NCBI GenBank assembly: GCA_013265495.1
Contig: MU058213.1
Coordinates: 2,976,001-3,040,000, forward strand
DNA length: 64,000 nt
Direction of reading: 5' to 3'
Source of the DNA: Vicugna vicugna
Taxonomy: Eukaryota
Below the pieces are notes generated by a model that was not told the origin of the DNA, did no database searches, and saw only the letters and a list, made by a program, of their open reading frames with translations. Below, one piece after another: positions 1 to 64,000 of this stretch (within the stretch, counting starts at the first letter, position 1; every line of letters begins with the position of its first letter). Both the position numbers and the translations under genes were made by a program.

Positions 1-798
1 TACATCATCACCCGTGTCTAATCCATCAGTAACTCTTAGTGGTTTCACCTTCAAAATATATCTTAAATCCATCTGCTTCTGGCCACCTCGATCATCAGCC
101 ATCATGGTATCTTGCCTGGACCACTGCAATTGTTTCCAAACTGGTCTTTGCATTTCCACTGATGTTGCCCTTTCAACCATTCTCAGCTCATCAATCAAAA
201 CAATATTTTTTAATTGCAAATATGCCAGAATTCCACTTTAAAACTCTCATTGGCTCTTATTGCTTTCATAAACTTAAAAGTCTTGATACAGCCAAATCCC
301 CTGACAGATCTTTCCTTTCCCTGCTTATCAAATGTGAGGTACACAATGTCTCCTCTGCTTACCATGGTCTGACCTGCTTGCCCTTCCTTAAAAGCATCAA
401 ACCATTTCACACTTCAGAGACCTTACACAGGCAGATCCAACTGCTTAGAATGTTCTTCTACCCAATCTTCACCCAGCTAATTCCTACTTATCCTTCAGAA
501 TTCAGTTTCAATGTCACTTGGTAGAAAGTCTTCAACAATTCACAATCTGAGTCATGTTTCCCCCACATCTCCCACAGCATCCTAGTCTTTTCCTTCAAAT
601 TTCAGAGCACAAGATGTCATCAGACATGTGTCTGTGAGAATATTCATTTAATCTCTCTCTCCTCCAATAGACAATATGCTCCATGTGGGCAAAGCCTACA
701 TCTGTTTTCTTTACAACTATATAAACAACATTATTTAATATAATGCCTGATACAGAATGTGTGTTCAATAAATATTTGTGAATGAATGAATAAATGAA
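1..798 (+). mobile_element. L2 LINE 3' region (ancient, degraded)
   Basis: L2 3'UTR-type wording (atcttgcctggaccactgcaat...ctggtct) ending in the diagnostic tail tgcctgatacagaatgtgtgttcaataaatatttgtgaatgaatgaa. Confidence 0.85.
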
Positions 799-920
799 AA
801 AGAAAGCCAGAAAGGAAGGACAAAAAGAGAACAACTGCACTGATAATCCTATTAGAGAGAGACAGGTATCACACAGTCATTCCAGGGCCATTTGCAGTTT
901 TCTGAGGGTTCTCCTCATCT

Positions 921-1745
921 TTAATTTTTTTAACAGCTTTACTGAGATATAATTCACATCCCATACAATTCACCCAATTAAAATGCACAATTCAACAGTC
1001 TTTTGTATATTCACAGAGCTGTATGAATAACCCTAACTTTCATCATAACCAACTTTAGAAAGTACATATCATCCCAAAAAAGAAAGCCCATACCCAGTAG
1101 CAGTCTCCCACAAAGCACCTCCCCCTTGGGCAACCACTAATCTACATTCTGTCTCTATAGATTTGCCTATTCTGGATATTTTGCATAAATGGAATCATAA
1201 AATATGTGGTCTCCCATGACTGGCTTCTTTCATTTAACATTAATATTTTCTAGGTTTATTCATTCATGCTACATGTTGTAGCATGTATCAGTATCTCATT
1301 TCTTTGTACCTGCCAACTAATATTCCATTGTGTGGATATACCACAGTTTATTTATCCATTTATCAGTTGATATACATTTGGGTTGTTCTCACTTTGGGGC
1401 TATAATGAGTAATTTGGCTATGAATATTCACATGCAAATTTTTATTTCTCTTGATTATATACCTAGGAGTAAAACTGCTGGATCATGTAGTAACTCTAAG
1501 TTTAGCCTTTTCAGGAACTGCCAAACTGTTTTCCAAAGCAAGTGTTCCAACTTACAGTCCTACCAGCAATGCATAAGGATTCTGATTTCTCCACAACCTC
1601 ACTAACACTTCTCAAAAACCGGGTTTGTTTTTTTTTTCAATTCTATCGTTTTAGTGGGTGTGAAGTAATACATCTTGTGGGGGTTTTTTGCACTTCGCTG
1701 ATGCTAATGATGGTGAGCATCTTTTCATGTGCTTATTGGTCATGT
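921..1745 (-). mobile_element. L1 3' end (L1MB-like), 5'-truncated
   Basis: T-tail, then acagctttactgagatataattcac...tattccattgtgtggatataccacag, the reverse complement of L1 3'UTR and ORF2 C-terminus. Confidence 0.9.
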
Positions 1746-2612
1746 GTTCATTAGGCTCATCTTTATTTTCAAAAAGCCCATCCCTTGGTAAATAGACTAT
1801 ATTAAAGTGCGCCTATACCCCTCGTGGAAGATAAAATATATACATATACATAAACTTATATATGTAACTTTATAATACTTGTGTTGCATTCCTATTGGCT
1901 AGATGACAAAATGTTACATTTTGCAAAACTTTAATTAAATATATACTGATTTCAATTTTGTTATTTTATTTTCCTGTTTTTAAATCAATAGAACATCTTT
2001 TCAGCTCTCCAACATTGCTGTGGGTCACACTTATGGTTCTTAATGGTCATTCTTATTCAGTGGTAAAACAGATTATTAGCATTTTGCATCAGCTAATAAG
2101 AAACAAAAGTGGTACCTTATTGCCTGAAGAGGTTCTGAGAGCATAGAGGAAGAATCCAGACCAAAGCAGAATTATCGTCTTAGCTTTATTCTTTACAGTT
2201 TTTCTCCAACTCTGTAGGTAGGAGAAACTAAAAATTAATACGATAATTCACTATGTAGCCATTTCAATTTGTTAAATATCTGAATTTATATTGTTTTTAT
2301 TTTATAATATTCATTTATTAATTTTCAGAAATTATTTTGTCTTCCTAACACCCCTACTTAAAAATCCCCTTCAAAAAAATCAGAATTTACTCAGTGCCTC
2401 TGAGCACTGTGCTACACATCTGATATTTATTATATCATTTAACATCAGAGATGCCTGTACTTGATGGATCCAAGCAATTCTGACTACATCTCTGTTTTTC
2501 AGAGTTAACAAAGGCAAATACATAATCAGATAAGTCAATTAAGACTTATTTCAGAAATCTCATTCATCCGTACTTACTTGTTTGAGTACCTAACACGTTT
2601 CTGTATGGTACA

Positions 2613-2686
2613 TAGGTAGGTGATAGATAGATGGATGGATAGAGGGATGGCTGGATGGATGGATGGACAGATAGATGGATAGATAG
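2613..2686. repeat. compound (GATA)/(GGAT) microsatellite
   Basis: tagatagatggatggatagagggatggctggatggatggatggacagatagatggatagatag. Confidence 0.9.
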
Positions 2687-2951
2687 AGATTTGGGAGCAT
2701 GAATTACACCCGGAGTATCAGGAAAACCCTCTTCCCATCATATAGGTCCCTAAACCCAGGAGACTAATCTTTAGCTGTGTATAATGCTCCCCCAGCTCAA
2801 GAGAGCTATTGGGTACCAGAAAGACTGACGAAGTATCTCGTCAGTTAACTAAAGGCAAAAGCAATCAGAGTCATAGGTGTCTTGATTTAATCAATCACAA
2901 GGATTTAGTGAATCCACAGGTATCTTAAAGACTCAGATGAACTGAGTTTCA

Positions 2952-4120
2952 GGGACCAAGCTGGTGACACAGGAGGCTCTTGAATTTCCCTCCTCCTATG
3001 AACATACTGAATGTACAGCTACAAATGAAGCAATACCCTGGAGAGACATTCAGAAACTAGCTAAGTGATTCCTACACCTCAGACGACTAAGAAAATGCCC
3101 ACAATGAAACAGCTAGGAAAGGCTGAGACATTCTCTCTCCATAAACTTCATCCCTAGCGCAGTGCCATATAGTCAGGAAAGAACCTCCAACTCCCAGCTT
3201 CTCTGTGAGGAGTGAAAGGTTTGGGCCACAAAACTAGTACTCCAACTTTTAAGGCTCCCACTTGAGGGATGGCCTCCAAATCACCCAGCTCTGAAAACCA
3301 AGGGGGTTTGCATTCCTGAATCCCACTGGAATGCAGCAAACAAAGAAGCAGTTTTTAACAGGTGTCCAAGCACTCACCTTGCCATCCCCCAAGAGCTCAG
3401 CATGCAAAAAGCAGGCAAAGAAGCCCATCTCCCAGTCTTTCCCTGGAAGGAGTTTGTCTACTTTACAAACTGATGCCTGAGGGTCCAGCTTCTAATTAGC
3501 ACAAATCCAGGTGCTGGCTGCGATACACCTCAGTTGGCTGGGGTACCTGGTGGGCACTTCTCCTGCCTTCTTCCCTGCACTTGCTCCGACAGCGAAACCA
3601 AATTGCCAGCATGTTCCTGGAAGGAGCTTGTTCATACATCTAGCATCCTATCTTTTACAGCTGTCATTCAAGGTACAGGCCCTCCAGTCACATAACTCTG
3701 ATATCCAATGGGGCTTGCATTCATGAGTCCCACAGAATATAGCAAACAAAGAAGCAATTTTTGAAAACACAGAGGCTCACCCTCCACAGCGAGACATACA
3801 GGCTCAGTACAGAGGAAGCAGGCAAAAAAACGCCCATCTCTCAGTTTCTCCCTGGGAAGGGTTTGACTGAATACTTTTCTGGTTGTTGCCTGAGGCTCCA
3901 GTTTCTAATCAGCTTGCATCGTATGATCCTTCCCTTGGGACAATAAAAGGTCGTGGCAGAATCTCAACTACTGGGAACCACTAAGAACAAAGACAATCAC
4001 TCTCGGCAACCAGGAACTTGGGCCAGGCCAGTTGAAAGGTCATCTCCTACATAAGACAAGTCTGTCAAGTCTGGAAGAGATGGTTGTTTCATCCAGTGTT
4101 CATAAACCAACAGAGTCAAA
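2952..4120 (+). mobile_element. orphan L1 5'UTR (old L1M type) with internal ~400-bp duplication
   Basis: Starts gggaccaagctggtg...ttccctcctcc, an L1 5' start pattern. The ttgcattc..ga.tcccac...agcaaacaaagaagca block occurs at ~3300 and ~3710. Ends about where ORF1 would begin. Confidence 0.7.
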
Positions 4121-4299
4121 GAGACACTGGTGAGCTCTACCTGGCTCACTGGAAGCTCCAGAAAACGACCTAGAAGTACTAATTAGAGCTCAAGATGATT
4201 AAAGTTGAGGAATTTGTCTCTATTCTAGGACAACAAATAGTCTTCTGACAATAGCACTCCATCACTGAGCATTTCTACCTACTATTTAAACTACTTTTC

Positions 4300-5010
4300 A
4301 CTTTTGATTGAAAAAAGAAACACATACAGAGGGAAACAAGTGAAACAGAATCCAATGTATACAATGAAAATTAAATCTCCTTCCTACTGCAAATCCACCC
4401 AACTCCACTCCCTGTAGAACCAATACTAGTAATTTCTTGGGTACTTGTTTTAATACATATTTTATTTACAGACATCAAACACACTACTCTGCATCTTGCT
4501 TTGTAACGTTAGCACAAATGTACTGACATCTTACTCTTTAACAGTGGCATAATATTCCATAGTATGAATCAACCATAATTTACTTAACTGATCTCCAATT
4601 GATAGATATATTTCGGTGTTGCTATTGGAAACACAGCTGGAGAAACATCTTTGTTCATAACTTCTTTGACCACTTAGGATAAATTTCTGGATGTGGAGTT
4701 ACTAGTTACAGGGTAAGTGTGCATCTTCAATTTTGTTAGCATCCAATTGCTCTCCAAAATGGCTGCACCCGTATTTCTCTCATCCACAATGTCTGAGGTT
4801 AGAGTTTCTTCACTCTTCAACACCGGATAGTACCAAGTGCCTAAATGTTGGCAAGCAGGTAGCTATCTCCTTGTTTTGATTAGCCTATCTTTATCTGTAA
4901 GTAACGCTGAATATTTTTTGTATTTGTATAATCCATTCATATTTCTTTCTCTGTGAACTGCCTATTCTTTTTCTTTGCCTGTATTTTTACTGAGTTATTA
5001 ATTTTCCCCT
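4300..5010 (-). mobile_element. old L1 (L1ME-like) 3' fragment
   Basis: gcataatattccatagtatgaatcaaccataatttacttaac...ctgtgaactgcctattc, degraded antisense L1 ORF2/3'UTR. Confidence 0.7.
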
Positions 5011-7001
5011 TATTAAATCATCTAGCACTGCTTTTGTTTAAAATGACTATTGTAGAAAATAATATCTTTTCTTTCTCAAGAAATATAGGAACCACTTGAG
5101 ACTTTAAGCTATTCCCTGTAGATTTATAAAGCCTAATTATTTTTTAAGTCACATATTCTGTTTTTACCATTGCAAGGAAGGCCATGAAAGAAATCTCATA
5201 CTTTCATATTTATTGAATTATCAATTCAAATTTGGTAAGTTTGACTAGAGTATGGAAAAACTTTCAACCCTTATCAGGTAAATATTTAGTATTACTTAAT
5301 ATTAATAATTAAGTAGACTCCCTTGAATTCTTACTATCTCTTTATTTCCCTGGTCTCTATTCTTTTAGCAAGGGGAATCTCCTCCTTCTTTGACTCTTCT
5401 GTAACTGTTCTGCTTTTTTGTCTGATACTTTAGTCAAATAAATTCTTGACCATCAAAGACTTCTTGGCTTAAGTTCGATAATCCATAAATATTTAGGGAC
5501 AATGCCAGGCCTCCTTCAAAATGCATTTTCATTTATGTCTGCTGCTCTGAGTAAGAACTTACAAGCATCAAGAGATACTCTTCCATTTCCTGATAATAAA
5601 ATCATGGATCCAGTCCCATTTTACCCTCATTGTATACTCTTACAGATGCTTCAGAAGAATCCATGACATTTTATTGCACTAGTTTACGTATGTACCTGAA
5701 AACCAAGTTGTGTCTAATTCATATCTGTACTTACTGTCCAGTACCGACCCCAGCACATGGAAAGGCCTTAGTAAATACATGGAATGAACAAAGAAACGAA
5801 GTTGTATTAACTATTCACTTATTACAAGTTAGCACAAGACCAGAGGCAAAGCTTCCCTGTTCATACTTCATTGGAGGAGCATTCCCCAATAGACCCCTTC
5901 TTCTAGAAGCAGGAAGATAATCAGGTCTTTCTGAAGATAATCAGGAAAAGCTCTTGGAGCCTAATCAACCATTGTAAGATCTCCCTCGGTGATTATTACA
6001 AGCTAAATTACAGAAAATCCAAGCTTGAAATATTTTATAAAGCAATTTAAAATATTTAATAGGATACTGAACTCTTGAAAGGAAACTGCTCTCTTTCCCT
6101 GGTTATATGATGGATGTATTGTTTTTCTTCAGCCCAAAAGAGGTAACTGATTATATGAAGAATAAATACATAACTAAAAGGGAAAGCTGTTAGTAACCAG
6201 GATCTCTAAGAAGCCAGGCTGCTTTGGGCACATCTGTGCTGGGGTTTCTATCTCCTTCCAACCTGAGATGGTGATTTTTTTCCTTTCTTAGAATAGGGAA
6301 GCCAGCAGGGCATCAGGACGCAGCCCAAATCAGGAAGGAAGCCTCCAGGGATGCAGAAGCAGGCTTCATTCCCAGCTTGAATTGTTCTTTTAATGGAATT
6401 CTACAATATCGAAAAAGTTTTTGCTGAATTCTGTCCTGAAGCTCGTCACAACAAACTGATTAGACTGACAGCTTGGCTTGAGCTCCTAGGAGAAATATAA
6501 TTGAATAGGGACTAAGAGACTTGAAGGGAACAAGCCCACTCCTGAGACTGTATGACTGAGAAGAAGTAGCCTGGAGTCATGGAGTTCAAAGCTGGAGAGG
6601 AACATCTCAATAATAAAGGACCTGACTTAGGCGAGGAAACTGAAGCCCAGACTGGTGCTGGCTTTTCCGGGGTAGAAGTGTGAATGGGAGCTAAAAAAAA
6701 TGGAGGTGATAAGTGTTGGTTTGGTGGTGAAAGGAAAGAAGGCAATAGGAGCCCTTTAAATGCTTCATGACATGGCAAGGATTGTTGTCATAAGGGTCTC
6801 ACCAATGGAGAAGCTGGGAATGATTTTGGAATATTTTGAGAGTCACAGCTCATGATGAAAGAGTGATGATATAATGAGCTGCAGAAAGTCAACTATTTTG
6901 AATAGCCAGAAAGGTACCATTTGGGTTGCATACTCTTTAAATATACAAATTCATTCTGCCTCTGTCTTTTGGGATCTAAGATCATTAGTTCCTATAGAAT
7001 C

Positions 7002-7444
7002 TATAGAAGGCAGAATAATGGAGCCCTAAAGATGTTTACAACATAATCCCCAAAACCTATGAATACCTTACATGGCAAAAGGAACTTTGCAGATGTACGA
7101 AACGAAATGGAGAGAGTATCCTGGAGTATCCAGGTGTGCCCAATGTAAGCACAAAGGTCTTTATAAGAGGGAGGCAGGAGGGTCTGAGTAAAAGAAACGT
7201 GAATGATAGAAGCAGAGATCAGAATGAGGTGAATAAGGGGTCATAAGCCAAAGAATGCAGACAGCCTATAGAAGCTTGATAAGGCAAAGAAATGGATTCT
7301 TCCCTAGAACCTTTGGAAGGAACACACCCTGTTGACACCTTGGATTTTAAAACTTCTGACCTCCAAAACTCTAAGATAAATTTGTGCTGTTTTAAGCTGC
7401 CAAATTTGTAGCGATTTGTACAGCAGCAATAGGAACCTAACACA
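7002..7444 (+). mobile_element. MaLR solo LTR, MLT1D-like
   Basis: aggcagaataatgg...ccttacatggcaaaaggaactttgcagatg...cagcagcaataggaacctaacaca; 5-bp TSD gaatc/gagtc. Confidence 0.9.
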
Positions 7445-7944
7445 GAGTCTTGAGTGCATTATGAAAAGAAGATTAATTTGCATATTTAATGGACTTCAGC
7501 CCTAGACCAATGGGAATAAGGACACCATTACTACAGAGCTGTGTTCTGACCGTCACCATTCCCCAATCCAACCAGGCTCTTTCACAACTCTGTGCCGTGT
7601 GCTCATTCTGTTCCCTCACCCTACTATTCCTTTTTGTCCATTTTCCACCTGTCATATTCTCACTCATCCTGTAAAAGCAATTCAATGTTACTTTGTCTAT
7701 AATGGCTTCCTGGATGACTCCAGGAAGACTAAGGTTTCCTCCTTTGTTCCCATGGAAACTTTGTACCACTGCTTTGCCCCTTATTATAGTCTGACTGACA
7801 TTGAGTCTATCTCTATGCCACTCCTTCCTTACCCTCTACCCTTCTGTTAGTCTTCACAGGGGTAAATATTAATCTGATCCTTAATTGGCAGACTATCATA
7901 CAGTTTTTTGGCAAAAGATCTTCCCCTTATTTTTTATAAATCGC

Positions 7945-10036
7945 CTGCCCCAGTCATTAGTACCACACTGTTCTGCTTACTGTAGCTTTGTAATCAGTTC
8001 TGAAATCAGGGGGCGTGATCCCTCCAACTTTGCCCTTTTTTGTTGTGGTTTGGCTACTCAGAGTCCCTGGAGATTCTAGAAGTAAAATTGATTTTTGTAT
8101 GTTGACCTTTTATCTTGTGACCTCAATGAACTCACTTATTAGTTCTATGAGGTTTTTGTTTGGTTTTGGTTGTGTGCATGCATGTGTGTGTGTGTGTTTG
8201 TAGACTTCTGAGAATTTTCTTTGTACAAAATCATGCCACCTGCAAATAGGCACAGTGAATTTTCTTTTCTTCTTCTTCTGATACGTATGCCTTTTATTTC
8301 CTTGCCTTGCTTTATTGCACTGATTAGATCTTCCAGCACTATATTCAGTAAGAGTGGCACAAGAGTTGACATCCTTGTCTTGTTCTCAATCTTAGGGAAA
8401 AAGCTGAAGTCTTTAAGTAACCCATAGAATACTAGCTGAAGCTGTTCTGCAGATGCTTTTTATCAAGTTATGACTCCCTCTACTCAGGATGTTGAGGGTA
8501 GCGGAGTACATATGTGTGGGTGGAAGGGATATGTGTGAACTGCGTATTTTCTGCTCAATTCTGCTGTGAACCTGAAACCGCTCTAAAAAAATTAAGTCTA
8601 TTAATAAAAAAAAACTATACAGATATATCATTTCTTACCTATTATAGATTGGCAAAAATCCAAAAGTCTGACAATATACTATGTTGCTAAAACTAAATAA
8701 ACAAGCACTTTCATACATGGTTGGTGGGAATTCAAAACCAGACAACCCACATGGAAGGGAATATGGGAATATTTAGTGCATACATTTGTCCTTTACCACA
8801 ATACTCAGGCAAAAATATGAAAAGACATATATAAGGCGATTTATTGCAGCCATTTGTGTAACAGCAAAAGACTGGAAATAACTCCCCCCACCACCAAAAA
8901 AAGATTCCCTCTTCTCTTATTTTCTGAACTTTTAAAAATCATGAATGGAAGTTGGAATTTTGTTAAACGTTTTTGTTTTAGGGTTTTTTTTTTTTTTGCA
9001 TTGATTGATATGGTCATGTGGTTTTGTTCTTTAGTTTGCTAATATAGTGAATTATATTGATTGATTTTCAAATACTGAACAAGTTTTTGCATCCCTTGAA
9101 AAGCTTCATGGTGTATAATTCTTTCTATATATAGCTGAATTCTATTTGCTACTACTTTAATAATTTTTGCATCTATATTCATCCATTCATTTTGAGATCC
9201 TCCTGATTCATAGTATTTAGTGATTTCTTATTGAAACCCGGACATTTTCAGATTATGTCATGAGAGTGGATGTCACTTAAGCCTTCTGTTTTAATTGGTT
9301 CCTTCTGACACCTCTCCAGCAGAAGGGGAGGGCATTGCCTTCTCAGCGTTGGGTGGAGGTAGAAGTCAGGGTTCCCCTGTTGGCCTATTTGATACCTAAA
9401 ATAGGAAGAGCTCCTGTCACTGCTGTGCAGGAGTGGAAGTTCCAGCTCTCCATGTGATCTGCACTCATACTGTGCTAAGGGTGGCCTCATTACTGTTGGG
9501 TAATGATGAAAGTCCTGACTCTCTGATTGCTCCGCAACAGGGAAGGAAGAAATGCCTTCTTCCTATCAAGTAGCTGTGAAAATTCAGGGTCCCCACATGG
9601 TCTGTCACTCATACTACAGGGTGGACCTCATTACCAGTTGGCAGAAAGACAGTCTCAGCTCCCTAGTTGCACTTTTTGATACCACTCAGGCAGGGGTTGC
9701 TGGGGTACCTTGCTACAGTCTTGTTCCTTTGGCTACAGAGAGCAGACTTTTGGTTTTTCAGTTTGGGGTTTTTGGGGGGGGGGGTAGTTGTCTGCACTCA
9801 ATGACATTTCTGGGTTTCTGGCTTCTTCAGCTCCAAATCTAGGATATGTGAAGCCCAAACAAAATCCAGGAATTCACCACCGTGTCTTCTTTGGCTCCTG
9901 AGATCCCTTGTTTGTCTGTTATCTTCTCTCCACTTTTTGGAGTTTTCACATATTTCTTTTATATATAATGTCAGTGTTTTGTCCTTATTGGGGGAAAATA
10001 GAAAAATATTAATCCATCCCATCTTCCCAGAAGTGG
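7945..10036 (-). mobile_element. old L1 (L1MC/MD-like): 5' end at ~10036 joined to ORF2 RT-region fragments, interrupted at 8486-8902
   Basis: ORF 8145..8372 reads PLLLNIVLEDLISAIKQGKEIKGIRI...LCLFAGGMILY (L1 RT motifs); 5'-end-like acttctgggaagatgg on the minus strand at ~10036. Confidence 0.8.
8486..8902 (+). mobile_element. L1MC1-like 3' end plus downstream older-L1 segment, TSD-flanked
   Basis: ctgctcaattctgctgtgaacctgaaaccgctctaaaaaaattaagtctattaataaaaa; second A-run at 8896-8902; TSD gactccctctactc/gattccctcttctc. Confidence 0.75.
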
Positions 10037-10269
10037 CAGTGTCCTCCTTCAGTTTTTGATGACTTTTCCACTGTACGCTCAGCTCCTAGCCTAGTGACTG
10101 GCATTACATTTGTGAAAGTACATGGTGCATTCTTCTAGGTTGTGCTGGGCAATAGGGAATGAGTAAGAGCAAAGTAACTAGGTGAAAGTAATAACAAAAA
10201 AAAAAAAATGCCAGGAAGAGGATTCTGACTCTAAGGACTGAATGGCTGTGGCATCTCTAAACCCTGGAT

Positions 10270-10760
10270 AATCTATCTATCCATTGACATAAGAGGGATA
10301 TTGAATTCCCTTATTATTATTGTATTATTTCCCCCTTATTTCTGTTACTATTTGCTTTATATATTTATGCAGTCTTATTTTGGATATATAAATGCTCACA
10401 ATGTTATAGCCTCCTGTTGGATTCACTCCTCTATCATTATGTAATAAGACCGTTCTTTGTCTTTTGTTACAACCTTTGTTTTAAGGCTATTTTGTCTGAT
10501 ATAAGTACTACTACCCTGGCTTTCTTTTCTGTACCATATGCATGGGACATCTTTTTCCATTCCTTCACTTTCAGTGTATGTATGTCAATATTAGGGAACA
10601 ATATTAAGACTCACCACATTTTTTTCTGTCTCTGTGGGATCATTTTTTTTCTGAGATCCAATGTATTGAGAGTTGTTTTATTCATTTTGTCACTTTTTAG
10701 TTGTCCAGGCAATAGGGTAAATCCAGCCCTTGTTACTCCATCTGTATGGAAGTAGAAGTT
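10270..10760 (-). mobile_element. old L1 fragments (endonuclease region and 5' end)
   Basis: gctattttgtctgatataagtactactacc is antisense endonuclease VVVLISDKI; 5'-end-like acttctacttcc..agatggagtaaca. Confidence 0.7.
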
Positions 10761-10914
10761 CTTCTGTACCATTTTATTTTTAAAAGTTTTATAAATATTG
10801 CCTGGTAAAAGCTTATTTTGTTTAGGAACTTTCTCTACACAGATTGCTGAAAAGAATTTAATACTTTCGTTTATGCCTAAGATTCCACTCCCATCTGGTG
10901 TCTTATAGTTTTCC

Positions 10915-11075
10915 TGACAGCCTTGTGAGATGGGTTTGAGTGATTCTTTGATGGAAGACAAAACTGAGGCACAGAGAGGCTAAGTGACTTGTTCTGAATT
11001 TTACAATTAAGCATTGAGACTAGAACTTAAAATCCAGAATCAGATTCTTGTAGTTTTTGTACTACATCAGGCTGC
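10915..11075 (-). mobile_element. MIR SINE
   Basis: MIR core aaactgaggcacagagaggctaagtgacttg. Confidence 0.85.
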
Positions 11076-13122
11076 TATACTGATATTTTCAGAATAGTCA
11101 TGGTATAGGTCATTTGGGGAATTTTTAATTTTTTATTCTTCTTTAGAATATAAAACTAGGAGTGAGATTGAATCCTTAAGTGGAGTCAATTTGCCCCCAT
11201 TCTATACAGAGAAGAAATCATTATATTCAGTCATTCATTTATTTATTCAATAAATATATGAAGTACTTACCATACGCAAAGTTTTGAGAAGCCGACAGGC
11301 CCGACATAAGCTGGGAAGGAGTTTATGTCTGTTTATATATCCGTGTTTTTCTCTCCCTATTGCCACCTCATTACACTCTAGAAATAGTTCAAATTTGGAT
11401 CTTAGCTAAGGCTTCTTTGAAGCAATTTTATGCTTTCTTATTTTTTTTAATGTACAGAAATGAACTTCTGTCTGTCAGAACTTTTGTCTGTAAGTTAAAA
11501 ATTCTCTTTTGAGAGTCTATGGAAAATATTTGAGGATGATTTAGGTTCTGCTTTTCCTTGAAGGGAGGTAAAACAGAAGGACCAGCAGGTCCTTTTCACA
11601 CTTTAGATTCTATTTGTGTCCACCTTGTGGATTTTCATGGCAACAGTTCAGTTTTGTCTCTCTAGTTTAGGTTATATTTAATAGCATCTTGGCTTTGAGT
11701 CAGGCAGGTTCAAGAGGCTTGCTGTGGGGTGAGTTAACCTGCCACAGACTCCTATGCCACTTAAGAGGTTGTAAGAAAGGACTGTCTCACTTTGGCGTTG
11801 AATATGTTGGGTGCATGTGCACACATATACACACATGAGTAAAGTCGAGCTCCAACCGGAGCCCTAGGGCAGGTTAACAGCCATAAGAAAATCTCCTAGG
11901 CTTACAGGATGCGGAGAGCTACCCTTCTCCTATGTATTAGCAGAAGTGGCAGATGGCGGCTTGGCAGCTTCCTCGCCTAATAATCACCAGATGGCATGTA
12001 GCTATGCCCTGTGGTACAGGAAGGAGGAAACTGGGTTGATTGTGTATTTTCTACCCTTAAGCTCTTCCTACTTAATTGAAACTGGTTCATGCTATTCATC
12101 ATATGTCTATGTTGGAAGAACTTAAAGAATGTGACCAGAACTTTACTGTGGCTGCAGAAAGCATTTATTTTAATTTCCTGAAGTTTTAGCACATCATACC
12201 AGCTAATAACTTTCTAGTCTGCTAAGCAGCTCATAGATTTCTGTTCACTTGTATTCTGAGTCATGATATCTGTTTGTACCATGCTGTGACCCATTCTAAA
12301 ACCTCTTACCCAGATGTTTTCAGGAATGATGAAAGGTCTGAGAACTGAAGTTTAATCTTTTGAGTAGCAGGATTTTTTTGTAAAATTTCGAAATAAATGT
12401 TTCTAAATATATATATACACATACACTTGTTTTTATGGAATGGTATTCTGAACATAAATTAACATTTTCCGTTAGAGATATGTGTTATGGTACAGGTACA
12501 GTCGATGTGGAACTGATGTGTAAACAAATGGAACTAAAAGCAAAATGAATCTTAATCCTAGACACAATCCTAGAATAAAAATTCACTACAATTTTTAAAA
12601 GAAGCTGTAATTGATATCCTTTTAATTAACAGATTATAATGGCTCCATGGGAATGAAGAACCTAGTATTATAACCAAAACCAAATTATAACAACATTAAT
12701 CTGACATATTTCAGTGGGTTCCAAAATTATCGGGGTCCTGAATGCTAATTAGAAATTAAGATGCATCTTTTCTTGTCTGTCTTTGCCTGTTAGGTTTATC
12801 CTTCTTGGATTATATATACAGCATCTTTATAGAGAAGATATATGGTATATTGAGAAGCTGCTGTGTCACTGGCAACAGTTTCTACACTGCTTTTATGTAA
12901 AGACTGACCTCGTATTTTGTGCTTCCATTCCCTATTTAGTGCTTTTGCCTCACAGGCTGGCCATAGCCTTTTCTCCGGAGAACAAAATGATTTGTGCTAC
13001 AGCTGCATCCACTATGATTCTTACTGGCCCATAGATTTTAATGCATATAGGTTTTTTTATATATATTTTAATGTCATGTAGGTTACATAGGCAAATAATG
13101 CCATTTAAGAAGTAATGTGAAG

Positions 13123-14304
13123 TTCAACAAATGGTATTGGCAAAAGTGTGTATCCACATACAAATGAATAAAGTTGGACCCTTACCTTATATCATATACA
13201 AAGATTAACTCAAAATGGGTGAAAGGCCTAAACATAAGTGCTAAAATTTTAAACTCTTAGAAGAAATCATAGGGCAAAAACTTCATGACATTGAATTTGG
13301 TAATGATTTCTTGGATATGGCACTAAAAACACAGGCAACCAATGTAAAAATAAACTGTACTACATCAAAATTTAAAATTTCTATGTTTCAAGGACACAAA
13401 CAACAGAGTAAAAAAAAGCAATCTATAAAATGATAGAAAATATTGGCAAATCATATATCTGACAAGGGATTACTATTCAGAATATACAGAGAACTCCTAC
13501 AATTCAACACCAAAAAGTTGTACAGATATTTCTCCAAAGATGATACACAAATGACCAACAAGCACCTGAAAAGATGTTCAACATCACTAATCATTAGGGA
13601 AATGAAGATCAAAACCACAAGGATGGCTACTATAGAAAGAAGGAAGGAAGGAAAGAAAGAGAGAGAGAAAAAGTAGTAAGTGTTGGTGAGGATGTGGCCA
13701 AATTGGAACCCTGTACAATGCTGGTGAGAATGTAAAAGGGTTGAGCTGCTATGGAAAACAGTATGACAGATCCTAAAAAAAAAAAAAAAAAAATTTGAAA
13801 CTAGAATTACCATATGATCCATCAATTCCACCTCTGAGTCTTGAAGAGATATTTGTACACCCATGTTCAAAGCAGCATTATGTATAAAAGCCATGTGCAT
13901 CAAAAGATGAACGGATAAACAAAATGTGATATATACATACAATGGAGTATTTTCAGCCTTAAGAAAGGAAATTCTCACACATGCTATGACATGGATGAAA
14001 CTTGAGGACATTGTACTAAGTGAAATAAGCTAGTCACAAAGAGAAAATACTGTAAAAGATGAGGTATCTTGAGTAGTCAAATTCATAAAGGCAGAAAGTA
14101 GAGTGGCGGTTTCCAGGCGGTAGAGGGGAAAGGGAAGATGCATGTTACTATTTAACGAGTATAGACATTGCGTTTTACAAGATGAAAGGAGTTCTGGAGA
14201 TGGGTTTCCCAACCATGTGAGTGTACTTATCACTGCTGAATTGCACACTTATAAATGGTGAAGGTGGTAACTTTTATGTTATGTGTATTTTACCACATTT
14301 TAAA
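13123..14304 (+). mobile_element. L1 3' part (L1MB-like)
   Basis: ORF2 C-terminal remnant ANHISDKGL...[12 protein letters not shown]; terminus ttttatgttatgtgtattttaccacattttaaaa. Confidence 0.9.
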
Positions 14305-14309
14305 ATGTT

Positions 14310-14740
14310 AATGTTTCAATCATTTGGTGCTGTAAACATTTACGTATAGGTGTTTTTTGTGGACATAAGTAGAAAATTTCTTTGGAATTAAATGTCCAAG
14401 AGTACAAAGGCTGGGTCATATGGTAGTTGCATGTTTAGTTTTTAAATAAACTGCCAAATTGTTTTCCAGAGTAACTGGACCATTTTACATTCACACAGCA
14501 ATGAATGATCTAGTTTCTCTGCATCTTCCCCAGCATTTTGGTATTATCACTTTTTTCTATTTTTGGCCATCTGATAGGTATACAGTGATATCTCATGATG
14601 GTTATAATTTGCATTTCCCTAGTGGCTAATGATGTTAAGCATCTTCTCACCTGCTTATGTACCATCTGTATATCCTCTCTGATGAAATGTCTCTTTCTGC
14701 CTTTCACCCATTTTCCAACTGGATTTGTTTTTTACTACTT
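14310..14740 (-). mobile_element. old L1 ORF2 C-terminal fragment
   Basis: ORF 14510..14707 RHFIREDIQM..RCLTSLATREMQI. Confidence 0.85.
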
Positions 14741-17174
14741 ACCTTACAAACTGTAAAATATGGAAGGATCACAGAAACAGAGTGTCTTCCTATGGAAAAA
14801 AAAAACACATGAGCACAAATAAAAATTTAAGTAAACAGTATGTGGTTTAACAAATAAAAAAATAAAAATAACATCCTGCAGCAGTTTCTCAACAGTGACA
14901 TATAACTAATACCCGTGGTGATAAACACATCTCTACCCCACTGAGTCACTTTGAAATGGATCCAGCAGGCTGGCTGTCATCCATGGTGTGACAGTCTTCA
15001 GTCCCCACGCTCTGCAGGAATTGGTTCACTGTTAAGCCCAGAGTCAATCTCCACTGATCCTGGAATCTACCACGTGCTTCAGTCAGGCGTGAGGCTCAGG
15101 TAAGCCAGCCAACTTCATGTAAAGAGGTTTGTTTCTCCAGACTCCCTCCTCCCTTCCCCAAGTTTACCTGCAGAACAACAGTAACTGCAGTCACAATAAT
15201 AACTACCAGCATTAGCATTGTTTTTTAGTTTACAAAGGGTTTCAAAATCAACTTCACCCTCTGTCGTCTTATCTGAGTAAAATTAAAATGTAATTGCAGT
15301 AAATAAAATTAACTGATACTCTGTGATTCTCAGGAATGCTGCACATCCAGAAAATTATTGTTAAACCTACATTTATTCTGATGAATCAACAAAATTCTTT
15401 GGAAACAACTTCAAACCCATCCCCATCAAAGGTAGGTGAGCAGTGTTTAAAGAAACACAGAGTTTAGTTTCTCCAAAGAAGTATTAGAGAAACAAAATCA
15501 CTTTTTTAGTTGATCTCCCCAACTAGGCTAAGAGCTAAAATCAGACTAAAGACTAAAAACATCTTCCTTTTCTGTGAGCAGTAGCCCTTATTTTTTTTTT
15601 ACCAAAGCTTTATAAATTCTTTTTGAGTTACATCTTGAATGGACATCTCACATTTCAGCTGAAGAAATAAATTCAACTTGTCTTCACATATTGCTATACT
15701 GAGTCCAGAAACTATTGAACCAGATGCGCAAAATGAATTTCCATCACTGGGATTTTTTGTTTCCCCAACAGTTTTTCCACTGAACAGCTAGTGTCTATGT
15801 CCTTCCTAGATTCCGACTGTATACTAGACTCTCTCTTCTTGCTTAAACAACAAACTTCTTCAGTTCAATCCCTCTTCCTTGGCTTTCTGAAGTTTTTCTT
15901 TCTCTGTGGTTTATTTGCTTTTCATAATCTGCATCTTAACTACCTTTGTAATATTTAAGAGGATCCTTTTGACTCCTTTACTTAATGCCAAATAACAAAG
16001 CAACAAGTAATAACGATTGTCTTTTCAAACAATTAAAAGCATGGAGATTCTTCCGGGTTATCATGCCTAATAATTTTATAAAGAAACCTGGAACATTTCT
16101 TCAGTACCTTCATTCATCTATTGGCTTTAAAGAACTGGGGATACAATGATGAATCAGAAAAGATCTCTGCCCTCAAGAAGCCCGTATTTGAGGGATAAAT
16201 GTATAAACTAGCAATTGCAGGACAATGTGTTCATTGCCATAAAAGCTGTGGGCAAGGTACCTTGAAATTCTGAGTAGGAAACTAAATAATTTAGAACATG
16301 ATAAGGATGTGAATTTAGAAAATAAGGAAGGTAAACATAAAGTAAGCAACAAGCTCTAGAGATTGATACACGCAGAAAACTTCTATTGAGTTCCCACCAG
16401 CTGCAAGACTTTATCCCAGGCACGTAGGTAGAGAAGGTCCATTCACCCACGTATCTGGTGCTCTACTCGGGAAGACAGATGATTGCCAACTACAATTTTT
16501 AAAACGTCAGACAGCAATAAGTACTATAATAAAAATGAAACAAGGCAAGGAGTGAACTGGGGACTCTTTTAGGCTGGGTGGTCAGGAGGAGTCTACTTCA
16601 CGTCAAAGGATGGGATTTGAGTGCCTAGATCTGGTCCTTTGGCAAGTTCATCATTTTGACACTGCTTCCTAGAGGCTGTCTCACAAAGACATTTTGGAAA
16701 AGACTTGATTAGCCTGTTTCAAACTCTTTGCTATGAAAAACCAGATAATAGTGCAAAGTCATGTAGAGGCAAGAGCTGAGTCACAGGGGTAAAAACAACA
16801 GAAAAACCATAATGGAGAATATGCCTAGTAATTCTTAGGAGAAAACAGGGAACAGTTTTGGAAGAAGGAACACATTTCTCAACCAGTAAAGAGGCAATTA
16901 TGGATGCAAGTTCCTTGTGCATGCTTCCAGAGGTGTCCTATGCATGTACCAGGATGCCTGTGAATACCTTCTTTGGGGGAGAAGAGGGAGATGGAGGAGA
17001 ACAGATCTTAATTCGATACAGAAACCGTTCTGTGCTCATTGTTTCAGATTTAAAGTATCTTAGACAAAATTCTATACCCGTACATTAAAATTTCTTTCTT
17101 AAAGGCTACATGTTGTTCCAGTGTTTATTTAATCATTAATGATATACTATAAATGGTGGACATTGAGGTCATAT

Positions 17175-17580
17175 GAGGAATTGGCTACTTGTTCCCCAAA
17201 CTCAAGTCGTTCTCCTGTGCACACAGCTGTGCCTCATTTCCCCAGCTTCCCTCACACTCAAGTGTGACCATGTATCTGTGTTCTAGCCAATATAACAGGA
17301 ATAGCAGTGATACGTCCCACTTCCAGGCCTGACCCATGAACACTTGGTCCGCCATGCTCTTGCCCCTTCAGATACTTGTTTCAGATGAGCAAGATTAGGA
17401 GGCTAATGCTGAAGGTGGTGGAACTACAAACTAGAAAGATCCAGAGTTTCTGAATCAATATTTAAAGGCAAACCATCAATCAATCAGGGACATCCATTTT
17501 GGACTTCACATAAGTGAGAAATAAACTTCAAATGTGTTTGGACTAGTTGGGGATTTGTTAGTTACAGTAAGTGGTGCTAC
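17175..17580 (+). mobile_element. old MaLR LTR (MLT1 I/J/K-like)
   Basis: catttccccagcttccct...gtgtgaccatgt...ttctagccaat...ccacttccaggcctg...gagaaataaacttc. Confidence 0.7.
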
Positions 17581-17617
17581 TTTTTCTGTATAAGGTGGTT
17601 CCCATTCCTACTGCAAA

Positions 17618-18210
17618 TGACAGAGTAGAATTTGACCTGAGCCCTGTGCTCCTAGAATCCAGGATGATTTAAGAAACCTCCCCACTCTTTTGTGGTCTAG
17701 AAAAGGGTTTACTGCAAAGAAACATGCCTGAAGTAAGACTCAAGGATGCTCCGTTGTTTAATCTATAACAAGGTCAAACACAGACCCTTTAAATTTCCAT
17801 CCTTTGCCTCACAAATGATTAGCTGAGCTGATTTGTCCTCACTGATCAATCGAAACAAAACGCTTGTTAACCAAACTGTGGTTAAGTTTCTCTCCTCACC
17901 CTAGGCCCACTCTGAGCCAGAGCCAGCATAAACCCTTCCTGAACTGCCCCTCCCAACCACAAGCTGACCTCAGCGTAAAACAGTCTGATCCACCGTCTGA
18001 TCACACTACCCTTGCTTCACTTGCTTCACCCTTAATTCCACTTCCCCACACCCAGTTCTCTCTAGCCTTGCCTACTCCTCCCTATGAAGGAAAACACAGC
18101 ATGCCTGACCCTGGGGAAACTTGCAGATCTTATAGATACAGTATCTGCCTATTGCAATAGACCTCTCCCCTTCTTGCAGTAAGTCTCTCTGCCTAGGTCT
18201 GAATTTGCTT
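17618..18210 (+). mobile_element. ERV1-class LTR (MER67/MER31/MER89 group-like)
   Basis: TG start tgacagagtagaatttgacctgagccctgtgctcc...actgcaaagaa...gttaaccaaact; 3' end degraded. Confidence 0.7.
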
Positions 18211-18564
18211 GGGGGCTTTTAAATAGAGTTTATAGGACCACTTTTAGATCTTTAGGTATGTGCGTATATACAGGTGTACACGTGTGTGTAGCTGTATCTA
18301 TATCTGGATCTGAGAATTGCTGGATCACAGAGAATTCATATTTTTAGGAATTTGATAGATATTAACAATTTGCTTTCAAAAGGGTTGTATTATTCTCTAT
18401 AATGCATTTCACTACATCCTTGTCAGCCCTGTATATTTTCAACAGGTTTGATCTTCGCCAGTATGACAGATAGATGAAAAATAGTCTGATAGATTTGGGC
18501 TACTTCATTTCTTACAAGTTAGAAGAAGCAATTGGAGGAGTGTTACTATTGATTTGATTCTGAT

Positions 18565-18894
18565 TGTAGTAGAGAATAACCTTTGTTTTGTTGGAGGTTT
18601 ACAGGGACACCATGACCTAGCCCTCGGGGCTGGCTGCAAGAACAAAGAATGCCTGCAGCAAGATTACAGCAATCTACCACACCCCCTCCCTTATTTTTCC
18701 TCCCCATCCCCTATTTTTTGTATAAAAGGAGCCTGCATTCTGACGAGAGCAGGATGGTTCTCCAAGACATTAGCCTGTCATCCTCTTAGTCTGCCGGCTT
18801 TCCAAATAAAGTCGCTATTCCTCGCCCTAGCACCTCGTCTCCGGATTTATTGGCCTGTTGTGTGGCAAGCAGAACAAGTTTGGACTAGGCAACA
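18565..18894 (+). mobile_element. intact ERV1-class solo LTR (330 bp)
   Basis: TG...CA termini, perfect 4-bp TSD tgat/tgat, TATAAAA at 18721, AATAAA at ~18805. Confidence 0.9.
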
Positions 18895-19286
18895 TGATCA
18901 ACAGGGAAAAACTGGTTAAAATTGACAGAAATAATGTGAGAAAATAACCCTCTAATCTTGGGATTTATGATAATAAAGAAATGAAACATTAGGTACATGC
19001 CTCAAGTTTAGGAAACAAATGTTGAAAGCATTCAGAGAAAAACCATGGATGTCCTACAACAAACTCTAAAATGAAGGGGTGGTGAAAGGCTTCCATTTCA
19101 TACTCTAAAGCCAATCGTTGGTATTGGCTGCCTCGGAGCCCAGTAATGAGGCAGACTACGAGGGAGTATGCAGCTCAGTGATTCAAAAAAAAGACCAACT
19201 AGCGATGTCTGCAGTGACTACCATGTGGAAGCCTGGTAGTCCATATACCACATCTCGTCCATCCTGGACTAAAAACAGCCACTGCC

Positions 19287-19751
19287 TTTTTTTTTTAACT
19301 TTTTTTATTGATTTACAATCATTTTACAATGTTGTGTCAAATTCCAGTGTTCAGCACAATTTTTCAGTCATTCATGGACATATACACACTCATTGTCACA
19401 TTTTTTTCTCTGTGAGTTATCTTAACATTTTGTGTATATTTCCCTGTGCTATACAGTGTAATCTTGTTTATCTATTCTACAATTTTTAAATCCCAGTCTA
19501 TCCCTTCCCACCCTCCATCCCCCTGGTAACCACAAGTCTGTATTCTCTGTCTGTGAGTCTATTTCTGTTCTGTATTTACGCTTTGTTTTTGTTTGTTTGT
19601 TTGTTTTTGTTTTTTAGATTCCACATATGAGCGATCTCATATGGTATGGTATTTTTCCTTTCTGGCTTACTTCACTTAGAATGACATTCTCCAGGAGCAT
19701 CCATGTTGCTGCAAATGGCATTATGTTGTCGGTTTTTATGGCTGAGTAGTA
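19287..19751 (-). mobile_element. young lineage-specific L1 3' end, 5'-truncated
   Basis: T-tail; ORF2 C-terminus IMPFAATWMLLENVILSEVSQK; TSD cactgcc(a)tttt. Confidence 0.95.
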
Positions 19752-19891
19752 CACTGCCATTTTTAAATACAAAGCAATACTCGAGAAAGTAAAAATCTTA
19801 CTAATTGGTTGTGAAGTAGAAACAGATAATTCAGTGCATCTGCACTTGCGTTCAGGTTTTGGGCTTGTCCTTCTTCTTGTAACATCTATAA

Positions 19892-20098
19892 CAGTGGTTT
19901 TCAACAGGGAGCAATTTCGCTCCCCAGGAGACATTTGACAATGTTCTGGAGACAAATTTGGTTGTCACAGGTGTTGCTACTGACACCTATTGTATAAAGG
20001 CCATAGATACTGATAAACATCCTGTAATGCATAGGACAGAGGCTACAACAAAGAATTATTCAACCAAATGTCAACCGTATCAGTGTGGAGAAACCCTC
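19892..20098 (+). mobile_element. MER20 hAT-Charlie DNA transposon
   Basis: cagtggttttcaac...gagaaaccct termini; perfect 8-bp TSD atctataa. Confidence 0.92.
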
Positions 20099-20719
20099 AT
20101 CTATAAAAGGAGAAAGAGGTACTTAATTAGAGAGTAAGTTAGAGCCACACACCTGGATAAATAGTGTCGGCAAAACTGGCAAAGAATCAGATGAGGCTTG
20201 TGAACAGTGCTTTTTTAAAAAAGTTTGTTGGGTTTTGTTTTGCTTGGGGTTTCTTTTCCTTAGTGCTGATGAGAAACTAAGTAAGAATGGAGCAGAATTG
20301 CTAATTAGGGACGATGATTCAAAATGGAGAGAGCCGTACAAGTGAATTCTTGTCTTGCAAACCATGTCACCAGGGAGAATGATTTCCAAACCAGAAAGAA
20401 CAAAACAAATACTGAGTGGGAACAAGTGAAGCCCAACATTAAAGAGAAGTAACACTCTGCCCAACTATTTAAATGAATCCAACTGCTCAAATCTAGATCA
20501 GTTACCTTCAGGGCATTTAAAGTGCTTATATCATCAATGATTTGAGAAGTCATTAAGAATGAAAAAGTTTCCTGAAACTGAAACAGAGGAAATGTTGTAA
20601 TAGTTTTCCACAACAGGGACAAGAGGACAGAAAGGTTTTAATTTCCAGGAATTATAGACCATCAAATCTGATGTCATTGTTCAGCAAATATTCATTTAGA
20701 AATTAAATTCTGCATTAAA

Positions 20720-20900
20720 GGGACAAATTGGGAGTTTGAGATTTGCAGATACTAACATACATAAAATAGATAAACACCAGTTTATACTGTATAGCACAGG
20801 GAACCATATTCAATATCTTGTAGTAACGTACTGTAAAAAAGAATATGAAAATGAATATACGCATGCTCCTATTAAAAAAAAATGAGCAGACCTTAAAAAA
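20720..20900 (+). mobile_element. short L1 3'UTR insertion with atypical end
   Basis: Matches the L1 3'UTR at ~56943-57090; TSD aaattctgcattaaa/aaagactgcattaga. Confidence 0.85.
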
Positions 20901-21149
20901 AAAGACTGCATTAGACACCATGAACTGCTCATTTGTTCATTCTTGCATTGATTCATTTACTTAGCAAATGTTTTTTTTTAATGCCTACAAAACACAACGC
21001 AGTACTCTAGGTGCCATATTACGGCAAATCACTATTATTTCTTCTGTTACACAGCCCACAGTTGATCAGCTGCCTTAAGTCCTTTTGGAATATGCTCAGG
21101 AACAAATAAACAAACCAGTCAATACTGGCAGATAAACAGAACCATTGTC

Positions 21150-21890
21150 ATCTAACTTCATCCTGATTTCAGCAAGGCATTTGACAATCTCTCAATATAT
21201 CTCCATCTTAAGAAGGAGAAATATGGGTAAATGAGTTAAGGGAGATTCACGGCTGGTTGATGCTACGGAGCAGTGCCAAACTAGAACAATGGTTTCCAGG
21301 ACAGCTGCTCATCAAAATCACAAACCTAGGAAGTGCATTAAAGATGCAAGACTCATGATTTTTACCCCACATATATGAAAATAAAATGTCCAAAATGGGG
21401 CTCAGGAATTACTCATTTTTAAGTTTCCCAGATATCACTGATACAGCTTGTACAAAGATCTGCATTCAGGAAACAGTGATCCGAAGTGAGGGTTAAGTGG
21501 TACGCCCCAGGGCTCAGTTAGTTTATTGGAAGCAGGATGATGACTCAGAAATCAAAACTTTTATATCTGCCAATGGCACCAAGTTGACAGTTATCTATAT
21601 ACTGGAAAGCAAAATCTGGGTTCAGAAGGATGGATCATGGAAAAATAGGGAATAACAGACAAGGCGGAATTTAAACAGCTAAATTTAGGATTCTACATCT
21701 TGGATCTAAAAAAAGTAAGTTGAAAAATAAAGGGAACATGTGACTTGAAGTAAGTAATGGGGGGAAACTAACCCCACAGAGTTCAGGGAACCACTAGCTC
21801 TGTTTAAGCCAACAGTGGGACGTGAATGAATGCTAAAAGCCAGTGGAGTATCTGGTTGCATTTATAGCCATCCTTGCTTCTTGCCAAAGA
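21150..21890 (+). mobile_element. L3/CR1 LINE RT fragment, interrupted by MER5
   Basis: gatttcagcaaggcatttgac = DFSKAFD; ggtacgccccagggctca = GTPQGS; tctgccaatggcaccaagttg = SANGTKL, a degenerate FADDTKL. Confidence 0.8.
21287..21478. mobile_element. MER5-like hAT MITE
   Basis: caatggttt...aaacagtg termini; catcaaaatcac...ggggctcaggaat...catttttaag. Confidence 0.7.
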
Positions 21891-21949
21891 GAGATAATAG
21901 TCACGTTGTTGATTTCTGCTCAGGCTTCATGGGGAGTGTGAAGGGAAAG

Positions 21950-22131
21950 CAAGGTTTCCCAGCTTCAGCACCACTGACGTTTTGGGAGGAATACTTCCGT
22001 GTTGTAGGGGGCTGACTCGAGCAGTCACTAGACGTCCCCAATATCTGCTCCCAGTCATGACAGCCAGAAATGCCTGCAGACTTGCCAACTGTCCCCTGGG
22101 GAGCAGAACTGCCCCCAGTTGAGAACCACTG
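21950..22131 (-). mobile_element. MER20 DNA transposon (internally shortened)
   Basis: caaggtttcccagc...tgtcccctgggg...ccagttgagaaccactg. Confidence 0.85.
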
Positions 22132-22171
22132 AGTTAGAGGTGCTCAGCATACAGCTGCCCTCACTTTGAAG

Positions 22172-22418
22172 GGGTACTTTGGTGTAGTGGCTTAGAGCTT
22201 GGAGTAAAGAACTTAAATTCACTCCTGACTTCCCTCAGTTAGCTGCGTGACCTCAGGCAAGTTGCTTAACTCCTTTGTTTGTTGATCTCCTCATCCATAA
22301 AATAGGGATAAAAAATACCAGAAGAATTTAGCTCATTTGGGTTGTTATAAGGAGTTAATGAATTAGCATATGTGCAGGCACAGGGTTGATGTTATACAGA
22401 CATTAGCTACTATTATTA
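22172..22418 (+). mobile_element. MIR SINE, near full length
   Basis: ggtgtagtgg A-box-like start, agctgcgtgacctcaggcaagttgcttaac core, ttagctactattatt tail. Confidence 0.85.
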
Positions 22419-24889
22419 ATGGACTTATTCAGTCCACCAGCTTCCCTGTGGGAGCCTCAGAACACATCCGCCAGTCCTCCCTTTCTGTTTCCCAACCCTC
22501 ATCCTCTCCAGACCAGCACACTGCAGTCCCTCCTAAGAATCCCACCTGCCAGCCCGAAGAGCAAAGGAAGGAGAGAGGAGCAGACAGGAAAGGAAAAAAG
22601 GGAGAAGGCCGGAAGGAAAATTAACAATGAACGCCAGTCCTCTGCCTCCCTCAGGCCTTGGAAGGAGAGGTTTCGGATTAGGATAAGGGGCACATTTCAA
22701 AACAAAAATTAAACCGTCACATTGAACTTTAGAACACCTTCATGTAAATTAATAGGTGCAGCACAACCTGGAAAGAGATGTCAAAATCAGAAGGAAGCAG
22801 CCAGAAACCCTGGCTGAGGTCTTGAGTCGACTTTGGCTGCGAACCAGTTTTTGCCATGGGATGGTTCCCCTGCTGCCTGAGCTCGGCATGGGGTCTAGCA
22901 CACAACAGGCATTCAAAACACACTTGATGGATGGATGGATGAATGAATGAATGAATGGTCTGTGAGAATGATCTCACAGCTACTCCCTTGAAAGAATGGG
23001 GTCGGAGATGACATGTTCATAGATCTGGCCATCAATATCAATTAAGGGGGCAGTCTAGGACTTCTTTCCCTTCGATCCCCAATCAAATCTCTACATAATT
23101 TTTGCAAGAGTTTCAATAGGTAGAAAAATAGAGGACCTGTTCATGAAGCCAGTTTAGTTCTACAATTACTCATCAGCCTTTGGGGAGTGATGTAGGCTTT
23201 TCTGGCCAATTCTTACAAATCACGGATATAACCCCAGACAATCTTTTCCTCTGAATTTTTACCTGCCTTCTCTTTCCCTCACATTGTTGCCAATCTAAGT
23301 GAGAAGAAAACTGTGAGGTGGTGAAGTCATCTGTGTTCCTTGGCAGTGAGTGGGAGGGGTAGTGGTCGGGTGGGGAAAGTGGGGGACAGGAAGGCATCAT
23401 GCCACCTTCGATCTCTCGGTGCCGAGTTTCAGGCAGAAATGTCATATGTCGCTAAGTAGTGGGAGAGAGGGGAGTGGTTAGACCAGAAAGTCTCTAGGAG
23501 CGTCCAATGCTAACATTCAGTCAAGCTGAGCCTGGAGGATAACAACATCGTAATAAGACTGAGTATTTCCCTGGACTTGTAACTGGGTCTAGATGCTAGA
23601 CATGCACGTGTGCCCCCGCCTTGCATCCTCCTTCAAGGAAGGACTTGCTGCCCAGCTTGGGGACTGTGACCATCAGGGCAGCTTCCAGCTGTCAGCTCCT
23701 GCAGGGTCTGCTTCAGCTGCAGAGAGCCACCTGGCCCGAGGTCATGCCATTCTGGGGACAGCCTGCTTCCAGTGACTGGGCAAGGAGGAATACAAAGGCA
23801 CAGTCATTTCAGTCTGAAGCAAAACACCCCAACGAACAAGGCTGGATCCATAGCTGCCTGCCCCAGGTTGGTGAAGTCTTTGTTGGGCCTGCGTCACAGA
23901 TCGATTTCTCCCTCTGTCCAAACCTGCCTCCTCCCTTCCCTTCACATCTGTCACCTCAAACTCTGCTGGAAGCATCTGCTTCTGGGGAACCCAACCTATG
24001 ACATTTTAGATTGTGATCCCAAAGGATGAGTTCCTAAGTTGTTTGGAATAAGTAAATGGTCTCCCAAAAGGGCTTTTTGAAGGAAAAAAAAATGCTCACT
24101 GGGAGAGGTAAGTGCTCTTATGTCAGTTTAGGGGGAAAAAACTACTTCAATACTTTATGCCTTTTCATTTTTTAACGAAAGGAAGTGATCACGAGCCTCT
24201 GTGAGGGCAAAGGACAGAATCTGTGGCAGAGTAGCAAAGGTTGTGATTCGGAGACTTCTCAACTTGCCCAGAATTTGGTGTCTTTGTGATGCCAGGAAGC
24301 AATGGTACGTGGTGGGAATAAAGAATAAGAAGAAAATGCAAATCAGTCAATGCGTGCAAATCGAAGATGGATCTGCTTGTATTTTGTCAAGGAACAAGGT
24401 GAAGATGCCATTGCTGATGAGGTGGCAGCTCAAGAAAATGGGAGGCTGTTTCCAAGGCTATATAGCAGAGCCTGGGAGTGATCTTTACCGCCCGTTTTCT
24501 TCAGGAAAATCAGTGATTAGAACAGGACAACCAAACAGAAATTTCTGAATCTGTTTCCCAAAACCCACCAAGTCGTCCTAAATCCCCCCCCAAAACGTTC
24601 TCCTCTGAGAGAACCCCTTACGAATATCATTACCTTAATGACTGTAAATTCTGATCTGTTGCAGTAGAAATAAGGCAGGAATTAAAAAGAACTTTGTATT
24701 GCACATCGGGATAAGCGCCATCTGAAATATACACTTATGTGGTTACTCAGTCATTTGGTTTAAATACACGTTAGAAAATTTTATCAAATATGGAGCTATC
24801 ATTTATAGTTGATTGATATCAATGTTTATGGCTGTTTTTCTAAGATGTTGGTTAGGAAAATAATTTCATTCTAAACCAGAGTTATAATT

Positions 24890-25180
24890 TGTAGCAAGCA
24901 ATGTCAGACCCTCTCCTGCACCTCAGAGAACCACCAGTGTCTCAGAATTTACTTTCCCTAGGAGCAGCCTTCGACCAATTACTGAAAAACAGAGTATAAC
25001 AGTCCAACTCCCTAGCCTGGGAGTGCGAGTAAAGGCTGATTACCTGCCCACTCCCTGGGTTAACTTAACCTCCAGAGTCCCCCCGCAGGATCAGGCAGAA
25101 ACTGCTCCTGCAGCATTCCACCTGAAACTGGGCCCTTAATTATCTCCCATCCCTCCCCTGTCCTTCTTCCCCAACTCCAT
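24890..25180 (+). mobile_element. ERVL LTR16-like fragment
   Basis: TG start; gcagccttcgaccaattactga...ctccagagtcccccgcaggatcaggc. Confidence 0.65.
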
Positions 25181-25184
25181 ATAT

Positions 25185-26700
25185 TTGAGAAAACATGGAT
25201 AATACAAGAAACAACATTAAGAAAAATGCTGTAATATTAAATCTTAATTACAAACACTGATACGAACTCATGACTTTTTAAAACTGTATTTCTATCTCCA
25301 TCCACTGAAAAGGGTCACAAAGGAATCACAGTACATTAGGAATGAAAATATGTAGCCCCTAGACCTTGGCTTCTAATTCTCCACTAGTACATATACTGGG
25401 GTTCTTTGGGAAAATCAGTTGATTTTAGGTCTTGGGCAGGAAATATATTGGGTAAGCCAAGAGCATCTTGCTATGTTAAAAAGCAAGGATGTACTCAAAG
25501 ACTAAGAGTCATGTCAAAAAGACCCAGAGCCAGTTTGAAGGGGCTTCCACCAGCCTTTGAAACAAATGCCAGCATCAAAAAGAATGACTATAATGAAGAC
25601 AACGCATTGAATAAACAAGCATCCATGAAACTCAAGAAAGACAAAAAAAGAAGAGGAAAAAAAGTAAGTTCTTACTTTCTCATAAATGTAAAAATAATCA
25701 TGGAAATAAGAAAATCACCACATTGCTACCCCAACTGTAACAATTGATTTATGCAAGGATCCTCAACAGATTGAGAGAAAAAAATGTTCTGGGTAAAAAG
25801 TCTAAATGAGTGAAAAAATGTCCCATGGTAAAAAATCTCTCCCCATAGATTACTTATAAATTGCAAATCAAAAAAATAGACCTTTACAACAGAGCATAAG
25901 TAATTACTTTAACCAAACAGCCAGCCTTGAGTTTCTAACAACAGGACAAACTAACCTTGAATGTCATCACATGATGCAATAAAAAATATACAATATATGC
26001 GAAATATTCTTCCTAAAACCGTATAACCTAAATCTAATCAAGCCTCCAGATCTAAATTACAATTTACAGACAGTATAGGAAAGAGCAGTACAAGTCAATA
26101 ACACCTTAAAGAAGCAATTAGAAAAGACTAATATTTGGGACATTTCACGTGATAACTGGCCTGAACTCTTTAAAGTCAATGCCACCAAAAGCAAACAAAC
26201 GAACAAACAATAACGGGAAGGGACATGTTTTAGATTAAGAGATCCTAAATATCCCTAACAACCAAATGCAATGTGTGAATCCTGATTACATCTCGATTCA
26301 AAACATACAGCTAAATGACATTCTTCAGACAACTGAAGAAATTGGACTGCATACTAAACGTTGGACAGGATATCAAATATTATAGAACAGAATGTTACAG
26401 AATGGGGACTGGATATAAACATTACAGAATTATTTTTAATTTCGATAACAGTATGATGTATGTGTAGGAGAATGTTCTTATTTTTACAGTGGTGCCTGCT
26501 GATGTATACAGGAGCAATTTATGCTATCTGCATCTCACTTTCAAATGGTTCCACCAAAAATGAGATATAGAAAGGGATAAAATGTGGTAAAATGTTAACA
26601 ATTGTTGAGTAAGGGTGTAGGGTATAGAGATATTAACTGTACTCTTCTTTCAACTTTTCTGGTGATTAAAATTTTTCAAAATAATGGAAAAGAAAAAATA
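25185..26700 (+). mobile_element. old L1 (L1MC/ME-like) long 3'UTR
   Basis: gtcatgtcaaaaagacccagagccagtttgaaggggc...tgtactcttctttcaacttttctg...aatttttcaaaataa. Confidence 0.75.
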
Positions 26701-27239
26701 GGCTACATGACAGTAATAAATCCTTGTTAAGCAGTAATATCAGAAAGCTCCATTTAGCCATTTTTCTCTCCCCTTTAGTTATTATAGGTCTGTGCTATGC
26801 CACTGATAATTAAAAGAATTCACATTTAGAAAGATGCATGAGTTAGAGTTATCTGTGAAGATTTACAAAAAACAATTTTCTCAAGTGGCCCCCAAAGTCA
26901 TATTATTCAAGAAATGTATGGCTTCCTTTAAACTTGAGCCATTTTCAGCTATTCCTTTATACATTGAATTGACTTAGGCATGTGTTAAAAGTTTGAGGCA
27001 TCATTTGCCTCTCAGTATCAGATGAGGTATGGATTGCATCTCTGAGTAATCTGCAGTTTCTATAAATACTTGATAAGATCTACTTTCTCTATTTAAAATG
27101 GAAAATCATTTGGACTCTGCTAGAAGAGAAAATATTCTATTCAACTGAGAAACAAGCATCTTCCCTGCTTATTCAGTTTTCCGTATTCTACTGCTCTTAA
27201 CATGAAATATAAATTAAATTTGTATAATGCAAAGGATCT

Positions 27240-27441
27240 TGAGCATTCCAACTTCAGATCTTACCCATAAAGACACAGATACAGAGCTTAAATGATTTGT
27301 ACAGGGTCATATGGCTCACGAGTTGTAAATTAGAACTGGACCTGAGGTTTCCGACTGCTAGTTAAAATATAAATATTCCTACACAGTACTGGTCTCCCAC
27401 TTACTCACTGTGTGATCTTGGGCAAGTTGCTTAACGTCTTA
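27240..27441. mobile_element. two MIR fragments in opposite orientation; the second is cut by the L1
   Basis: cagagcttaaatgatttgtacagggtcata (-) and tgtgtgatcttgggcaagttgcttaac (+). Confidence 0.7.
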
Positions 27442-29555
27442 GGGGTGGGATCAAGATGGTGGAGCAGCAAGATCCCGAGCTCACCTCCTCCCTTGAACAC
27501 TCCAAAACTACAACTACATGTAGAACAACTCTCCCTGAGAACAACCTGAAGAAAAAAAAAAAGTTCTTCTATAACCAAGGATATAAAGAAAAAAACACAT
27601 TGAGGTGGGCTGGAAAGGCAGAGACCCAGCTGAGTCAGGACCCACACCCTTAGCACAGTAACCCATAAGCAGGAGGGCATATCACAAATGCAGACGTCCT
27701 CCCTAAGGAGCAAGGGGTAAAGGCCACACATCAGGCCCTCCAGCCCTGGAGCCTAGCATCACAAAGATGAGCCTCCATGATACCTGGCTTTGACAACCAG
27801 CAGGGCTATGTCCCACAGAGCAGGAGAGCTGCAGGAGACTGAGTCTCCAATTGTAAAGGGCTCATGCACAAACTCACTCACTCTGAGTCCCAGCACAGAG
27901 GTAGCAGTTTGAAAACCTACTGACACTGTAGCCAGCCTGCCTTGGCTGCTGCAACATGCCCCTGGCATGCACCCATTCCAGCTTCAGCCAATCCTCCAAG
28001 ATGATACAGCTCAGCCCAGCATGATCTGAGACACCACCCCCTAGGCCACACTCACTCCAGATTCATCCATCCCATCAAGGTGGACCTGGCCTGGCCCAGC
28101 ACACCTCAGGATACTCCTAGCCTGCACCCACTCCAGCTCCAGCCATCCTGCCAAGGTGGCCCTAGCCAGCATGCCTCAGGACACCCCTGGCTCATGACCA
28201 CTCCAGTCCCTGCCCACCTGCCAAAGCCACCCAGCAATCACAGTGTACATGGGGGACATGGCCATATCCTCAAGAATGGGAAAGATAACTGTTTTGCCTA
28301 ATTCATAGAAACAAGCACAGAAAGTCAAACTGAGGAGAGAGGATTATGTTCTAAATGAAAGAACAAGATAAAAACTCACCCAAAAAAAACCTCATAAAAT
28401 GGAGATAAGTATTTACTTGATAAAGAATTCAAAGAAATGGTCATGTTTACCAAATTTGGGAGAAGATAGGAACACAGTGAGACTTCAACAAAGAGAGGGA
28501 AAATATAATAAAGAACTAATCAGGGCTGGATGAAGAATACAGTAAGTTAAATTGAAAGTACACTAGAAGGAATCAACAGCATATTAGATAACACAGAGAA
28601 CACAAAAGCTACCTGGAAGACAGAATAGTGGAAATCACCTAATCAGAATAGCAAAAAGAAAAAAGAACTAAAGAAAATGAAGATAGTTTAAGGGATCTCT
28701 GGGACAACGTCAAGCAGAATAACACTCTCATTATAGGGGTTCCAGAAGGAGAGAGAGAGAAAAAAAAGGGCCAAAAATTTATTTGAATAAATAACAAGTG
28801 GAAATTTCCCTAACCTGCATAAGGAAACAGATATCTAGGTATAAACATACAGGAATTCCCAAACAACATGAACCCAAAGAGATCCACACAAAGATGAATC
28901 ATAATTAAACTGGCAAATGTTAAAGATAAAGATAGAATTTTAAAGCAGCAAGAGAAAAACAATTATTCATATATAAGGGAACTCCCATAAGGCTATTGCC
29001 TCCTTTTCAGCAGAAATTTTGCAGGCCAGAGAGAGAGTATGATATATTTTAAGTGCTGAAAGGAAGAAAAAAGAAAAAAGAAAAAAGAAAAAAAAAACTT
29101 CAAACCAAGAGTACTCTACCTGGCAAGGTTATCATGCAGAACTGAAGGAGATACTGTTTCCCAGATAGCAAAAACTACAAGCATTCATCCCCACTAAATT
29201 AGCCTTGTAAGAAATGTTAAAGGATCTTATATAAGCAGAAGAGAAAAGCCCATAACAAGAAATAAGAAAATACATGAAAGAAAAAATCTCACTGGTAAAG
29301 GTAAACATATAATAAAGGCAATGGATTAGCCACTTAAAACGCCTGCATGAAGATTAAAAGGCAAAAGTCATAAGATCAACTACATAACTATAATAAGTAG
29401 GGTATACACAAAGGAAAAATATAAAATACGACATTAAAGACAAAGTGTAGCAGGGGGTGCAGAGTGAAAATGTGTTTCTAGAATGTATTAAAATAAAAGC
29501 AATAAAAAAGTTAATAAAATATAAGCAAATATCAGGTTAATATAAAGTAACAGAT

Positions 29556-29603
<48 letters not shown>
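29556..29603. repeat. (GATA)12 perfect microsatellite
   Basis: 12 uninterrupted GATA units inside the L1 inter-ORF spacer. Confidence 0.97.
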
Positions 29604-30493
29604 TAAATCTCATGGTAACCACAAAGCAAAAACTTATAACAGATACACAAGAAATAACAAAAAGAAACCCAAACATCACACATTTTTAAAAATTATTAAA
29701 TCACAAGAGACTAAAACGAAAAAGGAAGAGAGAACTAGAAAACTAGAAAACAATTAATAAAATGGCAATAAGTATCAGTCTATCAATAATCATATCAAAT
29801 GTAAATGGACTAAATGCTCCAATTAAAACACACACCAAAAATACAAAAAAAAGAATGGGCAGAGGACCTGAATGAACATGTTTTCCAAAGAAGACATACA
29901 GATAGCCAAGAGGCACATGGAAAGGTGCTCAACATCACTAATCATCAGAGAAATGCAAATCAAAACACAATGAGGTATCACTTCACACCTGTCAAATGGC
30001 TATTATCCAAAAGTCAATAAATGACAAATGTTGGCAAGGATGTGGAGTAAAGGGAACCCTTATGCACTGCTGGTGAGAATGTAAATTGGTACAGCCATTA
30101 TGGAAAAGAGTCTGGAGTCTCCTCAGAAAATTAAAAATAGAACTACCACATGATCCAACAATTCTACTTCTGGACATTTTTCCAAAAGAAAAAACAAAAA
30201 CAAAAATACTAATGAAAAGGTATCTACCCTTATGTACATTAACATTATTCACAATAGCCAAGATATGGAAGCAAACTGAAGTGCCCATCAATAGATGAAT
30301 GGATAAAGATGTGGTGTATATATAATGGAATAATACTCAACCATAAAAAAGAATTTGCCATTTGAAACAATATGGATGGACCTAGAGGATATTCTAAACA
30401 AAGTAAGTCAGACAGAGAAAAGCAAGTACCATGAGTTCACTCATACGTGGAATCTAAAAAACAAAAGTGAATAAACATAACAAAACAGAAACA

Positions 30494-30613
30494 GGGGGGT
30501 TGGTATAGCTCAGCGGTAGAGCACATGCTTGGCACGCACAAGGTCCTGGGTTCAATCCCCAGTACCTCCATTAAAATACAAATAAACCTAATCACCTTCA
30601 AAAAAAAAAAAAA
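30494..30613 (+). mobile_element. tRNA-derived SINE, Vic-1-like (camelid)
   Basis: A box tagctcagcgg, B box ggttcaatccc, AT-rich tail and poly(A); imperfect TSD cagaaaca/cagaaata; inserted in the L1 3'UTR. Confidence 0.88.
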
Positions 30614-31309
30614 CCCAGAAATAGAGTCGTAGATACAGAGAACAAACAGATAGTTGCCATAGGGGAGAGGAGTGGGAGGATGAGTGAAATAGGTGAAGGA
30701 AATTGAGGTACAAACTTCCAGGTACAAAATTAATGAGTCACAGGGATGAAATGTACAGCATGGGGAATATAGTCAGTAATGACATAATATCTTTGTGTGG
30801 CGAGAGATGGTAACTAGACTTACCATGGTGATCATTTTGTAGTGATAGAAATATCAAATCACTATTTTGTGTACCAGGAAACAACATAGTGTCATAGGTC
30901 AATTATATTTCAAAAAACAAACTCAGAGAAAAAGAGATCAGATTTGTGGTTACCAGAGGGAGGAGGTGGGGAGGTGGGGAATTAGATGAAAGTGGTCAAA
31001 AGGTACAAACTCCCAGTTATAAGATTAATAAATACTAGGGATGTTGTAATGTACAGCATGATTAATATAATTAACACTGCTATATATTATACCGAATGTT
31101 GTTAAGAGAGTAAATCCTAAGAGTTCTCATCACAAGGAAAAAAATTTTTTTCTTTTATTTTGTATCTATATGAGATGATGAATGCTCATGAAACTTACTG
31201 TGGTAATTATTTCAGGATGTATGTTAAGTCAAATGATTACACTGTACAACATAAACTTATACAATGCTGTATGTCAACTATAATCTCAATAAAAATGGAA
31301 GAAAAAATT

Positions 31310-31412
31310 ATGTTAAGTACCAAAAACCATTAAATTGTACAATTTAAATGGTTCAATTGTATGATACATGAATTATATACCAACAAAGCCATTTAGAAAA
31401 GAAAAAAGAAAA
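31310..31412 (+). mobile_element. old L1MB/ME 3' terminal fragment
   Basis: ttgtacaatttaaatggttcaattgtatgatacatgaattatataccaacaaagc followed by an A-tail. Confidence 0.7.
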
Positions 31413-32609
31413 ACTATATACCTTGACTGTCTCCTATTTTACTCTTCCCCCCTGGCTTCCTCTATATATACTGTTAGAGGGGAAATACACCATTTTCACA
31501 TATATCAGGAAAGAAAGTGATGAGCAGGAGACCAACATGTGTCCATAAGTGAATCATACTTAGCCTTTCTCTATGATGCTTTTCTCCAAAATTCCCTACC
31601 GTAACAAAAAAAAAATTGTAACATTGTTGTCTTGTTATTTTTCCAGAAATCTGGGTTCTGAAATGCTATGTAAATTTGCACAGTTCTAAGAGAGAAGTTA
31701 TAGGTTTGTATGCCAGTACATTTCCACCACAAAAAAAAAAATAGTGGCTGAGCTCTAAGGCAAAGGGGGAACAGAGAGAGGTTTTGGATATTGTATTTAT
31801 TCAGACTCAGGAATATACAGTTGACAGGAGGATGAGAAAAGAGTTTCAGAAGTGACAAAAAATAAATGGGATGTTTAGGACCCTTAAATTGCTGACTTAT
31901 AGATTTAACCATTCCAGAGAGAGAAGAATCCTGGCATGGGCAGTCCAGTACATCTCGGCTCCTACTCACGCTGTGGCACAGCAGGCCAGGTCGGGTGAAA
32001 GCATATTAGTTCCCTCACAAGCGCTCTTCGTAATCAAATGAGAGGTTGGAAACAATGGAAGGCGTGATACTGGGAATTCAGGCAGTGTTGTTTTTCAAAA
32101 TCATACGAGGAGAGCCCTCTTGTCTGACTTAACTGGGACTGATCAGTAAACGAATAAAATAAAACTCAGTAAAAAGAGGGAATTATATAAGATGATACAC
32201 TCATTAAAATTTTTCTTTTAACGTATATAAATCCGCCTTCATTCATCAATCTTTTGATGTAGGACCAAAGTCTTTGCTTTTAATGTGATAGGAACTACAA
32301 TGATCTGATAGCAAAATTTATTAGCAGCCTGCCTTTAGCAAGTCTTTATGAGACATTCAATTGAGCTTTCAGAGAAACAATTCTCTTTTCATACTTACAA
32401 TTCTTTGGTTTATATAATATTTAACTAAATTACATAATTACAATATCAAGTACATCTGGTACAAAGAGCTTTGGGAACAAACACGACTCGTGGGAAGCAC
32501 GTAACTCAACTGACACAGCAAGAGCAGAGCATGCAGAGTTGTTGTTGAATCATTAATAAATGTTGAAATGGATCAAAAGCTTGTACTGCGTTTATCCAGA
32601 TAACCATGA

Positions 32610-33060
32610 ATGAGTTCTTCTTTAGTCAATTAATAGAGTGAATTGGGATTTCTGAAGCTAAACCATCCTTACTTGATCTGACATTTGTAATCTACCTGAT
32701 GGGCTTAGTTATCTATGTTATTTAGGATTTTCACCTGCTGTTCTTAAGTGGCCCCAACATTATCTTTCCTTGTGCCATCTTTATCTGGCTTGAGGTCACA
32801 CTAGCCTAAAATCAGACGAGTTGGGAAGTTTTCCTTTTTCTTTATTTGTAAAACTTACATTAAAACATTGATTTCCTTTCCTTGAAAGTTTGGTAGAACT
32901 CTCCCATCTTTGTCTAGGGCTTTTGGGGAGTGAGGTTAGGGGTGAGGATCTTTGATTACTTCAAATTCAAATGTTCTCTTTCTCCTTACACCCATTTTAT
33001 AATTTCATATTTTTCCAAAAAAAACTTGCTCATCTAATTTTTCCAAACATTTATTGTGTA
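32610..33060 (-). mobile_element. old L1 ORF2 fragment
   Basis: gagttgggaagttttcct...ttccttgaaagtttggtagaactc antisense ORF2. Confidence 0.6.
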
Positions 33061-33587
33061 AGAGTCTTTTAAAAATCACTTTGGTGAAAGAAGAGTCTAG
33101 GTTGTGACAATCTGGGGAACTTCAGAAGTCCTGTGATGTTATGGTCTGTACCCATCTTGGCACTAACCTTCAAGACCCACCTGCCTTCATTCTGGCCAAC
33201 GGCTCTCAAAACGGGGCAGGGTGCTGAGGAGCAGAGCAGGCTTGAAGACCAGGAAGTCTGCCTGCACCTCCTGTAAACTCCCACTGCCCCAGACAGACTC
33301 ACCTCCCTGCTGTCAGGCAGCTATCAGGATGGCTGCTGTTTTCCTGCTTCACAGGAGCCATGGGGCCAACCCTGAGCTACTCAGGTTAATCCCAGGGCAA
33401 GGAACCTTACTTAGACATTCACATCTAAAATCCTCTCCCACCCTACCTACTACGTGTAAGGCCCATTCATTCTGCATTCAGCCATTGTGATGGAGCATGT
33501 TTTCGTGGCTGGCTCTGTTCAAGGTACCAGGAAACCCAGCAGTGAACAACCCATAAAGGAGTTTGCTCGTTCAGAGTAACAGTCCAC

Positions 33588-34272
33588 CATAGCCCTGCCC
33601 TCCAGTGCAAACCACATGTGTAAGTTTAATTTTTCTAGTAGCCACATTTTTTTAAAAAATTAAAAGATGAATTTAATAGTGTAATAGGCTGAATTAGCAC
33701 CCTCCCCACTCCCAATTCATATGTTGAAACCCTAACCTCCAGGGTTTCAGAATGTGATTTTATTGGGAGGTAAGTTAAAATGAGGTCACTGGGGTGGGCC
33801 CTGTTTCACACGGTGATGGGTGTCCTAAGGGATTAGGACACAGACACACACACAGGGAAGACCAAATGAAGACACAGGGAAAAGAGATCATCTAAAAGCC
33901 AAGAAGGCCTAAGAAGGAACCAACTCTGCTGACACTTTGATCCTGGACTTCTAGCCTCTAGATCTGTGAGAAAACAAATTTCTATTGTTTAAATTATCCA
34001 ATCTGTAGTAGTTTGTTTCAGCAGTCCTAGAAAATTAACACAAATAATGTATTTAGTTGAGTCTATCCAGAATTATTATCATCTCAACATGGAAGCAATA
34101 TAGAAGTGAATCAGTAACATATTTTACTTTCCTCTTTTTGTACTAAGTCCTCAAAATCTTGGGTGAGGGTAGGTATTTTACACTTGCAACCCATCTCAGT
34201 TCAGACTAGCCACTCTATAAGGACTCCACAGCCCCTGAGGCTGGTGGCTACCAGGACATATTGGGCAGTAGC
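33588..34272. mobile_element. MER33-like hAT transposon split by an MLT1 LTR
   Basis: ttttctagtagccacatt before the LTR; catctcagttcagactagccac...ggtggctacc..atattgggcag after it. Confidence 0.8.
33680..34042 (+). mobile_element. MaLR solo LTR (MLT1A/B-like)
   Basis: tgtaataggctgaat...aattcatatgttgaaaccctaacc...cagtcctagaaaattaacaca; TSD aatag/aataa. Confidence 0.9.
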
Positions 34273-36399
34273 CAATACAGTGTCCAGCCCACTTCCAAAC
34301 ACACTGCCATTTCCCACACCCGGAAACCCAGACAGGACCTTTGTCTCAGTGTTCCTTAGAGTTTGTTTGTTTGTTTGTTTGTCTGCATTAGTTGGCCGAC
34401 CCACTGACTTCCCTCTGCCTTCTACAGCATTTTAGCGTTGGTTGTGGAGAGGGAGCCAGCAACTCAGGCTGAATGAATCTTTCTGCCAGAAATCAGAAGT
34501 CCCCAAACAGGACTGGGGGGTGGTTTGAACACACACTTTTCCTGGCTAATCAGTATTCAAATCAAAGAGCATTGTGATGACTCAGTCATCTCCCTACTTG
34601 GCCTTACACAAGTTTGCCCGGTGTAGGTAGCTGGGGTTTTCCACAGCTTCAAAAGCAAAGAAAACGAGTAGGAGATTCAGTTTTCAGATGGGCCCTCGGG
34701 GCTATAAGAAGAAATAGTGTAGATCCCCTCCCCTTCCAGAGTCCCCATAGCAAAGACCCACTTCTGTGAAAGACCCTCCTGAGACGCAAACAGTCAAGGT
34801 ACTTCTTGACCACAGACAGCTTTATTCCCACCCACTGAAAGGACGAGCCACTTAGTGCTACACTTCAAACAGCCCCTTCCCCTTCACGCTGAACACTGGA
34901 GTTTCAGCTTTCATCTTCACGTCTAAAGTTCTGATTCACTCACCGCCTCATAAAAATGTATAATAGTTTTTTAAGTATATGTAACCCAGACATCAACTGG
35001 TGTTCACCTATCTCCTAGTATCTCGATAAAGATAGACTAAATTCTCCATGTTATCAACTGTAGTAAAATGCAGTGGTATCCTTGGGATTTCTGCTCATTT
35101 CTGCAATGGGGACGAGGGGTGGAGGGTCCCTCTGATGATTGCCTCTCCCTCTGCTGAGTGAATGTTCAGTTCAGTGCTTCTCTCACCATTCACTCCCATC
35201 TGGCTCAAACTTGCTCTGCCTTGTGTTGTTCTTGTCCTTAGTTTTGATCCAATGCACCCTCCAATCAAGGCGTTTTGAGTGAAGAGAAAATATTACTGAA
35301 GATTTTAGAAAGAAAAATCTACATTGCAGCAACAGAAATAATTTAAAATTCAATAATAGATATTTGTATTGCTATTTCCTTGACTCGGGCACCTGCCACC
35401 TTCCATGTTGTTGCTTCTCTCTCTCCTCCTTCCCCCTTCTGTCTCTCCCTCTATCTTCAGGACCCTCTAAATCCCAGTTCATTTTCAGGAACACCACTTC
35501 AGCCATCATGAGTTTCCCTTGGCTCCTGCAAATGCCCATGCCCTGTGCTATGGTCTCACCTTTGCTTCAAGTAGCTTATCAAGGTATTTTTGCTCTTCTA
35601 AATATATCCATAGTATCTCTCAAAAGGTCTCAACTGGATCATTTTCAAGATTTGGATATATCGGTTCTGGGAAATTAAATAATAGCCTTTTTCCTCTTTC
35701 CTTCATCCCACCCCCTCATAAAATTCTCATCCATGACCTCTCCATTTGGGGTCCTCTGTTCCTCTCTTGCCAGCATCCCATGTTAAAAATAAAAATATTA
35801 TATAATCTCCTATGTTTCATGTCTATAATTCTTGTTTGCACTCTCTGGCTAATAACCAAATGGGAGCTGATGCTGTGTTAAGGTGTTTCCCTTTTCATCC
35901 CATTAGAAGAGCTAGGGCCTTGCTAAGTTGACCAAACCAAGTAAAAATAGAGATGTCCTAATCTTGAGCACAAGGCACAAGTATCTAAAAACAAAAGCAC
36001 TCTTTTTGCCTTCTTGACTTTGGGGGCCAACATTGGGCATGAGCAGAAGGTTAGTCTTTTTATAAACAAGAAATATGATTTAGAGGGGTCTAAAACCAGG
36101 GAAAGTGGACAGATGATGTAACTTGTTTTCACCTCTAGTGGAATCTCAGCATCTTAACCAGAGACCACCTTGGTTAGGTGCAAAGTCCATTATCACAACC
36201 GAGGAGACTGATCACTCTTCAGGAAAATGTCTTGGGGGGAAGGCTTTGCTATGAGGTGTCAGAGCACGTGAGTTACCTTCTAGGAAGAAGGCCTTGCTCT
36301 TTATAGCACTTCGTCCCAAGCAGGTGGTTATCCCTGCTTCCTCTGAACAAACCCAGCATCTCTTCGTTTATCCCTCACAGCACTTACTCTTTCTACCTT

Positions 36400-36940
36400 C
36401 TGTTCCAGGTGTTTACCTTTTGCACCTTTTTGCCTTGTTAGAAATAAATTCCCTGAGGGCCTTGGGACATGTTCTTCCCTCAAATAAATGCATCTCTGAT
36501 CAAATGTCATTTATCAGAGAGACTTTCCCAAACCACCCTATGTAAAAGTCATACACTTTCTATATACCGTGATCACCTCTGTCTCCATTCCTGCTTCACT
36601 TTTTTTTGAATTTTTTCATTTTTTCTTAAGGAAGGGAGGTTTATTTATTTGCTTATTTTTTTAAATGGAGGTACTGGAAATTGAACCCCGGACCTAGTGC
36701 ATGCTAGGCATGCACTCCACTGCTGAGCTATACCCTCCCTCCCCCTTCTTCACTTCTATGTATAGCTCTTACCACTATTGTATTTGACACCTTTTTTCCT
36801 GTCTGTCTCCTAAACACACACCAAAGAATACAACTTACTGAGGAAAGAGACTTTACTGTGTACGTAGCTTCATCTCTAGCTTGCAAAATAGACCCTGGCA
36901 CACAGAAGGTACTCAAAAATATCCATTAAATGGATGAACA
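36400..36940 (+). mobile_element. L2 3' end, interrupted by a SINE
   Basis: caaatgtcatttatcagagagactttcc...cctggcacacagaaggtactcaaaaatatccattaaatggatgaa. Confidence 0.85.
36601..36745 (-). mobile_element. tRNA-derived SINE, Vic-1-like (camelid)
   Basis: Reverse-strand copy of the 30494 family (atggaggtactggaaattgaacc...ctgagctatacc); TSD cttcactt. Confidence 0.88.
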
Positions 36941-37264
36941 AATCAAGCATAATATTTATTCCTCTACCTATATATCTATCTATCTTCCAATGTGCTCAGT
37001 ACAAGGCCTGGCATTTCTTGAGAACCTAGTAATTATTTGTTGCAAGAAAGGAAGAAAAAGGTGGAAGGGAATCAAAGAAGCAAGCAAGCAAGATGGGTGG
37101 GAGGAAGGGCAAGGGAAGCAGAGACGAAGGAAGCATAAGGAAGGACTAAATGGCTTAATGAATGAACCAATGAACAGGTTCTACATGAGCTACCTGTCAC
37201 CTTAGGAAATAATGGGAAAGACTGCAAGTGTCATTAAAACCGACTGGTGTCCATAAAGTCCATT

Positions 37265-37860
37265 TTCATGTGCATTTGACTTGCTTCCAGTTTGGGGACA
37301 TTTTGGATCGTGTTACTATTAACATTCTTGTATATGACTTTAGGTGAACATATATATTTGTTCTGGGTGTACTCCTAGACATGAATGTTCAACTTTTGAA
37401 AGTACTACCAGAAAGCTTCACAAAGTGGTTATAACAATTTACCGTTCCATCAGTAGTGTTTCAGTTGCTTTTTATACTAAAATGCCACTTTTGCATCATT
37501 TATCTTTTTCATTTCAGACATTTCCAAAGTGTGTTTAAATTTGCATTTCGCATGACTAGTGATGTTGGGCATTTTTTTTTTAAATTAGCTCTTCGTATAG
37601 TCTCTTTTTATATATAGTGTTATGTAAGTCTTTTGCCCATTTTTCCATCGGGTCATCCATTTTTTTCATATTTATTTATAGGGGTTCTTTATTTATCATA
37701 GACGTAGGTAATTAAAAGGGAGTGATATTGGCACAAATATAGGACATCGAGCAGTTGGCCATTATGGACTCCAGAAACAGACCCAACATATACTGTGTCT
37801 TTATGGAAAGATGAATTAAAGAGGGGAAGTGATGATCTTTTCAATAAACAGTACTAATTT
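37265..37860. mobile_element. old L1 ORF2 fragments, minus (to ~37700) then plus
   Basis: ttgcttccagtttgggg...ttttgcccatttttc (-); tattggcacaaatataggaca...ccagaaacagaccca (+). Confidence 0.65.
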
Positions 37861-38431
37861 AAAAAAAAAAAAACAGTACCCCTGAAGAAGGCCCAGAGAG
37901 TGGCCCAATTTTTCGTGGAGCCATCCAAGGCAGAGAGTCACGATGCAAGGAAAACGACTGTAGAACTCCATCCTACAGTCTGGCCCAGTGAAACGTTACA
38001 TGAATTTAGGCATTAGCACTGCTTGGCCAAGAGCCACAGGGCTAATTGTCACTTGTTATTTGAGTCTCTGAAGATTGCACCATTAAAACTCGCATTTGAA
38101 TATAATGAATAAATGTCTGTGAGCCCCCTAATTAGAGGATGGTCTAGCAAATTAAAGAAATTACTTTTTTTTTTAAAGAGGAAATTAAGACTTGGGATCA
38201 GTCCAAGAGGTTATTCCACCACCTCCACATAGGGCCAGTTGGTATTTTCTCTCTGTCTCTTTAAATGACTTTTGGCCATAAAACCACTCCTCTTCAGCCT
38301 TGCCTGGCTCTTAACAGCCAAACCACACTGACCAGCCTTCATGTTCTAGCTGCTCAACCATGAGGCACAGATGAAGATGAGTTTATTCCCAAGTGAACAA
38401 CAGACAAGCCCTGAGGGTGTCCATGAGCTGG

Positions 38432-38685
38432 TAAGGCACAGTGACTAAGAGTCTGGGATCTGAAGTTAGAGTCCTAGATCTGTCTTTTAATTGTTGTGTG
38501 ACTTTAGGCAAGCTTTTTTACCTCTCAAGTCCACTTTTCACCCGTGTAATATGTGATAATAATAATACCTAGTTCATAGTGTCTTAACAAATATGGTACA
38601 TGCAAAAAATACAGTATATTATAAATATAAACATAGATGTATTTAGTATAGTTCCTAGCAAACAGTATACATAATGAATGTTGGT
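38432..38685 (+). mobile_element. MIR SINE
   Basis: tgtgtgactttaggcaag...ataataatacctagttcatag. Confidence 0.75.
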
Positions 38686-41600
38686 TCTTTTCCATCTTAT
38701 TTGTATTTGTCTTTTTTTTTTCCTTTGACAGGATAAATTCCTTCAAGGAAGAAATCTTGTTTCTCTTTCCTTGATAATAATTCATTTTAACTAATAAAAA
38801 TTTCACCCAAAAAAACTGGTACTCACTTTCAGTGATTCCATCCATCCCCAATTAACAATCCCCTAATAATTTTCCTAAAGACAGCATCCAGTTGTGAAGC
38901 CATTAGAAAGACCTTACGGGTTTGCAGGTGGTTAATATGCACCTGCATTGTTATATTCAGGTAATAGTCTAAGCCCTATGGCTTCTTTTTCCGTTTTTCC
39001 CTTTCTCTCCAACTTGCTGTTACCTTTGTCTTCATTCCCCTACTCCAAAAAATTTCATTGGATATTTGCCACCAAACTCTTCCCACTGGTTTATTGTATA
39101 GTCATATGAAATTCAAATCACATTATCTCATAAAACACAAATGCCTAATTGGTGAAGGATGATTTCATTTCCCAAGGTTGGGCTCTGGCGTCTATACCCC
39201 TCCTCCTTCCTGAAGAGTCAATATGCATCTCCCCTTATCAGCAGGAATGGAAGCAATCACGGCAGACACCACACTGTAGAATATGGAAGCCGGAAATTGA
39301 GACAACAGTGCTGACATCTTGACCATGGTCTGCAGTCCTATTGACTGACCTTCCCAAGTCAAAGGTTCTTTCTTGCCCCTGTTGAAGCTATAAGGAACCA
39401 TTCTCTTAGCTCCACCAACTTCAGCCCATTACTTTGTCCTGCCTCCATGCCCCAGAGCCATCATTAGAGGGATCACACGGCTGTAGCAAGAAAGGATCTC
39501 CACCCACCATGGTGCCCATTCGCACTGTGACAATTCAGGGACTTCCTATAGAAGAATCAAGAAACTTGAAAATATGAGGAGAAAGGCTAATGGAAGCCTG
39601 CACATCTCCAAAAAAAAAAAAGACTCTTACCTCATAGTTTGACAAACACAGTGCACTGAGAAAATGATAAACTTGAGGATTCAGAAAAATAAGGGCACAG
39701 TTACTTTCTAAAGAACAAAGTCACATTTGGAGATCACTGGGATAATTCCAGCTTCCATTTATTTCCTGTGGAGGGAAAATCTGGGTTCTTCAAATAGAAA
39801 TGCTCCCTACATCTTCAGGATTTAAAAACTTGGATTTACTTAAACTTTTAAGTTCACCATCTGCCAAAAGTGTAAGTCTGTTTTCTTACATAATCAAAAC
39901 CTGGGTTACAGCTGGTATTAATAATACATCTGTATTACCAATAATTGCTTCAAGCTTCATTTTGGCACGATTAAGGATAAACATAATCCTTTGAAAAGTC
40001 CACAGTTTATTCTGTTTAAAGCTACTGTTAGAGTGAACGCATTTTCATTTTTCTGCCTTCCATTCAATTAATCTGAAATCAAATATGCATCTCTTTGGAT
40101 TATAACTTTTATCTTTATTTCACATACCAAAGTAATAAGTATGAATGTCTAGCCGTTAGTAATTTATTCATGCATTTTGGTTACCAAATCCTATAAAAAT
40201 CCTTTAAATATGGACAAGAGTATCATGTTTATGCAAAGGTCATCTGTACAATGGCTTCAGCCATCTGGGTTGATGCTAAGAACCCGCAAGTAATTGAAGG
40301 TCAAGGTCTGGCACAAAAGGTAGAGGTTACTGTGGATTCCCAGTGGTCTTCTACTGCTTCCTTACTGCCAAATAGTCACAGCTGCAACGAACCAAAGTCA
40401 GACACACTCTGCCAGAGGGCAGGGAGTCACCACTGCCAGTACCCCAAAAGATATTCGACTTTCAAGATACCTTCTCACTACTAGTTTCACTTACTTCACG
40501 ATCATTCTGCTACACATGACTTCCTTGCAAAGGGTGAGAACTCCTCAACGAGATTTCTTTCCCATCATTGCCAGAAGAATTCTTGGTGCTACTCATTTCT
40601 TATTATACTTTCAAGTCATCCCTCCCAAGCCTTCAGAAGGAAGAGGTCAAAGAATGAAATTATTAGCAGTATTGCCTACATGCGCCTACAAAAATGCCAA
40701 TTCATGACCCCAATCCCCTCCCCTGCCCCCAGTGCTCAGCTTTCTTAACAGAAAGGCTGTAGTCAACTCCACCTGGACTGAAGGTCTCACTTCCAAAACC
40801 AAAGCATCTGTCATATCCTCCAAATCTTCCAAGCTTCCACCAAGAGGGAAATCCTTTCTTTCTGGTTCCTGAAATCAGCATCCCTCTGCTTCAGTCCTAC
40901 AACCACTCCCCCTCAGTGTCACAGCCTCCCAAAAAAAAATATGCAGATTACTTGAGGCCACTGAGCCTGACAGCCTCAGGTTTTGACTGGGTCAACTCTC
41001 CTCCTAGGTCTCTAAACACAGCGCTTGGCTAAATGGCTCTAGCACACTGGGTTACCCTGCTTATCACTGAACCACATACATCCTGGGACACAGGTCTTGT
41101 CGTGGGCTCACTGTGTGCAGGGCAACACCCCTCCCTTGCCATCTATAAGACTCTAACATCTTCAGCAGCCCTGCCTGAGACAGGTGTAGGGAGGACCCTG
41201 CTGTTAAGGCAGCAGGGGCTGCCTCAGGCTCCCCTGTTTCATGACCAAAGACGCAGGTCACAACAGGCTTTCTATGACCAACCTTCTACCATGTAAGCCA
41301 GACTACACATCACACTCTGACACAGCTGGCACCAGTGGTTATTAATGAAAAAAGTGTATCCAAAATAGGATTCTACCAAAGATGAGAATTCAGATTTTAA
41401 GAGCTTACAGCAGATCATATGTAATCCACAGAACGAGGTCCCCTTTGTGTACCAGTCTGACCAACAATGAATTGATTGCCTATAGAATACAGTACTCTGT
41501 GAAATGTAATTAAGGATGCCTCTGAAAATTCATTATAAAAATATCTGTATCAAGGCCTTTACTGCTGGAAAGTTGAAGCACGTTAGATTTTCAGAGCAAA

Positions 41601-43240
41601 ATGCAGGTGTGTTTTAGGATGAAGGAAATTTACAAAGATTCCGAAGCTTAACATGGCTTTATGCCCTTTACCCATTTCTTACCATCTCGGGAGAAGGGAA
41701 CAACTTCTCTTTCCCTGACTCTCTGTTCATTCACATGTTCCATAAATTACCTTTCTTAAAGTTATTTCACAGGTACACTCCAAGATATATTCTTAAAAAT
41801 GAACAAATCTTACTCTGCATCTCTTATTTTCAATTCTCCCTTCTCCTTTCTTCCTGCTGGTTCCTCTAGGGGTCAGATTTAGCTTTCCTCAACCTTCTCT
41901 TTTATGGATATCCTCGACCTCTGTTTCAGCTGGCTCTCCCAACCAACACAACTGCCACTAGCTTCACATGAATAAATAACCATCCTGTTTTAAGTTGTAT
42001 GATTCTTCTCAAGGTAAATATTCATGATAAATGATTATCCCTAAAAACCTTGAGTCCAAGAATCCACTGAAGTAATCTGAGTGAGGCCTTACAGAATTTT
42101 ATTATTTTTTTTTTCAAACAGGTGAGGTTGGTTTAATTTTTTTTGAAGTGCAGATGGAATTCACAGGGAAGAGTCTGAGCATTCCCTGCTTAAGAGAGCT
42201 TTTATGTCACTATGACAAAATTGAAAGTCCTAAGATAATTACCAGTTTTTGCTTTCCTTGGATAATGTATCTGTAAGTTATTTTTATGAGATGCTTTAGA
42301 CCTGTGGCAGTGAACATCGCCTACTTGCCAGTGGTAACAGCAATATGTTATCTGAAGAGAGGAATCTGCAACAATTTCAGAAAACCACGAATACTAGAGG
42401 CCTGAAAATCTAGTGGGGAGTGGTGTCTGGAGTGAAAAGAGAGCTCCCAGGGCTGGGGTAAGGAGGTATGGGCACTGCCCGGAGCAGGTGCCCTGGGGTA
42501 AGGAGCTGAGCAGAACCCAAGGAAGTGGAGGGCCACTGAAGATGCTTTCCAAACTCAGTCAACCCGTACTGCTCCGGCTTCCTTCCCCTGGCATCTTCCT
42601 CCTAACTTTTTCCAGCTGATGTCACCAGAGAAAGGAGAGGAGAAAAGGCAAGGGACAGGAGTCATTCATGGTATTTGAGAACACAAAGGAAGGAACGGTA
42701 GAACATAAGCTTACTAATCAATTCCCCCAAAGAAGATTATAGAAACAAACCACCCACTCCAACTTCTGAAGGAAGATAGGAAGGAAGGAACTGGGGGGAA
42801 GAGGGGGAGATCAGAATTCCAGAGGGAGAAAACAAGATGTTCCTTAGAAACCAGACATTGCATAATCACATTTCTTTCAGTTCAACTGTCTTCTACAAAG
42901 TTATTACTTCTAAACCTGATCTTTGGGTAATTTAACTGTACCATCACCCCCAGGCAAAGTGAAATCTATCAGGAAAAGAAGTGCGAGCACGTCAGGTCAT
43001 GTAAGCTCTTTGTAACAGATAAACAGCCAACGTTGAAAACTTTCATTGCATAGAATTCAGACCTAAAGATGTAGCTGGTGAATTTTTCCACTTTCATATT
43101 TTAAAATTCCATTGTGCTTCTAACAGAGTTAGTGAGATAAATAATGCTGTGTTCATTTATTTGTTTTTGTTTTTTTTTCCTCCCATCTAAAAGCTGGAAA
43201 ACAGACTTCTCCAGCCCCTCCAAAGTCATCGCAAATAATC

Positions 43241-43273
43241 CAGTGCCCTCTATTGGCCTTCCCACCACACTGC
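43241..43273 (-). promoter_or_regulatory. candidate CTCF site (core + upstream motif)
   Basis: Minus strand reads GCAGT-N9-AGGCCAATAGAGGGCACTG. Confidence 0.6.
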
Positions 43274-43310
43274 TTCTCTAAGGCCTCTGCAGCTAGCTGG
43301 GTTGTTTTTA

Positions 43311-43653
43311 TTTTTTTATTTTTATTTTTTTTACATTTTTTTTATTGATTCATAATCATTTTACAGTGTTGTGTCAAATTCCAGTGTTCAGCACAATTTT
43401 TCAGTCATTCATGGACATATACACACTCATTGTCACATTTTTTTCTCTGTGAGTTATCATAACATTTTGTGTATATTTCCCTGTGCTATACAGTGTAATC
43501 TTGTTTATCTATTCTACAATTTTGAAATCCCAGTCTATCCCTGCCCACCCTCTTCCCCCCCCCACCCCGGTAACCACAAGTCTGTATTCTCTGTCCATGA
43601 GTCTATTTCTGTCCTGTATTTATGCTTTGTTTTTGTTTGTTTGTTTGTTTTTG
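43311..43653 (-). mobile_element. very young L1 3'UTR insertion
   Basis: Perfect 17-bp TSD tagctgggttgttttta (43294-43310 / 43654-43670); closely similar to the 19287 copy. Confidence 0.96.
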
Positions 43654-44174
43654 TAGCTGGGTTGTTTTTAAACATTCTGCAGCCACAGCTTTGCAGATAA
43701 ATTAGTGGCTTAAGAAAAGTGCGGTTTGGACTGAACACAAATCACTTCACAAGCAATAGAAGAAATAGGTATAAATGGACTCTAAAAATCAAGCAGTAAA
43801 ATTATTTATGCCAAGGGCAACAATTATGTCACTTTCCTCTTTCAAAAAAATTTTTGATTTTTCTTAATAACAGCTTTGTTATATGGCTGAATTACCATTC
43901 ATCATGGTGTGACATGATTTGTTTCAGAAGCAGACAATAAACTGAATTAAATTTAATCAAAGTGACCCAGCAAGCCGGGGACAGGTGAGAGACCATACTT
44001 GCCCATAAGGCCTGGGAGGAGCTGATTTTCTCCAGGCTTACATCATCTTAGACCAAGCTGGGCATGGGCTCAGGGTGTCAGATGCTGTAAGGAGTAGAAT
44101 CTTGTTGAGGAGGACAAGTGGGGAACTCTGGGACAGCAACCCTTTCATACTCCTAGAGAATTTCCTTTTTTTTT

Positions 44175-44338
44175 AAAAAAAACAACTAAAATTTATTATT
44201 TTATTACTTTGGAGGTCAGAAGTCTAAAATCTTTTTCACTGGGCTAAAATCAAGGCGTCAGCATGGCTATGATCCTCTCTCTGGGGAAGACTGTCATCTT
44301 ATCGTTTCCAGCCTTTAGAGGCTACCTGCATAATTTCC
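44175..44338 (-). mobile_element. MLT1 LTR fragment
   Basis: ggaggtcagaagtctaaaat...aaaatcaaggcgtcagca...tttccagcctttagaggctacctgca. Confidence 0.8.
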
Positions 44339-44359
44339 TCTTTTTCCCCACTTGATTTT

Positions 44360-44598
44360 CTTTTTTTAATTTTTTTTAATTGAAATGTAGCTGATTTACA
44401 AGCCTAGTTTCAGGTGTACAGCAAAGAGATTCAGTTATACATAAGATACACATATATACTTTTCAGAGTCTTTTCCATTATATGTTCTTACAAGAAATTG
44501 AATACAGTTTCCTGTGCTATACGGTAGGTCCTCGTTGTTTTATTTGTTTTGTATATAGTACTGAGTGTCTGTTAATCCCAAACTCCTAATTTACCCCT
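44360..44598 (-). mobile_element. L1 3'UTR stub (intermediate age)
   Basis: ttaattgaaatgtagctgatttaca...tttcctgtgctatacggtaggtcc. Confidence 0.85.
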
Positions 44599-45009
44599 CA
44601 ACAGGAACCTTTAGTCCTACAGCCCTTCATTCAATTGTTTTTTTAAAAGACATTCTAGGCTGACTTTGGTTGGTGAGTTTTTTTTTTCATTAGAAGACTA
44701 TGTCCTCCATACAAAAGTTCATTTTACCCTCCTACGTGAAAAGTAAGAACTCCCAAATTTTCTGCAAAAAAAAAAAAAAACAACAACACTAGCAAATAAG
44801 CCAAGAGTAATTTCTATCTGGGACCTCTGAGGTCTCCATGTGAAACAGAGAAGGGACATCATGACAGCCCCTGGCCCTGTTCTAACTGATCTGTTCCTGG
44901 GGCTAGAGACCTCATAAGTGACATCGCCTTGCCACACAAGATAGATAACAGGAAACAGCTACTCTTGCCACTAAAATAGTGAATTATGGTCCTGTCTCAG
45001 CAGCGTTAA

Positions 45010-45570
45010 ATCATTTGTGTGCCAGGCCTTGGACAGGGGTTGGAAGAACAGAAATAAATAAAACACGGTCTCTACCCACAGGAATTTCAGGCAAATAGGA
45101 CAAAAGACAAGCAAACATAATTAGAACATAACACAGTGAACTCAATGATAAAAATATACAGAGTGGGAGCAAAAAAGAGAAGGCTCTAGCAAGAAAGATC
45201 CATGATTCCAAAGTCATAATTTGTATCGTATCCCCAAATTCATCACTTTTATTCAGTGAGGATCTGGGAACTGCCTAGATTCTTTGAATGCAGTTCTGAT
45301 ACATGGTGGCAAAAAAAAGCTGGTGATAAATATATTAACTGAACCATGATTTACTCATATCAAAGAAGAATTAACCATAAATAGCAAGCTACTCAAAAAC
45401 ACAGAAGAGGGAGTTTTTCAAGGAGAGGATGGGAGACTATGTCAGATAAAGACAAGGTGGGGAAAACTCACACTGAAACGATTGCCAGATTTAGCAGGAA
45501 AAAGTCACTGTTGAATTCAAGACAAGCCACTTCAACGGAATGATGAATACAGGAAGCCAGGCTCAAAGAA
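45010..45570 (-). mobile_element. L2 fragments
   Basis: tgtgtgccaggc...aataaaacacggtctctaccc; agatttagcaggaaaaagtcactg. Confidence 0.65.
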
Positions 45571-45682
45571 GATGTGTTCAAAAAGGAAACTGACACAGGA
45601 GCCATTACCTTACGTGAATGCCATGGGAGATGCACAGGGGAGGACCTTCCTCCAGGACAAGAGCCCTTCCTACCACACAGAT

Positions 45683-45830
45683 GAGAGCGTGGGCTCTCCA
45701 ATCACAGAGACCTGGGTTCAAATTCCAGCTGTGCCATTAAAGGTAACTTGCCACTCCAAGCCTCTGCAAAATGGGATGATGACAGCACCTATCTTGTAGG
45801 AAAAGTACCTAGCACTGAGTGAACACTCAT
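45683..45830 (+). mobile_element. MIR fragment
   Basis: agacctgggttcaaattccagct...ctgcaaaatgggatgatgacagcacct. Confidence 0.75.
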
Positions 45831-46130
45831 TGTGGAAACGGAGTAGGAGTCAGAGAAACCACCATATTTCTCAAGTCCCAGGATTCATACTTTAATAGTT
45901 CTGAAATCAGGATACATCGTAGTTTAACTGTCAGCATTCCCCTTCTTAGCAGTACAAAAAATAATGACTCACCCAACAATCAATGGCATTTTGGATTTAA
46001 TGAGAGAGCTAGTCCCTAATCCTGGAGCAGCTGAGAACCTGACCTAGCTTTATGCAAACTGGCTTCTGAAGAAATGTTATAGGGAATATTTTGCTTAAAT
46101 TCACAGGGATTTTTTTTTTTTAAATGTTCT

Positions 46131-46290
46131 GGGTCCTTGCTGCTCATGGCCCACAAACCAGCAGCAGCAGCAGCACCTGGGATTTTGTTAGAAATGCAGA
46201 ATCTCAGGTCCCACCCCAGACCTATCAAATCAGAACCCTCATTTTAACAAGGCCCTGAGGTAATTTGTGTGTCAAAGTTCTAAAAGCAGT
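46131..46290. mobile_element. MER5A hAT MITE
   Basis: cacctgggattttgttagaaatgcagaatctcaggtcccaccccagacct...cattttaacaag. Confidence 0.9.
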
Positions 46291-47522
46291 TCTAGCTTTT
46301 GGTTTAATTTTTTTAAGTTGGAGCTACTAGTGTCATTGGACATCTGGGTTCATTTCCTTAACTACTCAGCAAATTGTTATCTTTTCTTTAAAATACAGTG
46401 GCAAATTGGGATTAAGTTGGTACTTCAAAATCCTTCAATATTTATGGTGTATCTGGGGATTAATATAGCTGTACATGGAAATGAAAATCTCTGGAAATCA
46501 CAAATAATACTAATACCAAAGTTGAAGAGGTGGAGGATAAAGTTTTAATTTAAAAAGTAAACTATTTCTCCAGCAGCATTGCTGAATTCGGTTGTTAATG
46601 AGGTTCCAAATTGATACATTTGTACCCTTGGCCAAGTGAGACACCAACCAGATTGAATACTTCTAATACACAAGGGTTGAACACTCTGGGAGTCCAATTA
46701 ACCTGGTCTGACCAACCTAGGAAAACAATAGCTGCCAAACATTTGATTGAACTTCATATAAGTAGAATTACTGGCTTGTTATGAAATTCTGTGCTTGGTG
46801 ATATCTACTAGAGAAAATATAAATCATTAATCTGGACTCCTGTGATGCCCTGATTGAGGATAATACTAGGACAATCACGACCAGAGGCAGCACAACTTTG
46901 ATTATCCTATTATTCTCTATGATGGGTTCAAGAAAATGGAATGTAAAATTAGGAAGCATAGCCCTGAAGTGGGGGTAGTTAATCCTCCACACAGAGTCTG
47001 GATTGGCTGCGAGAAAGCAAATAGCTGGAGTGGTGAATGTGCACAGATTAAAAATCCAGATAAACCCCTGGACACTGTTACTTTATGGTGCAAATAACTT
47101 AGGTTTTCTATAATTAATGTAGGCAGAAGAAATTGGATCTGGCATTTTGAAAAATCTTCTCAGTTTTATTACACTAAGTAAGCATATGTGTCTCCTTCCA
47201 TAGCCTCCAGGAATCTGGTGTCCAAGGCCAGCTTCTCACTGCAGGAGCCCTTTGTCAGCTGGGCAGGACCTCGCTAAACCCACACAGGCGCTCTCTCACC
47301 CAAGGCCCATCTCTGCTCCATGGAAGACACACTCACTCTTCTTTGTCCCAACAAACACAGGGGTACAGGTTAACCCCCAGGCGGTAACCTCTTTGCTGCC
47401 CCCATCAGCAAAGCAGTCTGTCTCCTCTCTGATTCCCTGGGCAGGAGCCACATCCCTGTCTCCTATGCCTGGCAGCTGCCGTGGACACACAGCAAGCTCT
47501 CCAAGGAGTGCTGTGAAAGCCA

Positions 47523-48360
47523 CGTCCCGGCTTGAGTTCTCCCGGAAGCAGGCACCGGGACAAGGACTCAAGGGCAAGTGGTTTATTTAGGAGATTATCT
47601 CAGAAAACACTGGCGAGGTGTGGGAAACCTAGGTGTGGTGGGCCCTGTGACACACTGCCCAGAGCCCTCAGGCAGGGAGGCTGTGATACCGCAGTCTCAG
47701 GCATCATCCCTCTTGGAGACTGTGCTGGCTGAAGACAGCAGCCTCTCCCAAGGTCAGTCCTCTCCCAGGCACAGCCCACACCCAGTGACTAATCCTTGCG
47801 GGGTTATAAACGTCCGACCTACTCACCCCAACTTGGGACAGCTGTGAAGGTCCATTCCATCTTGGGGTTCTCTAAGGTGTCAGCCAAGGCTTCTCTTTGG
47901 ACTGTGCTGTGATCCAACTTCTTCCTCTGCTGTTCAGCTTTCGTCTCCTCCTTCCCACAGGTGTCAGTCTGAAAAGAACTCCCTAATAAACATCCTGCAT
48001 GCTAATCAACCCAACCTGCAACACCAGGGAAGGGAAGGGAGCCAACATAGGGTATGCTGTCAAGCAGTTTACCCCTATGGGTAACTGGCGCTCAATCCCA
48101 ATGCAAAACTCTGAGAAAGAGTGTAGAACATGTGCCTTAGAATTATCCCACGCACAGGGTTAAAGGAGCTGAGGCATTCATTGAAAGAGGACCTAATTCC
48201 TTCCACAGCTGGCCTGCCCCGTGCAGAGCCGGCTGCAGCCGCCAAAGAAAGCCTTCAGGCGGAGACTCGAGGTTGGTGCTTGTGGGTTAGGCTAGAGCGC
48301 ACTGAAATGAGATACCGGTGGGTAATGGGAGGGCTCTCTCAGGACGTGCTTCTAGCCACC
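47523..48360 (-). mobile_element. ERVL LTR33-like LTR, split by an LTR16
   Basis: gaagcaggcaccgggacaaggactcaagggcaagtggtttatttaggag | agggaagggaagggagccaa...tgggtaactggcgctcaatccca. Confidence 0.7.
47634..48023 (+). mobile_element. ERVL LTR16(C-like) solo LTR nested in the LTR33-like element
   Basis: TG...CA termini, ctccctaataaacatcctgcatgctaa...caacctgcaaca; TSD ctagg/ccagg. Confidence 0.8.
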
Positions 48361-48504
48361 TGCTCCAAATTAGGCCTCAACTGAATCATCTTCCCAGATT
48401 AAAGATGTTATGGACCCAGAAGGAAAGGAGATCCAAACATGGAAGAGCACTAGAAATACCCGCCACCATCCAGGAAGGCATCTGGGACTGGAACCCAAAG
48501 AGTG

Positions 48505-48710
48505 GCCATATAGCAAACATTTACTGAGTGAACAGTATCTGCCAGACATTCTGCTGGGCCCTTCTCACTCATGAACTCACAGAATTCACAACAATTCTAT
48601 GAGGGATTTCTATTTAACACATGAGGAACTGAAGTTTAGAGGAGGGAAGCTTCCCAAAGATAGAAGCATAACCCCAAATCTAATGTAGAACTCCATATTC
48701 TTAACCAGAC
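48505..48710 (-). mobile_element. MIR SINE
   Basis: atagcaaacatttactgag...cacaacaattctatgagg...atgaggaactgaag. Confidence 0.8.
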
Positions 48711-49700
48711 TACCCTATTTCACCTCCTCTAGGAGCAAGAAATTGATTTCTCCAGAAGGAACACGTTTAGTGAGTCTTGAAAGCAAAAAGGACACTATCT
48801 ACCGAGCTAAACATCACTCACTTTTGGGAAAAGTGAAGAACTGTGTGCCCTTTTCCCTCTGCAAACAGCTAGCATGGAGCAGACAGGAGAAAATGTAACG
48901 TCATAGTAAGAATTTAATGGTGAAAATGCTTCATGTTTTAAACTGTTGGAGTTTATTTACCCCTAGCATTAGGCATTCCAGTTGCTGAACTGAGATTATG
49001 TTTACAACTTAAAGTGACTGACAGTGTTATTCCAGAAGAGTCATGAGTTGGCCAGAGTTTTCATCCAATGGCAGGTGCAGATTACTCCCGCTCAATAAAT
49101 TTCAGAAGATGGGAGATGACAATAAAGTTGTGTCTCAACGCCATGCATCATGCTAGTTCAACTGACCAGTTACATACCGACTAACCTACAGATTTCACAT
49201 TGAGAGCCTTCCCAACTTCTAATAACTATAGAATTAACTGCTACTAAAATAACTATGTAGGGGACCTGGGTTTCATTTCCAAATCTCACTTTATTTTTGA
49301 CCTTAAAAAGAGATTTGAGCTGCCACTTGTCCAAATTGATGGTGCTCTCAACTACTTACTTCAAGATAGAGAGAATGATGCAAGAAGGGACAGAAAACCA
49401 AATCAATTTATAGATTGAAAACAGCAAACCAAGTCAAAGGACGATTCTCTCTCCCTTGGCCACAGTCTCTAGAATTCAGGATGCATGTGAGGCACTACAA
49501 AGGCTCCAAGAATAATCTCTCCCTTTCTTTCTCCTCAGGCATCAGACTGAGAAAATTCACAAATGTTCTCTTATGGTAAATGGCCCACTGTTAGGGCACT
49601 TTCCCAGGACTGAGGTTTCAGAGTCAAAAAAAAAAGAAAAAAAAGAGGGAAAAATTTTTCCACGTGGGACCACAAAACCAGAGGGAAAATAGGCACTTCA

Positions 49701-51000
49701 GGGTAGAAGGGCCAAGATGGCGGAAGCTTGTAGCTCACCCTCTCCCACAATACATCAAGACTGACATCCACGGCCCACCCAGCCAGAGCACCTGCTGAAC
49801 TTTGACAGAACATCGCCTTCTTCAAAAGACAAAATATACAAATCCGGCAGGAGAAAAGGAAAAAAAAAGAAGTAGCATTAAAATAGTGCAGGACCGGTCC
49901 TGCAGGGAGAGAGCGGCAAAGGAGCATAGCGTTTGTACACTGGGTCTCTCCCTTTCCAGTGGAGAGGTCAGCGGGGCTGAGGAGGAACGTCTGAGGCTCG
50001 GATCTGTACGAAATAGCCCTGCACCAACAGAACTAAGATAAACAAGCACAAACGGTCCCGGCGAACCCCAGCCCTAGACACTAACCGGCAGGGGTGGGAC
50101 GGACAGGCTGCCTAAGCCGGGCGGAGGACTCAGGCCCGGCTGTACGGAGGAAACTGCAGTGTGCTGTGTGCCATGGCTGGGAGGGTATGCAGATCAGAAT
50201 AGCCTGGGTCCCCCATTAAATACAAGAAGAAAAAAAAAAGGCAAAGCAACACTGCTAGTGTGCCCTGGGTGGTGGGGCGGCCCACCAAAGCCTTTGTCTT
50301 CAAAGACCCTCGGCACCATTACTGAAGAGCTCTCAGAAGAAGAGCGGCGGGGCTCAGGCACTGCCACCCTATCCTTAGGTGCCCAGCTCCCAGGCGGAAG
50401 CCGGGTCGAAACCCGAATCCATACCTAGAGGCTGCCCAACCTCATAAGCAGGCTGAGGCTTATTGACAGCTCCAGACAAAGGGAAACGTGCCTCTGCTGC
50501 CTCTGTAAACTCGCGCCTCTAAGACCAACATACAAGGAACGGAGTTCCGGCACACAGCGAGGGCAAGGGCTGGTGACGCCATTTTCTCTAAGCCTGCCTA
50601 CCGAGTACAGGCCCTGCTGCGGCTTGGGGAGCAGCACTGAACTGGGGAGCGACGCGCCCACCTACCGTGCACAAGCAGGGTGCCAGGACGCAGCGCTGTG
50701 AGGTGCCTGCGGCCGCCCGGGTGGCATCAGGAGGGGGTGTGACCTGCAGCCTACGTGCGCGAGCGCAGCGCCTACACGCTGCGTCGGGAGGGGGCGTGAC
50801 CTGCCCACCTACCAGCACTGGAGGCGGCTCAGACCAGGGGCGCGACTTGAGAGCCTCTGGAGCCTGCGAGCAGAGTTAGTGCAGCAGGGCGAGGGCAGGA
50901 GTGGTGACAACCACAGAACAAAATGAGGCCCCAAGGCAGGCTCTGGGCACCACAACACCAGCCACACCGCCAACCAAAGCGATAACAGGCAAAAGGCATG
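49701..51000 (+). promoter_or_regulatory. CpG-rich L1 internal promoter (5'UTR)
   Basis: Visibly GC/CpG-dense compared with flanks; YY1-type caagatggcgg at 49713. Confidence 0.7.
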
Positions 51001-51090
51001 GAAGGAGGACTGGCAGCCACCCATACTTAAGAAGGACCTCTCAACAAAATTATTAAGAGCACACAGTCTTCACCGGAACACATCCACTTT

Positions 51091-53924
51091 TTTTTTAAAC
51101 TTTTTTTATTGAGTAATAGTCATTTTACAATGTTGTGTCAAATTCCAGTGTAGAGCACAATTTTTTCAGTTATATATGAACATACATATATTCATTGTCA
51201 CATTTTTTTTCACTATGAGCTACCACGAGATCTTGTATATATTTCCCTGTGCTATACAGTATAATCTTGTTTACCTACTCTACATTTCAAAATCCCAGTC
51301 TGTCCCTTCCCACCACCCGCCCTCTTGGCAACCACAACTTTGTATTCTATGTCTATGAGTCTGTTCCTGTTTTGTGTTTATGTTTTGTTTTGTTTTAGAT
51401 TCCACATATGAGTGATCTCATATGGTATTTTTCTTTCTCCTTCTGGCTTACTTCACTTAGAATGATATTCTCAAGGAACATCCACGTTGCTGCAAATGGC
51501 GTTATGTTGTCGGGTTTTGTGGCTGAATAGTATTCCATTGTATAAATATATCACATCTTCTTTATCCAGTCATCTGTTGATGGACATTTAGGCTGTTTCT
51601 ATGTTTTGGCTATTGTAAATAGTGCTTCTATGAACATTGAGGTGCAGGTGTCATTTTGAAGTAGGGATCCTTCTGGATATATGCCCAGGAGTGGGATTCC
51701 TGGGTCATACAGTAAGTCTATTCCTAGTCTTATGAGGAATCTCCATACTGTATTCCACAGTGGCTTTCCGTGCTTCCCTCTCCCACTCTTAATGATTTAG
51801 ATGTCTTCTTTTACAATTTTGTGTTTATTCTTTTGTAATTCATTGCAGTTATCAACTTTCCAGTTATGAGTTTCTCATTTTTGTAGAGTCTTGCTTCTTT
51901 TCTGTTTAGAGCAGACCTGTCAATATTTCTTTTAGCATCGGTTTAGTGTTGCTAAGTTTTCACCTGTCTGTGAAGTTCTTTATCTCTCTTTCTACTCTAA
52001 GACATAGCCTTGCTGGATAGAGTATTCTAGGTTGCATCTTTTTTCATGCAGGACTTTGAATATATCTTGCCACTCCCTTCTGGCCTGCAGTGTTTGTATA
52101 GAGATATCAGCTGAGAGCCTTATGGGGGTTCCCTTGTAACTCACTCTTTGTTTTTTTCTTGCTGCCTTTAGGACCATTTCTTTATCCTTGACTCTGGCCA
52201 TCTTGATTATGATATGTCTTGGTGTGGGTCTGTTTGGGTTCTTCCTGTTTGGGACCCTCTGAGCCTCCTGTACTTGGATATCTGATTCCTTCTTTATGTT
52301 TGGAAAGTTTTCAGTCATGATTTCTTCAAATACCTTTTCAATCCCCTTTGCTCTTTCTTCTCCTTCTGGGACCCCTATTATGTGTAGGTTGGCATGCTTT
52401 ATATTATCCCATAGGTCCCATATATTATGTTCATTGTTTTTTATTTGTTTTTCTCTCAGCTGTTCTGATTGGGTGCTTTCTGTTGTCCTGTCTAAGTCAC
52501 TTATTCGTTCCTCTGCATCATCTAGTCCACTTTGCACAGCCTTTAGGTCGGCTTTCATCTCAGCAAATGAGTTTACTAATCCTACTTGGTTCTTCTTTAT
52601 AGCTTCTATTTCATTTTTGACATTTTATATCTCTAAACACTATTTCTTTTCTTTCCTTCAGTACTTTGATCACTCCTTTTTTGAAATCTTGATCTGGTAG
52701 GCCTTCAATGTCTATGTCCTTGATTGTGCTTTCAAGGGATTTCTCTTGATCTTTTAATTGGAAGTGGTTCCTCTGCTTCTTCATATTGCTCATATCTCCC
52801 TGGCACTGTGACCAGTGGGCGAGCAGGTCACTCCCCCTCCTGATGCTGCAGTCAGATGCTCTGCTCTGGCAAGGCAGGTGGCTGGATTGCGCCCCCTCCC
52901 ACCACCATGGTCAGGTGCTGCATTCCTGCCAGAAAGGCAAGTGGCCACCTGCCCTCTCCGAGCGCCAGTCGCTTCACTGCTCTGTGCAGTTGCCTGCTTC
53001 ACCTCAGGTTGGCACTCTGTAGGCGGCCTCGGGGAAGACCGTGGAACAGCCCCGCCCCTGCTCTGTGCCAAATCTCAGTTCCTTGTTTGTCTTGGGGGTG
53101 CAAGTTCTCTGAGGTGCCCAGGCAGAAAGATCCTATCTGCCTCCGGCTATAAACAAGTCTCAGTCCTGCTAGGAGGTTGCGGAGCCCCTGGGTGCGGATT
53201 CAGGTCTCAGCCCCACCCCCACCCAGGCACCCTGTGCACAGGACGAGATGGCAGCTGTGGCTGTGCCACGCCTCTCTTCTGTAAAGAAGCACCAGTAATG
53301 GCGGTGTGGGTCTGAGGAGACAAAGACTATGGCATCCCTCCCCCCAGGGCACACCAGCCTTGTTACTTTGCTTTTTTCACAATTTATGGGGGACCGAGGT
53401 TGTTCTGCTCCATATCCCCTCCCAGCCACAGCACACAGCACCCTGCAGTCCCCCGGGGCTACCTCAGTGCAGCCGCCCCAGTCCTCCGCCAGGTTCAGGC
53501 AGCCTGTCCTGGCCCCAGCTGCTGGCTTGCATCTTGGGCTGGGTGTCACGGGGACCCTTTGTGCCCGTTTAACTTAGTTCTGTTGGTCAAGGGCTGCTGG
53601 GGGCAGATTTGAGATTCAGAGGCCCCCCTCTGTCCCGTCGGCCTCTCCATTGGAGAGGGGAGACCCAGCGAACGAGCGCTAGTCCTCCGTTGCCACTCCC
53701 TCCCCATGGGACTGGTCCTGCACTGTTTTGTTTTTTCTTCTTTCTTTTTTCCTTTTCTCCTACCAGATTTTTGGCGTCTTTCTCTTTCAGAGAAGGCGAT
53801 GTTCTGTGAGAGTTCAGCAGGTGCTCTGGTTGGCTGAGTGGGTCCCTAGATGTGAGTTTGGGTGTATTTGTGGGAGAGGGTGAGCTACGAGCGTCCTTCT
53901 ACTTTGTCATCTTGTTTCTTTCTC
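51091..53924 (-). mobile_element. nested half-L1-like element (5'UTR + ORF1 + 3' end, 2834 bp)
   Basis: TSD cacatccacttt (51079-51090 / 53925-53936); 5' start gagaaagaaacaagatg; inter-ORF spacer fused at ~51765 to the end of ORF2; T-tail at 51091. Confidence 0.93.
51906..52793 (-). pseudogene. L1 ORF1p (RNA-binding chaperone), frameshifted
   Basis: ORFs MSNMKKQRNH... and ...LWDNIKHANLHIIGVPEGEE...PTPRHIIIKM...GTPIRLSAD. Confidence 0.92.
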
Positions 53925-54229
53925 CACATCCACTTTGTTTTTTCTTTTCCTTTTTTAATTTTTAATTGTTTTTTAATTTTTTTATTTTTTAATCCTTTTC
54001 ATTTTTTCTTTGAAATTTTTTAATTAATTTTTTAATTTGTCTCAATTTGATTTTTCTCTCTTTTTGTTTTGTTCTTGTTATTGATTATGCTCTGTTCTCC
54101 AAACTTTTTTCTTCTTTAAAAATGTTTTCTAGTTTTATTTCCACATCTGCTTTAGATAAATAAATAAACAAACCCCTTAAGGGCCACAGTAGATAGCTGA
54201 TACTTCATAATCCATAGTGTGAGAGAGAT

Positions 54230-55194
54230 ATAAGCAAGATGAAGAAGCAGAGGAACCACTCCTAATTAAAAGAACAAGAGAAATGCCCTGAAAGAATGAT
54301 CAATGAAATAGACCTTAGTCTATAGATCATGATTTCAAAAAAAGAGTGATCAAAGTACTGAAGGAACTAAAAGAGACTGTGAGCAGAGATGGAGACTATA
54401 TCAAAAGGGAAACTGAAACTGGAATTTGACACAACATTGTAAAATGATTATAAATCAATAAAAAATGTTTTTAAAAAAGGGAAACAAACTATAAAGAGGA
54501 GCCAATCAAAATTGGAAAACTCATTTGCTGAGATGAGAGCTGATCTAAAGGCTGTACAAAGCAGACTAGATAATGCAGAGGAATGAGTAAGTGACTTAGA
54601 AGACAGGAAAACAGAAGTCACCCAATCAGAACAGCTGAGAGATAAACAAATAAAACCAATGAACATAATATAAGGGACCTATGGGATAATATAAAGCATG
54701 CCAACCTACACATAATAGGGGTCCCAGAAGGAGAAGAAAGAGCAAAGGGGATTGAAAAGGTATTTGAAGAAATCATGACTGAAAACTTTCCAAGCATCAA
54801 GAAGGAATCAGATATCCAAGTACAGAAAGCACAGAGGATGCCAAACAAGAAGAACCAAAACAGACCCACACCAAGACATATTGTAATCAGGATGGCCAGG
54901 GTTAAGGATAAAGAAGTGATTCTAAAGGCAGCTAGAGAAAAATAAAGTTCATTACAAGGGAACTCCCATAGGGCTTTCAGCTGATATCTCTATACAAACA
55001 CTGCAGGCCAGAAGGGAGTGGCAAGATATATTCTAAGTCCTGATGAGAAAAAGATGCAACCTAGGATACTCTATCCAGCAAGGCTATCCTTTAGAATAGA
55101 AGGAGAGATAAAGAACTTCACAGACAAGTAAAAACTAAAAGAATTTAGCAATACTAAACCCATGCCAAAAGAAATATTGAAAGGTCTACTCTAA
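54230..55194 (+). pseudogene. L1 ORF1p of the host element, disrupted
   Basis: Homologous to the nested ORF1 (gacctatgggataatataaagcatgccaacctacacataataggggtccc); carries stops, frameshifts and an insertion. Confidence 0.9.
54421..54474 (+). mobile_element. ~54-bp L1 3'-terminal stub inserted in host ORF1
   Basis: ggaatttgacacaacattgtaaaatgattataaatcaataaaaaatgtt matches the young L1 terminus; TSD aaaagggaaac(tg)aaact. Confidence 0.88.
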
Positions 55195-55585
55195 ATAGAA
55201 AAGAAGCAGGATGATACAGAAAGGAGAAAACCATCATTGGAAAGGCGATAACTACAATGAATTACAACAGAATAAACATGAAATTGTAAAAGAAGACATT
55301 TAAATCATTAAGGGTGGGAGAAGGGAGCAACAAAATATAGAGGTTTTTTTTCTTTTTTTGTTCTCAGTAGGATGGGTTTGAGCTTATATTACTATCAGTT
55401 TAAAACAAACAGATATAGTAATGGGTTAATATACATACAAAACAGGGTAACTACAAGCCAAAAGCTTACTACAGAGTCATAAAAACTAAAAAGAAACCAC
55501 AATAATACAAAGGAAAATTATCAAACCACAAAAAGAAAAAGGAACAAAGAGGAAATACCAAATCAACTTCAAAAATAAGTTCAAA

Positions 55586-56852
55586 ATGATAATAAATACA
55601 CATCTATCAATAATTACTGGAAATGTCAATGGAGTAAATGCTCCAATTAAAAGACACAGAGTGGTAGACTTGACAATAAAACAAGAACCAACAATATGCT
55701 GCATACAAGAGACCCACTTTAGGGAGAAGGACACACATAGACCGAGAGTGAGGATGGAAAAAGATACTCCACACAAATGGAAATGACAAGAAAGCAAGAG
55801 TAGCAATACTGATTTCAGACAAAATAGACTTTAAAACAAAGGCCATAAAGAAAGATAAAGAAGGACATTATATAATGATTAAAGGAGCAATACAAGATGA
55901 GGATATTACACTCACTAGCATATATGCACCCAACATAGGAGCACCTAAATACATAAAGCAAATACTAACAGAGATAAAGGGAGAAACTAATGGGAACACA
56001 ATCATAGTGGGAGACTTTAACACCCCATTAACATCACTGGACAGATCTTCCAGACAGAAAATTAATAAGGCAACAGAAAAACTAAATGATACAATAGAAT
56101 AATTAGACTTCGTTGATTTTTCAGAACATTACATCCCACAAAAAGAGGATATACATTCTTTTCAAGTGCACATGGAACATTTTCTAGTATAGATCATGTA
56201 CTGGGGCACAAAAGGAACCTCAACAACTTTAAGAAGATAGAAATTATTTCAAGCATCTTTTCTGAACACAATGCCATGAAACTAGAAATCAACTAAAGAA
56301 AAACAAAGAAGGAAAAAAACAACAGCATGGAGATTAAACAACATGCTACTAAAAAACCAATGAGTCAATGATGAAATCAAAGAAGAAAGTAAAAAATGCT
56401 TTGAGACAAGCAACAATGAAAACACAACCACACAAGAAAAGAGAACCCTCCTACACTGTTGGTGGGAATGCAGTTTAGTGCAGCCATTGTAGAAAACAGT
56501 ATGGAGATTCCTCAAAAGACTAAAAATAGACTTACCATATGACCCAGCAATCCCACTCCTGGGCATATATCCAGAGGGAACCTTAATTCAAAAAGACACC
56601 TGCACCCCAATGTTCATAGAAGCATTATTTACAATAGCCAAGACATGGAAGCAACCTAAATGTCCATTGACAGATAACTGGATAAAACTGTGGTATATTT
56701 ATACAATGGAATGCTACTCAGCCGTAAAAAAATGATAAAATAATGCCATTTGCAGCAACATGGAAGGCCCTGGAGAATGTCATTCTAAGTGAAGTAAGCC
56801 AGAAAGAGAAAGAAAAATACCATATGATATCACCCATATGTTGAATATTTAA
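55586..56852 (+). pseudogene. L1 ORF2p remnant: endonuclease domain fused to the extreme C-terminus, no RT
   Basis: SIITGNVNGVNAPIKR...ICCIQETH...IYAPN...IIVGDFNTPL...SEHNA; jump at acacaa|gaaaagagaaccc. Confidence 0.9.
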
Positions 56853-59009
56853 AAAAAAAGAGACAAATGAACTTATATATAAAACAGAAACACACAGACA
56901 TAGAATACAGACTTGTGGTTGCTGGGGGGAGGGCAGTGGGAAGGGATAAACTGGGAGTTTGAGATTTGCAGATACTGACTGGTATATATAAAATAAACAA
57001 ACAAGTTTATACTGTATAGCACAGGGAACTATATTCAATATCTTGTAGTAACTTATGGTGAAAAAGAATATGAAAATGAATATGTGTATGTTCATGTATG
57101 ACTGAAGCATTGTGCTGTACACCAGAAATTGACACAACATTGTAAACTGACTATACCTCAATAAAAAAAAAAAAAGGCCTGTTAGATGACAGTGAGTTGG
57201 TAAGAACAGAAAGAAGACACATGAAGAGTCAAAAAAACAGAAGTAAAAGTTTTAAGTGGAAGGAGAGAATAAAAGGTAGAAATAAAGGCAGAGTTTGTTT
57301 ATTTTTTACAGAAATAGACTGTAATTCTAGACTATACCATGAGGCTCTGAGAAGATTCTGAATGTTTCTCATGTCCTTTTGGAACACTAATTAACTAAGA
57401 GATCACAGTTCACAGCTTATCAGCTGCTCTTTATCCATTTAAAATAATCCATGAGGAAATGTTAGTTCAAGGCCGTTAACACTGTCCAAATAAATAACAT
57501 CTCAGAGGCTGATCACCTTGAGAAGGGTGGAATCCTCCCAACTCCACTACAGAAAAATAGCTATTCTTACAACCCCAGTCATTACTTGACAAATCACGGG
57601 GTTGTTCTTTGTTATGAGGGTGGGTAGAACATCACCATTTATCTACATCTGAATCTGGGACACCTGGCTACCCTAACCTTGTAGAGGAGACAGAGCATTA
57701 ATCACAGGCCAGGGAGCTACGGACAGTGAAAGGCACAAAGTTATGAAAATTTATGGCTTTACCAACAAAACCAAGTATGATTTCTATTTACGTACACTGT
57801 TTTATTTTTAGATCATCTTCCAGCCACCTCGCCATCACGGTTTGTATTTAGGAAGAGGCAAGTTTGACATGTCTGATTACTTATAACTAAAACTCATGTT
57901 TAAAGTAGCACTCAAAAGAAGTTACAAAAACCTCAATTGCTCCTAATAGAAAACATCATTTACCAAAGAATTGCTTTATTACTAATACTTTAGGAAGTTG
58001 GTCCTTGGTCCAGATAATTTGTGTCTCTAAATCCTGTGAATATTGGCCTATGCATAAAAGATCTGAAGGGAAAACTAGAGGGAATAGTAATAATAAATTA
58101 TTTTCCAGTTTAAATTGGCAAAATAGAATAAGAAATGTTATGACTATTGAGTGAGAAGGCAAATTGGATATATAGTGTGATTACTCTTTTTAATAAGCTA
58201 TGAAAACTAGAGAGAGAGAGAGAGTGATAATGGTGGCCTGGAAGACCCCTAACATGTATACTTCTGTATGCTTGGGTTCTTTGTTGTTGTTTTCATATAT
58301 ATAAGTATTTATTTTTCTTACTTTTTAAACCAATGAAAAAAAAATTTTTTAATCTCCTAAGCCTTACCAGCATGTGATCTTTAACACTTTTCTCCCAGTG
58401 GTGAAAACAGGACACATACACAGTTTATGAGGCAAATTAGACCATATATTTAAAGCTCCTAACACCACACTTAGTACAGCAGATGCTATAGGATCAAAGT
58501 CTACTAGTTTCATTTTCAAAAACCAAGAATCTAAAATTAAAATTTATGTTAAAATAATATTGTGGATTGTCATTTATTTCATGTATGTATGAAAAGCATT
58601 ACAAATCAAATGAAAATTAGGATCTTCAGGGAAAAAAGTGTTTTAATAAAAGCAATCTTGCATTATATAATGAACCGCATTAATAATAATTGAACATTAA
58701 CAGCACTCTACTCCTTCAACATTTATTGAATTTTTGCCAACAGATCCTTATACAAAATAAAATTTTGGAAAGCCTGCTTTCCCATATCATAATCCAACTC
58801 AAATACAATAAAAACCAATAGTATGAAAAACAAAGCTCCAACCATTATAACTCACATAATAGCAGATGACACAAAGAAAATGATGCTATGGACCCAGAAG
58901 GAAAGGAGTATTGGACCCAGACTGAAACATGAGACATGAACTCCAGCATCCTCTGGTCCTCACACCCGGGTGTCAGTATCTGAACTCAACTCACCATGCT
59001 TCCCTCCAC

Positions 59010-59702
59010 TGATAATGGAAGAGCTTTCTTTCTTCCTGTATCTTCCTTCATCTAAGACTGCAACCTAAGTTTGTTACCCTTTACTTTCCATTTTCCTTCT
59101 CCTCCTTAACTCCCTCAAGAGCTTTTTAAAACTCTCCTTCAGCCATGTAACCCTCTCACACTACTTTCCTCTAGCCCTCCTCGACCACTGCCAACTTTCT
59201 CAAGAGAATTAAATTATCTCTGCTTCCTTATGTCTAAGGTAGACTCTGGAAATCTTCCCTCCCACTGTTCACTCCCTCTTAGTGATCATATTCATAGTCA
59301 CAGTTTCATCTCCTACCTCCATGGTGGTGACTTCTAAATAGTCCGATTAAGCCTTATCTTCTCCCTTGAGCTTAGACCTGTGTAAACTGTCTGCTAGGAA
59401 ATCTCAACCCTGATACCTGGATAACCAAATCCAAAATGTGTATAAAACTGGATTCACGATCTAGCACTAGTGTCCTCTTGTTGTGTTCTCCCCTTAAGAC
59501 AGAACAATACAAATACTCCTCCTCCAGCAGCAGCCAGGAACCTGGGACCCATCATCCTCAGCTCTCTCCTTCCCTTTCCCGCTACATCTAGGACCAAATC
59601 CTGTCAATTCAATGAATAGCTGTCATATCAATCCCCTCATCTCTGTCCCAACTGCTGTTGCCTTAATCCGTTCCCCATTTGCTGCTTCCTAGACTCCTGC
59701 AG
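59010..59702 (+). mobile_element. L2 fragments
   Basis: ggtggtgacttctaaat...ctcccttgagcttagacc...accaaatcctgtcaattc. Confidence 0.7.
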
Positions 59703-59998
59703 TGGAGAGAGCATAGCTTACGGCCATGTACTAACCACAGTGCGGGATGGCTCGGGCTCTTGAGACACACTGTGGGGTGCAGACCCTGACTCCTTCATGC
59801 ACTACCTGTGAAATGGCAGGCAAATTACTTATCCTCTGTGCACCTCAGTTTCCTCATCTGTAAAAAAGAGAATCCCTTAATTATCCCTGTAAGGATGTTG
59901 TTTGGTCTAAATGTACACTTATAAAGGTAAAACACTAAGAAGAGTACCTGGAACTTCCTGTTAAAAAATACACACATATTAATGTTGTTATTATTGCT
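59703..59998 (+). mobile_element. MIR SINE
   Basis: ggcaaattacttatcctctgtgcacctcagtttcctcatctgtaaaa core. Confidence 0.85.
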
Positions 59999-60355
59999 GT
60001 TTTCACTGGGTTCCAACTAGTGTATTGTAGCAACAGTAGTTCATGGCAGCAACTGGTAATTGGAGATGAGACACTCAGTGTGTTCCACACCAAATCAGGA
60101 GAGGCCAAAAAGCGGGACCTCGGTGACTTCAACACAGAGAGCATTCAGAGCACCTCCTAACCCTTCAGAATCACCATAAGGCTTTTAGGAACTACATGGA
60201 ATTGCCATTTTGGTAAGTCAAAAACAGCTGAATGACTGCAATTCCACATAGTTCAATCTGATACTTTAATAGACAGAAATGAAATATGTTTACATAGGAA
60301 AAATACTATCTTTAAACCTATTTTGTTAAGGACCTTTAAAAAGTAGCCCCTCTTC

Positions 60356-60665
60356 CATTATGCTAAGTGAAATAAGTCATACAGAGAGAGCCAAATACTG
60401 TATGGTATCACTTATATGTGGAATCTAAAAAATACAACAAACCAGTGACTATAACAAAAAGGAAGCAGACTCCCAGACATAGAGAACAAACCAGTGGCCA
60501 CCAGTGAGGAGGGAGGGGCAATACAGGGGTGGTGGGGTGGGAGGTACAACCTACTGGGTATAAGATAGGCTCAAAGAGGTATTTTGTACATCACAGGGAA
60601 TAAAGCCAGTATTTTGTAATAACTGTAAGTGGAAAATAACCTTTAAAATTATATTTAAAATTTTT
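60356..60665 (+). mobile_element. L1 3' end (intermediate age), TSD-flanked
   Basis: cattatgctaagtgaaataagtca...ggaatctaaaaa; TSD aagtagcccctcttc/aagtataccctcttc. Confidence 0.9.
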
Positions 60666-62689
60666 AAGTATACCCTCTTCTTTAAAGAATTTTAAGGACT
60701 TTTTCAAAGCCATACGTCTTAGCTCATCTTCCTTAAGATCAAGACACTCATCATCAGTATCATTAGGCAAACTCAGGTCTGAACTTCTGCTTCTCCAGTC
60801 TTCACTGAGCAGGTTCCTTGGGTCTCTGCCAAGATACCTGTAAGCTACCAGCTGCTTAACTCTACAACCTGGATCACAAGAGTTTTTAGCTTCTAAGCTT
60901 GACTTGAACTTTAAAGTCGTTAATGGAGATGCCTCTTCCTACAGATGTTCTAAAAGCTGGTGGCAGCATCTAAAAGCCACACAGCCATGTCAGCAAGTTC
61001 TCTGGTCCATTTTGATGGTGTATGGCAATGACACTGGCAACAGTGGCTGTAGAAACATCTCTATCTCACAAGAAAAAGAAGGGTGATCAGAAGCATGTCT
61101 AGCTGAGTATGGAGGATGCAAGGTGTTCAAACCACCAGATGTTCTGATTTTGCAAAGGCAGCTTGTTCTCATCACATGTCCTGGGAGCTCTCATCCCAAG
61201 TCCAGGTGGTTCAGACTCAGTTCATTGCTTCTTAACTGTCAGGAAAGAGGAACATTTTTAAAGCATTTCCCTGATGGCATCACTCATACTCTTCTAATCC
61301 AGGTCCCAGGGCACTTGTGGAAGATTTTGTAAGAGACGACATTTTAAGAAACTGGAAGAGTAAGTCGACATGAGTACGAGGGGTAGGGATATTCTGACAC
61401 ACTAAGAGGTAAAGCAAGGCTCTCAGTTTGAGAGATGTTAAATAAAGAGTTGGAGTAAGGGGGCCTCCCTCCTCCATCTCAAGGCACTGTTGAGTTGGGC
61501 TGAAAAGACAATCAGGATAGAAGGGATAACATTTAGTACTAGTGGCCTAATTCTAATGGCCAGGCTAACAATAAGGAGCCTGGGTGACAGCAACCAATGA
61601 GCTCAAAATAAGAGACCAAATGCTGCCCAGAAAAGGGAAAGACGAAACAAACCCACAGAGACAAAGCAACCTAGAAAGGGCTTTGGCGGAGAACAAATAG
61701 GTCCAAAGGGAATATTTTTTAAGTTGTTGTGATGAGGTACATGACACAAATCTCCTCCTCCACCTTTCCTACAAAGTTATTTTTTTTACCTGAATTGCTG
61801 ATTATTTTATACAATCAGAAAGATTTCTATTTTTTTTTCCTATTAACCCTAAAGAGATTCTGAGTTTGGCTTCTAGGTTGGTCCAGAGATTCATCATAGA
61901 AACGCTGAAACCAGACTATGGTGAACATCTGGGTGTAGTTCATGCCCTTCAGCATTGGCAAAGGCCTCACTAAATCCTGAAACACTGCCCTCACCTCAGA
62001 AGAGACTTGATGGCCCAGGATTTAACTTCACTCTCAGAGACTTTTTACAAAGCAAACACTTGCTCCTCCATTACATTTCCACAACTGCTGCAAACACAAA
62101 CCCAGTCAAGAAGCATTTTCTGAATTGTAATAAATAATGTATGTTTTCTTTTCACTTATAAGTAACATAAAAGGTAAAGGCAATCCAGGGTGATGCACTG
62201 AATGAAGTAATAGTTTTGCAGTGACACCATAGCAGAGCTGCACAAAAGCTGCATGCCAGATGGCTACCTCGCTCAAGGGAAGACATAAACACCCTCCAAC
62301 CTCTAGGACAGCAGGGCTTTGGGAAGAGGCAACAAGATCTCAATGCAAGGAGGCTTGAGCTCCATGTGAAGCCACTGGCTTCCGCAGAATTTATCACACC
62401 GCTCATCACACCACCATCCCAGAAGTGGTACCTGACAGCTGTCTTCTTATCTTAAAAAGCAAACTTAAATTTGCTGTAGTTATGTCTTGAAGTTGTCATC
62501 TCTATTTTTCTTGACTGAATGTCTGATCATCAGTTAAAATTGACAAGTGGGTAAGTAGAGATCTATGCTTATTTTCTGTTCTAAAAAAGAAAGAACCTCT
62601 GTCACCTGAGGTTCTTAATTTTTATAGAACCAAATTCAGGCAGAATCAAAGGGATCCTTGAAGGAACACTTTCTTGCATACCATGTAGA

Positions 62690-63138
62690 TTTTTTTTAAT
62701 TGAAATATAGTAGGTTTACAATGTGTCAATTTCTGATGTACAGTATAATGTTTCAATCATACATATACATACATATATTCCTTTTCATATCTTTTTCATT
62801 AAACTACAAGATATTGAATATATTTCCCTGTGCTATACAGTAGAAACTTGTTTATTTATTTTATATACAGTAGTTAGTATCTGCAAATCTCATACTCCTA
62901 ATCTATCCCTTCCCACCCCTTTTCCTTCCTGGTAACCACAAGTTTGTTTTCTGTCTGAGTTTGTTTCTGTTTTGTAAATAAGTTCATTTGTGTCTTTTTT
63001 TTAGATTCCACATGTAAGTGATATCATATGGAATTTTATTTTCTCTTTCTGGCTTACTTAGAATGACAATCACCAGGTCCATCCATGTTGCTGCAAATGG
63101 CATTATTTTATTCTTTTTTATGGATGAGAAGTATTTCA
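62690..63138 (-). mobile_element. L1 3' end, 5'-truncated
   Basis: ORF2 C-terminus IKKNKIMPFAATWMDLVIVILS; T-tail at 62690. Confidence 0.92.
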
Positions 63139-63653
63139 TTAATTTTATGTCAACTTGACTGGGCCACAAGATGCCCAAACATTTGGTCAAACATTATTCT
63201 TCGTATGACTTTGATAATGTTTCTGGATAAGATTACCATTTGAATTGATAGGCTAAGCAAAGCAAATTACCCTCCCTAATGTGGAAGGAGCTTCATCCAA
63301 TCAGATGAAGACCAGAATAGAACAAAAAGGCTGAGCAAGAGGGAACTTCTCCCTCATGAATTAATGAGCTGGGGACATTGGTCTTTTCCAACCTTCAGAC
63401 TCAGACTGCAACACCAGCTCTCCTGCCGTCTCGAGCCTTTAGGACTGGATGCCAGCTTTGGGACTAGAACTACACAGCAGCTTTTCTGTGTCTCCAGCTT
63501 GCTAACTGAAGATCTAGGGGCTTCTCAGCCTCTGTAATTGCATGAGCCAATTCCTTATAATAAATCTCTTTATAGATATACATCTAGATAAATGTATAAA
63601 TATCTATATCTATCCTATGGGTTCTGTTTCTCTGGAGGACTTTGACTAATACA
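63139..63653 (+). mobile_element. ERVL MLT2 LTR (MLT2B/D-like)
   Basis: ttaattttatgtcaacttgactgggcca...aaacattattct...ggttctgtttctctggaggactttgactaataca. Confidence 0.9.
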
Positions 63654-64000
63654 CATAATCACCACCTCACTTTTTGTAGAATTTTGCTGCTGCAGGTAAT
63701 TTTCAGATTTAGATCTCTCCAAAAGATCAAAAGGTTTAGTTTCAGGACAAATTCCAGGGAGTCACTTGTGATTTCTTCTACTTTTCTTAATCGTAAATGT
63801 TGATTAAGAAGGCAAATTGCAAAAGCAAAGCTGTTTCTTCTCCTTTCCTGCTGCATTTGACTCAGAACTACCGTGAGACCAAAATATTCTGAGAATGCAT
63901 ATAAATCACACATCACAAGGTCAAAATAAAATAGCATTAACCAACCTGAGAGAAATATTCAAGTGAATTGAGGGCAATCAGACTGAGAATGGTGGTAAAA

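Follow-up and report, generated by a model that had tools for sequence, protein, structure and literature searches.

Among the repeats of the 64,000-nucleotide stretch of vicuña DNA analyzed here (the window), one L1 derivative has kept both of its ends and a full-span ORF1 and has lost nearly all of ORF2. The question raised by this locus is whether the element belongs to an amplified ORF1-only family or results from a one-off internal deletion. A previous reading, made from the sequence alone, had offered these same two alternatives, which we consider to be the right pair. Our analysis points to a single dead L1 copy with a one-off internal deletion as the probable answer, and all of the readings considered belong to known kinds.

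A single insertion nested in an older L1

The element occupies the minus strand from 53924 to 51091 (2,834 bp) and reads, in its own orientation, from a complete 5' end through a full-span, broken ORF1, the inter-ORF spacer, the tail of ORF2 and the 3'UTR to the poly(A) (Table 1). The length, the intact L1 5' terminus, the 3'UTR and the poly(A) previously claimed for it were all confirmed, and the first 850 bp at the 5' side of the element can be aligned to the 5' end of the L1 in which it lies (the host L1). The perfect 12-bp TSD was also there as claimed: the exact 12-mer that flanks the element occurs just twice across the 64-kb window, once on each side, and can be extended to 18 bp if one mismatch is allowed. 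By chance, an exact 12-bp match is found in 1 of ~5,000 random 40-bp window pairs. Because TSD, poly(A) and a T-rich endonuclease-type target, the hallmarks of L1, are all present, and with the complete 5' end and the nesting also counting, we conclude that the element is one TSD-bounded insertion, as had been proposed, made by TPRT into the host L1. The sequence-only reading had overlooked this nesting, as well as the loss of RT in two other L1s of the window.

The 5'UTR had been described as CpG-rich. It is indeed GC-rich, but it is only modestly rich in CpG, with an observed/expected ratio above that of the window (0.20) and below that of the host UTR (0.55). The host 5'UTR (49722-51078), though older, is the richer in CpG of the two.

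Table 1. Features of the element and of the neighboring L1 copies, in positions of the window
Feature	Position	Strand	Remarks
TSD, 5' copy	53925..53936	-	12 bp exact; inside the T-rich host L1 5'UTR, L1-endonuclease-type site
L1 5'UTR including complete 5' terminus	52794..53924	-	GC 58%, CpG observed/expected 0.33
ORF1, full span, dead	51906..52793	-	start codons at the 52793 side, TAA; Pfam Transposase_22 and Tnp_22_dsRBD
Inter-ORF spacer, first ~135-140 bp	51766..51905	-	85% to host spacer
Deletion junction GGAAA/GCC	51764..51766	-	~1 nt microhomology, host as proxy parent
ORF2 C-terminal remnant	51395..51763	-	122 codons, no frameshift, 2 premature stops
3'UTR	51091..51394	-	polypurine tract, AATAAA at 51105-51110, then short poly(A)
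TSD, 3' copy	51079..51090	-	
Host L1, older subfamily	49715..57176	+	element inserted in its 5'UTR, opposite orientation
L1 3' tip, 5'-truncated, 62 bp	54418-54479	+	in host ORF1; 88-90% to young 3' ends (19285, 43325)
Older third L1	27455-31300 (approx.)	+	5' end and ORF1 present
tRNA-Ala-like SINE with A tail	30499-30600	+	in the 3'UTR of the old L1; ARAGORN tRNA call (30499-30570)
Two young 5'-truncated L1 3' ends	19286-19769 and 43325-43654	both -	4.9% apart

ORF1 and the ORF2 remnant

ORF1 was correctly placed by the sequence-only reading, including its few frameshifts: it carries two (~52620 and ~52040). It also has one premature stop, and two short deletions that keep the frame. In the L1 RRM/CTD domains it matched Pfam Transposase_22 (PF02994), with an E value of 5.7e-27, and PF17490, and a protein search returned 4,694 relatives of ORF1p at E<=1e-20. 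Identity reached 82-84% with the ORF1p P0122 and 70-83% with P0121; the three nearest ORF1 proteins lie at 76-84%, and the nearest named ones are those of pig (65%) and of bat and horse (60-63%).

Endonuclease and RT, by comparison, are both absent, as had been noted. Instead of an ORF2 with EN and RT, the element holds the last 122 codons only; it is a deleted derivative and no autonomous L1. This ORF2 tail is 84% identical over 64 aa to P0001 (UniRef A0A8C3H5B0), the nearest among the matches listed. P0001 is filed as painted turtle, a record that is probably mammalian contamination. Three further records, P0090, P0093 and P0176, name Escherichia coli and Delftia as the source of what are mammalian L1 peptides, a case of host contamination in bacterial records.

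A long-lived half-L1 is expected to keep ORF1 while its ORF2 remnant drifts; Bao and Jurka reportedly found in 2010 that the ORF1 of HAL1 stays under selection once ORF2 is lost. The dN/dS check suggested with the earlier reading was run pairwise against the host, and gave 0.46 for ORF1 (residues 59-255, 190 codons) and 0.33 for the ORF2 remnant (116 codons), a direction that speaks against HAL1, in a single comparison of low power (36+18 and 24+17 changes) that carries no correction for transition bias and would miss a short burst from a single master. The mismatch rates of ORF1 and the ORF2 remnant did not differ (Fisher p 0.13), and identity to the closest protein was alike for both (82-84% for ORF1 and 84% for the ORF2 remnant). 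Nothing in this low-power comparison points to a long ORF1-only history or to extra decay of the ORF2 remnant. Mismatches were flat over the three codon positions (21/17/20), and the in-frame dN/dS values weakened a reading of this pattern as purely neutral decay. The element has decayed neutrally, as its frameshifts and stops show, and presumably has no present function.

The join and the neighboring L1s

The fusion of the spacer to the end of ORF2, previously placed at ~51765 (gcacggaaa/gccactgtgg), was borne out by alignment to the host spacer, which continues to 51771, with ORF2 C-terminal sequence beginning at 51765-51764. In the P0001 alignment the join falls four codons past the Cys-knuckle. 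The remainder of the spacer, EN, RT and the Cys-knuckle are therefore lost, ~3.7 kb in all, a size inferred from the 255-bp spacer of the host and from an ORF2 of ~3.8 kb, the pig length given in the available text of PMC6501411. There is no filler at the join, and with the host as proxy parent the overlap is ~1 nt, as end-joining or a jump of RT would leave it, but not as an assembler overlap would.

RT is missing from all three L1s that have a 5' end in the 64 kb, the two others lying within 25 kb of the element. Note that the element was selected for that property and the host and the old L1 were not. The host L1, with ORF1 from ~54237 and ORF2 from 55586, has a deletion of its own at which it keeps the EN part of ORF2, loses RT and jumps to the C-terminus; it was also struck by two later L1 insertions. 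In the old L1, the first 70 bp of ORF2 jump to the C-terminus. The three breakpoint pairs (51765 in the element, ~56430 in the host, ~29830 in the old L1) all differ. The host and the old L1 were taken as single insertions on collinearity alone, and the TSD search around these two gave none that was convincing, the best being 9 bp with one mismatch. Loss of ORF2 looks common locally, arising repeatedly, and since the neighbors show RT loss at other breakpoints, a TSD together with a missing ORF2 is no proof of amplification.

The 3' breakpoints of the three L1s span ~280 bp of ORF2, around the Cys-knuckle, and lie 675 (element), 745 (host) and ~1,340 nt (old L1) from the poly(A). By a rough estimate this clustering is tighter than random deletion predicts, at a few percent; jumps of RT at an early stage of copying could be the cause.

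The window holds younger material as well: the two 5'-truncated 3' ends listed in Table 1 belong to a subfamily younger than the element. The old L1 contains a GATA microsatellite (~29555-29600), and the tRNA-derived SINE in its 3'UTR (30499-30570) is one that we take to resemble a camelid SINE.

A probable one-off internal deletion

The reading that we favor, and hold to be probable, is a single dead L1 copy with a one-off internal deletion. An L1 of a mid-aged subfamily entered an older L1, in its T-rich 5'UTR, by target-primed reverse transcription, and the segment from the spacer to the end of ORF2 would have been removed once, during or after insertion. RT may have jumped forward ~675 nt after starting on the RNA, or the segment may have been lost later, through chromosomal end-joining repair, two routes that are indistinguishable here. 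The copy then decayed neutrally. This reading is supported by the three 5'-complete L1s, all without RT and with different breakpoints, by the ~1 nt microhomology and lack of filler at the join, and by an ORF2 remnant that is in frame over its 122 codons and conserved like ORF1. According to the available text of PMC5872511, internal deletion decays L1 copies, so that 5'UTR counts exceed full-length counts. Two observations weigh against it: the deletion wholly spared ORF1 and the promoter, as in HAL1, and the three 3' breakpoints fall so close together in ORF2.

The possibility of an amplified ORF1-only family

That the element comes from an amplified family of the HAL1 type, with ORF1 only, seems to us unlikely. 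Such a family would descend from an ORF2-less master with promoter, ORF1 and 3' end, which would use its own ORF1p and borrow ORF2p in trans. The anatomy agrees with the definition of HAL1 (5'UTR, full ORF1, 3' end, TSD) in the available portions of PMC5753468 and PMC5786205, ORF1 being present and ORF2 absent, and HAL1s have originated repeatedly in mammals, including the pig (HAL1_Ssc, available text of PMC6501411). However, the junction has no second copy in the 64-kb window, constraint on ORF1 does not exceed that on the ORF2 remnant in the one pair compared, and the neighboring L1s lost RT likewise, with other breakpoints. HAL1 is moreover multi-copy, and one copy was found in the window; the element works like HAL1 only if further copies exist, and we do not class it as HAL1.

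Searches beyond the window covered prokaryote, viral and metagenome collections and returned no related L1 DNA at all. The junction motif had no matches in the JGI metagenomes, and as the scans yielded no L1 DNA of this lineage, the result has no bearing on copy number. The spacer motif had two matches in GTDB, both chance matches in bacterial genes, and none in IMG/VR, and neither result bears on copy number. At the protein level, one of 181 candidate stretches in GTDB gave a weak (41%) match to ORF1, in a Clostridia genome; ORF1 was found in none of nine in IMG/VR and, with an ORF1 alignment as the query, in none of 346 in metagenomes, searches with no power on copy number. A search with the junction peptide returned 711 matches, almost none of them from this lineage and hence without power, and the spacer-derived N-terminus was present in none of the best 120. 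For the interval 48000-54000 (627 words), a fraction of 0.62-0.69 was present in 20 of the 24 runs listed (7 studies). As the element makes up 47% of this interval, part of it is present in those runs, which says nothing on the join.

No camelid HAL1 was found in the literature searched, and one may already be catalogued in Repbase or Dfam. The available main text of a camelid TE survey (PMC8605555) has no mention of HAL1.

Tentatively, and with more doubt than belief, one may still propose that the element represents an L1 family with ORF1 only that is specific to this lineage, has yet to be described and joins its spacer cleanly to ORF2, through a deletion master or recurrent splicing. The host and the old L1 could likewise belong to families of their own. 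Bolder still would be the proposal that these two represent two further RT-less families, in a lineage repeatedly spawning non-autonomous L1s, with 3' breakpoints clustered at the Cys-knuckle that would mark the shortest 3' end that ORF2p mobilises in trans.

Splicing and assembly

An origin by retrotransposition of a spliced L1 RNA is improbable in our view. A cryptic donor in the spacer would have been joined to an acceptor in the last part of ORF2, an unspliced L1 would have supplied the ORF2p that copied the RNA, and an identical join would recur independently, without a master element. The sequence-only reading had argued against splicing from the lack of a GT donor at the junction. That argument is invalid as stated, because a donor GT leaves with the removed part and its absence from the joined product is uninformative; moreover, the 3' side has an AG exactly at the join. 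One possible reading of the join is AAG/CCA, with the exon-end AAG; CAG directly precedes the join on the ORF2 side in the host and the old L1 (P0001 reads LVQ/PLW there), and splicing of human L1 RNA yields internally deleted retrotransposed copies (available text of PMC5860796). Against this, GT is absent at the matching position of the host spacer, a proxy and not the true parent, the nearest being ~8 nt further on; the pyrimidine tract of the acceptor is poor; and the SpIREs in the available text of PMC5860796 use donors in the 5'UTR.

An assembly artefact, by which L1 copies were collapsed or mis-joined, is hardly credible, since although three RT-less L1s in a single window could hint at collapse, the window contains no N, the join has no k-mer-long overlap, one TSD encloses both of its sides, and copies that are 10-20% diverged from each other are easy to assemble. 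A premature-polyadenylation chimera was also considered and rejected: AATAAA lies ~60 nt before the join, which is too far, and there is no A tract at the join.

Meaning and comparison with known systems

If the deletion was a one-off, the element is an ordinary scar, and a caution that a TSD and an absent ORF2 do not make a HAL1. If it belongs to a family, that family would be one more case of HAL1 arising independently, joined with unusual cleanness to a parent of nearly the same age, and would help in asking whether ORF1 has to be retained in cis and what length of 3' sequence mobilisation in trans requires.

In a camelid genome, the parent lineage would probably be that of L1-1_Vpa, L1-2_Vpa and L1-3_Vpa, Repbase camelid L1s that are named, with coordinates, in supplementary table 4 of PMC6726744. 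In the available part of the camelid casein-cluster table of the same paper, which is not a Repbase listing, all six places with HAL1 are tree-shrew and bat entries.

As far as the available portions of the literature go, the element shares an internal deletion, a TSD and a poly(A) with the SpIREs (PMC5860796), and it has AG at the 3' side of its join. The SpIREs described, however, have both splice sites in the 5'UTR or link the 5'UTR to ORF1, whereas here the join runs from the spacer to ORF2. The HAL1 families (human HAL1, pig HAL1_Ssc and bat HAL1-3_ML; available text of PMC5753468, PMC5786205, PMC6501411 and PMC6726744) resemble the element in having ORF1, lacking ORF2, having L1-derived ends and needing ORF2p in trans. 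HAL1 is by definition an amplified family, whereas the element is seen as one copy, with an ORF1 no more constrained than its remnant. With the internally deleted, decayed L1s (PMC5872511 and the available text of PMC13192797) the element has in common the 5'UTR, ORF1, 3' end, poly(A) and TSD, the loss of the interior and neutral decay; no difference from them was shown, the loss here taking all of ORF2 but 122 codons.
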